Assembly (NCBI GenBank): GCA_964600985.1
Contig: CAZRJR010000002.1
Span: forward strand, 40,867-104,866
DNA length: 64,000 nucleotides
Reading direction: 5' to 3'
DNA from: an uncultured Candidatus Saccharibacteria bacterium
GTDB lineage: Bacteria > Patescibacteriota > Saccharimonadia > CAILAD01 > JADZBC01
Part shown: positions 1 through 64,000 of the stretch, in pieces
Layout of the letters: each line of letters begins with the position of its first letter
Numbering within the stretch: position 1 is the first letter of the stretch
Notes under the pieces: model-generated
Told to the model about the DNA's origin: nothing
What the model saw: only the letters and a program-made list of their open reading frames with translations
Databases searched by the model: none
Program-made: the position numbers and the translations under genes

Positions 1-315
1 TCTAGGTCAATTTTGCGCGAACGCACGATTATTTGCACCGGAAAGTGCAGGCCATTGAGGAACCCTTGGTAGGAGTATTCGATTGCACCCTGTTCGCGTG
101 CGCTTTTTAGATCAAAGTTCAGTGCGGAGGCCAAGATTACCATGCGCAGTGAACCGTCACGCATAACCACAATGTTGTCACGCACTTCGGAAAACATAAG
201 GTGGTTTTGAGTGCTAGTGCGCTGGTCCTTAGTGGTTTTGGGTGGCGTAACAGAGGCCAGCGCCTTGCGTTGCTGGTCGGTTATTTGATGATTAGGTTGC
301 GCTGCCTGAGCCATA
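1..315 (-). CDS. Partial CDS (N-terminus; continues beyond the window start). Possible VirB4-like conjugation ATPase, by synteny only
   Basis: Open frame on the minus strand with ATG at 315 (MAQAAQPNHQITDQQRKALASV...IVVMRDGSLRMVILASALNFDLKS...) running off the window edge. It lies directly downstream, on the same strand, of the PrgI-like gene. The order VirB6-like, PrgI-like, ATPase mirrors Gram-positive T4SS modules (prgH-prgI-prgJ). The functional call rests on synteny only. Confidence 0.35.
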
Positions 316-350
316 CATTCTACCTACACGAATTAGTTCTAAAGAGTAAC

Positions 351-1187
351 TTAGGCTTGGCGAACTTGGACGCTTTTGCCTTGTTGCAGTACGTTTTGGC
401 GGTTTACCTGGTCAGAAAGTTGCTGCACAGATAAGTCCTCGCTGTTTTGAACCGCTCTTTGTAGTATAGCATTTTGACTAGCAGCTTGCGAAGATGCTTT
501 TGCTTGTGGGGTTTGTACCGAATTAGGGTCGGTAGCGGCCTTTTGCATAGTGGCAATCGCCTGGGCGCGAATGTCGGTGCTCGCGCTTTCTAGAAGCTCC
601 CCTACAGCCACAGCCTGTGGGTTGTGCTGCATATCGAGCATGTCATTGCGCGGCGCAGCTACCTTGGCGGCAATAATTTCCGAAGCCACTTGAGTAGCCT
701 CGGGTGTAACCACACGCTGACTGAGCGCGCTAGCGGCTACGTTGGCGTCGGGAGCTTGTACATCGGCGCCCTTGGGTATGCGGCCACGGCTGTCTACGAT
801 GGTGGCAAGTTTGCGCAATTCACCACGCACTACAGTTTGGTCTGGTCTAGGGGCTTCTTGCACTACCTTCTTTTCGGGTTCTTTTACAATCACCTTGGCA
901 TCGTCTTTAAACCACACGCGTTTACGTGGCACGAGCATGAAGCGGATCATGGCCACAAAGTAGGTTTCGAAGCTTTGGCCCTCACGGCGGATCAGCCCAA
1001 GCGCCAGGAGTGGCCCGGAAACCGGTAGTATTAATACTATTGCAATCAGTGGGGCCACACCCAATATGCGCCAACACAAGAATCCCCAGCCGATCGCGAT
1101 TACTACATATATAAACTGCTTGATCGTTAACGGACCAAGGATTGTGTCTTCACTCTCTACATTTTGGGGGACTTTGTATTGTGCCAT
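351..1187 (-). CDS. PrgI-family (VirB3-like) T4SS membrane protein with a Gln/Ala-rich C-terminal tail
   Basis: The N-terminus (MAQYKVPQNVESEDTILGPLTIKQFIYVVIAIGWGFLCW... with two TM helices) matches the pattern of PrgI-family conjugation proteins. The C-terminus is low-complexity and A/Q/V-rich. Confidence 0.55.
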   Translation of the reverse strand: MAQYKVPQNVESEDTILGPLTIKQFIYVVIAIGWGFLCWRILGVAPLIAIVLILPVSGPLLALGLIRREGQSFETYFVAMIRFMLVPRKRVWFKDDAKVIVKEPEKKVVQEAPRPDQTVVRGELRKLATIVDSRGRIPKGADVQAPDANVAASALSQRVVTPEATQVASEIIAAKVAAPRNDMLDMQHNPQAVAVGELLESASTDIRAQAIATMQKAATDPNSVQTPQAKASSQAASQNAILQRAVQNSEDLSVQQLSDQVNRQNVLQQGKSVQVRQA

Positions 1188-1204
1188 GAATTAACCCAAT
1201 TTAA

Positions 1205-3478
1205 TTAAGGTGTTGGTGGAGGTACGGCATCGTGAACTGGTGCAGTTGCCACAGCAACAGGATGTGCGCTAGGGCGTGGAGCATGGGCAGGAGGAGCAAG
1301 CCTGCCGGTTACCGTCCTTGTTCCTCCTGGTCCAGCCGCGGTGGTTACCGCTGGACTAGGAGTTGCTCCTGGCGCGGTACCAAAATAATGCACTTCTGAT
1401 GCTGCTTCTTTTGGATTCTGCTTATACGTAATAGTTGGTGCGGCGGTCCCGGCGGGCTTACCTGCTAGGTAGCTATCTACGCCCCGGCCAAGAGTGGTCG
1501 CTTCAAGAACTCTTCTTTGTTCACGCTCAGGGGCGGTTTCTGATTCTCCTAAAGCGCTTCTCAATTGAATGAGCTTTGTAGCGTCAACTGGTAGGCCTTT
1601 GGCAGCTCGGCCTTCTTGCTTCTCAAGCTCTTCGGAGTACTTCTTTTTGAGCATATCTTTTGCAACTGTTTGGGTTTTACCTTTGCCGGTTCTTGCCTCT
1701 ATCATAAGGGCGTCGTCAGACAAACCACTCGCCCAGCCTTCTTTCTCTTTTTTAATCCTCGACTCTGCAAGACCGGTTCGCTTGAGGCGTTCTTGCCTAC
1801 TAAAATCAGTTATAGGCCCAAGTTTAGTAGGTGCTCGTCCTCCAGTTGCCTTATCAATCCTGTCTTTATATCCACCCTCTTTGGACCAACTATCTTTAAC
1901 TGCGCCCTTGGTCTTACCAGCCGCCCAGTCACCAAGCTTGCCACCTGTGGCCGCCATAAGACCGCCACTCCATTTGAAGGCCTTAGGAACCATTAGGAAG
2001 CCTATGAACGGTAGTAAGGCCCCTACGATCTGTATAATTGTTCCATTGCCATCGGACTTCATTATGCTACCTATGGCTGCAGACCCATACACAATAGCAA
2101 CTATAATTGGGTACATCATTACTAGCTTAATCAGGTTAGTCCACCATGTTTTAAAGAGTTTCTCTGTGTTTGGAAGTACCTTAGCTGCAAATGCTAGTGG
2201 TGCCACGAGCACCAACACGTATAACATAGCCATGCGCAAAGCCAATATACCTAGAACAACTATGAGGGCTACTATAGCTATAACGATCATCGAAATAACT
2301 AGGAATATAGCTCCTACAGAGGCAAGGGCAGTAGTGAGCTGGGCGGCTCCACCGTCAGCTCCACTTGCACCAAGTGCACTAAAGAATCCTTGTACTCCTG
2401 CCCCAAGGATATTCCCCACTTCTACAATAGCCCCAGCTATAAGGTAGGCAAATTGAGAAAGTATAATTGCCGCAACTAGCCTCGGTACCATCTTCTTGAG
2501 TGCGTAACTATCAAGGCCTATTGAAAATGAGTTTGCAAATATGATTATCAGGAAGATGAGTACATAGAATGCATTAGCTAGGTTCAGTAGCCGCTGGTTG
2601 GCGGCCATAAAGTCTGCATTTTGAAAACCAGAGGTATTAACATCTAAGATACTCATTAGCCAACTGGAAAGAGTATCTGCCGTAGATTGCAGCAGGTTCT
2701 TGACTGGACAAAGAATAAAGTCCAGCCCTCCACCACCACAATCGTCTCCACCCTTATTTTCCTTAAATCCCTTGAGCCCTGATTTATATCCATTTTGAGA
2801 ACTTGCTGAGACTTTTTTTCCAATTGCTGTAGCCGTACCGCCTTTATTCTGACCACCAATGGTGCACTCAACGGGGCCATCTTTGTTTACCACAACACTA
2901 CATATGCCACTCTCTCCAGCTTTTTTGATATTATCATCGTCACCCGCAATAGTGTCGTACAAAGCTTCTCCAGGAGAGTATTTGCGCCAGTCCTGCGTGA
3001 GGATTATATATGAATAATCCCCTGACGAGTCATTTGAAGAGTTCGCGGTCTTGCCTAGCGGAAAGACAACATACCCCCATTCCTTATTCTTTACAGAATC
3101 ACTAGTTCCGTCTGAGTTCTCAGCTTCGAATACGTCCTTGCCAATCTGGGCTGATTTAACAGGATTATAATAGTAATCCTTTTTGTTACATGACGTACTG
3201 TTTCCGCAGTTAACAAACCGCGCCGAGTGTAGTTCGCAATGAACTTTACTTGAGTTGATAATATCGCAAACCAAGTCATCCTTAAATGCGGATGTAGGGT
3301 CGGTAATTGGATTAAATCCTCCGTCGAGCGTACTGACAGATTTGTATTGATTGGGTGTGTATGGGCCTGGTGCCGAACCTTGAGCCGAGGCTTCACCAGG
3401 AAACCCTATAAGCACAATCATGGTCAATATAGCCGCAGCCATGAGTATAGTTTTGAGTCTACATAGTTTTGTGGTCAT
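1205..3478 (-). CDS. Large polytopic membrane protein, VirB6/TrbL-like (T4SS channel component), with a signal peptide and a Pro/Ala-rich C-terminal tail
   Basis: 757 aa. N-terminal signal peptide (MTTKLCRLKTILMAAAILTMIVLIGFPGEASA), a Cys-containing extracytoplasmic domain, at least six hydrophobic helices, and a C-terminal P/A/T-rich extension. Placement between the PrgI-like gene and the pilin array supports a VirB6/TrbL role. Confidence 0.5.
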   Translation of the reverse strand: MTTKLCRLKTILMAAAILTMIVLIGFPGEASAQGSAPGPYTPNQYKSVSTLDGGFNPITDPTSAFKDDLVCDIINSSKVHCELHSARFVNCGNSTSCNKKDYYYNPVKSAQIGKDVFEAENSDGTSDSVKNKEWGYVVFPLGKTANSSNDSSGDYSYIILTQDWRKYSPGEALYDTIAGDDDNIKKAGESGICSVVVNKDGPVECTIGGQNKGGTATAIGKKVSASSQNGYKSGLKGFKENKGGDDCGGGGLDFILCPVKNLLQSTADTLSSWLMSILDVNTSGFQNADFMAANQRLLNLANAFYVLIFLIIIFANSFSIGLDSYALKKMVPRLVAAIILSQFAYLIAGAIVEVGNILGAGVQGFFSALGASGADGGAAQLTTALASVGAIFLVISMIVIAIVALIVVLGILALRMAMLYVLVLVAPLAFAAKVLPNTEKLFKTWWTNLIKLVMMYPIIVAIVYGSAAIGSIMKSDGNGTIIQIVGALLPFIGFLMVPKAFKWSGGLMAATGGKLGDWAAGKTKGAVKDSWSKEGGYKDRIDKATGGRAPTKLGPITDFSRQERLKRTGLAESRIKKEKEGWASGLSDDALMIEARTGKGKTQTVAKDMLKKKYSEELEKQEGRAAKGLPVDATKLIQLRSALGESETAPEREQRRVLEATTLGRGVDSYLAGKPAGTAAPTITYKQNPKEAASEVHYFGTAPGATPSPAVTTAAGPGGTRTVTGRLAPPAHAPRPSAHPVAVATAPVHDAVPPPTP

Positions 3479-3551
3479 TTGGTTAAATTATAGTATACCT
3501 AAGATAAAAAAGTAATGCTTAAGCTGTAATACGGTAAGGCTGCCGTGCGCC

Positions 3552-3989
3552 TTGCCTTATGCTATTATGAACTATATGTATATCAATAATTTGCAAAAGT
3601 TTATAGTAGCGGCTGTTATACTTGGGATGACATCTTTTCTTACGCTCGTTCCTACCGTAAGTTTTGCAAAGCTACCTAGTGATAATTCAGGTCAGTCTGC
3701 GGGGGTGGTTCCGGGTGGTACAGTCAAAAATTGTGGAAACTTCTTACCTGCAGCTGCTTGCACCGATAATATCGAGGGTTTTGTGTCATACGTAGCAAAC
3801 TGGATGGTAGGTATATTTGGTGCACTCTTTGTGCTCATGGTAGTTATCTCTGGCGCGCAAATGGCATCGGCCGGTGATAGTCCAGATAGACTAAAAGCGG
3901 CCAAGGGAAGGCTTACTAATGCCGTAACTGGCTTGGTACTATTAATATTGATGCGCGCCATACTGGCGCTATTCGGAATATCGTTTTAG
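3552..3989 (+). CDS. Pilin-like small secreted membrane protein (TrbC/VirB2-like), paralog 1 of 5
   Basis: Signal peptide plus a C-terminal pair of hydrophobic helices separated by an S-A-G-D-S motif. Same architecture as the four downstream paralogs. The true start may be an internal ATG (3567 or 3576). Confidence 0.5.
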   Translation: MPYAIMNYMYINNLQKFIVAAVILGMTSFLTLVPTVSFAKLPSDNSGQSAGVVPGGTVKNCGNFLPAAACTDNIEGFVSYVANWMVGIFGALFVLMVVISGAQMASAGDSPDRLKAAKGRLTNAVTGLVLLILMRAILALFGISF

Positions 3990-3999
3990 GGAGCTAAAT

Positions 4000-4443
4000 A
4001 TGCTACGGACTACAATAAACATTTTTCACAGAGGAGCGTCTTCAGTAACCAGGATGGCCCAGAGGCTTAAGGTTAAAGATTCTTTCGTGCCAGCCTACCT
4101 TGCAGTATTGTGGGTAGCTCTCTCTAAAAACGCAATTGCCGCAGCTGCGTCAAAAGAATGCAAAGGCAGCACCAATGGCACCGGTATATTTGCTGGAGTT
4201 GATACGTCATGTGTTGACGGAGTTAAGCAACTTATTACCAACGTAACCAATATGGTGTTTACCGCCGTAGGAATTGTAGCGGTTATATTTATAATCATCG
4301 GCGGGATTCGCTTGGCCACTTCGGCTGGGAACCCATCGGGTCAACAGAGCGCTAAAAAGACCATCACAAATGCTATTCTCGGCCTTGTGGTTGCTATATT
4401 CGCAGCAGCGATTGGCAACCTGGTCCTATCATCGCTTGGCTAG
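4000..4443 (+). CDS. Pilin-like small secreted membrane protein (TrbC/VirB2-like), paralog 2
   Basis: GGGAG RBS 7 nt upstream of the ATG. C-terminal region VIFIIIGGIRLATSAGNPSGQQSAKKTITNAILGLVVAIF follows the family pattern. Confidence 0.55.
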   Translation: MLRTTINIFHRGASSVTRMAQRLKVKDSFVPAYLAVLWVALSKNAIAAAASKECKGSTNGTGIFAGVDTSCVDGVKQLITNVTNMVFTAVGIVAVIFIIIGGIRLATSAGNPSGQQSAKKTITNAILGLVVAIFAAAIGNLVLSSLG

Positions 4444-4519
4444 ATCGGTCAGCGCTCCCACTTGCTTTAAGAGCGCTTCAATACTTTATTCTCATTACCT
4501 ATTAGCCTATAATCGAAAT

Positions 4520-4870
4520 ATGCTTAAACAAACCCAGAAGTTTATCTCGATCGTAGGAGCTATTTTTCCCGTACTATTAATACCAGGGGTTAGCTATGCG
4601 GCCAATGCGACTGGGATTAGTATACCTACTCTACAGGGTACACCTGACTCATTTGATTCCGTAATTCCCAAGGTCACCTCTACCCTCCTCACTTTTGCGG
4701 GGATAATCTCGGTAATTATGATCATTGTGGGTGGGATAATGTACACGCTCTCAGCTGGTGACTCAAGTAAAACCACCAAGGCCAAAGATACTATTCTATA
4801 CTCGGTGATAGGCCTCGTAATTACGCTGCTGGCTGGCGCAATTGTGACTTTTGTACTAAAAATATTCTAA
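4520..4870 (+). CDS. Pilin-like small secreted membrane protein (TrbC/VirB2-like), paralog 3
   Basis: MLKQTQKFISIVGAIFPVLLIPGVSYA signal peptide. C-terminal IISVIMIIVGGIMYTLSAGDSSKTTKAKDTILYSVIGLVITLLAGAIV. The supplied ORF starts earlier (4370) and overlaps paralog 2, so the start was trimmed to the ATG at 4520. Confidence 0.55.
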   Translation: MLKQTQKFISIVGAIFPVLLIPGVSYAANATGISIPTLQGTPDSFDSVIPKVTSTLLTFAGIISVIMIIVGGIMYTLSAGDSSKTTKAKDTILYSVIGLVITLLAGAIVTFVLKIF

Positions 4871-4981
4871 TCACAAACAAGCCCTGGAGAAGCTAGCTTA
4901 AATCATAAGCACTTCTGTATTGTCAAACCTAGTTGGCTACGATACAATCTAAGCATAATTGTTTAAGGAGAAATCATAAAA

Positions 4982-5335
4982 ATGCTCAAATCCATTACTT
5001 CTAAAGTTGGCCTTGGTCTTACCGCCGCCATGCTTACCGCTGGCACCGCTCTTGCCGACAACCCCGATGCTGTAAAGGGCATCCAGCAAGCGCAAGGCAA
5101 CCTAACTGGCCAAGAACTTGGTAGCCAGATTGGCAACATTACCAACCTGATGATCGTAGTTATCGGTATCATCTCGGTAATTATGCTTATCATTGGTGGC
5201 TTCCGATACGTTCTCTCGGGTGGTGACTCCAAGAACACCACGGCGGCTAAGGATACCATCCTCTACGCCATTATTGGTGTGGTAGTAGCCCTCCTCGCCT
5301 ACTCAATCATGGCGTTCGTAATCAAGCAAGTTTAG
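4982..5335 (+). CDS. Pilin-like small secreted membrane protein (TrbC/VirB2-like), paralog 4
   Basis: Strong RBS (AAGGAGAAA). Signal peptide. C-terminal half nearly identical to paralog 5 (GSQIGNITN...IIGGFRYVLSGGDSKNTTAAKDTILYAIIGVVVALLAYSIMAFVIKQV). Confidence 0.65.
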   Translation: MLKSITSKVGLGLTAAMLTAGTALADNPDAVKGIQQAQGNLTGQELGSQIGNITNLMIVVIGIISVIMLIIGGFRYVLSGGDSKNTTAAKDTILYAIIGVVVALLAYSIMAFVIKQV

Positions 5336-5340
5336 TACCT

Positions 5341-5709
5341 ATGCGCATAGGGGCTCGACTAGCTACGCTTAGCTCTACGCTAACACTTGGCTTGTGGGCT
5401 GGTTCACAGCGCGCGTTTGCTGCTACCTGCAACCTTACAGGTGGTGCCGAGGCGGGCGCTGCTTGTACGGGCCAAACTGGTGGCCCAGAGTTGGGTTCCC
5501 AAATCGGCAACATCACCAATGTGCTGATTACCGCTGTTGGCGTAATCTCAATCATTATGATAATTGTTGGCGGGATTCGTTATGTACTCTCGGCCGGTGA
5601 CTCCAAAAACACCACGGCGGCTAAAGACACCATCCTCTACGCCGTTATCGGTGTGGTAGTAGCCCTCCTCGCCTACTCAATCATGGCGTTCGTAGTGAAG
5701 CAGGTTTAA
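5341..5709 (+). CDS. Pilin-like small secreted membrane protein (TrbC/VirB2-like), paralog 5 (recent tandem duplicate of paralog 4)
   Basis: C-terminal about 70 aa are over 85% identical to paralog 4. The N-terminal mature region differs. Confidence 0.65.
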   Translation: MRIGARLATLSSTLTLGLWAGSQRAFAATCNLTGGAEAGAACTGQTGGPELGSQIGNITNVLITAVGVISIIMIIVGGIRYVLSAGDSKNTTAAKDTILYAVIGVVVALLAYSIMAFVVKQV

Positions 5710-5730
5710 GTTAATATAAGAGCCTCAGCC

Positions 5731-5768
5731 CCTAAGATCCCACATACTACGTGCGGCTCTTAGGTTTT
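5731..5768 (+). terminator. Putative intrinsic terminator after the pilin array
   Basis: CCTAAGA...TCTTAGG stem followed by TTTTCG. The loop is large, so this is only moderate. Confidence 0.3.
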
Positions 5769-5803
5769 CGTGTGGCTAACGTGCCCATGGTAAAATAAAG
5801 GCA

Positions 5804-7141
5804 ATGAAATTCTTACGCAAACACAAAGCTACTGTAGTCGCGGTTGGCGTAGCCCTGGCTATACTAGTGGGCCTAGCCGTTATGGTACCCACTACACCCC
5901 AGAATGCCATTTCGGTCGAGGGTATCGAGCCTTCTGGTTCGCGCGTGGACTTCCCTGCCGAGCCTATTACGCTTACGTATTGGCGCACCATAGATGGCAC
6001 CACTCCGTTTGACGACATTATAAAGGACTATAATGCAATTCACCCCAATGTAACTATCGAGCTCAAAAACCTTGACTACGCAGGCTACGATAAGCAGTTA
6101 ACCGAGGCGGCCAAGACCGGCAAGCTACCCGACCTGTACTCGATCGATCAAGACTGGATGAACCGTTACCAGGGTTACTTTGAACCCGCACCAGCTACAG
6201 TCTACGACGCCAGCGAGGTCAAGAGTACCTTTGTACCTACCGTGGCCAATAAGTTGGTTGACGGCCAGGTAGTGCAGGGTGTGGCCTACGGCGTCTCTAC
6301 CTTAGGCTTGTTTTACAATCAAGATATGTTGACTAAAGCTGGTATATCTAAGCCACCCACTACCTGGCAGCAGCTCATGGACAATACGCATAAGCTAACG
6401 TTTCGTAGTGGCAACGACATAACGCAGGCCGGGGTGGCGCTGGGCAATGCAAATGTGAGCGACTACACTGCTATTACCTCGGTGCTTATGCAGCAAAATG
6501 GTGCTACTATGACCAATAACCCACCTACTCAGGCGACCTTCAATAAGCCAGATAGCAAGGGGTATGCCTCGGCGGCCAAGGCTATGAACTTTTATAGCAG
6601 CTTTGCTAAACCAAGCAGCGCGAATTACTCCTGGAACGACAAGCTTGGTAGCTCGCTCGACGCGTTCAAGGCCGGCAAGCTAGCCATGCTAATCGACTAT
6701 GCCTATAGGGCGCCGGAGATCGACGCTGCCAATCCAGCACTTAACTACAAAATGACAGCGCTGCCCCAGGTAGATAGCACCAAGCCAGTGAACGGCGCAC
6801 AGTTCTGGGTGGAGCAAGTGAGCAAGTCTAGCAAGAACACCGAGGTAGCCTGGGACTTCTTGCGATTTGCCTCTACCCGCACCCAAATGAACCGCTACAG
6901 TATTGCCACCTACCGACCAGCCAGCCGTAAGGACCTCGTAGCCCAACAGTCGCACGACAAGTACTTAGCGCCGTTTGCCAAGCAGATTGCTAGCTCCAAA
7001 GTTTGGTATAAGGGTAATAGCTACAATGTGGACGGGATCTTTGCCGATATGATCGGTGCAGTGTTGGGCGGGGGCGATGCTCAAGCGGCGGTGGATACGG
7101 CGGCTACGCGAACTACGCAGGAAATTGCCCGAAACCAGTAA
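5804..7141 (+). CDS. ABC transporter extracellular solute-binding protein (family 1, sugar-type), orphan
   Basis: 445 aa with an N-terminal TM/signal anchor and conserved SBP_bac_1-like stretches (LTYWRT, DQDWMNRY, GVAYGVSTLGLFYN). No permease or ATPase genes adjacent. Confidence 0.7.
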   Translation: MKFLRKHKATVVAVGVALAILVGLAVMVPTTPQNAISVEGIEPSGSRVDFPAEPITLTYWRTIDGTTPFDDIIKDYNAIHPNVTIELKNLDYAGYDKQLTEAAKTGKLPDLYSIDQDWMNRYQGYFEPAPATVYDASEVKSTFVPTVANKLVDGQVVQGVAYGVSTLGLFYNQDMLTKAGISKPPTTWQQLMDNTHKLTFRSGNDITQAGVALGNANVSDYTAITSVLMQQNGATMTNNPPTQATFNKPDSKGYASAAKAMNFYSSFAKPSSANYSWNDKLGSSLDAFKAGKLAMLIDYAYRAPEIDAANPALNYKMTALPQVDSTKPVNGAQFWVEQVSKSSKNTEVAWDFLRFASTRTQMNRYSIATYRPASRKDLVAQQSHDKYLAPFAKQIASSKVWYKGNSYNVDGIFADMIGAVLGGGDAQAAVDTAATRTTQEIARNQ

Positions 7142-7244
7142 TCTACTCTTCTCTGCCCGAGCTCCATCCTAATTTATGTTCGTTTTTCCGTCATCCTAAG
7201 TGAAATCGAAAGACCTACCTTTTCATAACCGCTTTGCATGCGCG

Positions 7245-7550
7245 TCATACCGTCATTCCGAGCCCGTCGAGGAATCTGCCTGACAGGTCTTCCGTGTTTG
7301 GGTTTGTACTACGAACCAACTCCATCTTCTTGCTCCGTCGCCAGCCTTTAATTTGCTTCTCTCTAGCTATCGCATCGAGTATGCTCGTTGCCTCTTCAAA
7401 GTAGATTAGCTGATTCACTCTGTATGTTGCAGTAAATCCATCTATCAAGCCTAACTTATGCTCGTATACGCGTCGGGCTAGGTCACTAGTAACTCCTATA
7501 TACAAAGTGCCTGTCTTGCTTGCCAAAATATATACAAACGATCGCTTCAT
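7245..7550 (-). CDS. GIY-YIG nuclease family protein (YhbQ/UPF0213-like)
   Basis: MKRSFVYILASKTGTLYIGVTSDLARRVYEHK is a canonical GIY-YIG N-terminus. Start trimmed to the ATG at 7550. The gene is bracketed by 22-bp inverted repeats (see findings). Confidence 0.75.
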   Translation of the reverse strand: MKRSFVYILASKTGTLYIGVTSDLARRVYEHKLGLIDGFTATYRVNQLIYFEEATSILDAIAREKQIKGWRRSKKMELVRSTNPNTEDLSGRFLDGLGMTV

Positions 7551-7715
7551 TGTTTTAGGATAGTCAAGACTGAACCTGGCGAGCAAGCATAAGGGTGAAT
7601 TTATAAGCATATGAGATTAGAAAGATCCCTCGACGGGCTCGGGATGACGCCATAACATACCGCGGGAGATCTAGAGCAAGTGATCCTCGAATGGCGCGGG
7701 AGCGGCAGGAGAGAA

Positions 7716-7738
7716 CAAAAAACCCGGGCTTTCCCGGG
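7716..7738 (-). terminator. Intrinsic terminator downstream of hsp20
   Basis: CCCGGG-CTTT-CCCGGG hairpin followed by a U-tract on the minus strand (AAAAAA on plus). Confidence 0.6.
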
Positions 7739-7763
7739 AATTCTTGGTGCAATGTAGTGCAGA

Positions 7764-8192
7764 CTACAGACTAGCGCTTACCTTGATCTTCTTAACCTTA
7801 TTCTGAACTACCTTTGGAATCTCAATAGTAAGTACTCCGTCTTTGAGGCTGGCTACAGCCTTGTCGGCAATGGTAGAGGTGGGCAGGATTACCGAACGTG
7901 AGAACGATCCCCAGAAACACTCCTGTACGTAGTAGTGTTCTTTCTCTACAGCCTTTTCATCTTTACGATCACCACGAATTGTTACTACGTCTTCGCTAAT
8001 CGCCACATCGATATCGTCGGGACGCACGCCGGCAATCGGCGCCTTAATAACTACCGTGTCTTTAGTTTGGTACACATCGACCGCTAACTGACCTTCGAAT
8101 TCCCCTTCGGCCATCCAGTCATCGCCGGAGCTTTGGTCGTCTAGGAATTCTTCTTGCAAAATCTCTTCATCTACATCGTTCTTACGAGCCAT
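7764..8192 (-). CDS. Hsp20/alpha-crystallin family small heat-shock protein
   Basis: 142 aa. Alpha-crystallin domain pattern (VDVYQTKDTVVIKAPIAGVRPDDIDVAISEDVVTIRGDRK...GVLTIEIPK). Confidence 0.85.
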   Translation of the reverse strand: MARKNDVDEEILQEEFLDDQSSGDDWMAEGEFEGQLAVDVYQTKDTVVIKAPIAGVRPDDIDVAISEDVVTIRGDRKDEKAVEKEHYYVQECFWGSFSRSVILPTSTIADKAVASLKDGVLTIEIPKVVQNKVKKIKVSASL

Positions 8193-8253
8193 AGTATTAC
8201 TCCTTATCCTTGCTTAGCGCTGCTTTTAACCTTATTATAGCCACAAATCAGGA

Positions 8254-8931
8254 GTGAATGCAAGGATAATGCTACAAAAACTTATGCAGTTTATTGTGCC
8301 GAGTGAGTGTTTAGGCTGCGGGGAGTCGGGCAGTGTGCTGTGTGGCCCGTGCACACCACAACTTGTAACCACCAAAGTACCAAGCTGCTTTTACTGCAAC
8401 AAACTCACTTTTGGCGGCCAAGCTTGCTCTACCTGTCAACGTAAAGTTCAGCTTCGTGGTGTGCACGTGTTGTGGCGACTCGAAGGGGCGGCGCAGGATC
8501 TAGTGTATCGGCTCAAATATCATAATGACCGTTCGGTGGCGCAGTTTGTGGCCGATCAAGCAAGCTTCCAGTTTGAACTGAGTGGCTACGACCTAGTCAC
8601 GGCGGTGGCGAGTGATGGCAAGGCCTTGCGCAGGCGAGGTTACAATCAGGCGGAATTGTTGGCTCGTGCGGTAGCTCGCCAGGCAGCCGTGCCGTATTCT
8701 ACTACTCTACTGCGCACTCAGCATACGTCTCAAACTCACCTAGGGCGCCATAAGCGCTTTGAGGTCGTGCAGGGCAACTTTGTGTGCTATCAACCAAAGA
8801 AGGTGGCAGGTAAGCGCGTACTGATCGTAGATGACGTGCTTACTACGGGTGCGACCATGGCAGAATGCGCCAGGCTGTTGCGATTAGCTGACGCCAAGCA
8901 AGTGTGGGGCTTGGTCGCCGCAAAGAAATAA
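8254..8931 (+). CDS. comFC: ComF family protein (ComFC-like phosphoribosyltransferase)
   Basis: N-terminal Cys4 zinc ribbon (CLGCG...CGPC...CFYCNK...CSTC) plus the PRTase motif VLIVDDVLTTGATM. The start could instead be the ATG at 8269. Confidence 0.75.
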   Translation: MNARIMLQKLMQFIVPSECLGCGESGSVLCGPCTPQLVTTKVPSCFYCNKLTFGGQACSTCQRKVQLRGVHVLWRLEGAAQDLVYRLKYHNDRSVAQFVADQASFQFELSGYDLVTAVASDGKALRRRGYNQAELLARAVARQAAVPYSTTLLRTQHTSQTHLGRHKRFEVVQGNFVCYQPKKVAGKRVLIVDDVLTTGATMAECARLLRLADAKQVWGLVAAKK

Positions 8932-8937
8932 TAACTA

Positions 8938-9029
<92 letters not shown>

Positions 9030-9154
9030 TGAAGTTGAACACACTATAGTGTAGCCTAAACCAACCTGGAATTCTAGCCTACATTTTATGGTGCCCAGTT
9101 TTCCCCTTGTGCAAAAGCCTGTTGATAAGTTCGCATGGCGTTCGCAAAAAATCG

Positions 9155-9270
9155 CCAGAATGTATTGACGGGCATACGAATGGCAATGGTATAATTAAAT
9201 TGTCACCAGTGAGGTGGCATCCTAGGTAGCGTCCGTTCACGGACAACCTACATAAGGAGTCCCTATGGGC
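9155..9270 (+). ncRNA. Candidate small RNA: promoter (TTGACG-19-TGgTATAAT, extended -10) to intrinsic terminator
   Basis: -35 at 9155-9160 and -10 at 9180-9185. About 78 nt downstream is a hairpin AAGGAGTCCC-TAT-GGGCTCCTT followed by TTTTTT. No plausible ORF lies between them. Confidence 0.3.
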
Positions 9271-9341
9271 TCCTTTTTTAGTTTTAATTCCTGCCCTCTA
9301 GTTGTATCGGTGAAGCAACCAGAATACATACAGTACCTACC

Positions 9342-9515
9342 CTATTCCTTAGGGACTTTGCCGCTAGCTTGCCGTGCCTCGGATAAGCCAATTGCAACAG
9401 CCTGCTCGCGGCTCTGCACCTTCTTTTTGCTTCGGCCAGAAAGCAACTTGCCCTGCTTGAATTTACGTATAGCCTCCGCTACCTTTTTGCTCGCTAATTT
9501 ACCATACTTTGCCAC
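9342..9515 (-). CDS. Small conserved basic protein (57 aa; KGG/general-stress-like small protein family)
   Basis: GTG start preceded by AAGGGGG. Product MAKYGKLASKKVAEAIRKFKQGKLLSGRSKKKVQSREQAVAIGLSEARQASGKVPKE resembles a widespread family of small proteins of about 55-60 aa. Not in the ORF track because it is under 60 aa. Confidence 0.45.
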   Translation of the reverse strand: MAKYGKLASKKVAEAIRKFKQGKLLSGRSKKKVQSREQAVAIGLSEARQASGKVPKE

Positions 9516-9595
9516 GCAACCCCCTTGTTTATCCCATAATACCCCTAGGTAGGTCGGATGTGCTGCGAAATATATTACATACCACTCAAATCGGT

Positions 9596-10234
9596 CTAAC
9601 GCTCCTCGAGCAGGGCTGTGAGCTTTTTACCATTCACGGTAAACGCCTGGGCTTTATAGGTAACCACTCCTTGGCGTTGCAGGTTCTTTAGTTCTATAGC
9701 GGTTGTTTCGCGGGTAAGGCCGATGAAGTTCGCAAAGTCCTGCTGGGTTAGGGGCAGTTTGAGTTCGATGGTGTCGTTGTCCCCCGCTATGCCAAATCTT
9801 CGGCATAGGAATTCTAGGGTATAGAGTACTTTGTCGCAGGCTCGGGATTGCTCGAGAGCGTGCATGCGAAGCTGGTGACTTATGTGCCGCTCTACATAGT
9901 AGTCCAAGGCTTTGTACATCATGTCAGGATTTTGCTTGAGGTAAGCTATGTAGTCCTCGCGGGGCACCATATAGAGTTCGGTATCGGTAAATGCCTCGTA
10001 AAAGAAGTAAGAATGGTCGATTTTGCCAAACACCCAGCCAATCGGGAAAACCTCGTAGGTAAGGTCAAACAGCACTGGGCGCTCTTCGCCCGCGGCGGTG
10101 ATGTTAAACACCTTCACAAAGCCCGACCGCACCACGTAGGCGTGTTCTGGCCGATCACCTTGCTCGATTATGGTGCTTCCGCGCGGAAACTTCTTGGATG
10201 GATAATTGGCCAAAAATGCGTCAAACTTATCCAT
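9596..10234 (-). CDS. Crp/Fnr family transcriptional regulator
   Basis: cNMP-binding beta-barrel plus a C-terminal HTH (LTQQDFANFIGLTRETTAIELKNLQRQGVV). Confidence 0.8.
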   Translation of the reverse strand: MDKFDAFLANYPSKKFPRGSTIIEQGDRPEHAYVVRSGFVKVFNITAAGEERPVLFDLTYEVFPIGWVFGKIDHSYFFYEAFTDTELYMVPREDYIAYLKQNPDMMYKALDYYVERHISHQLRMHALEQSRACDKVLYTLEFLCRRFGIAGDNDTIELKLPLTQQDFANFIGLTRETTAIELKNLQRQGVVTYKAQAFTVNGKKLTALLEER

Positions 10235-10280
10235 ATGCTACTCCCTTATAGTCGCAGTATAGGGAGTTTAGGGTGCTAGA

Positions 10281-10580
10281 TCAATCTATACGTCGTGGTG
10301 ATGTCCCCTCTAGCAGTACCGCAATCAAGTAGCCAATGAGCGCATACACTACCAAGGCGATAAGCACGGCAGTCTCAAGTGGTCGCCCCAAAACAGTATA
10401 GTTGGGCAATATATTACTAAACGGTGCACTTAAATTCCCCGCTAAGCGCCCAATCCATGCTACGAATGGTTGCGCTGGATTGGCGCCAAGCAAAGTAAAT
10501 GCTAACTGTAAGCTCAAAATCAGCTCGAAGATGCCGAAGATTGTATTAGATATAACGAGCAAAACTCGGTTTGGACTCAT
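10281..10580 (-). CDS. Small membrane protein, YggT-like
   Basis: 99 aa, two TM helices, pattern consistent with the YggT family. Low certainty. Confidence 0.4.
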   Translation of the reverse strand: MSPNRVLLVISNTIFGIFELILSLQLAFTLLGANPAQPFVAWIGRLAGNLSAPFSNILPNYTVLGRPLETAVLIALVVYALIGYLIAVLLEGTSPRRID

Positions 10581-10614
10581 GTATATTCTCCTGGTTAAGG
10601 CTTGGCATAAGGAC

Positions 10615-10758
10615 CTAGGCTCGGCGTCGTGCTACGAGGTCATATATAAAGATTGCGATGGCCACCAGCAGTACCAAATGGATGATACTCCCCCCAATGT
10701 GCCCCAGTAAACCCAAAAACCATAATACGATCAGTACTATTGCTATAGTGCTTAACAT
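10615..10758 (-). CDS. lmo0937-family small membrane protein (47 aa)
   Basis: GGAGG RBS. Product MLSTIAIVLIVLWFLGLLGHIGGSIIHLVLLVAIAIFIYDLVARRRA matches the lmo0937/DUF5670 pattern. Below the ORF-track size cutoff. Confidence 0.5.
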   Translation of the reverse strand: MLSTIAIVLIVLWFLGLLGHIGGSIIHLVLLVAIAIFIYDLVARRRA

Positions 10759-10969
10759 ACTTCTCTCCTCGCTTACTAGTACATATAATGACGCGATGTA
10801 CCCACTTGGTCAGTGAGATTTCTAACCCAAACTTAGAGCGCATGTTATATATCTCATAGCCATCTCGATTGGCCTGCAGTATGCTGAAAAATGTTAAGCG
10901 GAGGTAGGGCGTGAAACTGCAAAACAAACCACCAAGAGTATGTAAATTTACTATACACAAGGAGGAGAC

Positions 10970-11143
10970 ATGCAAAGTTTCATGACACAGACCAAAACAA
11001 AAGCACGTAGCCGATCGGCGGCTATTCCTGGGAGTGCAGAATATCTAGAGTTGCTCGACGAAATAGCTACTAAATGGGCAGTTAAAGCCGATCGATTAGC
11101 GCGCCGCAGGCGAGCCCATGTAAGAGCCAAACCATTACACTAA
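10970..11143 (+). CDS. Small basic hypothetical protein (57 aa)
   Basis: AAGGAGGAG RBS 8 nt upstream of the ATG. Product MQSFMTQTKTKARSRSAAIPGSAEYLELLDEIATKWAVKADRLARRRRAHVRAKPLH. Confidence 0.4.
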   Translation: MQSFMTQTKTKARSRSAAIPGSAEYLELLDEIATKWAVKADRLARRRRAHVRAKPLH

Positions 11144-11166
11144 CTTACTTACTACAAGGAGGCACT

Positions 11167-11334
11167 ATGGCGAGTTCTGAGGAACTTCAAGAACAAGCGC
11201 AGGCTGTTCGGGATCAGGCAGTAGAAAAGCAAGGTGAAGCTAAGGCGCTCGACGAAAAGGCAGACGAGCTTGATAGTCTTGCCGAAGAAGCGGCCCAGCT
11301 TGAGGAGGAACAGGAGGAAGTCCTCGAAGAGTAA
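11167..11334 (+). CDS. Small acidic coiled-coil hypothetical protein (55 aa)
   Basis: AAGGAGG RBS. Product MASSEELQEQAQAVRDQAVEKQGEAKALDEKADELDSLAEEAAQLEEEQEEVLEE. Followed by a hairpin at 11352-11382. Confidence 0.4.
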   Translation: MASSEELQEQAQAVRDQAVEKQGEAKALDEKADELDSLAEEAAQLEEEQEEVLEE

Positions 11335-11437
11335 ACTAACTGGTTTGACGCCTGGAAAGAAAGAGACCCTCGATGGAGACGAGGGTCTCTTTCGAGGGTC
11401 TGGGGTCGCAGCAAGGAGTCGGTCGAGTTTTTCCTGA

Positions 11438-12055
11438 CTAGGTTTTTCGTTGTCTCGCCAAGCGGCGATTAATGCGACGAGCGTTTTTGGCCTGTGCGTA
11501 TGCCCACAGCACAAAAGCTAGGTATCCCGCACCCATCCCTAGCCCCAGAATGCCGCTCATGAGCGGCGTCCCTGGACTCGATGCAGGCCAAAAATCAGAG
11601 GGGTCTTCTAAGTAGACCCGGCTACTGTTATCAGACACCCAAATAGTTATCGTGTCGCCTTTGCGAGCTCCCTCCTTGAGCGGGAGCTTTACCCAGTGGG
11701 GTCTTTCTGAGTCGGGCGAAAAGTACTTGTACCACAGCCAATATGCTTGTCCGTGCTTCGTGGTGTCTATGTCTGCAAGGGTTGCCACAACGGGCTCCCA
11801 TTCCTGGCGCCGAAGGGTGTCGCGTTGGGCCAGTTCTTGGCCCATATGCAGCCCCACATACACAGGGACTGCCAGGCAGGCCAGGCATATCAGCCATACC
11901 CCAAGCCGCGCAATCTGCACACCTCGATCTACGAGGATCTTGGCAACTACCAGCGGAGCGCCGATAACACATCCCAGCATCCACAGGGCTGTGTATATGA
12001 AGTTGACAAGAAATGACCTGTGTTGCAGGTTGGTAGTAGTACGGTACTCCTTCAT
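11438..12055 (-). CDS. Hypothetical membrane protein (3 TM), moderately GC-rich
   Basis: 205 aa. First gene of a moderately GC-rich (about 56%) minus-strand segment. Confidence 0.45.
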   Translation of the reverse strand: MKEYRTTTNLQHRSFLVNFIYTALWMLGCVIGAPLVVAKILVDRGVQIARLGVWLICLACLAVPVYVGLHMGQELAQRDTLRRQEWEPVVATLADIDTTKHGQAYWLWYKYFSPDSERPHWVKLPLKEGARKGDTITIWVSDNSSRVYLEDPSDFWPASSPGTPLMSGILGLGMGAGYLAFVLWAYAQAKNARRINRRLARQRKT

Positions 12056-12241
12056 GTGCGCTCGCCTTTCTACGATCAGACCAGAAGGTATCTTGGAGTA
12101 TAGGCTATTTGTGGATTATTTCAAGCTTGTAGTTGACTAAGACCCCCCTTCTCTTAAAACAAAGAAGCGACCCAAAAGGATACTCCCTGAGTCGCTTGTG
12201 GGGCCGGCCGTGTGCCGCTTACCCCTCGCCTCGATGCAGTT

Positions 12242-12547
12242 CTAGTCAGACCACGTATCGGTAAACCTACAGAGCGTTCGCCACCGGTCATTCTTCACTA
12301 CCGAGTAGAACTTCTCACATTTTCCTCCGCCGATGCTCCAGTGGGCTTCCAGTATGCCTGCCTCTTGGAGTTGTCGGCACATGTGGCTGATGCTGCTGGT
12401 GTCGATGCGGCGCCCCAGGGGTTGTTGGCTCCATAGAGTTGTGGCGGTGAATCTGCCCCGCTGCTTCCTGATCAGGGCCAGGAGGAGAGGGGCATGCTTG
12501 CGCCTCAGGAACCAAGCGATGGTTTGCAGATCAGTGTCTTTTTTCAC
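12242..12547 (-). CDS. Winged-helix transcriptional regulator (ArsR/SmtB-like)
   Basis: 101 aa. The pattern LLLALIRKQRGRFTATTLWSQQ...ISHMCRQLQEAGILEA suggests an ArsR-type HTH. Followed by a terminator hairpin at about 12150-12200 on the minus strand. Confidence 0.45.
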   Translation of the reverse strand: MKKDTDLQTIAWFLRRKHAPLLLALIRKQRGRFTATTLWSQQPLGRRIDTSSISHMCRQLQEAGILEAHWSIGGGKCEKFYSVVKNDRWRTLCRFTDTWSD

Positions 12548-12561
12548 GGCTCACTCCTTCT

Positions 12562-12981
12562 TCAACCTGCCGCTGCACACATTTTCGCTACACCCTCGGA
12601 CGTAATGATCAGGTTGAGGTCGTCCCTAACCCGCACGTAGGCAAAAACCGTGCCGTCTTGGTACGCGTAGTGGAGCACCAGTTCACAGCCTCCGTTCTTG
12701 ACCGTAACGACGTTGTTGGTGCTGTCGTTGCTAATCACTTTGAGGCCGTCGGCCTTCAGCTGACTTTTGACGAACCAATCGTCATAGTGGTCGCCACTGC
12801 CCCACATGCCCAATACCAGAGCGATAAAGGCTGCGATGACGCAGATGAAAGCCACTCCGCCACCGTCCTTCTTCACGAAGAAGAAGGCGAGGATGCCAGC
12901 AACAAGAAGTACAAGGCTCGCACCAAATGCGGCAGCTTCCCCGCCACCGACAAGGTGATTGCCCAGAAAGTGAAAAGTCAA
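12562..12981 (-). CDS. Hypothetical membrane protein (2 TM plus a soluble C-terminal domain)
   Basis: 139 aa ORF immediately upstream, on the same strand, of the ArsR-like gene. Confidence 0.4.
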   Translation of the reverse strand: MTFHFLGNHLVGGGEAAAFGASLVLLVAGILAFFFVKKDGGGVAFICVIAAFIALVLGMWGSGDHYDDWFVKSQLKADGLKVISNDSTNNVVTVKNGGCELVLHYAYQDGTVFAYVRVRDDLNLIITSEGVAKMCAAAG

Positions 12982-13036
12982 AGTACGCTCCTTAGATCAG
13001 GAGATCAGGTTTGATCTCGCAGTAATACAATAGCAC

Positions 13037-14107
13037 CTAGAATTCTATTTGCAAGATGCTCTTAAATCCCTGGGTGGCTCTTAGCTCCAAGTAGCGCCTA
13101 AGCAAGCTCTGTAGCTCCGAATGTTCTCGACTAACTACATGTGTGTGCGTTTCGGTTAGAGCAGCACTTTTAATCTGCTCCATTCGGTCTATAAGTTTCG
13201 CCTCCTCGGTACTAAGCCGGTTTTCACACTGGTAAAAGCATAGGGTATAGTTGTGCCCGTATACCTTTTCAAACAACTGCTTGGATCGCGCCATATGGAA
13301 TCCACTTGTCACTATCGCTAGGGAGCGCCAGCCGTTAGTGTCGACTATTTTCTTGCAATAGGTGGCATTCTCGAAAGTATTTTCAGATAAGCTCTCGGTA
13401 ACGATCTGATCTTCGCCCACTCCCAGCGATAGCGCATATTGCTTCATGGATTCGGCCTCGGTTAGACGGGGTGTGTAGCTGTGTAGGCGAGAGACTCTTC
13501 CGGATAGAACTATCTTGTCCGCTTCGCCATCACGTACCATTTGCACGGCCCGGCGCACGCGACTCTTGCCCTCCTCTGGGGTAATCCCATCTTCTGTGAC
13601 GTCAAATCCCAGCACTATTACGGCATCAAAAGGCTCGGTGCTTAGAAGCTGATTGGTAATTTCTGCTGTCGGCAGAGTAGCGTCAATGGTTTTGTCGATT
13701 AGCCCAGCTGCGAGTATCTCCTCGTGGTTCTCTAGCTGACCTTTTAGCCAAGGAGTAGCGTCTTCGTAGCCTTCGTGCTCCATGCGGTCATGGTTGCGGC
13801 GTAGCATCTCGTCGTAGCTCAGCTTGAGTTGAACGACAGTAAAGCCATGATCTTTAAACATCTCTACTTGTGACAAGGGGTAAAAGTAATTTGCAAAGAA
13901 TATTATGTGCTCTTGCTTTGCTACTTTTTGATAAATTTCGGGTATAAGTACGTCGTCTTTGTAGTCGTTATCACTAGGCCAAACGCCACCGTTAGCCGCC
14001 AGGATCTCCTCATCAATCTCTGAAGCATTTAAGTTTGTATGCTGGCGCAAGTACCTGACAAGCGTAGTTTTGCCAGAAAGCTGCGGGCCTATAACGAGAA
14101 TCTTCAT
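13037..14107 (-). CDS. Fusion protein: N-terminal P-loop NTPase/kinase-like domain plus C-terminal DUF218 (YdcF/ElyC/SanA-like) domain
   Basis: Walker A MKILVIGPQLSGKTTLVRYL at the N-terminus. The C-terminal half (VIVLGFDV...IVLSGR...TENTFENA...LAIVTSGFHMARS) follows the DUF218 pattern. Confidence 0.6.
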   Translation of the reverse strand: MKILVIGPQLSGKTTLVRYLRQHTNLNASEIDEEILAANGGVWPSDNDYKDDVLIPEIYQKVAKQEHIIFFANYFYPLSQVEMFKDHGFTVVQLKLSYDEMLRRNHDRMEHEGYEDATPWLKGQLENHEEILAAGLIDKTIDATLPTAEITNQLLSTEPFDAVIVLGFDVTEDGITPEEGKSRVRRAVQMVRDGEADKIVLSGRVSRLHSYTPRLTEAESMKQYALSLGVGEDQIVTESLSENTFENATYCKKIVDTNGWRSLAIVTSGFHMARSKQLFEKVYGHNYTLCFYQCENRLSTEEAKLIDRMEQIKSAALTETHTHVVSREHSELQSLLRRYLELRATQGFKSILQIEF

Positions 14108-14120
14108 GAGTCTAGTATAA

Positions 14121-14155
14121 CAAAGCGAAACCCGGCGAAGCCGAAATCTCGCCGG
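14121..14155 (-). terminator. Intrinsic terminator (CCCGGCG...CGCCGGG) for the GC-rich gene 14187-14609
   Basis: 7-bp GC stem followed by a U-rich tract on the minus strand. Confidence 0.5.
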
Positions 14156-14186
14156 GGGAACCCCACTCTTAACTTGCTGAGCCTCA

Positions 14187-14609
14187 CTACCACATGCTGC
14201 GACGAGGCAGATCTCGCCGAACTTCGTCTTCCCAGGGGTAACTGCGACCAGGGTTGTCGCGATAGTTGTAACGCCCTCGTGGACGACGAGGAGCTCTACC
14301 GAGGTGCGGATGCTGGGTGATCAGCCTGTCGATGGTCTCGATGGCAATCGACTTCGTGGTGTTGTTGGATGGGCCCGGAGCCTGTAGCGGGCGACGGAGT
14401 TCACGCGCTCTCTCTCGGCTGATGATGCCGCGCTTCACCAGTCCGTGAAGGTCGAAGCTGAGCGCCTGCTTCACCCTGCCCTCACTTGGGTAGGGCTTTT
14501 TCGGGTGGTATGGGTATGCATCACTGTAGAGCCCCACGGGGCCTCCTTGGCGAATCAGGAACACTAGCCAACCTGGCAAGTGTTGGAGGTATTTTATAAC
14601 TCTGGTCAC
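14187..14609 (-). CDS. Hypothetical protein in GC-rich island
   Basis: 140 aa, about 62% GC, Arg/Pro-rich. Coding status moderate. Confidence 0.35.
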   Translation of the reverse strand: MTRVIKYLQHLPGWLVFLIRQGGPVGLYSDAYPYHPKKPYPSEGRVKQALSFDLHGLVKRGIISRERARELRRPLQAPGPSNNTTKSIAIETIDRLITQHPHLGRAPRRPRGRYNYRDNPGRSYPWEDEVRRDLPRRSMW

Positions 14610-14716
14610 ATGTGGTCAATGAAGTATTTCAATTGGTGTCTTACCACCTAAACCCACAACAATAGGTTGTGAACTTGGGTAGTGCCAGTTTTGAGGGTCT
14701 GGCAACCTTGCTACGA

Positions 14717-15334
14717 CTAGGAGTCGGTGTCCGATCGCAGCTTACGGCTCTGCTCCCATGCCCTGAGCTCGGCCAGGCTGAACGGGTTGAGCCGCTCGTG
14801 GCGGCAGTACCACCACGCTACCTTCATGGCAGCGAAGTGGAGAACGCACACCACGGTGGCGATTCCTGCTCCGATCAGCGCGGCCTCACTCCAGAGCTGC
14901 TGGTGTTCTGCTGCGGTCAGTGGCTGGAGTGGCTTGCCGGTGGCAGGGTCGATCTGACCCGATGCAACCACCTGGTTGACCATCGAGTTGACGATGTAGT
15001 GCCACATGTCACCGACCACGATGGCTCCAGTCAACACGACCAGGCCATAGCAGGCCAGCACCTGGCGCTTGTGCCACACCACGTTCTCCTGGTAGGAGGC
15101 GTCGAGGGCACGCTTGCCGAAGCACTTGCTGAGCAACACCTCAGCGAAGAGGTGGACCCCACCGTCTTCACGGCGCCACCACTGGGCCAGCTTGATGCAG
15201 ATCACGCGAGCGGCGTAGTAGGCCAGGGGCAGATAGAGCAGGTATGCAAGGTACTTGTACATCATGTGCGATTTTCTCCCGCACTCTAGGGCGAATTTGA
15301 TTCCGCCGAAATACAACGGCATACATAATAGCAT
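14717..15334 (-). CDS. Hypothetical membrane protein in GC-rich island
   Basis: Several TM helices. The start is probably the internal MMYKYLAYLL (about 15265). Confidence 0.4.
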   Translation of the reverse strand: MLLCMPLYFGGIKFALECGRKSHMMYKYLAYLLYLPLAYYAARVICIKLAQWWRREDGGVHLFAEVLLSKCFGKRALDASYQENVVWHKRQVLACYGLVVLTGAIVVGDMWHYIVNSMVNQVVASGQIDPATGKPLQPLTAAEHQQLWSEAALIGAGIATVVCVLHFAAMKVAWWYCRHERLNPFSLAELRAWEQSRKLRSDTDS

Positions 15335-15573
15335 AAGCGTTAATGTATGTCAAGTACAACAAAGACCCCTCTCGGGGTCTAGGCAAATTATATAAGTCAC
15401 TGCCGTAGCTTACGGGATGATTTTAGAACCATCTACTTACAAGGCAAGAACCTGCCTTCATACTGAGTAATGAGATTGCACTTTACAAAATTTGAGATAA
15501 CCATAAGTAAGTGGCAGTTTACCAAATTATAGTAAAGACTCTTTTTAACAGGTCAGAAAAGTTGCATACTATT

Positions 15574-16326
15574 TTAGTTGACTTCTGAAGCTAATAGTGG
15601 CTGGACTCCTCCATCAACAATCAAATATTGTCCGGTAATATAGGATGATTTACTGCTAATAAAGAATTCAATAGAATCCGCAATTTCGGTTGGATCAGCT
15701 ATTCTCTTAAGTAACTGCCTGTTTGCAAGTCTCTTTATCTCTTCTGGACTTAAATGTTCTGTTAGCATTCTGGTATTTACAGCGCCTGGTACAACTGCAT
15801 TAATACGGACTCTATGCGGAGCTGCTTCAATTGCAAGTGATCTTACCAGTCCAAGTAGTGCAGCTTTAGAAGACGCATAAGCAGCGAGGCCGGCAGATGT
15901 AACTATTCCGTGTATAGAGCCAACCGCAACAACAGAAGGCCAATTTTGATTTCCCTCTGTACTATTTGCAAGTATTGGCAAAAGCTTTTTAACTACAATC
16001 CACGTATTCTTAACGTTAACTCTGAATGTGTAGTCCCATTCTTCCGAAGTCATTGCATTAAATGGTTTAACAAATTGCGCTGCAGCACACAGCACAATCC
16101 CGTTAATGGTTTTATGTTTCTTGATGCGGTTAAAAATCTCGTCCATGTTGTCTTCATTCGCGACGTCAGAATTATAGAACTCGTCTATCCATATACCATC
16201 GGGGGCAGTTTTGTCTATGCCTATAACATGCCAGCCTAATTGATGGTATTTTTTTGCAGTGGCTAAACCTATACCACTTGATGCCCCTGTTATAAGTATG
16301 ATTTTATTTGCCACTGATTTGTACAT
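15574..16326 (-). CDS. SDR family NAD(P)-dependent oxidoreductase
   Basis: TGASSGIG glycine-rich motif and the usual SDR catalytic residues. AT-rich (about 37% GC) segment. Confidence 0.75.
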   Translation of the reverse strand: MYKSVANKIILITGASSGIGLATAKKYHQLGWHVIGIDKTAPDGIWIDEFYNSDVANEDNMDEIFNRIKKHKTINGIVLCAAAQFVKPFNAMTSEEWDYTFRVNVKNTWIVVKKLLPILANSTEGNQNWPSVVAVGSIHGIVTSAGLAAYASSKAALLGLVRSLAIEAAPHRVRINAVVPGAVNTRMLTEHLSPEEIKRLANRQLLKRIADPTEIADSIEFFISSKSSYITGQYLIVDGGVQPLLASEVN

Positions 16327-17164
16327 TTGTTGGGTATTCCCCATTTCTGATTGCATGCATAAATACTAACCTAATAGCCTTAAATGACTTAAAAACCTGA
16401 ACAAGTGATGGTTTATACTCCGCTCGTAATTTCATCATTCGTGGTATTGCTTTAAGGTGGGGAAATAGTTCTTGATAGTATTGGACTTCTTCGGTGAGAC
16501 CCGTTGCCTTTCCCGTGAGACTAAAATAGCTGCTATGAAGAGCCCACTTGAGAGCAGACAGTGAATACTTGGTTGCGTGAGATGTAAAAGGATAGATTAT
16601 AAGTGCGTAAGCATTTAGCACCCAGTACATTACAAAGTTTCTCCAAACTTTTATCTTGGATATGGGTGATATTTCCGAACAGGGCTTAAGTAAATCTACA
16701 CCATAGATTACCCTAGCTGATAACTGTATGTTCTTATACCCTATATCAGTTGCCCATAATGGATTATCCAAGATAGCAGAGTCAAGCCAACTTTCTGATT
16801 TAAAAATTTTCCCCGTATCTTCATTGATGAATTCTGATTCTGTACATACAAATACGGATTTATATTGGGCACCAATTCGATCGAGGACTCTCACTACTCT
16901 ACCCTTAATATTTGTGGGCACGGGTCTAATTCCCATATCCTCTTCAATTTTGTACAGAACTTGTTTTAATGCACTTATGTCTGATAGAGATGTTTCATCT
17001 TGAACGGCTACAATAAGATCTAAGTCTGATAACTTATCTATATCCTGCTTAGCTAAACTCCCAAATAATATTATCGAAACAATATCGATTTGGTTTTTTC
17101 TCGCAAATTCAAGTACCCGTTTCTTTATTAGGTCAAGATCTGATGTATTCTTATTTTTTGCCAT
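16304..17164 (-). CDS. Nucleotidyltransferase-domain protein (Pol-beta superfamily; ANT/Lnu-like or minimal NTase)
   Basis: LFGSLAKQDIDKLSDLDLIVAV GS...DxD motif in the N-terminal 60 aa. 286 aa, AT-rich. Confidence 0.6.
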   Translation of the reverse strand: MAKNKNTSDLDLIKKRVLEFARKNQIDIVSIILFGSLAKQDIDKLSDLDLIVAVQDETSLSDISALKQVLYKIEEDMGIRPVPTNIKGRVVRVLDRIGAQYKSVFVCTESEFINEDTGKIFKSESWLDSAILDNPLWATDIGYKNIQLSARVIYGVDLLKPCSEISPISKIKVWRNFVMYWVLNAYALIIYPFTSHATKYSLSALKWALHSSYFSLTGKATGLTEEVQYYQELFPHLKAIPRMMKLRAEYKPSLVQVFKSFKAIRLVFMHAIRNGEYPTNVQISGK

Positions 17165-17410
17165 GATTGCAGCATATTATATTAAATCTCAAAATTGATG
17201 TCCATTGTGGGCTTGAATGTCTTCATGTCTTTTGGAGATTTCTTTCCGCACTATAAACCTCCTCTCAAAGTCTTCAATAAGGTGCTTGTGTATGGAGTAG
17301 CTTACGAGCTGATATACGAACCACATAAAGCGAAACCCTCTCGAGTCCCGCATGTAGAATGCGAAACCCAAGAGGGCGGGTGCTGGGTGAACCAGTAGTG
17401 TTGGGATGGG

Positions 17411-17878
17411 TTAGGTGTCCGTGGTCACCGTCTGCTCGACATCGTCGGTGGTCTTGTCGAAGAGGTCGTGGTACATCCGGTGGAGACGCTCATGCTCGGA
17501 GGCGACGTACTCGCGCTGGGCGGTCCTCGTGGTGTGCGTCTTCTCGACGGCGGCCACAGCCACACTGTACTCGGGCTCGATGAAGGCCATGTACGGCGCA
17601 TCGTTCTCGGTCGGCACGTAGCCAGGGTGGTCGGCCTCCCATGCGGCCTGCTTGGCCCGCAGGGCGGACATGGCATCGCACTCCTCAGCGCGAGCCAGGT
17701 GGAAGTCGGCCTCCAGCTTGCTCATCTCCGCACGGGTGCGCTCGAACTCAGCCATGTAGCCGAGTGAGTCAGGCGGAAGGTCTGCAGTCGCCAGGTTCGA
17801 GGGGTCCATCGGTGCGCCGAGGTCGATGATGATGCCACCTCCGATGCCGATGCCGAAGATTTCTTCGGTGAGTCCCAT
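17411..17878 (-). CDS. Hypothetical acidic protein in a GC-rich (about 65%) insert
   Basis: 155 aa. Chosen over the overlapping alternative frames because of length and a start with an upstream purine-rich stretch. Flanked by direct repeats (17258-17323 and 18008-18066). Confidence 0.35.
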   Translation of the reverse strand: MGLTEEIFGIGIGGGIIIDLGAPMDPSNLATADLPPDSLGYMAEFERTRAEMSKLEADFHLARAEECDAMSALRAKQAAWEADHPGYVPTENDAPYMAFIEPEYSVAVAAVEKTHTTRTAQREYVASEHERLHRMYHDLFDKTTDDVEQTVTTDT

Positions 17879-18043
17879 GACTCTACCTAACCTTTCTCCC
17901 CGTTCGGGGAGGCAACCTAAGTAGCTTTAGGCTATCTTCCCGAGGGGAGGGAATATAACTTAACATATACCAAGCCATGTGTCAACGCATTTACCCTTGA
18001 GCAAAAAGACTCCTCTCGGAGTCTTCAATAAAATGCTTATGTA

Positions 18044-18120
18044 TGGTGTATCCGGAGGGATTCGAACCCCCGACCCCCAGCACCGCAAGCTGATGCTCTA
18101 TCCAACTGAGCTACGGATAC
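18044..18120 (-). tRNA. tRNA-Arg (anticodon reads GCG)
   Basis: GTATCCG acceptor stem, D-arm GCTCAGTTGGATAGAGC, anticodon stem TCAGC/GCTGG with loop TTGCGGT, T-arm GGGGGTTCGAATCCCTC, encoded CCA. The backbone aligns closely to bacterial tRNA-Arg(ACG), but position 34 is G. Confidence 0.7.
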
Positions 18121-18290
18121 ACGTGTAAAACAACCGTTATTCTACCCTATTTAAGCCCATCTGTAAATTGTAGCTTCCTGGCCATCGAAGATCAGAAAGG
18201 CTGGAATGGAAGAAGTAAGACTGAGCGAGGATTGCAGAGCCCTGCCTTGAGGGCGAACCCCGCAGCGAAATTCATACCTCAAAGTTAACA

Positions 18291-18456
18291 GCTGCCTCTA
18301 GATCTGAGTCAGGGCCAGGAATACTTTTGCCTACTTTTGGTATGTTCAAAAGTAGGAGATGGCTTAAAAAAGGGTTTATGCAGACCCTTCGGCTCCGCTC
18401 AGGGTGACGGATGAGTATTCAAGATGACGAAGTAGAACCTTTTAGATTATCTAAAA
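18291..18456 (-). repeat. Decayed copy of the hammerhead-associated element (inverted relative to the copy at 33580-33784)
   Basis: The reverse complement aligns to 33612-33784, including the hairpin CCTACTTTTG-N7-CAAAAGTAGG and GTCACCCTGAGC...CGAAGGGTCTGC. The ribozyme core is mutated (TTAGATA for CTGATGA). Confidence 0.55.
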
Positions 18457-19212
18457 CCGTAGCGCGCGCAGCAGACGGTCGATTAGATCATTGCGGGGTG
18501 GAACTTTGGGTAGCACACTTCCCATGAGGTCCTCTACTTTGTCCTCCTCGCCCTCTTGGATCGGCAGCGACACGAGCGTGCCAAATTGTTTGCTTGGCAC
18601 CAGCTCAAAAACCCGCTGGCCATAGTCGCTGATTTCGTAAAACGCCGAAAAGTGATCAAAGCGGTAAGATTTGTCGCCCACATACACGCCGTGGGTGGTA
18701 ATGGAGTAGGTGAGCGTACGAGGCTTGCGCTGCGCGTAAATCACGAGCGCGATACACATGAGCACCAGTAGGCCAATGGTAAGGTACTGGCGGGTGTATA
18801 TGGCCAGCCCGATCATTGCAGTAAAGAACAGAGCGAGCAGAAAGTACCAACCAGCCGGCTTGTTGGTAAAGGTGAACTCGGGGGCGTTCCAGCTCATAAG
18901 GGCTGTTTCGGCGGTAGGGTTAACTTGCTCAGGTGCTTCAGACTCATTGTGTGGCTCATCGCCAAGGTCGGCGTCCTGCATGCTCTGTGACTCATTTTGA
19001 AGGCTCTGGGGCGCAGTTTCGGTCGAGGGCGAGTAAATAGGCGGCGCTGCGGTTTCGGGCGCGCTCACGGCCTGTGGTGCGGTCATAGCGCCTATGCTTG
19101 TGGGTTGGGGCGCAGTAGCCGGCTCGCTGCTTGTAATCGCCGAGTCAGTATTGGCTGGCTCTGCCGCAGCCGGTCTGTAGGTTACGCCTGGTTTTGCTTC
19201 ATCGTCTTGCAT
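18451..19212 (-). CDS. Hypothetical membrane protein with a Pro/Ala/Thr-rich N-terminal region
   Basis: 253 aa with two central TM helices. Confidence 0.5.
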   Translation of the reverse strand: MQDDEAKPGVTYRPAAAEPANTDSAITSSEPATAPQPTSIGAMTAPQAVSAPETAAPPIYSPSTETAPQSLQNESQSMQDADLGDEPHNESEAPEQVNPTAETALMSWNAPEFTFTNKPAGWYFLLALFFTAMIGLAIYTRQYLTIGLLVLMCIALVIYAQRKPRTLTYSITTHGVYVGDKSYRFDHFSAFYEISDYGQRVFELVPSKQFGTLVSLPIQEGEEDKVEDLMGSVLPKVPPRNDLIDRLLRALRF

Positions 19213-19278
19213 GATTGGAGATTGCTTAGTGCCTATGCTTAATCAATTTCATTATGCATCAAAGCCGGCGCGATGTCA

Positions 19279-19839
19279 CTATATAGTTTTAGTACGGAAC
19301 GGCTTGTAGTTTCTGCCAAGCTTTTGGTTCTCTGATTCTAGGTCCTCGATAATTTTAAACTTATCCTCGCCGTGAACTTCCTTGAATCTTTGCAAGGTAT
19401 CCATATCTGCAAAGTAAACCTGTACACCTAATTCCATCATGGCATCCAGAGCTGAATCATATTCTTCTTTCGCAACTGGTTTAACCGGCACGGTACTGGT
19501 CCACTCCTTGTACCCCACGCCCAAATCAGGGTCGAAGTTGAATGAATCGGAGGGGAGCTCGTAAATTGCTCCACCTTCGTCTGCTGCCCGGAACCTTGCC
19601 GTGTCTCCCACGAGCACATAGGGAATGTCATTCATAAATCCCGAGGCCATTTTGCGGTCATCAAAGGGGTGTAAAAAGATAGCAGCAAATGCCTTGTCTA
19701 AAGCTGCAAACACTTGTGCTGGCTCGTCTTTGTGTCGTTTGGCTCCATGACGAGGTATAAACTCTACCACATTTCTGTCGCGTGACGCGTGGTAAAGGAC
19801 GGACGGCTTAACAAAGTCTGGGGGCGGTAACTTGGGCAT
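19279..19839 (-). CDS. Hypothetical protein
   Basis: 186 aa ORF of native composition. No recognisable motif. Confidence 0.45.
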   Translation of the reverse strand: MPKLPPPDFVKPSVLYHASRDRNVVEFIPRHGAKRHKDEPAQVFAALDKAFAAIFLHPFDDRKMASGFMNDIPYVLVGDTARFRAADEGGAIYELPSDSFNFDPDLGVGYKEWTSTVPVKPVAKEEYDSALDAMMELGVQVYFADMDTLQRFKEVHGEDKFKIIEDLESENQKLGRNYKPFRTKTI

Positions 19840-19852
19840 TGTAATAATTGCT

Positions 19853-19942
<90 letters not shown>

Positions 19943-19993
19943 ATAAGTGACTAGGCTATAGTTTACTGGAAAGTTACATAGGTTTCCACCTGA

Positions 19994-20461
19994 TTACATG
20001 AACTTATGCCACTCTTCATAGCCTTTGGTTCTACCGAGCTTCTTCATGAGGGCTTGCGAGGCGCTGTTCCAAGCATCAACATTGCCTGAAATCTGGTGAA
20101 CACCAAGTTCCTTTGCAAGATCTTCCGCTCGTTGTTCCAAGAGGGTAGCGACTCCCTTCTTCTGGTGGTCTTTGGCTACGACCACGTCTATTACGAAGAG
20201 CTGCTTCTGGTGCGTGTAGTAGTTAGGGTTATCTTGAACCTCGAGGCTGATGAACCCGATTAACTCAGAATCCTGCTTTGCTACGAAAGCAAAGCGGTTG
20301 TCTGTCTTGAGAACTTTTGTTAACCAGCTTACAGCCTTTGGCTTAGTTAGGCTATTGGAATCATAGAGGCCGTTCTGAGAAGTATGGAGTTGCCAAGAAT
20401 AGAACAGAATATCTGCTGCGCTAGGTATATCTTCATCTGTAAGTGGTGAGATTTGGATCAT
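19994..20461 (-). CDS. GNAT family N-acetyltransferase
   Basis: 155 aa with an acetyl-CoA binding-like segment (HQKKGVATLLEQRAEDLAKELG). Confidence 0.7.
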   Translation of the reverse strand: MIQISPLTDEDIPSAADILFYSWQLHTSQNGLYDSNSLTKPKAVSWLTKVLKTDNRFAFVAKQDSELIGFISLEVQDNPNYYTHQKQLFVIDVVVAKDHQKKGVATLLEQRAEDLAKELGVHQISGNVDAWNSASQALMKKLGRTKGYEEWHKFM

Positions 20462-20466
20462 TGCTT

Positions 20467-20560
20467 TGGCGGAGAGGGAGGGATTCGAACCCTCGCTAGA
20501 GATTGCTCCCTACTAACGGTTTAGCAAACCGTCCCCTTATAGCCACTTGGGTACCTCTCC
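20467..20560 (-). tRNA. tRNA-Ser (anticodon GCT)
   Basis: Anticodon stem ACGGT/ACCGT with loop TTGCTAA. Long variable arm. Encoded CCA. Confidence 0.85.
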
Positions 20561-20732
20561 TCGTAAGAACATAACACGTTTCGAACCATCACATTATACG
20601 CATTTCTGCGCCATACGCCAAGGGTAAGTGCAATAGTATAATTCAAGGCTAGGACGGCAAAAATATCCTACAAACCGAACATTATAAGGACACATTTATG
20701 GCATTTGTAAATTCATATGAACCTATTGTTCT

Positions 20733-21635
20733 CTATCTGTCAACAGGTATAGCCTCGAAACGGGCAGAATACTCAGCTGCTTTGGCTGTATTTCCAAGAT
20801 TTTTGTAGGTTTGCGCAAGGAGCAAGTTCAGGCTTGGATTAGCTCGGTCGAGCGCTATACCCTTCTCCCCTCGTCCGGCGGCTAGCTTGTAGTCGCCACG
20901 GGCCTGAGCCAGTTGAGCAAGCATTAGCCAGTCGCCCGCAGTTTTGGGAGGTGCAGCCAGAAGGCGCTTCTCCCCTACGCTGTAAACTCGGTTGGCGATC
21001 AAGAATATGCCAACGCCTCGAGCGGTGCTAAGCTGAGGCGATTGCAATACGGGCAAGCTGCCGGCCGAAACCAGTGTCTGGTTGGGGCTAAGAAGCGCGC
21101 ATATAGCAGCTACGTTTTGCGCAGGTTCGCTAGCCAGCTCTAGCTTGAGCGCCTTGGCTGCGTTCGCACAGCCGTTGGCATTATCACCCTTATTAAACAA
21201 AGCAGTAGCTAAGCCAGTGTAGGCCTGGGCTGTGGCTTTCTGTTTAATCGCGCGGGCATAAAAGCGCTGTGCTGGTGTATAGTCTTGGGCTCGGAGGGCA
21301 TATTCCCCTAGCAGCAGGTTATTCGGTGTAAGTGGCCAGGAATTCAGTACGCGCCATGCCTTATCGTAGCGACCCAGGCTTACATAGTAGTCGGCCAAAG
21401 CACGTGGGGCGGTCTCTCCCCCTTTGTCGAGTATCATGGCTTCGCGCAGGTACTCTTCGCGTACACTTGGCTCGGTGGCAGACTTGCTCTTGCTTATTAG
21501 CATCACCACTTGCCTGTCGCGCCATGCCAGCACTCTAGGAGCGACCAGTAGTACACAAATTCCAGCTAGGCCAAAGGTAATGGCGGCTATAAGGGTAAAT
21601 GGGATTCTAGGCTTACTTTGGGGTCTTGTCTTCAA
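20733..21635 (-). CDS. Tetratricopeptide-repeat protein with an N-terminal membrane anchor
   Basis: 300 aa with repeated A/Y/L TPR-like helices (YARAIKQKATAQAYTGLATALFNKGD...). Confidence 0.6.
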   Translation of the reverse strand: MKTRPQSKPRIPFTLIAAITFGLAGICVLLVAPRVLAWRDRQVVMLISKSKSATEPSVREEYLREAMILDKGGETAPRALADYYVSLGRYDKAWRVLNSWPLTPNNLLLGEYALRAQDYTPAQRFYARAIKQKATAQAYTGLATALFNKGDNANGCANAAKALKLELASEPAQNVAAICALLSPNQTLVSAGSLPVLQSPQLSTARGVGIFLIANRVYSVGEKRLLAAPPKTAGDWLMLAQLAQARGDYKLAAGRGEKGIALDRANPSLNLLLAQTYKNLGNTAKAAEYSARFEAIPVDR

Positions 21636-24003
21636 GGGCTTGAATGCTGGCTTGCAGTTCCTTCACTGCTATTTTAGCATCTTCGTACCTCTTACGCTCG
21701 GCTTCTACTACCGCTTCCGGGGCATTAGCTACAAAGTCCTGATTGGCTAGCTTGGCTTCGCTCAAGCGCGCGGCGTTTTGCTTGAGGCTTAGCTCGCGCT
21801 CAAGCGCTCTTAGGTGGTTTTGCGTCTCATCCGAGGCTTTCTTGGCAATGAACTCGGCGATTTCGAGCTCAAATTTGTCGGCCTTGGCGGCGTCGTAGGC
21901 CAAGCGAACATTCGGCCAACTTTCGGTTATAAGCTGGGAGTCAGTCCACGGCAGCTCTTGCCAAATCGCTTCGGTTACAAATGGCGCAATAGGGTGGAGC
22001 AGGCGCAGGATGGTTTCAAGCGCGGAGGCGAGCATGGCGGGGTTAAGGTTGGCCTTGGAGTACTCGATGTAACGATCAGCAAACTTGTCCCACAGGAGGG
22101 AGTAGAGTGCTTGGCCGGCTTCAGAGAAGCGGTAAGACTCGATCTGTTGCGTAACAAACTTGTTGGTCTGGGTAAGTTCGCGCGCTATGTAGTGATCGGC
22201 ATTGGTTTTAAGCTCTGGCTGAGTGGGGGAGTAGTCGGCTGGGAGTTTGCTCAGGGTAAACCGAGCTACGTTCCAGAGCTTGTTGCAGAAGTTTCGGTAG
22301 CCTTTAACCTTCTCATTAGATAACGCACCGTCGTTACCAGGAGTAATGCCAATGGTTAGTGCCAAGCGCAGGGCATCAGTGCCAAATTCCTCGGTTAATT
22401 CAAGGGGGTTGAGTACATTGCCTTTAGATTTACTCATCTTCTTGCCGTGAGCGTCGTTTACGAGCCCATGAAGGTAAACGTTTTCAAATGGCACTTTACC
22501 AGTTCGGTAAACTCCCAGCATAACCATGCGCGTAACCCATTGAAATAGAATGTCACGGCCCGTTTCCATCACGGTAGTAGGGTAGAAGGTATCGAAGTCT
22601 TCCGTTGCCATGAGTGTAGCGAAGGGCCACTGCCCACTAGAGAACCAGGTATCAAAGGTGTCGGTTTCACGCTCGTAGTTACCTTCACCGTAGTAGGCCT
22701 TCGCCTCAGCTTCATCGTTTGTTATGATGTAGGGTTTCTTTGACTTGTCCTCGCCGGAGTTATAAAAAACAGGTATATGAATACCAAACCAACTTTGACG
22801 GCTAATGTTCCAGTCGCGCAAGTTCTCGAGCCAATCAATATATGATTTCTTAAATCGAGCAGGTACGATGTTGATTTCGCCATTCTTCACTGCCGCAATG
22901 GCTGGCTTTTTAAGGTCTTCCACTTTGATCCACCACTGCTCGGTAACTAACGGCTCGATGAGATTGCCACAGCGGTCGTGGTAGGCAACAGAGTGCTCAC
23001 GGTTCATGTCAATGTGGTCTATCAATCCACGCTCCTCGAGGTCGTGTGCTACGGCGTCACGCGCTTCGAGTACAGTCATGCCTGCGTAGCGGCCTGCAGC
23101 TTCTGTGAGGAGCCCGTCGGTACCAATTCCACTAATAACCTCGAGGTTGTGGCGCTGCGCCATCTCCCAGTCGTTCGGATCGTGTGCAGGAGTGATTTTG
23201 ACCACACCGGTACCAAAATCTGGGTCTACATGCCGATCACCAATTACTCTGAGCTTGCGTTTGCCCCATAGCAGGTCGACTTCCACTTCTTTGCCAATCC
23301 ATTCCTTGTAGCGTTCGTCTTCTGGGTGCACGGCAATTCCTGTGTCAGCAAACATAGGCTCTGGTCGTACAGTAGCGATCACAAACGGCCCGTATTTAAT
23401 GTAGTAGAGCGGATCAATCTGGTCACGATGCTTAATTTCGATGTCAGCGAAGCTGGAGCGGCAGTGCGGGCACCAGTTTACAATGCGGTCACCACGGTAA
23501 ATGTGGCCATCAGCTTCGAGGCGCTTAAACGTTTCGTAAACAGTCTCGATAATGTCGTCGTCCAAGGTGAATTTAAGACGACTCCAGTCGAGAGAAAAAC
23601 CCAAGGACTTCAGCTGTGAAACAATGTTGTGTTGGTTCTGCTTGGTGTATGCCAGCGCTGCGTCATAGAATTCACTTGGTGTGAAATCAAAGCGGCTTTT
23701 GCCTTCCTTTGCGAGCTCGCGTTCGAACACCACCTGGGTTTCGATTCCGGCATGATCAGTACCTGGTAGCCAAAGGGTAGGGTGGCCTTGCATGCGGCGG
23801 TAGCGCACCATAATGTCTTCTACCACATACATGGCGTGGCCTGTGTGTAGGTTGCCGTTGGCGTTTGGTGGGGGCAGAATGATGCTAAATGGACTTTTGG
23901 GCGCGTTTAAGTTGGGCTTGAATGCTCCTGATTCTTCCCACATTTTGTACAAACGCTCTTCGTAGCTGCCTGGCTGGTATGCCTTTGGCATTGATGATTC
24001 CAT
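21613..24003 (-). CDS. valS: Valine--tRNA ligase
   Basis: Class I HIGH (PPNANGNLHTGHA) and KMSKS motifs plus a C-terminal coiled coil. Start trimmed to MESSMPKAYQPGSYEE. Confidence 0.95.
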   Translation of the reverse strand: MESSMPKAYQPGSYEERLYKMWEESGAFKPNLNAPKSPFSIILPPPNANGNLHTGHAMYVVEDIMVRYRRMQGHPTLWLPGTDHAGIETQVVFERELAKEGKSRFDFTPSEFYDAALAYTKQNQHNIVSQLKSLGFSLDWSRLKFTLDDDIIETVYETFKRLEADGHIYRGDRIVNWCPHCRSSFADIEIKHRDQIDPLYYIKYGPFVIATVRPEPMFADTGIAVHPEDERYKEWIGKEVEVDLLWGKRKLRVIGDRHVDPDFGTGVVKITPAHDPNDWEMAQRHNLEVISGIGTDGLLTEAAGRYAGMTVLEARDAVAHDLEERGLIDHIDMNREHSVAYHDRCGNLIEPLVTEQWWIKVEDLKKPAIAAVKNGEINIVPARFKKSYIDWLENLRDWNISRQSWFGIHIPVFYNSGEDKSKKPYIITNDEAEAKAYYGEGNYERETDTFDTWFSSGQWPFATLMATEDFDTFYPTTVMETGRDILFQWVTRMVMLGVYRTGKVPFENVYLHGLVNDAHGKKMSKSKGNVLNPLELTEEFGTDALRLALTIGITPGNDGALSNEKVKGYRNFCNKLWNVARFTLSKLPADYSPTQPELKTNADHYIARELTQTNKFVTQQIESYRFSEAGQALYSLLWDKFADRYIEYSKANLNPAMLASALETILRLLHPIAPFVTEAIWQELPWTDSQLITESWPNVRLAYDAAKADKFELEIAEFIAKKASDETQNHLRALERELSLKQNAARLSEAKLANQDFVANAPEAVVEAERKRYEDAKIAVKELQASIQALEDKTPK

Positions 24004-24122
24004 GGGCAGAGTATAGCTGATTGTGGGCAGGATTTCTAGGTGGAGTCGGCCCACGCATCTTGACAAAACACTTATGCTTTGCTATAATGGTAGCAACAGT
24101 ACAAAAACAAAAAAGGAGCAGT

Positions 24123-24539
24123 ATGACGCTTATTGAGTCGCAACCCAGCACATCATCATCTAGCCAGAATAGTTTGCCCGAACGCATGGCCGGAGCTTCG
24201 GCATCTGGCAATAAAGGGAATTTTCTGGCTGAGACATATCACGATGAAAGTGGCATGACCGCAAATGGTCAACCATATAACCGCCGCACGGAAGTATATA
24301 ATCGTGATCAACATGTAGCGACAGAGCTTTCTCGCGATGGTTTACCGGTTTCAACCGAACTAACTCCAAAGCCATCCCTAGAGAACCCAACTGATATTAT
24401 GCCTGCACAGGCGTCTGATGAAATTCCAAGTAGCTCAGGAGGAAACTTAGAGCATCGCCGCACTGGCACAGATGAGTCAGAGCTTTCTAGACACTTCGAA
24501 ACTCACGATGGAAACAGTAAGCCTAAAGAATTAAAGTAA
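24123..24539 (+). CDS. Hypothetical Ser/Thr-rich low-complexity protein
   Basis: AAGGAG RBS before MTLIESQPSTSSSSQ... 138 aa, likely disordered. Confidence 0.4.
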   Translation: MTLIESQPSTSSSSQNSLPERMAGASASGNKGNFLAETYHDESGMTANGQPYNRRTEVYNRDQHVATELSRDGLPVSTELTPKPSLENPTDIMPAQASDEIPSSSGGNLEHRRTGTDESELSRHFETHDGNSKPKELK

Positions 24540-24541
24540 AA

Positions 24542-25570
24542 CTACAGTTCTTCTAAACTTGAATCAGCAACTAACTCCAATGGATCCGTAAACATATCTT
24601 TCTTAGCCATTCTGTAGGCCAATGCTGCAATCATAGCGGCGTTGTCGGTACAAAGCACGGGTGGCACAAAGATAGCGTTTGGTAGCTTAGCTGTAAGCTC
24701 TGAGCGCAACCTTTGATTACAAGCCACACCGCCACCAACCACGATGCTGGCGGGCTGGTGCTCCTCGGCAGCTTTTACCGTAGCCTTTACCAGCGCATCT
24801 ACTACGGCTTTTTGAAAGCTCGCAGCAATATCATTCACTACTTGTTGATCTAGTTTATAGGTTTTAGGTAAGTTCAAGTCGCCGGGGTTATATCCGCTAA
24901 TCTCTTGCACTTGGCGGAGTACGGCGGTCTTGAGGCCCGAGAAGCTAAAGTCGTATGGGTTATCGAGCTTAGCGATCGGGAATTTATACTTGGTTTCGTC
25001 GCCATTCTTGGCGGCTTTGTCGATGGCTGGGCCGCCGGGGTAGGGGAGGCCAAGGAGCTTGGCTACTTTGTCAAACGCCTCCCCGGCCGCGTCGTCACGC
25101 GTTTCGCCCAGCAGGGTGCGGTCAAGGTTCTCATTGTACATGGTTAGTGCAGAGTGGCCACCGGATACTGTAAGGGCAAGGATCGGGAACTGAGGCTGGT
25201 TCTCGGTTAGGAACGCGGCAAAGGCGTGGGCGATTATGTGATTCACACCAACGAGTGGTTTGTTTTTAACCATCGCAATGGTGCGCGCAGTGAGGGTGCC
25301 GATGAGGAGTGAACCAATCAAACCTGGTCCGCGGGTGGTGGCAATAGCGTCAATGTCATCCCAAGTTAATTTGGCTTCGCTGAGTGCTTGCTCGATTACG
25401 GGGATAATGACCTCAATGTGACTACGGGCAGCTACCTCGGGCACCACGCCTCCGTATTGGGCGTGGATGTCGATTTGTGAACTAATTACGTTGGCTAGCA
25501 CTTCGCGGCCATCGCGCACGATGGCGCAGGCAGTTTCGTCACAGCTCGATTCAATAGCTAGAATTATCAT
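24542..25570 (-). CDS. tsaD: tRNA N6-adenosine threonylcarbamoyltransferase TsaD
   Basis: MIILAIESSCDETACAIV N-terminus and the Kae1/TsaD fold pattern throughout. Confidence 0.9.
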   Translation of the reverse strand: MIILAIESSCDETACAIVRDGREVLANVISSQIDIHAQYGGVVPEVAARSHIEVIIPVIEQALSEAKLTWDDIDAIATTRGPGLIGSLLIGTLTARTIAMVKNKPLVGVNHIIAHAFAAFLTENQPQFPILALTVSGGHSALTMYNENLDRTLLGETRDDAAGEAFDKVAKLLGLPYPGGPAIDKAAKNGDETKYKFPIAKLDNPYDFSFSGLKTAVLRQVQEISGYNPGDLNLPKTYKLDQQVVNDIAASFQKAVVDALVKATVKAAEEHQPASIVVGGGVACNQRLRSELTAKLPNAIFVPPVLCTDNAAMIAALAYRMAKKDMFTDPLELVADSSLEEL

Positions 25571-25573
25571 GCC

Positions 25574-25753
25574 TTATATGATAGTAAAAGTGCGTGCAAA
25601 AGGCGAACCGCCACCGCCCCAACGAGGGGCGGTGGCGATCATGGTGGCGACGTAGATGGCCTCGAAGATGATGAAGGTGACCAGCCCGAAGGCGAGAGTC
25701 ACCAGGCCAATCTTCGTGTACCAGACGAGCTGGAGTAGTTCGGGATTAACCAT
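25574..25753 (-). CDS. Small hypothetical membrane protein in GC-rich island
   Basis: About 62% GC. A single TM helix and a Gly-rich tail. Weak. Confidence 0.25.
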   Translation of the reverse strand: MVNPELLQLVWYTKIGLVTLAFGLVTFIIFEAIYVATMIATAPRWGGGGSPFARTFTII

Positions 25754-26120
25754 GGGTTGTCTCCTCGATGGGTAGCGGCCGGCCATGCTCGTCCGTGCCG
25801 TGGAGGGTGCGGTTGACGATGCGTTGCACCGCCCGCAAAACTTCCCTGAGGTCCACCTCCCGGAAGGCAGGGTTCAGATGGTTTTGCCCGACCTTGAAGT
25901 CGTTGGGGTCAAGTGCATCTAGCTCCTCCAACGCTGCTCTGAGTCGGGCCAACTCAGCTCGGTCATCTGCCAGAAGGTCCTTGATTTGATCCAGGCAGAG
26001 CGAGCGTTCATGGACGGTTGCTGCGTCTGCTAGGATCTCCCTGAGCGCTGCATCGAGCGCTACATCGTCCCTCATCGCGCCTGCTTGTTGCGGCGGAGGT
26101 TGATGCAGGCCACCAGCCAC
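25746..26120 (-). CDS. Hypothetical protein in GC-rich island
   Basis: 124 aa, Ala/Leu/Asp/Arg-rich helical protein. An additional 56-aa ORF (26085-26252, minus) lies upstream. Confidence 0.35.
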   Translation of the reverse strand: MAGGLHQPPPQQAGAMRDDVALDAALREILADAATVHERSLCLDQIKDLLADDRAELARLRAALEELDALDPNDFKVGQNHLNPAFREVDLREVLRAVQRIVNRTLHGTDEHGRPLPIEETTHG

Positions 26121-26374
26121 AGGCAGGTGAGCGCTGCAACCAGCTTGCTGGCGCGACCACCCATGAACGAACTCACACAGCTGGAGTGCCGATGGGGCTC
26201 CCAGCTGCTCTCGCCAGCCATGTAGCTTTTTTGCATCTGCTCGATTGCCATGGTGCTCCCTTGCTCTTGATCCTATAGTAGGATTCCCAGATTTTGGGTT
26301 GGCAATATCATACCACTTTTGGCTATATGGTCAAGGGTTCGGGGTGATCGGGGCGGTCTGTTACAATAAACTCA

Positions 26375-27367
26375 ATGGCACTTCTAGAACTACCACACGA
26401 TTGGGACGAGCGATTGGCACAAAAAGGCGGGCATGTGTTTCAGTCTTCGCTATGGGCAGAGTTCCAGCATGCCCAAAATCGGCAAGTACTGGTGGGCGAA
26501 AGTGCCGATGGCGGCAAGGCCTGGCAATGGCAGGCAGCGATTCGCCATGGCAGGCTTGGGTTTACATATTTGTATGCAGCGTATGGACCTACGGCGGTGG
26601 ATCAAAAAAGTGTACTCAGTGCCTGCGACGACCTGCACGCAACAGGAGTGGAGCACAATGTAGACTTTGTGCGCGTGGAGCCGTATAGCACCGCTGCTGG
26701 CGCGAAAGTTAGCGCCGAAACTCTGCGCTCCATTGGCGCTCGTAGGGTGGCCGATATGCAGCCTAGTCACCACATGGTACTCGACATTACCCAGAGCGAA
26801 GAAGACATGCGCCGCAGTATTTCGCCGAGTAATCGCAATCTCATAAACACTGCTAATAAGCGTGGTCTTAAATTTGTAGAAAGCACCGAGCTGGCCGATA
26901 TGGCGGAATTTGTGGCCATGCAGCGCGCCACCGCTGAGCGTGGTGGGTGGCACCCTCAGCCCGATAGTTACTATGAGTGTTTGGCTAAGAGCTTGCTGCC
27001 GAGTGGGGGCGCCAAGCTATACTTTGCTGAGCACGACCGCACTAAAATCGCCGGTGCCGTGTGCATGGACTTTGGCGGCGTGCGGTACTATTTGTTTGCT
27101 GGCATGCACCCCGAGCTCAATCGCCAACACAAGGCCGCTGTAGCGCTGGTGTGGTGGATGATTACGGACGCAAAGGCCCAAGGACTCAAGACATTTGATT
27201 ATGGCGGTGTAGCGCCCGAGGATGCGCCCGAGAGCCATCCATACTATCACCATACGAAGTTCAAAAAGTCGATTGGCGGCAATACTCTAAGCACCATTGG
27301 CACGTGGGATATACCAATTAAGAGCGGCAAGTATGCAGTTTATACAGCACTCAAGAGGTTCGTGTAG
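26375..27367 (+). CDS. FemAB-family peptidoglycan interpeptide-bridge aminoacyltransferase
   Basis: 330 aa with the GNAT-like Fem fold pattern. Tandem with a paralog. Confidence 0.75.
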   Translation: MALLELPHDWDERLAQKGGHVFQSSLWAEFQHAQNRQVLVGESADGGKAWQWQAAIRHGRLGFTYLYAAYGPTAVDQKSVLSACDDLHATGVEHNVDFVRVEPYSTAAGAKVSAETLRSIGARRVADMQPSHHMVLDITQSEEDMRRSISPSNRNLINTANKRGLKFVESTELADMAEFVAMQRATAERGGWHPQPDSYYECLAKSLLPSGGAKLYFAEHDRTKIAGAVCMDFGGVRYYLFAGMHPELNRQHKAAVALVWWMITDAKAQGLKTFDYGGVAPEDAPESHPYYHHTKFKKSIGGNTLSTIGTWDIPIKSGKYAVYTALKRFV

Positions 27368-28422
27368 TGCGGACGGCTACCGAGCAAGAATTAGCAAGCT
27401 GGGATGAGCAAATAGTTCACAACCCAGATGACGGCAATGTATTGCAAACCAAAGCCTACGGTGAGTTTAAGGCAGTACATAGCTGGCCGGCCCATTACGC
27501 TGTAGCCGAGCTAAGCGATGGTAGTACTTTACAAATTGCTTTTCTAACTCGTAAGGTACCTGGCTTGGGTGAGTTGTGGTACACACCCAAGGGCCCCGGT
27601 GTAAAGTCCCTGGCCCAGCTCAAAGAGTTTATAGACCAAGTTCGCACCTATGTGACGGATAAAAACGTATTTATGGTTAAGGTAGAACCTGATCTACTCA
27701 TTGCCGATGCACCCAAGGCAAAGCTGGAGAATTTGGGCCTCGTAAAGTCGCAGTTTAACCTGCAATGGAACCAAGCCACTACATTGGTAGACTTAGGTCC
27801 GAGTGAAGATGAGATTCTAGCTGGCTTTAAGCAAAAGACTCGCTACAACATACGCCTCGCGGCACGAAAGGGCGTGGAGGTAGCCCCAGTAGAGCTAAGC
27901 CCCAAGAACATGGCGACCATGTATGGTTTACTGAAAGCCACGCAAGAGCGTAATGGATTTTATATGCGCTCTCAGAGCTATCTAGAGGGCTTTTGGCAAG
28001 CGTACGCCAAGGCTGGCATGGGGCAACTCTTCTTTGCTACTCACGAGGGCGAGGTGCTGTCGGGCTTATTTGCTCTCTACCTGGGTAAAAAGGGCTTGTA
28101 CAAGGACGGTGGGTCTACTCGGGCCAAGGCGAATCTCATGGCACCGTATGTAATGCAGTGGGAGGTTATGAAGTGGCTCAAGGCGCGTGGGGTGGTCGAG
28201 TACGATCTGCACGGCATGCCGCCCAAGGCCGAGCTCGAGAACCCCAACCACCCGCTGGCAGGGCTGGTACAGTTTAAGTCTGGCTTTAACCCAGAAGTAA
28301 CTGAGTATGTAGGGGTGTATAATTTGCCGATTGATCAGCGCAAGTATGCGCGGTGGACGAAGTATGGCGAACGCATAGTGAGTACGTATTCATTCAAGGT
28401 GAAAAAAGAACTATATTATTAG
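27367..28422 (+). CDS. FemAB-family peptidoglycan interpeptide-bridge aminoacyltransferase (paralog)
   Basis: 351 aa, similar domain pattern. Its start overlaps the stop of the upstream paralog. Confidence 0.75.
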   Translation: MRTATEQELASWDEQIVHNPDDGNVLQTKAYGEFKAVHSWPAHYAVAELSDGSTLQIAFLTRKVPGLGELWYTPKGPGVKSLAQLKEFIDQVRTYVTDKNVFMVKVEPDLLIADAPKAKLENLGLVKSQFNLQWNQATTLVDLGPSEDEILAGFKQKTRYNIRLAARKGVEVAPVELSPKNMATMYGLLKATQERNGFYMRSQSYLEGFWQAYAKAGMGQLFFATHEGEVLSGLFALYLGKKGLYKDGGSTRAKANLMAPYVMQWEVMKWLKARGVVEYDLHGMPPKAELENPNHPLAGLVQFKSGFNPEVTEYVGVYNLPIDQRKYARWTKYGERIVSTYSFKVKKELYY

Positions 28423-28439
28423 CTCTTGACGCTCAGTTA

Positions 28440-28974
28440 GCTCGGGAGTATATTGCAAGCAGTTCCTTGTAATATCGCTGCACATTGAGACTTAATTGGC
28501 TCTGTGCACATACCCCCCGAATCCGGTACGCCACTGCAGAAGGTGTAAAGTATGCTGGTGCGGGAGGGCTCCCCGAACCAGCATATACCGGCTGAGGGGG
28601 TCCTCTCGCGGCGCTTCTGCGTCCAAATAGTGTTCCTGCACTCGCTCAGCGCCAGAAGACTTGCCGGGTTCCCCCTAACCTGTGCGTCTCTACGTTGAAT
28701 GCTGCACTTATTACTCATAACTCCAAAACGGGTGTAGTGTGAGTGCAGGAACCTAGTCTCCAAGCTGGTTGTGACGCGCAGCCCATGTGCTCCTGGCTTG
28801 AACCCGGATGCCGGCGGTGGTATTCCGGGGAGATCTGTGCCGGGATCGACCGGCGCTAGAACTGGGGTTCATCCTTACCCCGGTGGCGAAAAACCCTCCC
28901 AAGTGTTGTTTCGCTGTAATGCTCACGGGTCGGGTCGTCTTCGGACGGCTCGACCCGGGGGTTCTTTTTATTTT
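28440..28974 (+). other. GC-rich apparently non-coding segment ending in a strong intrinsic terminator. Candidate structured RNA of unknown class
   Basis: No ORF with protein-like composition. Many GC-rich stems. A terminator at 28926-28974 (CGGGTCGGGTCGTC-TTCG-GACGGCTCGACCCG plus T-tract) sits 500 nt after the femAB stop. Confidence 0.3.
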
Positions 28975-29508
28975 GGCAATAATCCCTACCGAATTTCGTA
29001 TAAAGCAAACGTCCCAGTCAAAGTTGACTGGGATTCGGGGTGGGGCCGGGAGCGAGTCCCGACCCCACCGAACTGCGCACCGAGCTAGCCCCGGTGGAAC
29101 CTAGGTGCCGTACGTTGACCTAGGTTGGTCTCACCGCTGTTTCAGGTGAGCATCATCTGGCGCGGCCGTCGGGGCGGTCAGATGATGGTGGAGGCGAGGA
29201 AGACCTGGGTGGCCGCAGCAGCCACCGGGCGACCGCGAGCAGCGGTCGGCACGGTCTTCAGCTCACCCTTCAGCATGGTGCACATGCAGTACCTCCAGGA
29301 GGCGTAGGGCGACTCCGAACGGCGTTCCGTTCGGGCATTACAGCGCTGCAGCACATAGGTGCGGAAGGTGGTTTCGGAACTTCTCTCGGCTACATTCCCG
29401 GTTCAACTCCAGGAGATACAACGTTGGTCAGAACATCTGCTTTACCTTACAGCGTTAGGGTAATTTTGGCTTAGCCTCCGAATTCTGTCAAGGACTCCAT
29501 ACTAATTT

Positions 29509-30903
29509 GTGGACACTAGCCAATCAGATTATAATGGCCTCATGAAGTTTGTGGAGGATATATTTAAGGCCTACGACATACGTGGCTTGAGCGGTGGTGA
29601 GAATGCTGAGCTAACCACCGAAGTAGCTCGCGCAGTTGGCCGCGCGTTGGCCGGTACACTGCCAAGCGCCGGTAAAGTGGTGGTCGGTAGAGATATGCGA
29701 ACTGATTCCGAGGCACTGCACCAGGCTTTGGTAGAAGGCTTAACCCAGCAAGGCCGAAGTGTGATTGATATTGGCTTAGTTACGACCGACATGGTGTATT
29801 TTGCCACTGGTCACTTCAAGGCTGCAGGTGGGGCAATGGTAACCGCTAGCCACAACCCTGGTAAGTACAACGGCATTAAGCTCTGTGGAAAGGGTGTAGT
29901 GCCAATTGGTGAATCTACGGGGTTGGGAGACATCCGGGGATTAGTTCGTAGCGAAAAGTTCAAGCGTATTGCTAAGGTGGGTGTGGTGACTCAGGAAGAT
30001 GTGCGTGCAGCTTGGTTAAAACATGCTCTCAGTTTTGTAGACGCCGAGCGACTGCTGCCATTTCATATGGCATTGGATGCCGGCAATGGTATGGCAGGGA
30101 TAATTGTCGATGCACTCAGCGCTGCTACACCGCTCAACATCGAAGCCATGTTTACCGAGCTAGACGGTAGTTTTCCGAATCATCCCGCTAACCCTACATT
30201 ACCTGAGGGTCTTAAGGACGTTGTGGCTCGTGTAGAAAGTGACCATTTAGATCTAGCGGTAGCCTTTGACGGTGATGGCGATAGGGCGGTACTGATTGAC
30301 GACAAAGCACGGCCCGTGAATCCTGGAGTTCTTGGTGCGCTGCTCATTGAACACTACCTGGCCAAGAACCCTGGCGCGCACATTGTGTACGATGCTCGAG
30401 CAAGCCACATAATGCCAGATACTATTACCAAATGTGGTGGAGTGGCCGTGCGAAGCAAGGTAGGCCATAGCAACATCAAAGCGTTAATGCACGAGTACAA
30501 AGCGGTCTTGGGTGTAGAGCAGTCAGCTCACTACTACTTCAAAGACAACTTCTATGCCGATTCGGGCCTGATTGCCACCCTTGTAGCACTCGACATTATA
30601 TCTAAATCAGGCCAAAAGTTATCGGAGCTTGTTGATCGGCTGAGTGTGTATGCAAACTCGGGCGAAGTTAATATGCCGCTTGCAACATTCGGCGACACCG
30701 AAGCTAAACTACGCGAGTTGCGCATGGCCTATAGTGATGGTGTGCAGGACGAGCTGGATGGCCTGACGGTAGAATACCCTGAGTGGTGGTTCAACGTGCG
30801 ACCGAGCAATACTGAGCCTCTATTGCGCCTGAGCGTGGAGTCCAAAGACGCTACCCTGACAGCTGAGAAGGTCGAGGAATTATTGAAGATCCTAAAGTCC
30901 TAG
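29509..30903 (+). CDS. Phosphoglucomutase/phosphomannomutase (alpha-D-phosphohexomutase family)
   Basis: Active-site TASHNPGKYNGIK and metal-binding DGDGDR motifs. Confidence 0.9.
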   Translation: MDTSQSDYNGLMKFVEDIFKAYDIRGLSGGENAELTTEVARAVGRALAGTLPSAGKVVVGRDMRTDSEALHQALVEGLTQQGRSVIDIGLVTTDMVYFATGHFKAAGGAMVTASHNPGKYNGIKLCGKGVVPIGESTGLGDIRGLVRSEKFKRIAKVGVVTQEDVRAAWLKHALSFVDAERLLPFHMALDAGNGMAGIIVDALSAATPLNIEAMFTELDGSFPNHPANPTLPEGLKDVVARVESDHLDLAVAFDGDGDRAVLIDDKARPVNPGVLGALLIEHYLAKNPGAHIVYDARASHIMPDTITKCGGVAVRSKVGHSNIKALMHEYKAVLGVEQSAHYYFKDNFYADSGLIATLVALDIISKSGQKLSELVDRLSVYANSGEVNMPLATFGDTEAKLRELRMAYSDGVQDELDGLTVEYPEWWFNVRPSNTEPLLRLSVESKDATLTAEKVEELLKILKS

Positions 30904-30906
30904 CTG

Positions 30907-31821
30907 ATGAGCGAGGGTGTACGGGAGAAGATTGAGCAAAAAGTAGAGCAGGCGGTGCTCCGGCTGCTAAGCTACTATGCCGTGTTTGGCCTTGCAGCCA
31001 CCGAGGCCGAAGTGAATAGCTATATCGGTATCAGAGTAGGGCACTTGGCAGTTCGAGACGCCCTGCGAGAGCTCACCGAGGTGGGTAAGCTCTCCCGGGC
31101 CACTGATGGCAGTTACAGGTTGGCTGGCCACACCCACCACAGCAGAGAAACCATGCTGCGCAGGCAAGAGGTGCTGGTGGCTAAGGCCAGGCGATGGGCT
31201 CGTTTGTTTGGCTTACTGCCATTTATTAAATCGGTCGTGGTGGTAAACAGCGCGGCGCTTGGCAATGTAACGGCCGAAAGTGACGTTGACTTGCTGATTG
31301 TGACTAAGCCGAACCGTATATACATTGCCAAAGGCATCCTTATGTATGGGCTTAAGTTCCTACGGCAACTCGAAACTGAGGAGAACAAGGCCGGGCGGTT
31401 TAGCCTAGGCATGTTTGTTACTACTGCTGGAGTGAATTGGCAGCGTGACATAATGGCGGTGAATGATCCGCACTTAGCGTATTGGCTTATGCTGGCGCGT
31501 CCTGTGTATGGCGCTTCGGTATGGCAAAACTTGCTCAAAACCAGTCCTTATTTGCAAGAAGCCTTTCCGAACTACGTATGGCCCAAGGCTCCCAGGCGCA
31601 TCTATAGCGGCGGCCTTACTTGGTTGGATCAGCTCGATAGCAAAGGCTACCGCAAACATCTTAAGCATACTGCAGGACAACCCAAAATGCACACCAAGGA
31701 GGCCTTTGTACGTGTCCGGCCAGATATTTTAAACCTCCATGCGCTCGACCAGAGTGGTAAGATAGCACGCAAATACCAACGCATTTTAGAATCGATCAAA
31801 GTGTCTGTATCCAAAGATTAA
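30907..31821 (+). CDS. Nucleotidyltransferase-domain protein (hypothetical)
   Basis: VVVNSAALGNVTAESDVDLLIV resembles a Pol-beta-type NTase motif. Confidence 0.5.
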   Translation: MSEGVREKIEQKVEQAVLRLLSYYAVFGLAATEAEVNSYIGIRVGHLAVRDALRELTEVGKLSRATDGSYRLAGHTHHSRETMLRRQEVLVAKARRWARLFGLLPFIKSVVVVNSAALGNVTAESDVDLLIVTKPNRIYIAKGILMYGLKFLRQLETEENKAGRFSLGMFVTTAGVNWQRDIMAVNDPHLAYWLMLARPVYGASVWQNLLKTSPYLQEAFPNYVWPKAPRRIYSGGLTWLDQLDSKGYRKHLKHTAGQPKMHTKEAFVRVRPDILNLHALDQSGKIARKYQRILESIKVSVSKD

Positions 31822-31853
31822 GGAACAATCAATTCAGCCTCAAATATTGCCAC

Positions 31854-31968
31854 TTGACAAACTAAAAGTAATGCCCTATAATGGGCCTCAACATTTGAAT
31901 AGCTATAGGTATCGAAACACCCCGCCACGGAGCAAGCCTTAAGGCTCCAGCAAAGCGGGGTTTTTTGT
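31854..31968 (+). ncRNA. Candidate small RNA: consensus sigma-70 promoter (TTGACA-17-TATAAT), about 80-nt transcript, intrinsic terminator
   Basis: -35 at 31854-31859, -10 at 31877-31882, terminator GCGGGG TTTTTT ending at about 31966. No ORF. Confidence 0.4.
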
Positions 31969-32440
31969 CCCAAGAAATGTAAGGCTACAAGTGTCTAGGC
32001 AGAAGCAGTGAGGCTTCTCCTCTCATGTTTAACGGCCGCGCTTAGGATCGCGACCTGACATGAGGGGGCATCCTAGACCTCTCAGGTAACACAACTTCCT
32101 TATTGTTGTGCGTGGCAGCGACGCTCTCGCTGCGCCTAAAGTGACCTACAAGCAGGTCTAACTAGGTAACTACATACTTTAACCCTGGCTTCCGCCGAGT
32201 GGATGATGCTTAATGCACCACATCTGGCTATGGACTGTCACCGTCAAGTTGTGGTTGCTATGCATAGTCACTACTCATTGCTAGTAGTGGGAGTGGTGAA
32301 CTATAAAATCAGAAATTATCTAGGAGCCCCATAGATTCTCTTTGCTTAGGATCGAAGAGCGCAATGGGGCGGAATAATCCTCCGTCATCCCGGCCGAGCG
32401 ACCGATTCGCTTTGTACCTACCAAGGAAAGGGGTGGAGTC

Positions 32441-33490
32441 ATGGGCCGCTTGCCCATCTTCATCTTCGCCGTCGTGTTCATCATCGGTGGCATTGTCATC
32501 AGCAGCATCGCCAAGCGCAAGGCTCGTACGGCCGAGCGCGAGGCAGCTGACGTGCCGGAGGAGTCTGGCGGCTACGGCTACAGCCATGGTGATGCCAAGG
32601 CTCGGCTCCGCCGCGAGGCGGACCAGGCCCACATGGTGGCCGTGGGGGCCAAGGCCGTCGGCCTGGGCTTCGGCCTGATGCTGCTGGCCTACAGCGTGCT
32701 CAGGGTCGTCTCGGCCAACACGGTGGCAATCCCGACCAACTTCGGAGCCATCGGCAAGCCGGTCAACCCGGGCATCCACCTGACTGCACCCTGGACGGAG
32801 TACCACTCCTTCAGCACGCGGATCCAGGAGAGCCAACGACTCAGTGCGACCGACGAGGGCGACAAGACCTCGTCGGACTGCGTCACGGTCGCAGCCAGCG
32901 ACGGCGCAGACGCATGCGTCGATGCCACCATCCGCTTCACGATCGACAAGGGTCGTGCGGACGAGTTGTACCGGCGGTACGGAAGCTTCGATGCCATCAC
33001 CAGCAAGCTGGTTCGCCGCGAGGTGGAATCCGGCCTGAAGGTGGTCTACGGGCAGTACACGCCCGAAGAGGCCAAGAGTGGTGCCAAGTTGGCGACCATC
33101 GAGCGCGACAGCAACGAGGTGCTCAAGAAGCGCCTCGACCGCTACGGCGTCACGGTGGATCGGGTCGTCCTCGGTCGGGTCCAGTTCACGGACCCGGCGG
33201 TGCAGCAACGCATCGACGACAAGATCAAGGCCCGGCAGGAAGCTGAGAAGGCCGTGATCGAGCAGAAGACCGCTCTGACGCGCGCCGAGACCAAGCGGAA
33301 GGAGGCCGAGGTCAACGCCAAGGCCAAGCTCATCAACGCTCAGGCCGAGGCAGATGCCAACGCCAAGCTCGCAGCTTCGCTCACGCCCGAGCTCCTCACC
33401 AAGCTGTACTACGAGGCTCTGGCCAAGGGCGGCAAGGTGATCGTGACCAATGGCGCGCAGGCGCCGGTCATCGTCGACAGCGGCAACTAG
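32441..33490 (+). CDS. SPFH/Band-7 (prohibitin/stomatin-like) domain membrane protein, high-GC
   Basis: N-terminal TM, SPFH-like core (PTNFGAIGKPVNPGIHLTAPW...VDATIRFTIDKGRADELYRRYG), coiled-coil C-terminus. About 66% GC, against about 48% for its neighbours. Confidence 0.7.
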   Translation: MGRLPIFIFAVVFIIGGIVISSIAKRKARTAEREAADVPEESGGYGYSHGDAKARLRREADQAHMVAVGAKAVGLGFGLMLLAYSVLRVVSANTVAIPTNFGAIGKPVNPGIHLTAPWTEYHSFSTRIQESQRLSATDEGDKTSSDCVTVAASDGADACVDATIRFTIDKGRADELYRRYGSFDAITSKLVRREVESGLKVVYGQYTPEEAKSGAKLATIERDSNEVLKKRLDRYGVTVDRVVLGRVQFTDPAVQQRIDDKIKARQEAEKAVIEQKTALTRAETKRKEAEVNAKAKLINAQAEADANAKLAASLTPELLTKLYYEALAKGGKVIVTNGAQAPVIVDSGN

Positions 33491-33579
33491 GCCGCAACAC
33501 AACAAGTAGTTCCTTCGGGGACTACGCAGGCACAGGAGTAAGCCCCACAAACTCCTCACTCCGAGCTTCGGCTCGGGGT

Positions 33580-33636
33580 GGCAACATCAATAACTGAGTA
33601 GTTATTCTGATGAGTCCAAAAGGACGAAATGTTGTA
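33580..33636 (+). ncRNA. Hammerhead ribozyme, type III (self-cleaving)
   Basis: GGCAACA-UC (cleavage after C33588), stem I hairpin AATAACT-GAGT-AGTTATT, CUGAUGA, stem II GUCC-AAAA-GGAC, GAAA, and UGUUGU pairing back to GGCAACA. All conserved core nucleotides are present. Confidence 0.8.
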
Positions 33637-33784
33637 AGTTACTTTCGGCGGTCATACTTTGTCACCTGAGCCAGTCGAAGGGTTTGCCTTAACTCTCTAA
33701 TTCTCCTCAAAACACCTTCCTACTTTTGAATATGCCAAAAGTAGGAAGGTGTATTCCCAGCATGGGACTCACATCTAGGAGCAC
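33637..33784 (+). repeat. Structured sequence downstream of the hammerhead, repeated (inverted, decayed) at 18291-18456
   Basis: Contains the hairpin CCTTCCTACTTTTG-AATATGC-CAAAAGTAGGAAGG. Aligns with the reverse complement of 18291-18456. Confidence 0.55.
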
Positions 33785-33920
33785 CCAATTCCTCATCATA
33801 CAGATATTCGCTCCCACTGCGAGTTTAAAGACTCTCGTGGTTAGCTTATTCTAATGCTTCGAAACTGTTTTTCCTGATGTTCGAATGCTGGATAGGGCAA
33901 GAAGCAAAGAAATCAAGGGC

Positions 33921-33981
33921 TTGACGGGCCCACAGCTACTTTTGTACACTGTACTTAGCACTCAAAGCATTAGAGTGCTAA
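33921..33981 (+). promoter_or_regulatory. groESL promoter (TTGACG-18-TACACT) overlapped by a CIRCE operator TTAGCACTC-N9-GAGTGCTAA (HrcA site)
   Basis: Perfect CIRCE inverted repeat at 33955-33981, immediately upstream of groES. Confidence 0.85.
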
Positions 33982-34033
33982 TGCTTACTAAGAGTAAAGT
34001 TACAGTAATAATACTATCAACAAGGAGGCAGAT

Positions 34034-35949
<1,916 letters not shown>

Positions 35950-35972
35950 GTATAAAATAGCCCCCTATTCAA

Positions 35973-36000
35973 AAGACCCGATTTAGTTCGGGTCTTTTGT
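35973..36000 (+). terminator. Intrinsic terminator after groEL
   Basis: AAGACCCG-ATTTAGTT-CGGGTCTT followed by TTGTT. Confidence 0.65.
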
Positions 36001-36014
36001 TATATAATCAGTAC

Positions 36015-36830
36015 ATGAATCGATTTAATCCTGGACCACCCAAACAACCCATGGGTGACCCCACGCGCTTCTTGGACCAAGATGATCCGTTGGACGAGGA
36101 GGCTACAGAAGTTGGGGATACTGATAGTGAATCAGGTAATCGACCAACTCCAGAGGAAGAAGCCACTGAAGTTAGAGCATTTGGAGAACAGATTCGCCAA
36201 CTCCTTATGTACTCGCCAAAGGAAGACACGCATATAGCAGATGCAGGCCCCGTTTCTAGGTCGACAGCAGTTCAGCCTACATATCAGTACTACGACCCAA
36301 TGGGAGAGGACTTTTATAAAGGGCTTGAGCAGCATGGTTATACTGGGGTGCATAGTGACCTAAGAACGTTCCGTAAACACTTGCATGAGTCGGCAAAGTC
36401 GACCGGGAATGGCTTAGCTCCGGATGAAAATTATACTGATTCTGCTGTGATACTGAGTTACAGGCTTAACGGAATGACTGTAACATTAGACCTCTCGGTA
36501 GGCACTAGGTCGTTGGTTGCTGGAGGATTATGGAGTATTCAAGTAACCGAGGAGCAGTCGGATCGGCGAAGCCAACGTGTCCTCCAGTGCCTTAAGATTA
36601 AAAATGCAGAACCATCGCTTAATGCCTATTTTAAAGCTTACGGAGAGAATCCGCCTCCTGACATTTCTTTTGAGGACAATTACCTGAGTTTGAGTATTCG
36701 TGAAGTACGTGATTACTTCCATAAAGTACTAGATGCTTGTATTCAATTGTCCATGGAGCACTATGATCCCGGGGCAAATAAAAGTGATACTAACTCCGCA
36801 GAACCTCCAGAACCAAGACTAGACGTCTAG
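36015..36830 (+). CDS. Hypothetical protein (acidic N-terminus)
   Basis: 271 aa from the ATG at 36015. No recognisable motif. Confidence 0.45.
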   Translation: MNRFNPGPPKQPMGDPTRFLDQDDPLDEEATEVGDTDSESGNRPTPEEEATEVRAFGEQIRQLLMYSPKEDTHIADAGPVSRSTAVQPTYQYYDPMGEDFYKGLEQHGYTGVHSDLRTFRKHLHESAKSTGNGLAPDENYTDSAVILSYRLNGMTVTLDLSVGTRSLVAGGLWSIQVTEEQSDRRSQRVLQCLKIKNAEPSLNAYFKAYGENPPPDISFEDNYLSLSIREVRDYFHKVLDACIQLSMEHYDPGANKSDTNSAEPPEPRLDV

Positions 36831-37454
36831 CTGTTCTCGAAGTTCTTGAGCGCGTTTGGTGTGCTTGTCGCCACCGTATTGAGGTATAAGGGCTTCAGCT
36901 TCCGAAAGTACCGTATCTGCCAGACCCATATCACCGCTCTTTACCAGGGCTTCGGCGTAGTAAAGCTTGTTGTAGAGCTCATAGTATCGATTATCGGCTG
37001 CCTTTAATAGCTCGTCGGCCTTCTTGAAGCCTCCTAAGGCACCTGGCATATCGCCCTGCTCCGTCTTCAGTCGAGCGCCAAAGCCAAGCGTAGCGGCGTA
37101 TTCGGCATCATTGCCTGCAGCTTCGAGTAACTCGAGCGATTGTGCGATGTCTTGCTCGGCTTCGGTATACTTACCAAGCTTACCGAGAACTCGGGCATGG
37201 TCCCGCAGTGCATTTGGCTTGTCACTGTCGTCGCACGTCTTTAGAACAGTATCTAGCTCCTTGAGTGCCTCGTCGTACTGCTCGGCATTGGTTAGGCTTA
37301 CACCGAGCATCCAGCGTGCTTCGGTGTCTCGTGGGCCTCCAGTTGCCAATGCTTCACGATACAGCTCAATCGCCTGCTTGTCTTCAGTTGCAACTCGAGC
37401 CTCATTGGCTCGGTCTAATAGATCTTCGTAGGATTGGGTCATAGTCGTCTCCAT
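36819..37454 (-). CDS. Tetratricopeptide-repeat protein
   Basis: 211 aa with several TPR-like helix pairs (A..Y...A...G). Confidence 0.6.
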   Translation of the reverse strand: METTMTQSYEDLLDRANEARVATEDKQAIELYREALATGGPRDTEARWMLGVSLTNAEQYDEALKELDTVLKTCDDSDKPNALRDHARVLGKLGKYTEAEQDIAQSLELLEAAGNDAEYAATLGFGARLKTEQGDMPGALGGFKKADELLKAADNRYYELYNKLYYAEALVKSGDMGLADTVLSEAEALIPQYGGDKHTKRAQELREQLDV

Positions 37455-37482
37455 ATTACCCCAAGATTATACCACTATAGCA

Positions 37483-38544
37483 GTGTATAATAAGCTTATG
37501 ATTAGCACTGACGACATCAAAAAGTACGACAAGCACCACATATTTGACGCCATAGATACTCAGCCAGCACAGCTGCGCCTTAACTTTGCCGATGGTATGG
37601 GTGATAAGCTCAGTACCGAGCTCGGCCTGGGTATTCGCAACATTGTGTTTGCGGGCATGGGGGGCTCGGCCCTAGCAGGAGTAATTGCCAAGAATTGGCT
37701 GAACCAACAACTGATTGTGCCACTCGAGGTAGTGCGTGGTTACGAGGTACCAGGCTACGTAAATGGGCATACCCTGGTAATGGTGTCCAGCGCTTCGGGC
37801 AATACCGAGGAGGCATTGAGTTGCTTGCGTGACGCGCTGCGCAAAAACGCTCAGGTAATTACATTAGCAAGTGGTGGCAAGCTCGATAAGCAAGCCAAGG
37901 ACAAGGTGCTACTTGAGATTGACTTGGCCGCCTATGCTCAGCCACGACTTGGTGTATTGGCTGAGCTCAGGGCGCTAGCATGCGTAAGCGAGAACCTCGG
38001 CCTAGTAAGCAAGGTAGATATGCGCCGCGAACTCGAGGACGTAGCAAACTTCTTGGACACACAGAAGTGCCAGTGGAACCTTGATGCGCCAAACGATAAC
38101 GTTGCGCGCCAAATCGCCAAGCAACTTCATGGCAAACCAGCACTCATATATGCAGGTCCAAGCCTAGCTTCTGCGGCGTATAAATGGAAGATCGACATAA
38201 ATGAAAACGCCAAGCAAATGGCGAACGCTAATGTATTCCCTGAGTTGAATCATAACGAAATGCAAGGCTGGTTGTTCCCGGAGCACAAAAATACCCAGGT
38301 AGTAGAGCTGCACTCAAGCCTGGATAACGAGCGGATTAAAAAGCGCTTTGTAGTAACTCGGCAGGTGTTGGCTAAACACGGTTATGAGCCTATACGGGTC
38401 GAGGTAGTGGGAAATACGCATATTCAGCAGCTGCTGAGTACCATTATGCTCGGAGACTATGTATCGGCCTACTTAGGGATCTTGAATGACGTGGATCCTT
38501 CGCCGGTCGAGCTAGTGGAAAAGTTCAAGAAGGAACTAGGTTAA
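37483..38544 (+). CDS. SIS-domain bifunctional phosphoglucose/phosphomannose isomerase-like protein
   Basis: 353 aa. SIS motif FAGMGGSALAGV, and the C-terminal isomerase pattern seen in archaeal-type PGI/PMI. Confidence 0.7.
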   Translation: MYNKLMISTDDIKKYDKHHIFDAIDTQPAQLRLNFADGMGDKLSTELGLGIRNIVFAGMGGSALAGVIAKNWLNQQLIVPLEVVRGYEVPGYVNGHTLVMVSSASGNTEEALSCLRDALRKNAQVITLASGGKLDKQAKDKVLLEIDLAAYAQPRLGVLAELRALACVSENLGLVSKVDMRRELEDVANFLDTQKCQWNLDAPNDNVARQIAKQLHGKPALIYAGPSLASAAYKWKIDINENAKQMANANVFPELNHNEMQGWLFPEHKNTQVVELHSSLDNERIKKRFVVTRQVLAKHGYEPIRVEVVGNTHIQQLLSTIMLGDYVSAYLGILNDVDPSPVELVEKFKKELG

Positions 38545-38591
38545 TCCGGGCTAGAAAATAACCTGATTTTAGGCTAAACTATACCAGTTGC

Positions 38592-38681
38592 GGAGAGGTC
38601 GCATAGTGGTCTAGTGCGCCGCCTTGGAAAGGCGGTGTAGGGGCAACTCTACCGAGAGTTCGAATCTCTCCCTCTCCGCCA
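38592..38681 (+). tRNA. tRNA-Ser (anticodon GGA)
   Basis: Anticodon stem CCGCC/GGCGG with loop TTGGAAA. Long variable arm. T-arm GAGTTCGAATCTCTC. Encoded CCA. Confidence 0.85.
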
Positions 38682-38784
38682 AGAGAGAGTTGACCGATAT
38701 TTAGTTAGATCAATTCTCTCTTGAACAGCAATTAGCGTAGCAGGATCGTATAGTTCGTGTTCCACATTTAGGGAGGGGTAACTC

Positions 38785-39582
38785 GTGTATAATATACCTG
38801 TTATGCCAGAGCCACTACCACTAGCAAAGCATATGCACCAAGATACACCACGTACTGAACCTATGGCGGATGCGAGGTTTGCCGATGGTAGGACTCGTGA
38901 ACAAAATGTGGAGCACAACATGGAAGTACTCGCAGCGGACGAAGTACTTGGCCCCGCGTACGCCCTATGCTACGAGGCGGCAATCACACAGTTTCCCGAG
39001 TTAGGAGATGTATTAATACTAAGCAAAAGCGAGCACAGCACCTCTCCTGGTTCTGCCTGTTCTCGCTGGGCAGAGCATAATTCAACCGGTAGAGATATAG
39101 TTTCTATTAATATGGAACCTGGAAGCATAGAGGATGCGCTAGCCAAGTTGGAGCAACGTCCGGCAACTAAGCGGATTTTTATGGATTATTTGGGTATACA
39201 AGATCCAGCGCAGCTTACGCCGACGAGGGTAATGGCACATATATTCCTCCACGAGCTCGGACATACACTCGACTATGCGAGGCTTATAGATGGCGCTGAA
39301 GCCTACAAGAAGTTTAGGGAAAGACGAAAACAAGAAAAGGCGAACCATCTGCCAATACCAGGAGTAAAGGTGGGTCAGTTGCTCAATCCAGCCTACCAGG
39401 CAAGATTATTAGAGCTAAATCCCGACCTATTTAAGAATTTAGGCGTTAGTGGCTTCTCGGAGCTAGCAGCTAAACAAGAGGTAGGTTACCGACATATGCC
39501 TACAGAGGTATTTGCGGACTCATTTGCCGCTACGATACTGAGGCAAGAGGAATTCACCCTTACATCCTCGGCAGAACTATAG
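38785..39582 (+). CDS. Hypothetical protein with an HExxH zinc-metallopeptidase motif
   Basis: 265 aa with HELGH at about residue 155. No other recognisable domain. Confidence 0.45.
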   Translation: MYNIPVMPEPLPLAKHMHQDTPRTEPMADARFADGRTREQNVEHNMEVLAADEVLGPAYALCYEAAITQFPELGDVLILSKSEHSTSPGSACSRWAEHNSTGRDIVSINMEPGSIEDALAKLEQRPATKRIFMDYLGIQDPAQLTPTRVMAHIFLHELGHTLDYARLIDGAEAYKKFRERRKQEKANHLPIPGVKVGQLLNPAYQARLLELNPDLFKNLGVSGFSELAAKQEVGYRHMPTEVFADSFAATILRQEEFTLTSSAEL

Positions 39583-39584
39583 TA

Positions 39585-40877
39585 TTACTTCACAGTCACT
39601 TGGGTTTCGAAGGTTAGGGCTGGCGTTTCGAATAGGTGAGGGGCACTTACAAACCCTGTCGATGGTTGCTTAAGAACATCAAAGAAGTTCCCTGAGAGAA
39701 TGCAATTAATGGAGCCAACAATTTCGCCTTCGCGAACTACCAGAACTTCAGGAGCCGGAAGAGAGTATCTACCCAATACTGGGTTAGCGGCGTAAATACC
39801 CATAACACTAAGGACTAATAGGAATACAGGGTGCTTACCTGCGAATTCCTTATATGCTAAACCAAATTGATTATCAGAAGCTAAGCTCGGGAGAGCTTTA
39901 GCGCCATATCCAAGTTTAAGGGCTGTTTTAAGGTCACATATTGGCTCTAAAAGTCGGCCATTTTTAATGACATCAAATTTTTGCCCAAGCACACCTTGAG
40001 GACTAAAGCCAAAACTATATGTACTCATTGGCTGTGATTGGTCAAAGGACAGATTAAAGTCGTCGTGGGCAATTTGCAGGTTCTGTTTAAAGTCCCCAGG
40101 TAAGTATTTAGCTATTCCAGTATCGATGAGTGTTCCACTAATGTTACTAAGAAGGAACTTATCTAATATTGACCACCCATTATCGGAATCGATAAGAACG
40201 GGATATCTTCCGGTTTCTAGGGTTACTTTGGAGTCGAGCTTACTCACAAAACTAGCGTACAGGCTTGATTTCTCTACAAAACTCGATGGACTAAATAGTG
40301 CACGTGCAGTTGATCCGGCGCCTATCCTGTCATCATAATATGCATACAACGCTTCTTTAGTAGAAGACTGTTCAAGTTCTACTCCTTCTGAGGAAATGAG
40401 GCAGCTTTGCTGTGTGGTAAATGATACACCTCCTTCAGTTAAGTTAAGGCCTTGTGTAAGCTGTAGTTCTTGGTGCTCCTTGGTATAACTTGTAATTCTC
40501 GCAGGCTCATTATTTACGATATTGGCAATTGCTGGATCAAATAATTGAGGTGGGTTGTAGCTCTTGGGCTTGGGTGCAAAAACGGGCAGGTCTTTAGGGC
40601 TGTGGGCTCCGTTAATGATTTGCTCTAAAAGACCTTCAATTGGCATATCAAATCGTGCAGAGCCAAGACTGTACTCACCAGAGGTCAGCTTGACCAAGTA
40701 ATCTATTCCCGAAATATCCACATTCCTTACAGGACGGTAAATACCACCATAATTTTCATTGATAAATCCACTTTTTAACTCATGGGTGCTTGTCGCATGA
40801 ACTTGAAAGCTATCGATGGAGGGATGTCTCTTTAGTGCACCAATTATTACGTCTTCAAGATAAGCGCGGTCTATCAT
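39585..40877 (-). CDS. TldD/PmbA family protein (TldE/PmbA-like subunit)
   Basis: 430 aa. Pattern and size typical of the non-catalytic TldE/PmbA partner. Translationally coupled to the upstream TldD-like gene. Confidence 0.6.
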   Translation of the reverse strand: MIDRAYLEDVIIGALKRHPSIDSFQVHATSTHELKSGFINENYGGIYRPVRNVDISGIDYLVKLTSGEYSLGSARFDMPIEGLLEQIINGAHSPKDLPVFAPKPKSYNPPQLFDPAIANIVNNEPARITSYTKEHQELQLTQGLNLTEGGVSFTTQQSCLISSEGVELEQSSTKEALYAYYDDRIGAGSTARALFSPSSFVEKSSLYASFVSKLDSKVTLETGRYPVLIDSDNGWSILDKFLLSNISGTLIDTGIAKYLPGDFKQNLQIAHDDFNLSFDQSQPMSTYSFGFSPQGVLGQKFDVIKNGRLLEPICDLKTALKLGYGAKALPSLASDNQFGLAYKEFAGKHPVFLLVLSVMGIYAANPVLGRYSLPAPEVLVVREGEIVGSINCILSGNFFDVLKQPSTGFVSAPHLFETPALTFETQVTVK

Positions 40878-42376
40878 GCTATACTCACGTGTTTAGTTGG
40901 CCCAAAGAAGACCAGTTCGTGTCCGCCATCACTTACATATGCGACTTGGCCTGCCTTACCACAATTCCCAAAATCATCGGTTTGAAGCTCTCCTACGCCG
41001 AATTCAATTGCCTTGAGTGCCTCAAGGACACTACCGCTAAATGACATTGGTTGCTTTGGCGTTACCTTGTCTGCAGTTAATTCATAGGTGTATCCAGCAC
41101 CAAACATAAAGTCACCTGTTTTAGCAGCAACTTGGCCTGCTCGAAAACCAATAAGATAGTAGATCTTTGGGTGTCGATCAAAAATACCCTTCTCTTTTAA
41201 AAGTCCCCATACTTTTGTTGGGTCGCTTGATGGAAGCTTTTCGGCAATCAATAAATCTTTGTGAAGTTCAATATATGTAGTGGACATTCGAGGAATTGCT
41301 ACTGCACCATAGTGCTCGCTTCTCTCGGCATTCTTATTGGCCACACCAATTTTCTTACCCGTAAAGATATCACTAATAGACTCCTTCAGGATGCCATCTT
41401 CAATAATCGTGATTGCTTTTCGTTGGTTCCCGAAAGCTCCGTAAGGATGGTAGCCATGGTTAAGCCCTTCTTCGTGATCGCGAATGGTAACCCCACGGGC
41501 TGCAACTTGTTTGCCAATCAACATTTTATTATCCTTACTACCGAGTACACTGGCGTTTTCCGCGATAGCATCAGATTCTGCTGGGTGGCCGAGAGCCTCG
41601 TGAACAAGGGTTCCAGCAAGGTTTCCAGCGACCAAGACAGGTAAGTTGCCTCCCTCTGCAGCACTTGCATCTAGTTGCTCTTCGGCAAGGAGCAATTCCT
41701 GGTCGATGAGTTGTTTTGCCTTATCTATATCACTTAGCAAATCTTTTGCTAATGGACGAAAGAGTGATATGTGAGCTGTTGTAGATTTTTCTCCTTTGCG
41801 GATGGTAAATATCACGCCTCCTCGAGTATAGGGTATAGCGAAGTCGACATCGGTGTTATCACTTCTGACAATCCTCCACTGTACTTGCTCGGATGTAAAC
41901 GTAACCATTGGTTTAGCATCTGGCCTTTTTGATAATACGTATTTTTCAAGTTCATGGGCAAAAGATTCGATTTCCGATTGTTTTATTGAGGCAGGGTCTT
42001 GGACTACATAGTGCAGATCATCTTCGCCTAAATTGTCCTGGTAGGCAAGCTCAAATATCTCCTTTGCAGTATCTGCTCCTTTTTCTTCATTTGATCGAGC
42101 AACCTTAGCGGTGTCCTGTAATAATTTACTTACGGTTGCTACATCTAGCTTATTTGTGGCACCAAAGCCTAGGTGGCCGCTCTTTGTAAAACAGTATAGT
42201 CCTGCCCCGCTAATATCACTCTGGTTTACATCGTACACAGCACCACCTTGCCAGCGGAAGGTGTATTTGCTGGTGCTGTTGAGGCGCAGAACGGTGTAAA
42301 CGTCCATTTTTTTTGCACCTTCAAGCGCAGCTTTGACTATTGCATCATATTCGCGGAGGAGTTTAGACTTACTCAT
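40874..42376 (-). CDS. tldD: TldD-like metalloprotease
   Basis: 500 aa with the HEALGH metal-binding motif (LVHEALGHPAESDA) and a TldD-type C-terminal GxC motif region. Confidence 0.7.
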   Translation of the reverse strand: MSKSKLLREYDAIVKAALEGAKKMDVYTVLRLNSTSKYTFRWQGGAVYDVNQSDISGAGLYCFTKSGHLGFGATNKLDVATVSKLLQDTAKVARSNEEKGADTAKEIFELAYQDNLGEDDLHYVVQDPASIKQSEIESFAHELEKYVLSKRPDAKPMVTFTSEQVQWRIVRSDNTDVDFAIPYTRGGVIFTIRKGEKSTTAHISLFRPLAKDLLSDIDKAKQLIDQELLLAEEQLDASAAEGGNLPVLVAGNLAGTLVHEALGHPAESDAIAENASVLGSKDNKMLIGKQVAARGVTIRDHEEGLNHGYHPYGAFGNQRKAITIIEDGILKESISDIFTGKKIGVANKNAERSEHYGAVAIPRMSTTYIELHKDLLIAEKLPSSDPTKVWGLLKEKGIFDRHPKIYYLIGFRAGQVAAKTGDFMFGAGYTYELTADKVTPKQPMSFSGSVLEALKAIEFGVGELQTDDFGNCGKAGQVAYVSDGGHELVFFGPTKHVSIA

Positions 42377-42420
42377 ACCCTCATTATACGCTAGATCTCG
42401 TATTATCTAAGCATAAGCCC

Positions 42421-42975
42421 CTAACTTAACTTCTTCTGTAATTCCGTGAGGTCTTTTAGACTGCGTGCCAATTCTTTGCTCAATTCGTCGTGTTTGAATT
42501 TGCCCGAGTCGTCGATGTGTTCATGGGCAGCAGGAATCACAATATTGTGTGCAAGTTGCATGAGTTTAACCTGGGAGAGCACTGGCTTAAGCTGCTCTAC
42601 GCCGCGAATTCCGGCATGTGGCGTCATAGAGTATCCGGCCAGTAGTACTGGCTTGCCGTGCCACTGCGCACCAAGCCAGTCAATGGCATTTTTGACCGCT
42701 GCCGAGTAGCCGTGGTTGTATTCGGGGGTTAGAATCACGTAAGCATCGCCCTCGGAGATTTTTTGCGCCCACCTTCGTCCCGTGTCGTTCTTATAATTAC
42801 CATTCGCCATGAGTGGCGGCATGGCTTCGTTGTATAAGGGGAGGGGCCAGTCATGCAGGTCGAGTAGTTCTGGCTCAATGCCATCTATTTTGCTGGCTTC
42901 ACGCTCTATCCATTGCCCAACTTTGCTGCCCAAGCTACCTTCGCGGACTGAACCAGTTATGATTTGTAACTTCAT
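42421..42975 (-). CDS. NAD(P)H-dependent FMN reductase family protein
   Basis: 184 aa flavodoxin-like fold (MKLQIITGSVREGSLGSKV...). Confidence 0.75.
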   Translation of the reverse strand: MKLQIITGSVREGSLGSKVGQWIEREASKIDGIEPELLDLHDWPLPLYNEAMPPLMANGNYKNDTGRRWAQKISEGDAYVILTPEYNHGYSAAVKNAIDWLGAQWHGKPVLLAGYSMTPHAGIRGVEQLKPVLSQVKLMQLAHNIVIPAAHEHIDDSGKFKHDELSKELARSLKDLTELQKKLS

Positions 42976-43093
42976 GCTCTTCTTTCTCCTAACTATAAAT
43001 TGTATAGTATTGAGTATATGTTTAATACTACAAAAAGTAAAGTAGTTACATAGTGTATAGTATTATGCTATACCTTTGTGGTAGAATAATGGC

Positions 43094-43438
43094 ATGAAGA
43101 CATTAACTAGAAGCAACAAGGCCTCAGTCCCTTCTGCTAAAGATTATGCCAACTGCGGCTTGGCTAAAACCCTAAAGATCATTGGCAGTAAGTGGACGCT
43201 CATGATTCTGTATAGCTTGTTCGAGGGGACTAAGCGCTTTGGCGAGTTGCAGGACTCGCTTGGCCTCAGTCCGCGTACCTTGGCCTTGCGGCTACAGCAG
43301 CTCGAGCAAGATGGAATTATAACTAAGAAGGCGTATGCCGAGGTGCCGCCGCGCGTAGAGTACTCGCTCACCGAAAAAGGTCGCTCACTCCATAAGGTAA
43401 TCAAAGATCTCAGCGCCTGGGGCGATACGCGCTGCTAG
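43094..43438 (+). CDS. HxlR-family winged-helix transcriptional regulator
   Basis: CGLAKTLKIIGSKWTLMILYSLFEGTKRFGELQ...VEYSLTEKG. Divergent from the FMN reductase gene, a common regulator/target pairing. Confidence 0.8.
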   Translation: MKTLTRSNKASVPSAKDYANCGLAKTLKIIGSKWTLMILYSLFEGTKRFGELQDSLGLSPRTLALRLQQLEQDGIITKKAYAEVPPRVEYSLTEKGRSLHKVIKDLSAWGDTRC

Positions 43439-43547
43439 CCCGAATTCTGTAGTTATTTACCACCACAAAGCTGAATTATAAAGCTCAATTCGGCTCTCTG
43501 GTGGTGCTTGAACCTGAGTCCGACGACCCAAGTTCAAGCGAGCACCC

Positions 43548-43835
43548 TCACTGGCCACTGCCGGGGCACTTTGGCCCACGGCGTGGTGGCGCGTGCTCGG
43601 CGCGCGGCGGCAGCTCTTTCCAGTGGTCTGGGATCTTGGGCGCGAAGGGCTCCGTGCTGAGCGGGCCTTCGTGCACCAAGATGAAGTGAGCTTCGCAGCC
43701 TGGGTGCGGGCAGTCACGCTCCAGTACTGCAACCGGCCTGAACCAACACGCCGTAGACGGACTGTGGCCTTTTGGCAACACACAGCGTCTGCCACTAGAG
43801 CCGAGGGGAAAACCACATTGCTCATTCTCTGTCAC
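43548..43835 (-). CDS. Hypothetical Cys/His-rich small protein in a GC-rich insert
   Basis: 95 aa. About 62% GC over a 400-bp segment. Coding is uncertain. Confidence 0.25.
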   Translation of the reverse strand: MTENEQCGFPLGSSGRRCVLPKGHSPSTACWFRPVAVLERDCPHPGCEAHFILVHEGPLSTEPFAPKIPDHWKELPPRAEHAPPRRGPKCPGSGQ

Positions 43836-44058
43836 TATTAGACTCCTGTCTCTTTCTTCGAGTCATCAGGATTGGTCCTATTACTCGTTCTTACGCGCAT
43901 CGCGATGATGGTAAGAATAGTCGTACCAACCAAGACGGCAGCGATTGCATAGGGCACTTCGTTAAGCGTAACACCTTCTTTCAAGGGTCGGGTGGACAGA
44001 TCTGGAGGGACTCAGATCGCTGCAGGTATTATAGGAAAGTAAGACGCAGAAAACTAGC

Positions 44059-44460
44059 TTAGGTATTTTTGGGCATACCCTCGAAGTCGAGAGCACAGGA
44101 GTTAATGCAAAAGCGCTGGCCGGTTGTGTTGCGTGGTCCGTCGTTAAAGACGTGCCCCAAGTGGGCTCCGCAATTGCTGCAGACTACCTCGGTGCGGTGC
44201 ATACCATGTGAATCGTCGGCAATTTGTTTGGTGGTGCCGGGTAGTGCCTGGTCAAAGCTAGGCCAACCAGAATGTGAGTTGAACTTGGCACTGGAAGCAA
44301 AAAGTTGCTGCCCACACACCACGCAGTTATACATGCCGTGCTCGTGGTGATGAACATACTTGCCACTGAATGGTGCTTCGGTAGCCTTGTGCTGGGTAAC
44401 TTGGTAAGCTTCGGAACTAAGTTTGTGCTTTAGGTCACTTGAGTCGGTTATGTCGCTCAT
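44059..44460 (-). CDS. msrB: Peptide-methionine (R)-S-oxide reductase MsrB
   Basis: CxxC...CxxC zinc site and catalytic CGAHLGHVFNDGP. Confidence 0.9.
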   Translation of the reverse strand: MSDITDSSDLKHKLSSEAYQVTQHKATEAPFSGKYVHHHEHGMYNCVVCGQQLFASSAKFNSHSGWPSFDQALPGTTKQIADDSHGMHRTEVVCSNCGAHLGHVFNDGPRNTTGQRFCINSCALDFEGMPKNT

Positions 44461-44517
44461 GGTTTATTCTCGATTGGTATTATTGTAACATGTGGGTGAT
44501 AAGTGTAGGAGACTCTA

Positions 44518-45642
44518 ATGGCAGCGGATACGAAGGCACAAATTAAGGTGCTGATTCGTCCCACGGGGGTTGGTATAAACGGCAAGAACCCTTGGGATAT
44601 TGCAGTACACAACGAGAAGTTCTACGATCGGGCGCTGGCTGGTGGTTCGCTCGGCCTGGGTGAGGCATATATGGATGGCTGGTGGACGAGTAAGGACCTA
44701 GAAGAAACGATTTATAGGCTGATATCGGCAGGAATAGATAGAAAGGTGCGCCCCAATTTAGTGTTGGCGCGCCACTATGTGGCAGCCTCGCTACGCAATC
44801 ACCAGTCGGTACGGCGGGCCAAGCGCAACGCCCAGGCGCACTACGACATTGGCAATGACCTCTACGAACCCATGCTCGGAGCAAGTATGGCTTATAGTTG
44901 CGGTTACTGGAAGAACGCCAAGACGTTGGACGAAGCACAAGAAGCCAAATACGAGCTCATTTGCCAGAAGTTGAAGCTCAAACGCGGCATGCGAGTACTC
45001 GACATTGGCTGTGGATGGGGTGGCCTGGCAATGTATATGGCACGCAAATACAAAGTCGAGGTTACCGGTGTAACCCCGGCGCGCGAACAGGCCAGCTACG
45101 TACGCGAGCATGCCAAAGGACTCGCGGTAAAGGTGTTGGAGCAAGATTATCGCGAGGTGAAGGTACGGCAAAAGTTTGATCGCGTAGTGTCGGTCGGCAT
45201 GGCCGAGCACATTGGCCCCAAGAACCTACCAAGCTACTTCGCCAAGGTCGACGAAGTTATGAAGAACGACGGCATATTCCTCCTTCACACCATTGGGAAT
45301 AACCGCACTACTCGTACCAATGAACCTTGGATGAATAAGTACATTTTCCCGGGTGCCGTGCTGCCATCGATGGCAAGTGTAGCTCGTGCTTGCGAAGGCG
45401 GCTTTGTAATTGAGGACATGCATAACTTCGGTCCGGATTATGAAAAAACGTTGCTGGCTTGGTACAGGAACTTCAAGAAAGCTTGGCCAAGCTTGGAGGA
45501 GAAGTACGGCGAGCGGTTTTATAGAATGTGGGAATTCTACCTACTGTCGTGCGCTGCGGCTTTCAAGGCTCGCCATATACAGCTGTGGCAGTTTGTAATT
45601 ACTAAGCCTGGTGGCCAGGCTCGTTACGACTCAGTCCGCTAG
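44518..45642 (+). CDS. cfa: Cyclopropane-fatty-acyl-phospholipid synthase family methyltransferase
   Basis: SAM motif VLDIGCGWGGLAMYMA and the CFA-synthase fold pattern. Confidence 0.85.
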   Translation: MAADTKAQIKVLIRPTGVGINGKNPWDIAVHNEKFYDRALAGGSLGLGEAYMDGWWTSKDLEETIYRLISAGIDRKVRPNLVLARHYVAASLRNHQSVRRAKRNAQAHYDIGNDLYEPMLGASMAYSCGYWKNAKTLDEAQEAKYELICQKLKLKRGMRVLDIGCGWGGLAMYMARKYKVEVTGVTPAREQASYVREHAKGLAVKVLEQDYREVKVRQKFDRVVSVGMAEHIGPKNLPSYFAKVDEVMKNDGIFLLHTIGNNRTTRTNEPWMNKYIFPGAVLPSMASVARACEGGFVIEDMHNFGPDYEKTLLAWYRNFKKAWPSLEEKYGERFYRMWEFYLLSCAAAFKARHIQLWQFVITKPGGQARYDSVR

Positions 45643-45698
45643 GCTTTACCCAACTCGCTTATGTTATAATCAGCTTGAATAACTAAGCGAGGAATTCT

Positions 45699-46469
45699 AT
45701 GGCCACCAAGAAGATTACTAAGGCAGGTTTGCGTACGTTTAATCTGAAAATGGCAGGTCTGCACGCTGTGCAGGCGGTGGCAATCTTGCTCCTCGCCAAG
45801 GACTTTACTCTGCCGGTTACTACAAGTTTCCTAACCTTTAGCAGAGTCAGCAAAAGCCTCGAACCAGCTACAAAAACATTGTTTAATGTACCGTTGGCTT
45901 GGTTAATAGTGGCATTCTTGGCACTTTCTGCAACTGCCCACTTAGTTATCGCAACCGTCTATAATAAGCGCTACAACCAAGGCTTGAGTAAGGGTATTAA
46001 CCAGGCTCGATGGATCGAATACTCACTTTCTGCCAGTACTATGATGGTGGCAATTGCACTCTTAGTCGGCATTTATGACCTCTCGCTCCTGATTGGTATA
46101 TTCGCTCTCGTAGCGTTCATGAACCTTATGGGGCTGGTTATGGAGGTACACAACCAAACTACCGAAAAGACCAATTGGTTGAGTTATATAATTGGCTGCA
46201 TTGCCGGCATAGTGCCTTGGGTGATCGTGGGGTTATCGTTTTGGGGTAGCGCCACGTATGGTAGTGGTAACATTCCTGCATTCGTGTATTGGATTTATGT
46301 GTCCATTTTCATCTTCTTTAACTGCTTCGCGATCAATATGCTCTTGCAGTATTTAAAAGTAGGGAAGTGGAAGGACTATATGTACGGAGAACGTATGTAT
46401 ATCGTCTTGAGCCTGGTGGCTAAGTCCGCTCTGGCTTGGCAAGTGTTCTTTGGTACCCTAAGGCCATAA
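45699..46469 (+). CDS. Heliorhodopsin
   Basis: 7-TM protein with blocks diagnostic of heliorhodopsins (RWIEYSLSAS, IGCIAGIVPW, GERMYIVLSLVAKSALAWQ including the retinal Schiff-base Lys in helix 7). Inverted topology relative to type-1 rhodopsins is a family property. Confidence 0.8.
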   Translation: MATKKITKAGLRTFNLKMAGLHAVQAVAILLLAKDFTLPVTTSFLTFSRVSKSLEPATKTLFNVPLAWLIVAFLALSATAHLVIATVYNKRYNQGLSKGINQARWIEYSLSASTMMVAIALLVGIYDLSLLIGIFALVAFMNLMGLVMEVHNQTTEKTNWLSYIIGCIAGIVPWVIVGLSFWGSATYGSGNIPAFVYWIYVSIFIFFNCFAINMLLQYLKVGKWKDYMYGERMYIVLSLVAKSALAWQVFFGTLRP

Positions 46470-46472
46470 ACT

Positions 46473-46724
46473 ATGACGTATAAGGGCCACAAGCACCACG
46501 AACATGTCTACCGGTCAGCTGCAAAGGCTGTCAGTTATCGAGTAGTAATATCTATCCAGCTGTTTGTCATTACATGGCTAGTGACCGGCAGTGTACAGAG
46601 CGCACTGCAACTAACTGGCTGGACGGCTGTGGTGAGTACACTTGTGTATTATCTTCACGAACGAGTTTGGGCCCATATTGCGTGGGGCAGAACCAAGCCA
46701 AGCTATAGTAAGGGCAACAAATAG
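46473..46724 (+). CDS. DUF2061 family membrane protein
   Basis: 83 aa. KAVSYRVVISIQLFVITWLVTG...YYLHERVW follows the DUF2061 pattern. Only 4 bp downstream of the heliorhodopsin gene. Confidence 0.6.
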   Translation: MTYKGHKHHEHVYRSAAKAVSYRVVISIQLFVITWLVTGSVQSALQLTGWTAVVSTLVYYLHERVWAHIAWGRTKPSYSKGNK

Positions 46725-46730
46725 TATGAG

Positions 46731-47093
46731 TTAACCGAGGGGTTCGTCGTTGGAATTCTTGGGCTTCTTGCTGGCCGACTTGGGCGTAATTGCTACGGCC
46801 AGAACACCTATGCCTATGAGCAAGAACAGTGCGCCGCCAAGTGCAGAGTTGTTGGCATAGAGGCCTAAGTTTCGAGCTAAAAGTAAAGCGCCTACTCCAA
46901 TCATGCCAAAAGGAATGGCCGAGCGCCCTTTGCCAGCCGACAGCGCACCGGCAAATATCAGTAGAGCGGGCCACCAAGGGCCAACATCGAAGTTAAGTTT
47001 GAGCATATGCAGTGCGCTAATTAAAATTGCGAAACCAAAAGCGATGATCACGAGGCCGAAGATGATACTAGAGTTACGATTGTCATCCATACC
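46731..47093 (-). CDS. Hypothetical membrane protein (LiaF-N-terminal-like multi-TM)
   Basis: Start trimmed to MDDNRNSSIIFGLVIIAFG. Four hydrophobic helices. Confidence 0.45.
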   Translation of the reverse strand, partial: GMDDNRNSSIIFGLVIIAFGFAILISALHMLKLNFDVGPWWPALLIFAGALSAGKGRSAIPFGMIGVGALLLARNLGLYANNSALGGALFLLIGIGVLAVAITPKSASKKPKNSNDEPLG

Positions 47094-47217
47094 TTTATTA
47101 TCTACCTGGCGCGCACAATTGCAAGCGGATGGCATGGCGTGATAGTGCAATCTGCTTGACAGTTACGCCTTCGCGCCTACAATTGAGGGTAAGGTAATAA
47201 TAAGGTAAGGAGTAATT

Positions 47218-47763
47218 ATGAATAGTTCAGACACATTAAAAGCTAATTGGTGGATGCTCACCGTACGTGGTGTGGCACTTTTGTTATTCGGCTTAGTAGC
47301 CGTGTTTTGGCCAGGCCTTACGCTTGTAACGTTCGTATACTTATTTAGCGCATTCTTGCTTGTAAGCGGTTTAGTAGGGGTAATTACAGCACTTGTTTCA
47401 ATTGGTAACAAAGGCTGGTTTGTGGGCTTGCTCATGGGGCTTTTGGAGTTAGGCGTGGGCTTGTACTTGGTTCGCCACCCATTGGTTTCGTTTGCCACAC
47501 TAATTCTACTGCTCGGCCTTAGCTTTATTGTTCGCGGCGTAATCGAAGTGGTATCGGCTCTATCTGGTAATGACATGGCAACCAGTAAGACCCTTGCCAT
47601 TATTGGTGGCCTCTTGGGTGTCATCGTAGGGGTCATGGTGCTTAACCAGCCAGCTGCCAGTGGTGTAGTGTTTGTATGGTTGGTTGGCTTGTACGCACTA
47701 CTCATGGGACCGGTGGTAATCGCACTCTCGCTCGACGCTAAAAAACTTGCTTCTGCCAAGTAA
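47218..47763 (+). CDS. HdeD-family (DUF308) membrane protein
   Basis: Repeated TM pairs with WW/G-rich turns (ANWWMLTVRGVALLLFGLVAVFWPG...). Confidence 0.65.
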   Translation: MNSSDTLKANWWMLTVRGVALLLFGLVAVFWPGLTLVTFVYLFSAFLLVSGLVGVITALVSIGNKGWFVGLLMGLLELGVGLYLVRHPLVSFATLILLLGLSFIVRGVIEVVSALSGNDMATSKTLAIIGGLLGVIVGVMVLNQPAASGVVFVWLVGLYALLMGPVVIALSLDAKKLASAK

Positions 47764-47780
47764 GTAGCTTAAGGCTAAGA

Positions 47781-48908
47781 TTGGCTAAGCAGACGAACAC
47801 ATCGGCGGCGGGCTTAAAAGCGAGCGTAGCAACTCCGTGGCCCGCGGAGGATCAAGCGCTTAAAGCGCTCATGGTGGTTGCGCCCGGTGTGTTTGTCGTT
47901 ACATTGCTCATAAGTCGGTTCGTGCTAGGGGTAGACACACTGCCAATTATCGGCCGACCATCGATGTCGATCTTCATCTCGCTTATAAGTAGCTTGCTTG
48001 CCCTTGGGCTGTTCGTGGCGCTGTATTCACGCGCAGTTAGTAAGACTGATCCGTATAGTTACTTGGCTACCGCTCGGTTGCCTATGCGCTGGTTTGACGC
48101 ATTGAGTTTGGGCATCGTATACGCGTTAATTGTATTCATACTAACGGCACTGGCTGGACGGGTAATGGCAGCTTCGTTCGAAGGCTTGCAGTTCGATATA
48201 TATACCGCCTCAATCCTCATGGGTGTTACATGTGGGCTCGTGGCATATGGTGTGGTTCGTACGGTGACTAACATTGACAGTAGGCAAATCGTGAGTGTGC
48301 TCGCGCTGTTCTTGGTCGGTGGTGTAACCCTGAGTATGCTTACGGCTCAGAACCCATTGTGGTGGGAGGCTAACTTTAGCACCCTTGGCCAGGCTACTCA
48401 GCGCGGCACGGCCTCGTTTTATGCATTTAACTTAACACTTATCTTTTCGGCGTTAGCGATTATTGTGCTGGCGCGCCATTTGTATGCCGACATGCAAGCG
48501 CTCATGAAAGAGGGATCACTTATAGGGGTGAGTAGAACGAACGCTGTTAAGACTATCTTCGTAGTGGCAGCCTTGGGCCTTGGTGGGGTGGGGCTGTTCT
48601 TTTATAAGCCGGATTCTCTTCAAGGCACGCTGCACGTCTTTTCGGCTGGCTTGGTAGCGCTGGCCTTTGGCGCTCTTATGATTCTGCTCAAGTGGCTACT
48701 ACCTGGGCTGTCGCATACGTTTATGACTATATCTTATATAGCATTAGCAGCCTTGGTGGGTGCCTACATTCTGTATATGGTACTCGGGTATTTGAGTCTA
48801 ACGGCTTTCGAGCTTAGCTGCTTTGGTATATGCTTCGGCTGGCTGTACCTCTTTACTCAACAGATCGCCCAGGAGAGAAGTGGTATAATGAAGGTGAAGG
48901 AGAACTAA
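47781..48908 (+). CDS. Hypothetical polytopic membrane protein
   Basis: 375 aa, at least 8 predicted TM helices. Confidence 0.5.
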   Translation: MAKQTNTSAAGLKASVATPWPAEDQALKALMVVAPGVFVVTLLISRFVLGVDTLPIIGRPSMSIFISLISSLLALGLFVALYSRAVSKTDPYSYLATARLPMRWFDALSLGIVYALIVFILTALAGRVMAASFEGLQFDIYTASILMGVTCGLVAYGVVRTVTNIDSRQIVSVLALFLVGGVTLSMLTAQNPLWWEANFSTLGQATQRGTASFYAFNLTLIFSALAIIVLARHLYADMQALMKEGSLIGVSRTNAVKTIFVVAALGLGGVGLFFYKPDSLQGTLHVFSAGLVALAFGALMILLKWLLPGLSHTFMTISYIALAALVGAYILYMVLGYLSLTAFELSCFGICFGWLYLFTQQIAQERSGIMKVKEN

Positions 48909-48911
48909 GCC

Positions 48912-50078
48912 ATGGGGAAGCTAAGAACCATTACAGGCTGGGTGCTGGTGGTATTAGGGTGTTCTATGCTCTCGACCTTTGCCATTGTGCGCTGGACCGA
49001 GCAGCAAGTACTAGATACCAATAACTGGGTGGCAACTATGTCGGCGCTGCCTAAGAACCAGGCTGTGGCATGGTCAATTGGTACTAAATTGGTTGATGGT
49101 ATATTTGAGAAAGGAGACATTACCACAAACCTCGAAGAAGTATTGCCGCCCAAACTCGAGTTCTTAGCACCTACCATTTCTGGATTCTTGCGCACCAAAG
49201 CGAACGATCTAGCGACTCAAATAATCATGAGTAACAAGTTTGATCAGATTTGGTCGGACGCGAATCGCACTGCACACCAGAACTTAGTAAAAGTACTGCG
49301 TTCACCTGCGAAGTCGCAAGATGCCAAGTTGTTACCATATAAAATTAACTTAGCTAAAGCCCAAACTTGGTTGCAAAACGCCGCTGCCAAGACTGATAAC
49401 GCCAAGCTTTTACAGGCACAAGATACTGCCAAGGACGTAGTGGCATTCAACGCTAGCTTGCGTAGGGGCATCAACCAGCTGCGTGCCTTTGTGCGAACTG
49501 CCGACAGTTTATACATGCTATTGCCTTACGCGGTTCTGGCAGCGTTTTTGGCAGCCCTGGCTGTAGCTCACAAACGACTCAAGGTACTAATGGGCATAGG
49601 AATCGGCATAAGTGCGCTCAATGTTTTGGCAATCGCCGGCGTGAACGTGCTGCGCCCGGCACTTCTTAATTCTTTGCAGGACCAGTCGTATTCGCCCATA
49701 TTCAACGTGCTTTGGACGGAGCTTTCACAGCCGTTCCTGTCTTACGCACGCTACTTGGTAGTGGTGGGCTTTGTGGTCATACTCTTTGCACTTGCGCTGG
49801 GTCACAAATGGTTCTCGTACTTAGTGTCAGTCAAGGCCAAGCAGGCCGATTGGTACAAGTCTGTTGGGCAAATAGTTCGCAAAGCACGGACTATGCTCAT
49901 AGAATCTTCGAGCTACCTCTATGGCGGGGGAGTAGCAATAGCAGCACTGGTAATTGCCTTTGGTGGCTTCGAAAACTGGCAAGCGATTGCTCGCATCGTG
50001 CTCTTACTGGTCTCGTATTTGTGCGTGATCAGGCTTATTACATTACCCTTTGCTAGCTCAGCAAAAGCCTCTAAGTGA
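48912..50078 (+). CDS. Hypothetical membrane protein
   Basis: 388 aa. N-terminal TM, a large soluble domain, and C-terminal TM helices. Confidence 0.5.
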   Translation: MGKLRTITGWVLVVLGCSMLSTFAIVRWTEQQVLDTNNWVATMSALPKNQAVAWSIGTKLVDGIFEKGDITTNLEEVLPPKLEFLAPTISGFLRTKANDLATQIIMSNKFDQIWSDANRTAHQNLVKVLRSPAKSQDAKLLPYKINLAKAQTWLQNAAAKTDNAKLLQAQDTAKDVVAFNASLRRGINQLRAFVRTADSLYMLLPYAVLAAFLAALAVAHKRLKVLMGIGIGISALNVLAIAGVNVLRPALLNSLQDQSYSPIFNVLWTELSQPFLSYARYLVVVGFVVILFALALGHKWFSYLVSVKAKQADWYKSVGQIVRKARTMLIESSSYLYGGGVAIAALVIAFGGFENWQAIARIVLLLVSYLCVIRLITLPFASSAKASK

Positions 50079-50162
50079 GCTTAGCTTCAGCCAACATTCA
50101 GCTTGACAGTACGGTTCACCTAGGCGGACAATAGCAGTGTAATTAATCAAGGAGTTACACTC

Positions 50163-50561
50163 ATGGCAAGTAAAAATAACGTGACTGGCTGGGTCGGCTG
50201 GGTCTTCTTTGCAGGATTCATGATGACCATGCTTGGTACTTTCCAGATGATCGCCGGGCTTACGGTGCTTCTAAATAGCAAGTGGCTTGTAACCACAGAA
50301 TCAAGTCTGCTCTTGCTTAACTTTAGCACCTGGGGTTGGACCTATCTTCTGCTTGGCCTGGTAGTACTCTTGGCTGGCTTTGGGGTCATGAAGGGCTCAG
50401 TATGGGCCCGCGTAGCTGGTGTGCTGATTGCGCTTCTTAGTGCCGCTGCCAACTTAGCTTCGATCAATATTTACCCAATTTGGTCGATCATTATCATTGC
50501 GGTCAATGTATTGGTAATCTTTGCCCTTACTGTGCATGGCGACGAACTCAAAGAAGTATAG
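50163..50561 (+). CDS. Hypothetical small membrane protein (4 TM)
   Basis: 132 aa, RBS AAGGAG. Confidence 0.5.
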   Translation: MASKNNVTGWVGWVFFAGFMMTMLGTFQMIAGLTVLLNSKWLVTTESSLLLLNFSTWGWTYLLLGLVVLLAGFGVMKGSVWARVAGVLIALLSAAANLASINIYPIWSIIIIAVNVLVIFALTVHGDELKEV

Positions 50562-50682
50562 TAAGTTCCAATTCCAGAGATCTATTCTGGTGAATACCCG
50601 AGCCTTTTAGGCCGGGTATTTGTTTTGGTAATAAAGGGGGCTGATACTTGACAAAAAAGCTAATAGGTTATATTATGTATAT

Positions 50683-50925
50683 ATGAATGCCTACCAAATA
50701 CTCGTTATCATCTTAGCAATTACCCTGGCGGTGTTTCTAATACTAGGAATTATTGCCGCATCTTTACTGATTGGCTTATTGCGCAATATGAAGCAAATTC
50801 CACCTAAGATTGAAGGGATAGTGGACAACTTCCAGGATGTAAGTGAAGCCATGCGCGACACTGCGGCACCGCTAATTATGATTGGCGACCTTATGAAGAA
50901 GTTCTTTCCGTCTAAAAAGCGCTAA
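50683..50925 (+). CDS. Hypothetical small membrane protein
   Basis: 80 aa with a single N-terminal TM. Confidence 0.4.
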   Translation: MNAYQILVIILAITLAVFLILGIIAASLLIGLLRNMKQIPPKIEGIVDNFQDVSEAMRDTAAPLIMIGDLMKKFFPSKKR

Positions 50926-50964
50926 TCTGTTCGTGATGATATAATGGACCCAAGTAAATAGGGT

Positions 50965-51393
50965 TTGACTATGGTACAAATCAAGGCTAATAGTCCGGCC
51001 GACTATATAGCTCAACTACCTAAAGACCGCCAGGGCGATATAGAGCAGCTTGTAGCGTTGATTCAAAAAGAAGCTCCCGAACTCAAGCCAACTATGCAGT
51101 TTGGCATGATTGGCTTTGGCCCGTATCGTTATCGTTACGCAAGTGGTCGCGAAGGTGATTGGGCGCAAATAGCTGTAGCTGCCCAAAAGAACTATACATC
51201 TTTATATGTTTCGTGTGCGGATAGAGGCAAGTATTTGGCTGAGTCTTATAAGGATAAGTTGCCAAAGGCTAATATTGGCAAAAGCTGCATTCGATTTAAA
51301 AGACTCGCTGACTTGGATACTGCAGCCGTGCGGCAACTTATTGCTCAGGCGGCAGAGCTCTATAGCCCTAGTGTCGATAATTATGCAGGCTAA
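50965..51393 (+). CDS. DUF1801 (YdhG-like) domain protein
   Basis: 142 aa. Pattern DYIAQLPKDRQGDIEQLVALIQKEAPELKPTMQFGMIGFGPYRY. Confidence 0.6.
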   Translation: MTMVQIKANSPADYIAQLPKDRQGDIEQLVALIQKEAPELKPTMQFGMIGFGPYRYRYASGREGDWAQIAVAAQKNYTSLYVSCADRGKYLAESYKDKLPKANIGKSCIRFKRLADLDTAAVRQLIAQAAELYSPSVDNYAG

Positions 51394-52090
51394 AGACGTC
51401 AAGGCTCAGCTCGCTAGCTTTGCCAGCCCTGAGCGTGCCAAGAGTTCAGCGTGGTTTTTTAAAACTGGCGCTGGACAATATGGCGAAGGTGATGAATTTA
51501 TAGGCGTGAACGTACCCGATCAGCGCCGGGTTGCCAAGCAGTTTGTAAATTTACCACTTAATGAGGCGGCAAAACTACTAGCTAGCAGCGTCCACGAGCA
51601 CCGCCTAACAGCTCTCATCATACTGGTTGCACAGTACAAGGTTGCAGCGGACGATGGTAAACAGCGCATATATGACTTTTACTTAGCCCACGCAGGCTGC
51701 GTGAATAATTGGGATTTGGTAGACAGCTCGGCGTCGTACATAGTAGGTGCGCATTTGTTCGATAAAGACCGTTCGTTGCTCTATGATTTAGCATACTCTG
51801 CGAGCTTGTGGGAGCGGCGCATAGCAATCATTGCCACCGCATACTTTATTGCTCGCGGGGAGAGTAATGACACGTTCGCGATCGCTGAAATTTTACTTAC
51901 CGATACGCATGACCTTATTCACAAAGCAGTGGGTTGGATGCTGCGTGAGGTGGGTAAAAGCTGTGGTCAGGAGGTTGAAGAGGAGTTTTTACACCAGTAT
52001 TATAAAAAAATGCCACGCACTATGCTACGCTACAGTATAGAGCGCTTCAGCCCAGAGCGCCGACAGCAATACCTAAAGGGCTTAATTTGA
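51386..52090 (+). CDS. DNA alkylation repair protein (AlkD/AlkC-like HEAT-repeat glycosylase family)
   Basis: 234 aa from MQAKDVKAQLASFASPERAKSSAWFFKTG, with the ...WDLVDSSA...WERRIAIIAT pattern. Confidence 0.65.
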   Translation, partial: QAKDVKAQLASFASPERAKSSAWFFKTGAGQYGEGDEFIGVNVPDQRRVAKQFVNLPLNEAAKLLASSVHEHRLTALIILVAQYKVAADDGKQRIYDFYLAHAGCVNNWDLVDSSASYIVGAHLFDKDRSLLYDLAYSASLWERRIAIIATAYFIARGESNDTFAIAEILLTDTHDLIHKAVGWMLREVGKSCGQEVEEEFLHQYYKKMPRTMLRYSIERFSPERRQQYLKGLI

Positions 52091-52097
52091 ATCAAGC

Positions 52098-52703
52098 ATG
52101 CAAACCGCCCATAACACCCAAGCCGAACCAGTAGTTACTAATGATGATGAAAAGATCATTTTCGTTGATCAAAACGGCAAGCCTACTGGCAAAGTAGGCC
52201 CTAAGCTGGCTAGTCACCACGCCGATACAGGGCTGCATCTGGCATTCTCATGCTATGTTTTTAACTCGCAAGGCAAATTACTGCTCACCCAGCGCGCCCA
52301 CGGCAAAAGGGTGTGGCCGGGCGTGTGGACTAATAGTGTGTGCGGCCATCCATTACCTGGTGAATCTCTCGAGGGCGCAATATGTAGACGCCTCGATTAT
52401 GAGCTTGGCATGCCGCCGGTATCTGGTTTAGCGCAGTTGGTGGGTAATTACATTTATAAAACTCCGCCGTACCGGGGTATAGTTGAGTACGAGTTTTGTC
52501 CCATCTATATGGGTGTGTCCGACAGCGAGCCTACTATGAACCCGCAGGAAGTAGCTGACTATAAATGGATAGGCCTAGATTGGCTTATTGCCGAGGCAGC
52601 CAAGCCCGATCCCAGCCACGTTTATTCGTACTGGATGAAGCAGCAACTTGAGCTTATTGCGAACCATGCTTCACTGCAGCGGTATCGTGGTCTAAGCGCC
52701 TAA
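52098..52703 (+). CDS. idi: Isopentenyl-diphosphate delta-isomerase (type 1, Nudix)
   Basis: Pattern TNSVCGHP...E with conserved Cys/Glu, and the Nudix-like core. Confidence 0.8.
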   Translation: MQTAHNTQAEPVVTNDDEKIIFVDQNGKPTGKVGPKLASHHADTGLHLAFSCYVFNSQGKLLLTQRAHGKRVWPGVWTNSVCGHPLPGESLEGAICRRLDYELGMPPVSGLAQLVGNYIYKTPPYRGIVEYEFCPIYMGVSDSEPTMNPQEVADYKWIGLDWLIAEAAKPDPSHVYSYWMKQQLELIANHASLQRYRGLSA

Positions 52704-52769
52704 GCTTGAGTTGGTAGGGTAATTAGGGCACAATATGCGTACCGCAATCGTCGACACCTAGGGGGAAGA

Positions 52770-53195
52770 ATGCGGAAAGTCATGATGTGCTTAGTGGCGG
52801 CGGCTGCTGGCTACCTTGGGGTCTCCTACTGGGAGTCTAGAGGTGCCATCGCCAACACCTACAAGCGGCCCAACCCACGCCTCAACCGCGTGGGTGGGTC
52901 CGACGCAGCACTCTGGGCCGCGGGCGCTGCAGCCTTGCTGGCCTGGAACTGGCGATCGATTCCTGTGATCATCTGGGAGCGCCGCAAGCCGCTGGTGCTG
53001 CTGGGGTTCATCTTGGGCTGGCTGGCGTTCGACAGCACGGCCGAAGGCATTGAGAGGTTCGAGCGGTCCATGAGCAGCACCAGCATGGGCGAAGCGCCCA
53101 TGTGTCAGGCAGTATCACCTCGCCATCGAGCTTCTCGGGGCTCGGTGGCATTCGGGATTGATCCGAGCCGGGTTCTGCCAAGGGGTGAGTGGTGA
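52770..53195 (+). CDS. Hypothetical membrane protein in GC-rich island
   Basis: 141 aa, about 62% GC. A further 52-aa GTG-initiated ORF follows (53192-53350). Confidence 0.35.
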   Translation: MRKVMMCLVAAAAGYLGVSYWESRGAIANTYKRPNPRLNRVGGSDAALWAAGAAALLAWNWRSIPVIIWERRKPLVLLGFILGWLAFDSTAEGIERFERSMSSTSMGEAPMCQAVSPRHRASRGSVAFGIDPSRVLPRGEW

Positions 53196-53408
53196 AGCGA
53201 GTAGTGGCAGCCGCAGCTCTGGTGGCAGTGGTAGCCCTCGGCTACAGGGCGGTTCGAACAGTGCGAGAGGAACAAGGCCCGCTTTTCGATGCTTCCTGGG
53301 ATGGGGTGAAGCGCAGTTCACAGTCCCAGGGCTACTGGAACAGCTGGTAGCACAAGAGGTTGGTTGGGGGAGAGATCCCCCAGCTAGCCACAACTAAACT
53401 CAATCAAA

Positions 53409-53837
53409 TTACTTTAAGAAATACCGATAGCTATTGGTATCTTTTTGTTTAAACCCATAGTTAGTATAGAGGCAGTTTGCAGCTTCACGTTTTGGCGCCG
53501 AGGTGAGCCTGAGTAGGCCCACATGTTTTGCTTTGGCCACGGCCATTATTTCGTCGAGCAAACGTTTGGCTATTCCCTGCCCGTGGTAACTAGTTAATAC
53601 CACCACATCATCGATGTCCCCAATCCTGGTACTGAGCGTTTCTACAATATTTACTACTGCGATGCCAACCAAATTCACACCATCCTTCGCCCCTATAACG
53701 ACTGTAGAGGGATTGCGGAGCGCAGCTCCATATTGGCTCGGGTTAATCGTATGGTTGGGGGACAACTCCTGCTTGAGCATAAATATTTCGTTCACGAGTT
53801 GATCGTTAAGTTCGGTGATTGGTCGAATTTCTATCAT
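53409..53837 (-). CDS. GNAT family N-acetyltransferase
   Basis: 142 aa with acetyl-CoA binding motif VVLTSYHGQGIAKRLL. Confidence 0.75.
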   Translation of the reverse strand: MIEIRPITELNDQLVNEIFMLKQELSPNHTINPSQYGAALRNPSTVVIGAKDGVNLVGIAVVNIVETLSTRIGDIDDVVVLTSYHGQGIAKRLLDEIMAVAKAKHVGLLRLTSAPKREAANCLYTNYGFKQKDTNSYRYFLK

Positions 53838-55036
53838 TCTTGTGGCTCTCCGGGGTAAAGTGTTGTGTTTTGCAGTTCCTTGGGCATAAACCCTTTGGGA
53901 TGCTCAAAGCCTGCTTCCCACTTGGCTCCTTTGCCATAGCCTAAATTCTTCATTAGTTTAGTGGGCGCATTGCGTAAATGGAGTGGTACGGTTGCATCGG
54001 GGAATTCGCGTACAGCAGCATTTGCGGCCATGATGGCGTCGTAGCTACTACGCGATTTTTTGCTTCGGGCCATAGTAATGGTGGCTTGCGAGAGGATAAT
54101 CTGACTCTCGGGCATGCCAATTCGCTCCACTGCCTGAAAAGCTGAGATAGCTAGGGTAAGTGCTCCGGGGCTAGCCAGGCCAACATCCTCGCTGGCAAAT
54201 ACTACCAGGCGTCGGGCTATGAACTTAGGGTCTTCACCGCCAGCTAGCATGCGCGCCAGGTAGTAGAGCGATGCGTCTACGTCGCCACCCCGCATGGATT
54301 TAATGTACGCTGAAATGAGATTGTAGTGGTACTCACCGCCCTTGTCGTAGCGAGTAGTTTTTTGCTGCATAGCCTGCTTAATCACGCTAGGGGTAATAAC
54401 TTTGTGCTCAATTGCAGCAGCCGCCTCGAGACCAGATAGTGCCATACGGGCGTCTCCGCCCGATAGCTCGGCGAGTAGGTCAATAGCCTCGGGCTCAACT
54501 TTTACTCTTCCTAGCTGCGAGACTGCGCGCGTGAGTATGGCGACCAGACTATCCTTACTGAGAGGCTCAAGTACAACTACACGCGATCGACTCAGCAAAG
54601 GGCCAATTACTTCGAAGCTTGGGTTCTCGGTGGTGGCACCAATCATAACGATCGTACCGTTCTCTACATGAGGCAAGAATGCGTCTTGTTGAGCTTTGTT
54701 GAATCGGTGAATTTCATCTACAAACAAGACGGTATTTATATTTTCGGCCTTAAGCTCCTGAGCGTGCGCTATTACCTTCTTCACGTCTGCCAGGCCAGAG
54801 GTAACAGCGCTAATTTCTACGAAATCGAAGTTACCCGAGCGGGCAATTATGCGCGCTAAGGTAGTTTTGCCTGTTCCTGGCGGCCCCCATAGAATCATAC
54901 TGACCGGCTTGCCTTGCTCAATTACGCTGCGCAAGAACTGATTTGCGCCCACTATATGTTCCTGGCCAACTACATCGGCAAGCTGGGTAGGGCGCATGCG
55001 CTCGGCTAGGGGAGTGGAAGGTTCGGTTTTTTTCAT
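53834..55036 (-). CDS. rarA: Replication-associated recombination protein A (AAA+ ATPase RarA/MgsA)
   Basis: Walker A GPPGTGKTTLA, Walker B LFVDEIHRFNK, sensor and MgsA C-terminal domains. Confidence 0.9.
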   Translation of the reverse strand: MKKTEPSTPLAERMRPTQLADVVGQEHIVGANQFLRSVIEQGKPVSMILWGPPGTGKTTLARIIARSGNFDFVEISAVTSGLADVKKVIAHAQELKAENINTVLFVDEIHRFNKAQQDAFLPHVENGTIVMIGATTENPSFEVIGPLLSRSRVVVLEPLSKDSLVAILTRAVSQLGRVKVEPEAIDLLAELSGGDARMALSGLEAAAAIEHKVITPSVIKQAMQQKTTRYDKGGEYHYNLISAYIKSMRGGDVDASLYYLARMLAGGEDPKFIARRLVVFASEDVGLASPGALTLAISAFQAVERIGMPESQIILSQATITMARSKKSRSSYDAIMAANAAVREFPDATVPLHLRNAPTKLMKNLGYGKGAKWEAGFEHPKGFMPKELQNTTLYPGEPQE

Positions 55037-55142
55037 GGTACTAGTGTATCACCGAACTCAGAGCGAATAAAATGCTTGTGCTAGTGATTTTGTTGCAGTC
55101 ATGATATAAAATGTTCAACTCGTATCCAGGAAGGGAGGGGTT

Positions 55143-55514
55143 ATGCCAAGTCGGCATGGAGATCAAACGATCTACTGCATAGCCGGTCGTTACTATTCTA
55201 TGGTGGGCCCGCACCCGAGCCAACTTCGGCATGGATCTGAGTTTAGGGCTGCTTGCGACGAACTTGATCACTACCAAGGTGGCTATGGTCGTGGATTCGT
55301 AATTGATGCGATGTGGCGTGTGGAACAAGATCGGCTTGCTACTAAGTATGAAGTTGAGCGACTCACTTCGACAACTACAAAGAGCAATCCACTTGCTTCA
55401 TTCGGACAGTTTCGTATCCTTACACTCGTCCAATGCAGAGGCGGACACCTCGACTATCGACCGAAGCATCGCTTGCGATACTTGTGGTGGGTATCGTCGG
55501 TGTTGGCAAAGTAG
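55143..55514 (+). CDS. Hypothetical protein
   Basis: 123 aa. Strong RBS GGAAGGGAGGGG. Followed by a terminator at 55551-55580. Confidence 0.45.
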   Translation: MPSRHGDQTIYCIAGRYYSMVGPHPSQLRHGSEFRAACDELDHYQGGYGRGFVIDAMWRVEQDRLATKYEVERLTSTTTKSNPLASFGQFRILTLVQCRGGHLDYRPKHRLRYLWWVSSVLAK

Positions 55515-55550
55515 TTAGGGCGAGGCGGGCCAATCGGAGCCGCTAGCCCC

Positions 55551-55580
55551 GGGTCTTAGGAACTTCCTAAGACCCTTTTG
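55551..55580 (+). terminator. Intrinsic terminator
   Basis: GGGTCTTAGG-AACT-TCCTAAGACCC followed by TTTT. Confidence 0.6.
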
Positions 55581-55635
55581 CGTGTCTGGAGTTTGCTGTG
55601 CAAAAAAGGTATAGTTAAGTTCAAGAGGAGTAGGT

Positions 55636-56040
55636 ATGACTGGTAGTGAAAAGTCACTTGTGCAAAAGCTAGGTATAAAACCAGAGTACTGCATTACTAT
55701 CATTAACCCACCTGATAACTTCGAGGATCAGTTGACTGACTTGCCTGATTCGGTGCGCATAGAGAACTTCCTAGAGGAAGTTGATTTTGACCTCATACAT
55801 TACTTTGCGCAAGATCGCGCAGAGCTCGAACAACAGTTCGATTACCTCAAAAACTGCCTAAACCCTAATGGTATATTATGGCTGTCATGGCCCAAAAAGA
55901 CATCAAAGCTACAAAGTGACCTAGACGACGCCCAGGTGCGTGAAATTGGTCTGGCTGGCGGTTTAGTAGACGTTAAGGTATGCGCAATCGATGACGATTG
56001 GTCGGCACTCAAGTTTGTGTTTCGTAAGGAAGATAGGTAG
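55636..56040 (+). CDS. DUF3052 domain protein
   Basis: 134 aa, RBS GAGGAG. Pattern consistent with DUF3052. Confidence 0.5.
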   Translation: MTGSEKSLVQKLGIKPEYCITIINPPDNFEDQLTDLPDSVRIENFLEEVDFDLIHYFAQDRAELEQQFDYLKNCLNPNGILWLSWPKKTSKLQSDLDDAQVREIGLAGGLVDVKVCAIDDDWSALKFVFRKEDR

Positions 56041-56043
56041 AAG

Positions 56044-56223
56044 TTAGTCTAAGGCACGATCTAAGCGGTCGCGTTCGGCAATTAAGGAGTCAAATGCCCG
56101 TGCGCTCATAGCCTTGCAGTTTTCTTCTGTGGTCGGCTGTGGGGCGTAGTATTTATCAAGCTCGCTTTTTACCACCTCGAGGCGAGAAGCGATTTGTTCT
56201 TGTGTCATGCTTGCTACATCCAT
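56044..56223 (-). CDS. Small hypothetical protein (59 aa)
   Basis: MDVASMTQEQIASRLEVVKSELDKYYAPQPTTEENCKAMSARAFDSLIAERDRLDRALD. Below the ORF-track cutoff. Convergent with the DUF3052 gene. Confidence 0.3.
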   Translation of the reverse strand: MDVASMTQEQIASRLEVVKSELDKYYAPQPTTEENCKAMSARAFDSLIAERDRLDRALD

Positions 56224-56340
56224 ATGTATCTAGTATAGGCGCTTTTGGCGTAATAGTCACGCGTACTATGGGACAAACAAGGGAAAACCCGCCTCGCGTA
56301 CGAGACGGGGTCCCTGGTACGAAGCGGGTGTGTTGTTGGC

Positions 56341-57027
56341 CTAACTCGGCCGCTTGAGGCCGAGTCGCCAGAGAGTGAAGCGCTCGGCGGGGCGGATGAG
56401 TGCAAACTTGTCGCCCTTACCGTCGCCCCCGATCGGATTCACCAGTACGGCGTTCCAACCCATCAGGATTGGCCGCAGGCAGTCGAAGCGGAACTTGTCG
56501 CCGACCACCATGATCTCGGAGCGCTTCACGGTCTTGCCTTTGATCTCTCGTGTGAGGGCGCTCAAGTCGCTCCGAAAGGTGATCCGCCAGGGCTTACGCG
56601 GCCACTTGCCGAACGCCCAGGGCGGCCAGAACACCTTCTGTGGTTGCTGGAGAAGCACGACTTCGAAGCCAACGGCTTTGAGCTGATGGATCATCTCGTC
56701 GAAATCGCCGGTGTATCTGCCCGAGTAATAGGGCGAAGTGCCTTCTTTCACGGACTTCTTCACGAGCTTGCGTTTCTTGTTGGTGCGCAGGATGATGTAG
56801 TGGTAGCCAGCGCTGTAGGCACGAGCGAAGGTATCGAGGATGTCGACCGAGAGCACGCTATGCCCTCGTGGGGCGATGGTGTTCTCGATGTCACAGACCA
56901 GCAGCTTGCCGGGCGACTCGAGGAAGTTGATCTTCTGGAACACCCTGACCAGTTGCAATTGGCCGGCTTCCTGTGCCAGCCGCGCCTTGCGGCGAGTAAG
57001 CACTCGTCCTTTAATTCGCTGTGCCAC
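56341..57027 (-). CDS. HAD-superfamily phosphatase-like protein (YqeG-like), GC-rich
   Basis: 228 aa. LLVCDIENTIAP (DxD-type motif I) and VVGDKFRFD (motif IV-like). About 58% GC. Confidence 0.5.
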   Translation of the reverse strand: MAQRIKGRVLTRRKARLAQEAGQLQLVRVFQKINFLESPGKLLVCDIENTIAPRGHSVLSVDILDTFARAYSAGYHYIILRTNKKRKLVKKSVKEGTSPYYSGRYTGDFDEMIHQLKAVGFEVVLLQQPQKVFWPPWAFGKWPRKPWRITFRSDLSALTREIKGKTVKRSEIMVVGDKFRFDCLRPILMGWNAVLVNPIGGDGKGDKFALIRPAERFTLWRLGLKRPS

Positions 57028-57130
57028 TTGGGCACCTCCTTGGTTTGGAGGCCTTCAATCCTGAATAGGCGGCCAAGTGGCCACATCATACCAGCTTCCG
57101 AGGTAATTACCAAGCATAAGAGAAATTATA

Positions 57131-58696
57131 CTACCGCTTCGGGGTAGTCGTACTTGTACTCGGGGCGGTTTTGGCTACGTAGTCGCTACCAAGGATTACT
57201 ACAAAGTCAGCGGGCGCAACAGCGGCTTTACCAGTCGTAGTAGCTGGTGGTGGAGTAGGCGCTACGCCAACCAGGCTTTGTAGGTAAGCAGCGGTAGCGG
57301 GCTTTTTGCCACCAGTGTAGTCAATAATCTGGCTCGTGGCATAGTCTTTCGTGGTGGCATTGGTGAGCGCGATTATATCCATCAGGTCGCTATAAATGCC
57401 CTTGTTGATTGTGTTGCTTAGGGTCTTGGCTACACCTATGGTAGTAGTGCCGTTCTCGATGATTACCGTTGGTTCTTCTTTCCACATTGGGCCCAGTGTA
57501 AATACGTTGGCTACAAAGTTCTGAATGGAGCTAAAGCTACCACCGGCTGGCAGGAGGTCGCTTGTACCACCCGGGTCACTTATTAGAAATCCGTTTGGCT
57601 TAAGGCTAAACACCACATTTATAGTGCTGCCGTCACTCAATTTCTTAGAAAAGTCGTTTAGGCGCATCATGTTGTTAATACTTAGGTCGGTTTTGATGTT
57701 GTTGGCAGCCGAGCCGAGTAAGGCATTGAGCTTGGCCGGGTTAGCAAGAGTGTCCAGACTCATGGCCTTAGTGCGCACTGCCTGGAGCACTTGCTGTTGG
57801 CGTAGCGCTCGGCCGAAGTCGTCGCCACAGGTACCCTTGCGGCAGCGAGCGTACCTAAGGGCTAATGCCCCATCCATGTGGATTTGGCCTGGGTTGAGCT
57901 TAAAGCCGCAGCTTCGGCTCTCGTTTTTGTCGCACGGATATTCGGGGTCGTAGAGTCGATCAGTTACATTTATGTCAACGCCACCCACGGCGTCCACAGC
58001 TTGCTTAAGTCCCGAGAAGTTGGCACGCACATAGTAGTGAATGGGGATATCAAGCGTTTGCTCGACCGTCTTGATTGCTAGGGGAATGTCGCCCTCAGCA
58101 TGCGCGTTGTTGATCTTCTGGGAGCCATAGCCCGGAATCTTTACTCGTAAGTCACGTGGTATGCTAATCATAGCTACCTTGTCGTTCTTGGTGTCTAGAC
58201 TAATTACCATGTTCGTATCGGCTAAATCTTCGCCGGCGTGACCGGGATCACCCACACCGAGTAAGAGAATGTTCACACGTCCATCGGCTTCGCCTTTGAG
58301 CTTGCCCCAGCTAAACGGATTAGAGGTAATGCGAGTAACTTGTACTGAGAGCAGCGCGAACACCGCAATCCCGCCAAGCACCAATAGCCCAAGCAGCCAC
58401 TTCCACCAATGGCGTTTTAGCTTGCCCTTTGGTTTGGTGGTCTGGTTGGCGCCCTCGTAGGGTTTGCGGCCAGCAACCTTGCGCTTGCCGCCAAAGAGTT
58501 TGTGGCGTGAACTTTTAGGCAGGGGAGCAATGTGTGTACTGGGCTGACCGAGTTCTGGCTCGGGCTGGGTGTTAAGCGCCGGCCCTGAGCTTAGTGGATC
58601 GTAGGTAAATGCCGGTGGTGGTGTCTCGATATCTGGAGCTTTGGTTGGTTGTTTGGCCAACTGCTTAGGGGGCTTTCTGGGTGTAATGTCACGCAT
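57131..58696 (-). CDS. LCP (LytR-CpsA-Psr) family cell-envelope phosphotransferase
   Basis: N-terminal disordered region plus TM, then an LCP domain (NILLLGVGD...DTNMVISLD...ISIPRD). Confidence 0.85.
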   Translation of the reverse strand: MRDITPRKPPKQLAKQPTKAPDIETPPPAFTYDPLSSGPALNTQPEPELGQPSTHIAPLPKSSRHKLFGGKRKVAGRKPYEGANQTTKPKGKLKRHWWKWLLGLLVLGGIAVFALLSVQVTRITSNPFSWGKLKGEADGRVNILLLGVGDPGHAGEDLADTNMVISLDTKNDKVAMISIPRDLRVKIPGYGSQKINNAHAEGDIPLAIKTVEQTLDIPIHYYVRANFSGLKQAVDAVGGVDINVTDRLYDPEYPCDKNESRSCGFKLNPGQIHMDGALALRYARCRKGTCGDDFGRALRQQQVLQAVRTKAMSLDTLANPAKLNALLGSAANNIKTDLSINNMMRLNDFSKKLSDGSTINVVFSLKPNGFLISDPGGTSDLLPAGGSFSSIQNFVANVFTLGPMWKEEPTVIIENGTTTIGVAKTLSNTINKGIYSDLMDIIALTNATTKDYATSQIIDYTGGKKPATAAYLQSLVGVAPTPPPATTTGKAAVAPADFVVILGSDYVAKTAPSTSTTTPKR

Positions 58697-58739
58697 AAGT
58701 ACTTAACATTATAGGCTAAAACGTATAGAATATGACGCT

Positions 58740-59720
58740 ATGAACAAAAAAAGTTTTACTAACATCTGGGCTGAACTTACGAAGCCATTTTTTGTACTGG
58801 CACCGCTTGACGATGTGAGCGACACGGTGTTTCGGCAAGTAGTGGCGCGGGCGGCTAAGCCCGATCTATTCTTTACAGAGTTTACCAATGTCGATGGTTA
58901 CTTTTCAGCAGGGCAGGCTTCGGTAGCGCGTAAGCTGCGTTGGGATAGCGAGACGGAGCAACCGCTCGTTGCCCAAATATGGGGTAAGAACCCCGAAAAC
59001 TATTACAAGATGGCCCAGGAGCTTACTCAGCAAGGCTTTGTAGGTATTGATATTAACATGGGCTGTCCGGAGCGGAGCGTGGTAAAGAGTGGCAATGGCG
59101 CCGGAGTAATTGGTGACTATGCTCGGGCCAAGGAGATTATCCGTGCTACGCAGGAGGGGGCAGCTGGCAAGTTGCCGGTAAGTGTAAAGACTCGAATTGG
59201 CATTGACAAGATTATGACCGAGGATTGGGCGAGCTTTTTGCTCGGCTTGGACCTGGCGAACCTTACGATCCATGGTCGTACAGCCAGAGAAATGAGCAAA
59301 GTGCCAGCTCACTGGGACGAGATTGGCAAGGCCGTTGCATTGCGAGACAAGCTAGCACCCAACACTACCATTGTAGGGAATGGCGACGTAGCAAGTCGGG
59401 CAGAGGGTTTGGAACGGGTGGAAGCCTATGGCGTAGATGGCATTATGATTGGCCGCGGGATCTTCCATAACATCTTTGTGTTTGAGCAAGCTCTGCAGCA
59501 ACACACTTCTGCGGAGCTGATCGAAATACTTAAATTCCACCTAGGTTTGCATGAGCAGACTTGGGGTGGTCAAAAGCGCTTTGAGCCACTCAAGAAGTTT
59601 TTTAAGATTTATATTAAGGACTTTCCGAATGCATCAGAGTTTCGAGCAGAACTCATGGAGTGTAGGGATTATGCCGAAGCAAAAACAGTGATCGCCCGCT
59701 GGGAGCCTAGCTTGATATAA
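58740..59720 (+). CDS. tRNA-dihydrouridine synthase (DusB-like)
   Basis: Dus fold FMN-binding pattern (VLAPLDDVSD...IDINMGCP...HGRT). Confidence 0.85.
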   Translation: MNKKSFTNIWAELTKPFFVLAPLDDVSDTVFRQVVARAAKPDLFFTEFTNVDGYFSAGQASVARKLRWDSETEQPLVAQIWGKNPENYYKMAQELTQQGFVGIDINMGCPERSVVKSGNGAGVIGDYARAKEIIRATQEGAAGKLPVSVKTRIGIDKIMTEDWASFLLGLDLANLTIHGRTAREMSKVPAHWDEIGKAVALRDKLAPNTTIVGNGDVASRAEGLERVEAYGVDGIMIGRGIFHNIFVFEQALQQHTSAELIEILKFHLGLHEQTWGGQKRFEPLKKFFKIYIKDFPNASEFRAELMECRDYAEAKTVIARWEPSLI

Positions 59721-59727
59721 TGCCAAC

Positions 59728-60543
59728 ATGAAGAAACTCGAAGCGCTTCGTGCAGCTGCCCTGGGGTACTACAAAGAGCACGGTCGACATGCTTTGCCGT
59801 GGCGCCAGGATACTTCGCCGTATTCAATCTTCTTGAGCGAGGTAATGTTGCAGCAAACTCAAGTAAGTCGTGTGCTCACTAAGTATGCAGAGTTTATGGC
59901 TGTTCTGCCGAGTTTAGAAACACTGGCTGCGGCGCCACAGGCGGAAGTGTTACGGCTTTGGCGGGGCTTAGGTTACAACCGGCGAGCTTTGTGGCTCAAG
60001 CAAGCGGCCGAGATGGTAGTGCGTGACCGCCATGGCGTGTTGCCAAGTGGTCCGGCGGAGCTCCAGAAGTTACCCGGCATTGGGCCAAATACTGCTGGCT
60101 CAATAGCTGCTTTTGCCTATAACGAACCTACAGTGTTTATAGAAACTAATATTCGCCGCGTATTTATTCACCACTGCTTTGCGGATCAGCAAGGAGTGGA
60201 CGATGCCGAGCTTAAGCCGCTTATTGCAGAATCCTTAGAAGGCCAGCAACCGCGACAGTGGTACTGGGCCCTTATGGATTATGGTAGTTACCTGGCAAGC
60301 CAAGTGCCGAATCCGAACCGGCGCAGCAAGCACTACGCTAAGCAGTCTAAGTTTGTGGGATCCGACAGGCAGATTCGTGGCGAAGTGTTGCGGCTACTCC
60401 TAGAGGGTAACAAACAAGCTGTGCAGCTTGCTACAGAACTAGAGCATTTAGAAACTGACCAAGCTCGAGTTAGTCGGATTCTGAGCGATTTACGCGAAGA
60501 AGGATTTATTATTCTCCAAAAAGACACCTACAAACTTGCCTAA
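59728..60543 (+). CDS. HhH-GPD DNA glycosylase (MutY/Nth-like) lacking the Fe-S cluster cysteines
   Basis: Helix-hairpin-helix LPGIGPNTAGSIAAFAY and a catalytic Asp region. No C-x6-C-x2-C-x5-C cluster. Confidence 0.6.
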   Translation: MKKLEALRAAALGYYKEHGRHALPWRQDTSPYSIFLSEVMLQQTQVSRVLTKYAEFMAVLPSLETLAAAPQAEVLRLWRGLGYNRRALWLKQAAEMVVRDRHGVLPSGPAELQKLPGIGPNTAGSIAAFAYNEPTVFIETNIRRVFIHHCFADQQGVDDAELKPLIAESLEGQQPRQWYWALMDYGSYLASQVPNPNRRSKHYAKQSKFVGSDRQIRGEVLRLLLEGNKQAVQLATELEHLETDQARVSRILSDLREEGFIILQKDTYKLA

Positions 60544-60586
60544 ATCACCCTTGCTAGATCGCACCTCCTAAGAGCATACTAAGTAT

Positions 60587-61018
60587 ATGGAAGAACCAAT
60601 CTCAGCTTGGCTTATAGTCCATTTGGTCTGTTTGGCTACTGCGTATGGGTCGGTCTTGGTGGTTGATACTGTCGGCTTGGTTTGGCTGCTGGGCAGAGTA
60701 GGGCGTGAGCGCATGCTCAAGGTTACTGCCTGGGCGCAGCCGGTAATTTGGACTGGCCTCGTGGGCATGATGATTAGTGGTGCTATGCTTGGCCCCGATC
60801 TTGCCAAGCCGCTCACTAAAATTAAGATGGTGTTAGTGATTCTCCTTGCACTCAATGGCCTCAACCTAGATGCACTTCGCAAGCGCACTAAGCAGTTGAG
60901 TGGCCAATCATTTTGGGACACGCCAAATAGTTACAGGGCGTGGTCGGTGGTTTCTATAGCTCTCTCGCAAGCCCTATGGCTGTCGATTATCCTGGTGGCC
61001 GTTCTGAATTCCAAGTAG
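60587..61018 (+). CDS. Hypothetical membrane protein (4 TM)
   Basis: 143 aa. Confidence 0.45.
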   Translation: MEEPISAWLIVHLVCLATAYGSVLVVDTVGLVWLLGRVGRERMLKVTAWAQPVIWTGLVGMMISGAMLGPDLAKPLTKIKMVLVILLALNGLNLDALRKRTKQLSGQSFWDTPNSYRAWSVVSIALSQALWLSIILVAVLNSK

Positions 61019-61067
61019 TTGTTTTGCACTAGAGTTATTACCTCAAATCAGTTATAATTCTCTCGAT

Positions 61068-61976
61068 ATGACGGCTATTAAACCAACTTTCAAACAACCA
61101 AACCCGAAGCCAACATGGGTACTTTTGTACTACAAATTTGTTCAGGTTCCAGACCCTGAGTTTGAAGTCCAGCAACACAAGCTAGTTTGTAAGGGCATTG
61201 GCATATTGGGTCGGATTTTAATTGCCCAAGAAGGCATAAATGGTACGGTTGCTGGCACGCGTGCCCAGCTAAAGGAATACATTCGCTACATGAACGCACA
61301 TCCGCAGTTTGGCGGCATTGTGTTTAAGTGGAGCCCGGCACCACGTATGCCGTTCCACAAGCTGATTGTAAAGAAGCGCGACGAAATCGTAACCCTAGGT
61401 AGGGAAGTAGATATGGCTAAGACCGCCACGTACTTGAAGCCCGAGGAGTTGCACGCAATGTTCGAACGCGGCGAAAATATGGTACTAGTAGATATGCGTA
61501 ATGATTATGAGTACCAGGTTGGGCGGTTTAAGGATGCTGTGCAGCCCAAGACCGATAAGTTCTATGAACTACCCGAAAAGGTAAAGAACATTAAGGTTCC
61601 AAAGGGCGCTAAGGCTGTAACCTACTGCACAGGTGGGATTCGGTGCGAGAAGGCCTCGATTTTGCTCAAAGAGCAGGGCGTGGAGGACGTATACCAGCTA
61701 GAGGGTGGGATTGTAAAATACCTCGAGAAGTTCCCTAATGGTTACTTTGAGGGCAAGAACTTTGTGTTTGACGACCGTATGACTCAGGCGCCAGATACCG
61801 AAGCTGGACGCAAAGTATTGGCCGAGTGTGCGCATTGTGGCGCACCAAGTGATCGGTACCTGGACTGCACCAAGCCAGACTGCCACCAGCTCTTCATTTG
61901 CTGCGAGGATTGCGAAGCCAAGCATGGTGGCTTGTGTCCGGTAGCGGTTAAGGAACTGCAGGAAGTCACTAAATGA
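61068..61976 (+). CDS. trhO: Rhodanese-domain tRNA uridine(34) hydroxylase TrhO-like (UPF0176) protein
   Basis: Rhodanese active-site loop CTGGIRCEKA plus a C-terminal Cys-rich segment. Confidence 0.75.
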   Translation: MTAIKPTFKQPNPKPTWVLLYYKFVQVPDPEFEVQQHKLVCKGIGILGRILIAQEGINGTVAGTRAQLKEYIRYMNAHPQFGGIVFKWSPAPRMPFHKLIVKKRDEIVTLGREVDMAKTATYLKPEELHAMFERGENMVLVDMRNDYEYQVGRFKDAVQPKTDKFYELPEKVKNIKVPKGAKAVTYCTGGIRCEKASILLKEQGVEDVYQLEGGIVKYLEKFPNGYFEGKNFVFDDRMTQAPDTEAGRKVLAECAHCGAPSDRYLDCTKPDCHQLFICCEDCEAKHGGLCPVAVKELQEVTK

Positions 61977-62356
61977 AAACGATCCTCGTCGATGCCATTA
62001 ATGGACTTGTACGAGAAGATGGCACGATATTTGCCGCAATGCATGAATTGCTAGATTCATATCCTAATAATAAAATAGTGTTGACCGGTGCTAACGACGA
62101 ACAGTTCAAGAAGTTTAATCTAGACAAGGTCCCTTACGTAGTCTTTACTCTCAAGCATGATCCTGAAAAGTCTGATCCTAAGTATTTTGGAATCCTACTT
62201 AAAAAGTACAATCTTACTCCTGGCGATGTGGTGTACTTTGAGCACAGCAGGGAAGCATGCAAGAGTGCTGAATCACTAGGCATACCAACGCACTATTACG
62301 ACCACACAAGAGAGGATCTCGTGGCGCTTAAGAATTTCTTGGACGAGAATCTCTAA
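61973..62356 (+). CDS. Hypothetical protein (HAD-like fragment?)
   Basis: 127 aa, overlaps trhO by 4 nt. Confidence 0.4.
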   Translation: MKTILVDAINGLVREDGTIFAAMHELLDSYPNNKIVLTGANDEQFKKFNLDKVPYVVFTLKHDPEKSDPKYFGILLKKYNLTPGDVVYFEHSREACKSAESLGIPTHYYDHTREDLVALKNFLDENL

Positions 62357-63731
62357 GCTCCTCGCGGACGACGTTGCGGTCATCCCAGGGGATGGTTGTG
62401 CCGCCAATCACCATGGATTGTTCGCTGCCTTTGCCAGTAATGAGTACAATGTCGTTCTTTTTGGCTAGTTTGAGTGCCTTGGCAATGGCTTTGCGACGGT
62501 CTTCTATACAGTACATGGTTTTATCAAGCCTGGCTCCAGCTTCTTCGGCTCCTCTGGCAATGTCTTTGATTATACTCATAGGGTCGTCATTGTACGGGTC
62601 CACATTGCATATGATGATTACGTCCGAGCCTTTGGCAGCAATAGCACCCATGGCAGGGCGCTTTTCTACATCTCTGCCGCCACCCTCGGCACCCAGTAGG
62701 GTAATGATTCGCGCTCCGCGCTTGCGCATGGTCGCAGCTCCGTCCATAAGTGCCTGCATGCTCACTTGCTCATGGGCGTAGTCTACGATCACGGTAAAGT
62801 CTTGGCCTTCGTCGATAACCTCCATGCGGCCTGGAATAACGGCGAGCCCGGCCAAGCCCTCGGCAATTACCTCGGCAGTTTTGCCAAGCGCAAATGCGGT
62901 GGCAATGGCGCCCGCCGCGTTGGTAACGTTAATAGTGCCCAAAATTCCTAGGTGGTAGGGGTGGCCGTTTACCTTAAAGTCAATGCCCTTGGCGGTCGAG
63001 GCAATGTCTACAGCCTTGTAGTCACTATTGGTCTTTACGCTGTAGCTGATTTTTTGGTCAGCCTTGAAGCCAGAATAGGCTGGTGCGTCCTGCGCGTCAC
63101 TGTTAGAGATTATGATCTTAGGAATACGCTTGCCAACCAGTACTTTATGCTTACTACGAGCCATCTGCATAAACACGCGCTTGTTGTGCTGATGCAATAC
63201 CTCCATGCTGCCACGGTGGGCGGCCATAATCTCGCGCGTAACATTGGTAAACACCAATACATCGAAGTTAATTCCCACGTGGCGATATTGGGTTTGGCCT
63301 TCGCTCGGCACTTCCATGACCACGTACTGGCATTTGGCAGCTAGCATGCGCTTAAGGTAACCCTGGAGTATAAAGGCATTGGGCATGGTCATGTGGTGGC
63401 GATTGAGTTCCTCGTGCTCAGCTATGCGGATGTTGGCCGTGCCTATTTGGCCAACTTTGCTGCCATCTGCACTTAACGCTGCCCAAATCATGTTGGCCGT
63501 AGTAGTTTTGCCTTTTGAGCCAACCACACCGATGATTATCATTTTCTCTGAGGGATTTTTGTGCTTAATTTGAGCCAATCGGGCTTCAGGGTAGTGGTAC
63601 TTGTTAAGAGCCTCTTTGGGCACCAGCGGGCGAACAGCGTTTTTTATTTGCTTAATCATGACCTTATTATACATGATTGGATCATACGAGAGCCAAGGCG
63701 TATAATTGGGGCGATGTTGAAGATATACCAA
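62328..63731 (-). CDS. murE: Mur ligase family protein (MurE-like UDP-N-acetylmuramoyl-tripeptide synthetase)
   Basis: ATP-binding GVVGSKGKTTTANMI, central and C-terminal Mur ligase domains. Confidence 0.8.
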   Translation of the reverse strand: MVYLQHRPNYTPWLSYDPIMYNKVMIKQIKNAVRPLVPKEALNKYHYPEARLAQIKHKNPSEKMIIIGVVGSKGKTTTANMIWAALSADGSKVGQIGTANIRIAEHEELNRHHMTMPNAFILQGYLKRMLAAKCQYVVMEVPSEGQTQYRHVGINFDVLVFTNVTREIMAAHRGSMEVLHQHNKRVFMQMARSKHKVLVGKRIPKIIISNSDAQDAPAYSGFKADQKISYSVKTNSDYKAVDIASTAKGIDFKVNGHPYHLGILGTINVTNAAGAIATAFALGKTAEVIAEGLAGLAVIPGRMEVIDEGQDFTVIVDYAHEQVSMQALMDGAATMRKRGARIITLLGAEGGGRDVEKRPAMGAIAAKGSDVIIICNVDPYNDDPMSIIKDIARGAEEAGARLDKTMYCIEDRRKAIAKALKLAKKNDIVLITGKGSEQSMVIGGTTIPWDDRNVVREELRDSRPRNS

Positions 63732-64000
63732 GCACCACTAGCACTCGGAAGCTATAGTGTGGGCGTAGAGCAGGGTCCTGAGGTGTTGCTGCGCGAAGGT
63801 TTGCTAACCGCGCTAAAGCACAATGGTATCGATGCAGAAGTCTTTGAGCCAATCGGGCTGAGTGAGGGCTCAGCTACTGTAGATGGACTTCGTAATTACC
63901 ACGCAGTAGTGAAGTTTAATCAAGATTTAGGGCAGCAGATCCTTGAGAATACAAGGGGCGACGATGTGGCGCTCACGCTTGGCGGGGATCATGCAGTTGG
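63714..64000 (+). CDS. Arginase/agmatinase/formiminoglutamase family hydrolase (partial, runs off the window end)
   Basis: N-terminal pattern ending in the metal-binding GGDHAVG. Confidence 0.6.
   Translation, partial: MLKIYQAPLALGSYSVGVEQGPEVLLREGLLTALKHNGIDAEVFEPIGLSEGSATVDGLRNYHAVVKFNQDLGQQILENTRGDDVALTLGGDHAV

Follow-up and report, generated by a model that had tools for sequence, protein, structure and literature searches.

Results

The locus and its hammerhead motif

The window analysed here, a 64-kb stretch of DNA, contains an SPFH/Band_7 membrane-protein gene followed on the same strand by a structured 3' untranslated region (3'UTR), a type III hammerhead ribozyme motif, an insertion, and the groESL operon with its promoter and CIRCE inverted repeat (Table 1). 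Read from 5' to 3', positions 33580-33636 consist of GGCAACAUC, the stem I hairpin, CUGAUGA, the stem II hairpin, GAAA, and UGUUGU.

Stem III is formed by 33581-33587 and 33629-33635 (AUGUUGU), with seven pairs that include A15.1-U16.1 and a terminal G.U. U16.1 corresponds to U33587, which is paired to A33629, and C17 corresponds to C33588. The residues of the catalytic core are all in place, namely C3-A9, G12, A13, A14, the A15.1-U16.1 pair, and a base other than G at H17. The helices occur in the order III(5')-I-II-III(3'); helix III is open, and loops close the other two (U-GAGU-A at the stem I closing pair and loop 1, and AAAA as loop 2). The three-way junction is the minimum-energy fold of the isolated 61 nt (33578-33638), and in a longer fold of the UTR the 3' strand of stem III can pair alternatively with ACAACA at 33499-33504. 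Cleavage is predicted between C33588 and A33589 and would leave a 2',3'-cyclic phosphate on 33588 and a 5'-OH on A33589. The first-pass annotation of this DNA had described a complete type III hammerhead with its elements in the right order; this reading is borne out, and its description of the motif is correct to within one base at each end.

Table 1. Features of the SPFH-groESL locus, with positions given in window coordinates.
Feature	Position	Strand	Basis or remark
SPFH/Band_7 membrane-protein gene, 349 aa	32441-33490	+	Pfam Band_7, E 4.9e-22
Hairpin GCGGC-AACUAG-GCCGC, SPFH stop codon (33488-33490) in loop	33480-33495	+	RNAalifold; kept in 5/5 relatives
3'UTR hairpin H1, GUAGUUCC-UUCG-GGGACUAC	33506-33525	+	RNAalifold; sequence varies between relatives, pairing kept
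3'UTR hairpin H2, AGGAGU...ACUCCU	33534-33556	+	Stem almost invariant among relatives
3'UTR hairpin H3, core CCGAGC-UUCG-GCUCGG	33557-33580	+	Compensatory changes in L034, L322, L325
Type III hammerhead ribozyme, whole motif	33581-33635	+	Sequence, RF00008, leave-out model R2, minimum-energy fold
Stem III 5' strand GCAACAU (33581-33587) and C17	33581-33588	+	Sequence; family covariation
Stem I hairpin AAUAACU-GAGU-AGUUAUU	33589-33606	+	33589-33595 with 33600-33606, 7 perfect pairs, loop GAGU
Core strand C3-A9, CUGAUGA	33607-33613	+	Sequence; invariant across all orthologues
Stem II hairpin GUCC-AAAA-GGAC	33614-33625	+	33614-33617 with 33622-33625, loop AAAA
Core GAAA, G12-A15.1	33626-33629	+	Sequence
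Stem III 3' strand UGUUGU with core GAAA (G12-A13-A14-A15.1)	33626-33635	+	Sequence, fold, orthologues
Insertion, ~275 nt, between ribozyme and groES promoter	33640-33915	+	Absent in L034, L325, L326
Hairpin with 20-bp stem inside the insertion	33709-33755	+	
groES sigma-70-like promoter, TTGACG-18-TACACT	33921-33950	+	Neighbour, outside the ribozyme
CIRCE inverted repeat	33955-33981	+	Neighbour, outside the ribozyme
groES	34034-34306	+	
groEL	34306-35949	+	

Covariance-model scores

The Rfam model RF00008 (Hammerhead_3) aligned with the motif end to end (model positions 1-54) and gave 42.5 bits with an E-value of 6.3e-8 in a 601-nt search run in E-value mode, or roughly 7e-6 when scaled to the whole 64-kb window. 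This score lies 6 bits under the curated gathering cut-off of 48.5, and a default Rfam scan of the window at the gathering threshold returned five tRNAs only, with the ribozyme unlisted. The first-pass annotation had named a covariance-model score below threshold as grounds for rejecting the ribozyme, and taken literally the Rfam score falls on that side. The shortfall arises because loop 2 has 4 nt as opposed to about 8 in the model and because the stem I hairpin carries extra bases. The gathering cut-off is a curation convention and not a defining property of hammerheads.

A leave-out covariance model (R2), built from 81 other bacterial hammerheads with the window sequence and its nearest relative, L034, left out, scored the motif at 70.0 bits with an E-value of 4e-19. 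The second-best R2 match in the 64 kb reached 13 bits (28986-29041, - strand) and is without the CUGAUGA core. When a second hammerhead was sought across the window with a loose pattern and two covariance models, filters off, none was found. Sister hammerheads at five other loci (L041, L010, L034, L024, and L104) also score under the RF00008 cut-off, which implies that routine annotation would miss related hammerheads. Together with the leave-out score of the window motif, these loci indicate that a sub-threshold Rfam score is not a valid refutation.

The SPFH gene and its structured 3'UTR

Alignment and RNAalifold analysis of five orthologues outlined a conserved 3'UTR that spans about 150 nt and contains four hairpins; the ribozyme is its last element, and H3 abuts ribozyme stem III. 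The conserved block opens with the hairpin that holds the stop codon, which is followed by the conserved ACAACAAG and then by H1.

No terminator-like site was found on either strand between 33300 and 34100, and no + strand hairpin in this interval is followed by a U-tract. In the related loci L322, L325, and L326, the + strand from the stop codon to the following gene was likewise devoid of terminator-like sites. Hairpin-plus-U terminators are apparently used elsewhere in the genome, for example around 31921-31968 as judged by eye, and the ribozyme is thus not needed for want of an alternative. The region 31800-32460 matched no Rfam family.

Linkage to SPFH homologues

Contigs encoding SPFH homologues were retrieved and searched with model R2. 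All four homologues of 69%-96% identity with sufficient downstream sequence carry a hammerhead some 80-90 nt past the stop codon, and the gene that comes after it differs among them. At L322 (SPFH identity 96%, hammerhead at ~85 nt) a convergent TrmB-family gene follows, with its stop codon 12 nt from the ribozyme; at L323 (96%, ~90 nt) the next gene is unrelated and loop 2 of the hammerhead has a 35-nt insertion; at L325 (87%, ~83 nt) and L326 (69%, ~80 nt) the next gene is groES. In the nine loci with SPFH homologues of 28%-53% identity (L327-L335), which are followed by various genes, no hammerhead was detected. The SPFH-hammerhead linkage is clade-specific, and the ribozyme is dispensable for the SPFH family.

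Two distant SPFH genes, with 26%-27% identity to that of the window, precede other members of the same hammerhead family at L024 and L104. These two loci belong to Saccharimonadales and Saccharimonadia genomes.

L034, the nearest locus by ribozyme sequence (about 75% identity with the window), has the same 3'UTR block and ribozyme before groES, and its upstream gene is non-homologous. The occurrence of the block after a non-homologous gene indicates that it is modular and not strictly SPFH-specific.

Compensatory changes among orthologues

In the orthologues, which were retrieved independently through the SPFH protein, each of the three stems shows compensatory changes, and RNAalifold on five orthologues counted nine predicted pairs with such changes. 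In stem II, GCUC-AAAA-GAGC at L325 corresponds to GUCC-AAAA-GGAC in the window, which is a double compensatory change. In stem III, the window has one extra A-U pair, added on both strands, compared with GGCAAC-UC/GAAA-GUUGC in its relatives. The closing pair of stem I is either U-A or U.G among the orthologues and position 17 (H17) is either C or A, and the 13 core nucleotides never vary among close orthologues. Such a pattern bears the mark of selection for an active ribozyme.

A chance match, or a decayed and inactive relic, might be argued from the score under the curated Rfam cut-off, from a stem II of only 4 bp, and from the 4-nt length of both loops. However, the E-values under the Rfam and leave-out models, the intact core nucleotides, and the compensatory changes in all three stems of the orthologues make such an origin extremely unlikely, in agreement with the first-pass annotation, which had considered chance occurrence very improbable. 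The motif at 33581-33635 is very probably a genuine type III hammerhead.

A wider family of compact hammerheads

An exact-pattern scan with CTGATGAGTCC-N3-7-GGACGAAA over one genome per bacterial or archaeal species gave at least 133 matches in at least 120 records. Among the matches listed, at least 82 distinct sequences share the exact geometry of the window motif, in which stem I has 7 bp and stem II 4 bp, each closed by a loop of 4 nt, and H17 comes after U16.1. When 83 family members were aligned without gaps, the proposed structure was 95% paired, and the covariation score was 0.76 as opposed to 0.19 for shuffled alignments and at most 0.12 for slid registers, in a set that was pre-selected for stem I pairing and in which stem II was fixed by the search pattern. 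Both sides had changed in 11 of the 13 variable pairs; six of the seven stem I pairs covary, as do pairs of stem III. The last pair of stem I always has U (column 17) opposite A or G, the first base of loop 1 is nearly always G (column 18), and loop 2 is A-rich.

According to a crude ORF caller, and among the matches listed, which were pre-selected for pairing, the gene upstream of the hammerhead is co-oriented with it in 75 cases against 20 (z about 5.6; 41 against 9 in a stricter set), and the median distance from the upstream stop codon to the ribozyme is 67-80 nt. The gene downstream is co-oriented in 62 cases against 34 by the same caller and among the same listed matches. Co-orientation at the latter level is about usual for neighbouring bacterial genes. 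A stable hairpin lies in the 36 nt upstream of about 47% of the family members, and 28 of 36 such hairpins end 0-2 nt from stem III.

A family common to the genes upstream of these hammerheads was sought, and the genes were heterogeneous, with only the SPFH pair at L024 and L104 related. Pfam matches were obtained for 4 of 41 co-oriented upstream ORFs, two of them SPFH, and the remaining 37 had none, some of these ORF calls probably being spurious. On the other side of the ribozyme, 35 downstream ORFs match 43 ordinary Pfam families. Promoter-like sites within 120 nt downstream are modestly enriched (16 of 76, with 8.8 expected), and nine of them begin 12-24 nt past the core GAAA. At L104, a TTGACT-17-TACACT promoter for rpsB begins 8 nt past the ribozyme.

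Candidate-phyla names are borne by 87 of the 120 matching records listed, 55 of these 87 being of Saccharibacteria type, in a scan tied to a single stem II sequence and with counts uncorrected for how many genomes each group has. Several genomes have three to four or more family loci among the matches listed. At L041, about 11 same-strand hammerheads lie within 8 kb and flank non-coding units that recur in two sizes, about 75 nt and 214-249 nt; a similarly dense same-strand array surrounds conserved non-coding units at L010. The conserved units between the L041 hammerheads matched no Rfam family. In viral contigs the same stem II pattern is abundant; among the matches listed, an open stem I (type I) predominates, and about 15% take the type III form, which is often preceded by the hairpin GUGUCUUCAAAGACAC.

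Relation to groESL and to the adjacent repeat

The ribozyme lies upstream of the groES promoter, 285 nt from the -35 hexamer (33921) and about 320 nt from CIRCE (33955), where the first-pass annotation had given about 330 nt to a CIRCE-controlled groES promoter. In L034, L325, and L326, the -35 hexamer of groES is located only 10-20 nt past the ribozyme, which identifies 33640-33915 in the window as an insertion. Within the insertion, 33661-33780 begins about 25 nt past the ribozyme and resembles 18298-18408 on the - strand, an inverted copy of about 110 nt. This second copy precedes a tRNA gene and is without a hammerhead. The ribozyme had been taken as the head of a repeated element of about 200 nt: the repeat does exist, but it is a separate insertion, and the alignment of its copies, together with the comparison with L034, L325, and L326, rules out the ribozyme as its head.

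The ribozyme might instead process the groESL 5' leader, trimming read-through or upstream-initiated transcripts and leaving a folded, cap-like 5' structure that tunes chaperonin expression. In favour of such a role, the motif is co-oriented with groES and immediately precedes its promoter in the window, L034, L325, and L326, and L034 retains both the block and groES behind a different upstream gene. In addition, a ribosome-binding site and start codon often occur 20-50 nt downstream in Paceibacteria-type members of the family. However, the position of the ribozyme upstream of the groES -35 and -10 elements and of CIRCE places it outside the primary groES transcript, and it is not conserved with groES. 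Hammerheads were found in 0 of 80 metagenome loci of groES relatives, most of which are distant (49%-60% identity), with only L121-L125 reasonably close. At L122, an orthologue of the gene that precedes the SPFH gene (49% identity, E 5e-102) directly abuts groES, and the SPFH gene and ribozyme are both absent. Conversely, the ribozyme accompanies the SPFH gene at loci where a convergent or an unrelated gene comes next, and about a third of the downstream genes in the family are oppositely oriented among the matches listed. Leader processing is therefore unlikely, and the link to groESL implied in the first-pass annotation does not hold. Judged from these gene orders, the ribozyme is tied to the upstream SPFH gene and not to groESL.

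Retrozymes and viroid-like circular RNAs are bounded by type III hammerheads, and the locus could conceivably derive from a selfish or mobile small-RNA element of this kind, in which a hammerhead-bounded unit is excised, perhaps circularised, and spread. The dense same-strand arrays around conserved non-coding units at L041 and L010 are consistent with such elements, as are the abundance of the stem II pattern in viral contigs and the SPFH module itself, whose presence varies among relatives and which lies about 1 kb from an IS1595 transposase in L322 and L323. Against this, the window has a single hammerhead in 64 kb and no partner ribozyme that would bound a unit, and the neighbouring repeat was inserted later, its other copy having no ribozyme. 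The divergence of the orthologues, their compensatory changes, and the fixed position of the ribozyme after one gene argue for vertical inheritance under selection. A mobile origin thus appears very unlikely, and the suggestion that the locus makes a selfish or processing small RNA is not upheld, as the motif occurs once in the 64 kb and is inherited with the adjacent gene. In sum, the first-pass annotation described a real ribozyme well and assigned it the wrong neighbours.

Discussion

Hammerheads of types I and III have been known from bacterial intergenic regions since 2010-2011, where they often neighbour phage genes and small ORFs without conservation, and no function has been settled for them (PMC6155905). 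Bacterial hammerheads and twisters have already been suggested to process mRNAs and to act in 3'UTRs (PMC6765202), and glmS is the only bacterial self-cleaving ribozyme with an established role (PMC6765202, PMC6155905). The ribozyme studied here is ordinary in kind and is a further member of the known bacterial hammerhead class. Its locus, on the other hand, amounts to a natural experiment in which a ribozyme stays with the 3' end of one gene and the downstream neighbour changes. The constant SPFH linkage, the changing neighbours, and the absence of a terminator suggest a testable role in 3'-end formation and insulation.

We propose a role for the ribozyme in processing the 3' end of the SPFH message and in insulating the gene that follows, a proposal that we regard as about evenly poised between right and wrong. 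A polymerase transcribing the SPFH gene would meet no intrinsic terminator and would read through the four hairpins and then the ribozyme, which would fold and cut itself after C33588. The 5' product would be an SPFH mRNA ending in four hairpins and a tail of about 8 nt with a 2',3'-cyclic phosphate, and such a 3' end should resist 3' exonucleases. The 3' product would begin with a 5'-OH and would comprise the folded ribozyme and the downstream RNA, here the inserted repeat and the groESL operon; in one relative, it would carry the antisense of the convergent gene. Cleavage would in this way uncouple the downstream RNA from the SPFH message, and the ribozyme would form 3' ends without the help of protein and act as an insulator, at the position expected of a terminator and immediately before the next promoter. 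Cleavage itself does not halt RNA polymerase, and the term "terminator substitute" would thus overstate the evidence. The motif and its statistical significance, the compensatory changes that accompany its conservation, its association with the gene upstream, and the lack of a terminator are observed; that the ribozyme is transcribed, cleaves in the cell, and affects RNA stability is inferred.

The same position in a 3'UTR would also suit a conditional down-regulator of the SPFH gene, in which cleavage would expose the message to decay, as in reporter experiments with twister ribozymes in 3'UTRs, at a rate set by folding competition or by some factor. Reviews report changes in expression when ribozymes are placed in 3'UTRs (PMC6765202), and the alternative pairing of the stem III 3' strand with ACAACA in the long fold could provide the competition. 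However, this pairing is not conserved, as L034 has AUUGC in place of UGUUGU, and no ligand-binding domain is apparent. Moreover, the four conserved hairpins would stay on the 5' product, which suggests protection rather than exposure. We consider down-regulation unlikely, and 3'-end processing with insulation of the next gene remains our preferred reading.

On a broader scale, we tentatively raise the possibility, which we hold to be considerably less probable than not, that Patescibacteria, and especially Saccharibacteria, have expanded a compact type III family as a protein-independent device for forming RNA ends. Its members would be placed after accessory genes at the spot expected of a terminator, often directly next to a protective hairpin and shortly ahead of the following promoter. 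In arrays, they would cut out tandem structured non-coding RNAs, and the units at L041, with 5'-OH and cyclic-phosphate ends, could ligate into circles. If this were true, the hammerhead expansion in Patescibacteria may have escaped standard annotation, given that the examples tested all score under the Rfam cut-off. The literature that we located, whose coverage is incomplete, does not tie hammerheads to Patescibacteria, the candidate phyla radiation, or Saccharibacteria, which is not proof of novelty.

Comparison with known systems

The closest likeness is to the type III hammerheads of RF00008, which are found in viroids, satellites, plants, and some bacteria. The window motif shares their core (CUGAUGA, GAAA, A15.1-U16.1, and C17), their open helix III, and their loop-capped stems I and II, with the loops presumably in tertiary contact. 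It differs in belonging to a compact bacterial subfamily with a fixed 59-nt geometry and a 7-bp stem I closed by a 4-nt loop. In contrast to retrozymes and viroid-like RNAs (PMC6155905), the locus has a single ribozyme; a second boundary is missing, and the ribozyme is not part of any repeated unit.

Bacterial and phage hammerheads and twisters located by small non-conserved ORFs are likewise intergenic and co-oriented, and they also occur in arrays (PMC6155905, PMC6765202). The partner in the window, in contrast, is a recognisable chromosomal SPFH/Band_7 gene beside groESL, with no phage genes recognised nearby, whereas reviews emphasise type II hammerheads and phage contexts (PMC6155905, PMC6765202).

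An intrinsic terminator is resembled in the position after a stop codon, in the stable GC-rich hairpins that come before, in the next promoter immediately after, and in the hairpin-protected 3' end that would result. The locus differs from a terminator in that it is without a U-tract and in that the 3' end would come from RNA cleavage and not from polymerase release.

Finally, the arrangement recalls RiboJ, a synthetic insulator composed of the sTRSV type III hammerhead and a hairpin (PMC6206723). In both, a type III hammerhead and a neighbouring hairpin separate an upstream transcribed region from the gene that follows, and the role proposed here mirrors that of RiboJ, in which self-cleavage frees the downstream RNA from the preceding sequence (PMC6206723). 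RiboJ, however, is engineered, is placed downstream of a promoter, and has its hairpin 3' of the ribozyme, whereas the arrangement in the window is natural, precedes the next promoter, and carries its hairpins 5' of the ribozyme.

Genomic context of the SPFH gene and its ribozyme

The window was compared with L122, a groES-relative locus lacking the hammerhead. There, a spacer of 168 nt (L122:2288-2456) is all that separates groES from the orthologue of the window's nucleotidyltransferase-like gene (30907-31821). Therefore, window positions 31822-33640 are a 1.8-kb accessory module comprising a leader, the SPFH gene, its 3'UTR, and the hammerhead, and the ribozyme coincides with the 3' boundary of this module. 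Two contigs with SPFH homologues and hammerheads, L322 and L323, each carry an IS1595-family transposase gene, and their sequences begin to diverge from each other immediately 3' of the hammerhead.

Upstream of the SPFH gene, a perfect sigma-70 promoter is followed by a nested hairpin and U-run (31854-31968, plus strand), which together make a candidate small RNA of approximately 80 nt or a terminated leader; no Rfam match to this candidate was found. The hairpin and U-run suggest that ordinary hairpin-plus-U terminators are in use in this genome. The 3'UTR hairpin H1 (33506-33525) can also be read on the opposite strand. In L322 and in a third SPFH-homologue contig, L325, the hairpin together with the conserved ACAACAA tract scores antisense as terminator-like (hairpin followed by UUGUUGUGUU), a sequence arrangement that could stop convergent transcription. 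The corresponding antisense site in the window is less strong and was not flagged.

Coordinates of features in the window and in the compared contigs
Feature	Location	Strand	Remarks
Sigma-70 promoter	31854-31882	+	TTGACA-17-TATAAT, 12/12 consensus
Nested hairpin and U-run	~31921-31968	+	CCCCGC...GCGGGG; 3' of the promoter, upstream of the SPFH gene
IS1595-family transposase	L322:68-1081	-	~1 kb upstream of 96%-identical SPFH gene
IS1595-family transposase	L323:38-1051	-	~1 kb upstream of 96%-identical SPFH gene
Terminator-like site	L322:3069-3085	-	H1 and conserved ACAACAA tract, read antisense
Terminator-like site	L325:1153-1169	-	H1 and conserved ACAACAA tract, read antisense
Hammerhead array	L041:2400-6600		Candidatus Parcubacteria MAG S40-23, JANLIU010000041.1
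Hammerhead array	L010:3300-6450		7 family hammerheads, same strand, dense
Insertion, ~275 nt	33640-33915	+	Between ribozyme and groES promoter; absent from relatives
Hairpin, 20-bp stem	33709-33755		Within the insertion
Second, inverted copy of ~110 nt of the insertion	18298-18408	-	Upstream of tRNA gene 18047-18120 (-)
Hairpin motif GTCAYYCYGAGC...GARGRRT	7252-7263	+	Short, dispersed
Same motif	7637-7648	-
Same motif	18397-18408	-
Same motif	~33661	+

Family hammerheads in other contigs

Compact type III relatives of the ribozyme are arranged in arrays in two of the compared loci. In L041, approximately 11 hammerheads in 8 kb, all on one strand, border two alternating kinds of non-coding unit, one of 214-249 nt and one of approximately 75 nt. 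The long units have a common conserved structured core, ...AGGUCGGAGC..GCUCCGACAACUUAAGUGCAUUC..GCACUUAAGGCAGUGCUUUCGAAAGAGAGUGCUG..., and each unit has a terminal hairpin adjoining the next ribozyme. These inter-hammerhead units, which matched no Rfam family, could be excised small RNAs, possibly circularised.

None of the hammerheads of L041, L010, L034, L024, and L104 reached the RF00008 gathering score (top score, 38 bits), and all scored 50-77 bits with the family-specific model; standard Rfam-based annotation would overlook them. Type III hammerheads with the family geometry also occur in seven IMG/VR viral contigs (L219, L224, L232, L246, L249, L251, and L265), where a conserved hairpin, GUGUCUUCAAAGACAC, lies directly 5' of the ribozyme. 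Most of the remaining viral hits for this stem II pattern are type I, with stem I open and stem III closed.

The sequence GUUCUUU, sometimes GAUCUUU, recurs 5-25 nt 3' of Paceibacteria-type hammerheads (25 of the 133 pattern-scan matches listed; carriers include L003, L005, L007, L010, L019, L023, L050, L097, L098, L110, L113, and L118), and is often followed by a ribosome-binding site and start codon. Because GUUCUUU is complementary to AAAGGAC (loop 2 and the 3' strand of stem II), the two could form an alternative pairing.

Repeats in the window

The insertion downstream of the ribozyme may represent a small, dispersed, MITE-like element inserting immediately 5' of promoters. A direct repeat of 228 nt with 80% identity is also present in the window (5107-5334 and 5481-5708, copies 374 nt apart). 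The motif GTCAYYCYGAGC...GARGRRT has five matches in the window with at most one mismatch, against 1.6 expected. Two of its copies (7244-7277 and 7623-7656) face each other as inverted repeats across 345 nt, an arrangement resembling the termini of a miniature transposable element.

Follow-up and report, generated by a model that had tools for sequence, protein, structure and literature searches.

The window, i.e., the whole stretch of 64,000 nucleotides analysed here, carries a genuine heliorhodopsin (HeR) gene, the sequence of which has all the diagnostic residues, followed directly by a DUF2061 gene. The HeR-DUF2061 pair is limited to one small clade of Saccharimonadia, as seen among the best 80 of at least 578 HeR loci. 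The probable explanation is a canonical HeR with its own promoter and an interchangeable second gene, where the adjacency of DUF2061 results from one local relocation and does not represent a conserved sensor-transducer pair. The HeR found here adds a member to the family, and no new light-signalling pair with DUF2061.

The heliorhodopsin and its probable transcription unit

The features of the locus are as follows.

42421..42975, minus strand: NAD(P)H-dependent FMN reductase-like flavoprotein (weak NCBIfam FMN reductase matches)
43094..43438, plus strand: HxlR-family transcriptional regulator, divergent from the FMN reductase gene, clade-wide (PF01638, 105.3 bits)
43548..43835, minus strand: unannotated Cys/His-rich ORF of 95 aa at a local GC peak, conserved in loci L001 and L174
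44059..44460, minus strand: msrB (SelR, methionine-R-sulfoxide reductase), divergent from cfa-HeR (PF01641, 166.8 bits)
44518..45642, plus strand: cfa (cyclopropane-fatty-acyl-phospholipid synthase-like), upstream of HeR (PF02353 CMAS, 294.8 bits)
45662..45670, plus strand: putative HeR promoter, extended -10 TGTTATAAT, read from the sequence in the 56-bp cfa-HeR gap
45689..45693, plus strand: Shine-Dalgarno GAGGA, read from the sequence, 5 nt 5' of the HeR ATG
45699..46469, plus strand: heliorhodopsin gene, 256 aa (PF18761, NCBIfam HeR, TaHeR and 48C12 alignments)
46473..46724, plus strand: DUF2061 gene, 83 aa, predicted two-helix membrane hairpin (PF09834)
46731..47150, minus strand: LiaF-TM domain membrane protein (PF22570, 33.9 bits)
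47218..47763, plus strand: DUF308 protein (Pfam match)
47781..48908 and 48912..50078, plus strand: two unclassified proteins of the membrane-protein run
50163..50561, plus strand: DUF7144 protein (Pfam match)
50683..50925, plus strand: sm80, 80-aa gene
50965..51393, plus strand: DUF1801 protein (PF08818, 53.7 bits)
51383..52090, plus strand: DNA alkylation repair enzyme (PF08713, 201 bits; start inferred from ortholog length)

Both genes were found on the plus strand where the earlier, sequence-only reading of this DNA had placed them, and the three peptide blocks by which it had recognised the first as a heliorhodopsin (RWIEYSLSAS, IGCIAGIVPW and GERMYIVLSLVAKSALAWQ) are all contained in the protein. 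In profile searches the protein matched PF18761 over positions 1-242 of 242 with 331.5 bits (cut-off 26.7) and the NCBIfam equivalog NF038020 with 339.2 bits (cut-off 100), and it was aligned over its full length with TaHeR (281 bits) and with 48C12 (185 bits), which bears out the identification. The alignment against these two references (TaHeR, 6is6; 48C12, 6su3/9ljj), which had been suggested as a check of the Schiff-base and counterion positions, located both residues. The counterion is E107 in RWIEYS of helix 3, equivalent to E107 in 48C12 and E108 in TaHeR, and the Schiff-base lysine is K242 in the SxxxK motif of helix 7 (S238-L-V-A-K242), aligned with K238 of TaHeR (chain position 244) and the corresponding lysine of 48C12; both columns are invariant across 18 sequences. 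H22 and H81 match H23 and H80 of 48C12, the former being nearly invariant and the latter invariant in alignment A1. Since the protein aligns over its full length and with few gaps to HeRs of solved structure, and its N-terminus (MATKKITKAGLR) is basic, it would be expected to have seven helices in an inverted topology with a cytoplasmic N-terminus, to bind retinal and to run through a slow photocycle without pumping.

TaHeR (Thermoplasmatales archaeon SG8-52-1; PDB 6IS6, 7U55, 7CLJ) is 54% identical to the window HeR and shares with it the counterion Glu, the SxxxK Schiff-base Lys and the His pair, with helix 7 and the C-terminus nearly identical. However, the host of the window HeR is bacterial (Saccharimonadia), its extracellular loop before helix 6 is five residues longer and its gene context is unrelated. 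In 48C12 (PDB 6SU3, 6UH3, 9LJJ) the position of E107 is exactly the same and H23, H80 and K241 are the counterparts of H22, H81 and K242, but the window HeR is only 43% identical to this protein, which belongs to a different HeR sub-group. The nearest loci by similarity were those of Saccharibacteria/Saccharimonadia MAGs, and the clade referred to below comprises nine Saccharimonadia lineages with HeR at least 77% identical.

Only 3 nt (ACT) lie between the TAA of HeR and the ATG of DUF2061. Upstream of HeR, the sequence TGnTAyAAT was invariant in 8/8 clade loci regardless of which gene lay further upstream, while the surrounding DNA had a mean identity of 56%, and a purine-rich GGAG/GAGG was present in every clade locus. 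This suggests that the extended -10 element is the HeR promoter. The consensus promoter scanner did not list it, apparently for want of a qualifying -35 hexamer; the promoter and terminator counts of this scanner were not above those of shuffled sequence, and it gave no convincing terminator after DUF2061. The putative unit would be ended by the convergent LiaF-TM gene after a gap of 6 nt. Given the 3-nt gap and the conserved putative promoter 5' of HeR, the two genes probably share a transcription unit, in line with the co-translation that had been proposed from the close spacing. The spacing is nothing special in the window, since in 15 of the 50 same-strand gene pairs in the 64 kb (30%) the genes are no more than 10 nt apart. 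Stop read-through giving a HeR-DUF2061 fusion was also considered, as both ORFs share one reading frame in the window, L088 and L005; L001 and L002, in which the frames differ, led to its rejection.

Distribution of the HeR-DUF2061 pair

The HeR survey covered the best 80 of at least 578 HeR loci, with Actinobacteria, Firmicutes and most Chloroflexi outside the sample. When every ORF of 40 aa or more from 83 HeR loci was searched with the DUF2061 HMM, only clade members matched (E <=1e-31) and the next best hit had an E value of 0.16. DUF2061 was found within +/-6 kb of HeR in none of the 78 species-level loci outside the clade (among the best 80 of at least 578). Reciprocally, HeR was present in 1/85 DUF2061 loci, the clade member L088, and near DUF2061 in 0/84 loci outside the clade; the distant DUF2061 loci obtained in a metagenome scan were reused for this survey. 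The sequence-only reading had put forward DUF2061 as a possible partner or transducer of HeR and had named sporadic adjacency in a neighbourhood survey as the outcome speaking against it. Sporadic adjacency is what both directions of the survey gave, and even within the clade the two genes are separated in four of the nine lineages.

Synteny of the neighbourhood as a whole was limited to the clade. The gene context of a 70%-identical HeR was unrelated to that of the window, and the commonest neighbour family, a generic ABC ATPase, occurred in no more than 20 of the 78 non-clade loci. A small membrane protein tightly 3' of HeR was considered as a general theme and rejected as a minority pattern, being found in only about 12-15 of 82 loci and belonging to at least seven unrelated families. 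DUF2177 directly follows HeR in L013.

Within the clade, two architectures were observed and a single relocation event suffices to explain them. In architecture A (5/9 lineages, the sub-clade of the window) HeR is followed by DUF2061. In architecture B (4/9 lineages) it is followed by DUF5684, and DUF2061 is located 0.8-4.6 kb downstream beside the DNA-alkylation repair or the DUF1801 gene. This second position corresponds to the sm80/DUF1801 junction in the window; the order is sm80-DUF2061-DUF1801 in L176 and sm80-DUF2061-DNA alkylation repair in L003, L004 and L174, and DUF2061 overlaps the following type of gene by 1 nt in L176 (DUF1801) and by 4 nt in L003 (DNA alkylation repair). DUF2061 sequences grouped by architecture, with identities of 71-92% within A, 75-88% within B and 62-74% between A and B. 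The LiaF-TM gene comes after the position next to HeR in eight of the nine lineages, the exception being L176, in which that part of the block is deleted.

A small membrane protein follows HeR in every lineage of the clade, and this, together with the small membrane DUF partners already published, makes a lineage-specific membrane partner for HeR plausible by analogy. Moreover, the adjacency in sub-clade A persists down to 77% HeR and about 71% DUF2061 identity, and its retention at such divergence is more than trivial. DUF2061 lies within about 5 kb of HeR in all nine lineages. A word-indexed search for further close relatives of the clade DUF2061 returned none besides clade members. DUF2061 may therefore be functionally tied to the gene block, or to HeR within sub-clade A. 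The metagenome scan with the clade DUF2061 alignment gave no new clade members, only distant relatives of at most 50% identity.

The DUF2061 family in other contexts

The DUF2061 ORF matched PF09834 with 54.4 bits (cut-off 23.1) over profile positions 2-52 of 52. Its sequence shows two hydrophobic segments and the conserved motifs HEHxYRS and YYxHERxWAHxxWGRT, the invariant residues being taken from clade alignment A2. The family had 1,754 representatives at E <= 0.001. Elsewhere, DUF2061 proteins occur as C-terminal fusions to CysN-type GTPases and as tandem duplicates, and the gene is also found next to APS kinase. In Caulobacter, Shewanella and Vibrio, DUF2061 genes were reported as induced by iron limitation or as members of Fur regulons (PMC3751524, PMC12442407, PMC12341060). 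The proteins concerned (Caulobacter CC_0155, Shewanella SO_4740 and Vibrio VP_RS12985) have the same 52-residue two-helix PF09834 domain as the window protein; unlike the latter, they are products of iron-limitation/Fur-regulon genes in diderm hosts without HeR. Seen across the family, the two-helix membrane hairpin of DUF2061 is portable and serves unrelated contexts.

Surrounding genes and oxidative stress

The upstream neighbours msrB, cfa, FMN reductase and HxlR, all named by the sequence-only reading, were recovered, the FMN reductase by weak NCBIfam matches in the window; its orthologs bear PF03358 FMN_red or PF02525, with PF03358 in that of L001. For the downstream protein described as HdeD-like, the DUF308 domain was found, but the full HdeD model, with a cut-off of 189 bits, gave a score of only 31. 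The synteny of the membrane-gene run (47218..50561) is confined to the clade. Even there the upstream genes vary: cfa adjoins HeR in six loci and is missing from L003, L174 and L176, and msrB occurs only in the window, L001, L005 and L174.

HeRs have been linked with oxidative-stress genes (Bulzu et al. 2021, PMC8612252; for CPR bacteria, Chiriac et al. 2022, PMC9166423), and the oxidative-repair theme near HeR is thus already published. The window resembles the loci of those studies in having redox/repair genes near HeR in a monoderm-like CPR bacterium. However, the genes named in those papers are glyoxalase, glutaredoxin, catalase, peroxiredoxin and thioredoxin, with no mention of Msr, and the linkage seen here is not conserved outside the clade. 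In this locus, the oxidative-stress and membrane-homeostasis neighbourhood proposed earlier is the synteny of one clade, with msrB and cfa variable. Redox/repair genes close to the window HeR are msrB, the FMN reductase with HxlR, the DNA alkylation repair gene and a NUDIX gene.

Possible explanations of the locus

In the explanation that we favour, HeR would, by homology, carry all-trans-retinal on Lys242, with Glu107 serving as the counterion, and would be a slow-cycling photoreceptor without pump activity that modulates other proteins through direct contact. Its retinal would presumably be scavenged, since rhodopsin-bearing Saccharibacteria have been reported without blh and with retinal scavenging (PMC9296517). 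The conserved extended -10 promoter would drive HeR as a short two-gene unit terminated by the convergent LiaF-TM gene, and the second gene would be exchangeable, DUF2061 in the sub-clade of the window and DUF5684 in the sister sub-clade. One local relocation, inside a block of membrane, redox and repair genes found only in this clade, would have made HeR and DUF2061 neighbours. The locus may also be linked to photo-oxidative stress.

Alternatively, DUF2061 could be a dedicated partner or transducer that is translated together with HeR and passes the light signal on in the membrane. The 3-nt gap within one promoter-defined unit, the adjacency held in five lineages of sub-clade A and the strongly conserved His/Glu motifs, which fit a functional protein, are in its favour, and small membrane DUFs are known in HeR operons (PMC11109279). 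We nevertheless consider this very improbable, as the pair was found in neither the 78 other HeR loci (among the best 80 of at least 578) nor the 84 other DUF2061 loci, and in the four sister lineages DUF2061 is tightly coupled to other genes with DUF5684 in its place. Furthermore, the family occurs mostly in diderm bacteria without HeR, tied to iron regulons or sulfate-activation enzymes, and tight gene spacing is common in the genome of the window. The opposite possibility is that the neighbourhood has no meaning for HeR, which would be a stand-alone photoreceptor or weak transporter in a variable island, with linkage reflecting ancestry and genome compaction. The low frequency of even the top neighbour family, the complete change of context at 70% HeR identity and the fact that, across lineages, the position after HeR is taken by small membrane proteins from seven or more unrelated families agree with this. 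On the other hand, the second cistron in the clade is always a small membrane protein under a conserved putative promoter, verified HeR partners in other organisms share the operon of HeR (PMC9529153, PMC9769723, PMC11109279), and Msr genes are modestly in excess near HeR; a neighbourhood without meaning is conceivable but, on balance, somewhat unlikely.

This excess leads to a further explanation, namely that HeR, on sensing light, raises the expression or the activity of MsrA/MsrB, and possibly of further redox genes, against photo-oxidative damage, the window locus being one instance. In 10 loci of the survey (best 80 of at least 578), MsrA (PF01625) preceded HeR in the same orientation at a distance of 12-1570 nt, directly adjoining it in L040 and L060, and MsrB was near HeR in seven (the window, L001, L005, L174, L047, L058 and L071); in the Thermoplasmatales archaeon L071, msrA, msrB and HeR lie side by side. 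A thioredoxin-reductase-like family was near HeR in four loci, and the general oxidative-stress link of HeR cited above points the same way. A manual count gave about five independent events where chance would give 0.7-2.3. However, nine of the 10 MsrA loci share one synteny block and amount to roughly one event, and the Poisson P ranges from 0.005 to 0.2 depending on the assumptions. Counting independent contexts by single-linkage of shared neighbour families had been uninformative, as 70 loci were chained into one component, and was replaced by the manual count. About 65 of the 83 HeR loci have no Msr gene nearby, and in the clade of the window msrB is limited to four lineages and, lying on the opposite strand, is outside the putative HeR operon. 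The recurrence of Msr near HeR is only suggestive, and regulation of Msr by HeR appears unlikely. A reading in which HeR opens a promoter-defined two-gene cassette with interchangeable HeR-binding membrane partners, and a parallel one in which the recurrent Msr-HeR linkage marks light-regulated repair, are in our opinion quite unlikely. In the first, DUF2061 and DUF5684 would be lineage-specific HeR-binding partners in the second position, and the cytoplasmic His/Glu motifs of DUF2061 would connect the sensing of light with a response involving metals or redox; in the second, CPR bacteria and Thermoplasmatales archaea would possess a light-regulated methionine-sulfoxide repair system.

Comparison with known HeR operons and implications

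Cho et al. (2024, PMC11109279) described ten groups of HeR operon partners: GS, NAD+ synthetase, photolyase, MerR, TerC, ABC transporter, SDR, alpha/beta-hydrolase, DUF2177 and DUF2238. The window locus is similar to these in that HeR has a neighbouring gene in what may be a short operon, and some of the published partners are small membrane proteins. Unlike them, DUF2061 and DUF5684 fall outside the ten groups, and the HeR-DUF2061 pairing is limited to one sub-clade. Since every verified case of HeR function came to light through an operon partner, candidate partners are worth screening; the negative outcome for DUF2061 as a general HeR partner in the loci surveyed spares experimental effort. 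It also illustrates that, in compact CPR genomes, synteny at the level of a clade is easily mistaken for functional linkage. Three modest leads result: the conserved putative promoter of HeR, together with a second cistron that can be one or another small membrane protein; the possible excess of MsrA/MsrB beside HeR in Patescibacteria and Thermoplasmatales, where none of the papers searched coupled heliorhodopsin with methionine sulfoxide reductase; and the clues to the DUF2061 domain offered by the CysN fusions and the Fur/iron regulons.

Two minor points concern the annotation. The mechanically called ORF of the DNA alkylation repair enzyme starts at 51206, whereas its PF08713 domain begins at residue 65 and its orthologs are 235-242 aa long. 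An Rfam scan of the whole window at gathering thresholds, aimed at the HxlR-msrB gap, gave five tRNAs, all elsewhere. The gap houses the conserved 95-aa ORF, which has a GC content of 0.64-0.67 around it compared with about 0.50 for the genome and is 60% identical to the ORF at the same position in L001 (E 5e-39), with a further counterpart in L174.

Identity of the heliorhodopsin and its neighbourhood

The following genes were found around the heliorhodopsin (HeR) gene in the window (positions and strand):

42421-42975, minus: FMN reductase-like
43094-43438, plus: HxlR
44059-44460, minus: msrB
44518-45642, plus: cfa
45699-46469, plus: HeR, 256 aa
46473-46724, plus: DUF2061, 83 aa
46731-47150, minus: LiaF-TM
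47218-47763, plus: DUF308
47781-48908 and 48912-50078, plus: two unclassified membrane proteins
50163-50561, plus: DUF7144

A sequence-only reading had proposed the HeR and DUF2061 genes as a pair. Its coordinates for both ORFs matched exactly, and its neighbour genes were borne out by Pfam and NCBIfam annotation. The HeR protein scored far over the curated cut-offs (331.5 bits in Pfam, 339.2 in NCBIfam) and the 83-aa protein matched DUF2061 (Pfam, 54.4 bits; cut-off 23.1). End-to-end alignments were obtained with the structurally solved TaHeR (6is6; 281 bits, 54% identity) and 48C12 (185 bits, 43% identity), and the suggested check against characterised HeRs recovered both the helix-3 counterion, Glu107 (RWIE107YS), and the helix-7 Schiff-base Lys242 in S238-x-x-x-K242. 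A missing lysine, named beforehand as grounds for refutation, was therefore not observed. His22 and His81 correspond to H23 and H80 of 48C12, and across 18 aligned sequences all four columns showed little or no variation. The protein is a genuine, canonical HeR, typical of a family whose presence in Saccharimonadia had been documented before; among the best 80 of at least 578 loci, the nearest ones come from MAGs labelled Candidatus Saccharibacteria or Saccharimonadia, which places the window in a CPR/Patescibacteria genome. Chiriac et al. reported 80 HeR occurrences in Saccharimonadia, and HeRs were already known to be common in CPR/Patescibacteria (PMC9166423). Rhodopsin-bearing Saccharibacteria were reported without blh, the retinal probably being scavenged (PMC9296517).

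Recurrence of the HeR-DUF2061 adjacency

From the HeR side, the survey covered the best 80 of at least 578 loci in a genome collection, one per species and 53-84% identical to the window HeR, with three further loci added by exact-protein look-ups. Most were Saccharibacteria, with some Dojka-, Woyke-, WWE3- and Berkelbacteria, Thermoplasmata, Dehalococcoidales and Dormiibacterota. An HMM built from 50 short DUF2061 members was run on all ORFs of 40 aa or longer, and it matched only in the window and comparison loci L001/L002, L005, L003 and L004 (E ~1e-31 or better), the next-best score being E = 0.16. Within 6 kb on either side of HeR, DUF2061 was found in none of the 78 loci (from the best 80 of at least 578) with HeR identity of 70% or less. 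Unbiased clustering of all neighbours gave a generic ABC ATPase as the commonest family (20 of 78 non-clade loci), and the relative with 70% HeR identity had a wholly different context, NUDIX-166 aa-HeR-MFS.

From the DUF2061 side, an exhaustive HMMER search (E <=0.001) returned 1,754 representatives at 50% clustering, many carrying a tandem pair of domain copies. Of 85 DUF2061 loci (80 metagenomic, five from look-ups) scanned with a HeR HMM, a single one contained HeR: L088, itself a member of the window's clade. DUF2061 as a recurrent HeR partner thus failed the recurrence test on both sides, and no paper in the literature searched mentioned heliorhodopsin and DUF2061 together. Genes for APS kinase, sulfotransferase and glycosyltransferase surround the nearest non-clade DUF2061 relatives (49% identity), and in several soil metagenome contigs DUF2061 is fused C-terminally to CysN-type GTPases (GTP_EFTU + eEF1A_C). 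Loci with such fusions or a sulfate-activation context include L156:5177-7186, L132:591-2156, L145:2609-3718 and L084:4964-6213. Because of these fusions and this proximity, there are hints that DUF2061 serves as a membrane anchor for sulfate-activation enzymes. The sole experimental mentions of DUF2061 found were published tables of iron-limitation or Fur-regulon genes in Caulobacter (PMC3751524), Shewanella (PMC12442407) and Vibrio (PMC12341060), all diderms without HeR.

A clade-specific gene block

Additional clade members were recovered by look-ups of HeR and DUF2061 homologs, and tblastn then added genes absent from public annotation. Nine lineages, their HeR 77-100% identical to that of the window, have in common the order PmbA-TldD-FMNred-HxlR-[CysHis95]-[msrB]-[cfa]-HeR-[slot 1]-LiaF-TM(-)-DUF308-mem375-mem388-DUF7144-sm80-[slot 2]-[DUF1801]-DNA_alkylation-NUDIX, where sm80 is a small 80-aa gene. 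Two architectures were distinguished:

Architecture A: slot 1 = DUF2061, directly after HeR; window, L088, L001/L002, L005/L171-173, L177
Architecture B: slot 1 = DUF5684, slot 2 = DUF2061, after sm80; L004, L003, L174, L176

The adjacency is therefore restricted to one sub-clade, while in the sister sub-clade another small membrane protein stands behind HeR and DUF2061 lies 0.8-4.6 kb away, overlapping DNA_alkylation by 4 nt in L003 and DUF1801 by 1 nt in L176. Identities between DUF2061 proteins group according to architecture (A-A 71-92%, B-B 75-88%, A-B 62-74%), as would be expected from one relocation in the ancestor shared by one sub-clade; its direction is not polarisable since the outgroups have no DUF2061. 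Every gene of the proposed neighbourhood co-occurs with HeR essentially only within the clade, msrB in four lineages (window, L001, L005, L174) and cfa in six loci. The best-supported reading is a clade-specific membrane/redox/repair gene block in a compact genome, of which one small gene has moved. A lineage-specific functional HeR-DUF2061 pairing is improbable.

The whole LiaF-TM-DUF308-mem375-mem388-DUF7144 segment is gone from L176:5525-9478 (HeR-DUF5684-sm80-DUF2061-DUF1801), so the membrane-protein run 3' of HeR is dispensable. Public calls had overlooked the small genes DUF2061 at L003:11408-11644 and L177:7773-7997 and DUF5684 at L174:7805-8224; annotation-only surveys would have misjudged the clade architecture.

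Predicted transcription unit and spacing

The 56-bp cfa-HeR gap holds TGTTATAAT at 45662-45670, together with the Shine-Dalgarno motif GAGGA. When the 90 nt 5' of HeR from eight clade loci (window, L001, L003, L004, L005, L174, L176, L177) were aligned, the extended -10 element TGnTAyAAT was invariant in all eight, with the rest at ~56% mean identity. It lies ~25-30 nt 5' of the HeR start whether cfa, msrB or another gene stands upstream, and we infer from this conservation a putative dedicated HeR promoter. The predicted unit would comprise HeR and the slot-1 gene and be ended by the convergent LiaF-TM (6-nt gap in the window).

The DUF2061 ATG follows the HeR TAA after three nucleotides. This tight spacing, previously taken as a sign of co-translation, is compatible with an operon but is not distinctive, as gaps of at most 10 nt occur in 15 of the window's 50 same-strand gene pairs, four of them exactly 3 nt. 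In the window, L088 and L005 the two ORFs share a frame, with the stop codon alone between them in L005 and one further codon in the window and L088. The 1-nt overlap in different frames seen in L001/L002 makes programmed read-through unlikely.

Oxidative-repair genes and other HeR neighbours

The association of HeR with redox-defence genes has been published (PMC8612252) and extended to CPR bacteria (PMC9166423); the locus fits this theme without extending it, contrary to the earlier claim. In the literature searched, no paper linked methionine sulfoxide reductase to heliorhodopsin, and the Msr-HeR linkage appears not to have been reported previously. In ten non-clade loci (L030, L040, L041, L048, L060, L067, L069, L076, L079 and L071) MsrA (PF01625) is encoded 12-1570 nt 5' of HeR on the same strand, directly adjacent in L040 and L060. 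MsrB occurs near HeR outside the clade in L047 (Dojkabacteria), L058 and L071, a Thermoplasmatales archaeon in which msrA(+), msrB(-) and HeR(+) are immediate neighbours (L071:768-2531). Since nine of these ten MsrA loci belong to a single Saccharibacteria synteny block, c100-MsrA-[sortase]-HeR-RumA-RsmE-PD-(D/E)XK-SerRS-HPF, they amount to about one event. Outside the window's clade this leaves about four independent events where 0.7-2.3 would be expected in the 799 kb surveyed, a suggestive excess whose Poisson P (0.005-0.2) varies with assumed genome size and independence. A thioredoxin-reductase-like flavoprotein (~311 aa), called by eye from its N-terminal FAD motif, lies near HeR in four loci, including L032:1549-2484.

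A small same-strand membrane protein stands directly behind HeR in ~12-15 of 82 loci. It comes from a range of unrelated families, with DUF2061, several unclassified proteins and the following represented:

DUF2177, L013:6764-7174
PAP2, L028:6772-7242
DUF7672, L035:6856-7107
DUF378, L054:6861-7073
DUF5652, L075:6797-6997
DUF5684, L003:6797-7234
unclassified 4-5-helix proteins, L007, L020/L014, L029, L047

Published HeR partner groups are GS, NAD+ synthetase, photolyase, MerR, TerC, ABC transporter, SDR, alpha/beta-hydrolase, DUF2177 and DUF2238 (PMC11109279); DUF2177, which follows HeR in L013, is one of these operon groups.

Rfam gathering-threshold matches in the 64-kb window were five tRNA genes only (8941-9029, 18047-18120, 19856-19942, 20470-20560, 38592-38678). 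A Cys/His-rich ORF of 95 aa (43548-43835, minus; CGFP...C...H...CPxPGC...H...CPGSG), with no Pfam family on record, lies where GC rises locally to 0.64-0.67 (genome ~0.50). Orthologs with ~59-60% identity occupy the corresponding site in L001 and L174, and L005, with an HxlR-msrB gap of 13 bp, has none; the ORF may encode a zinc-binding protein gained recently.
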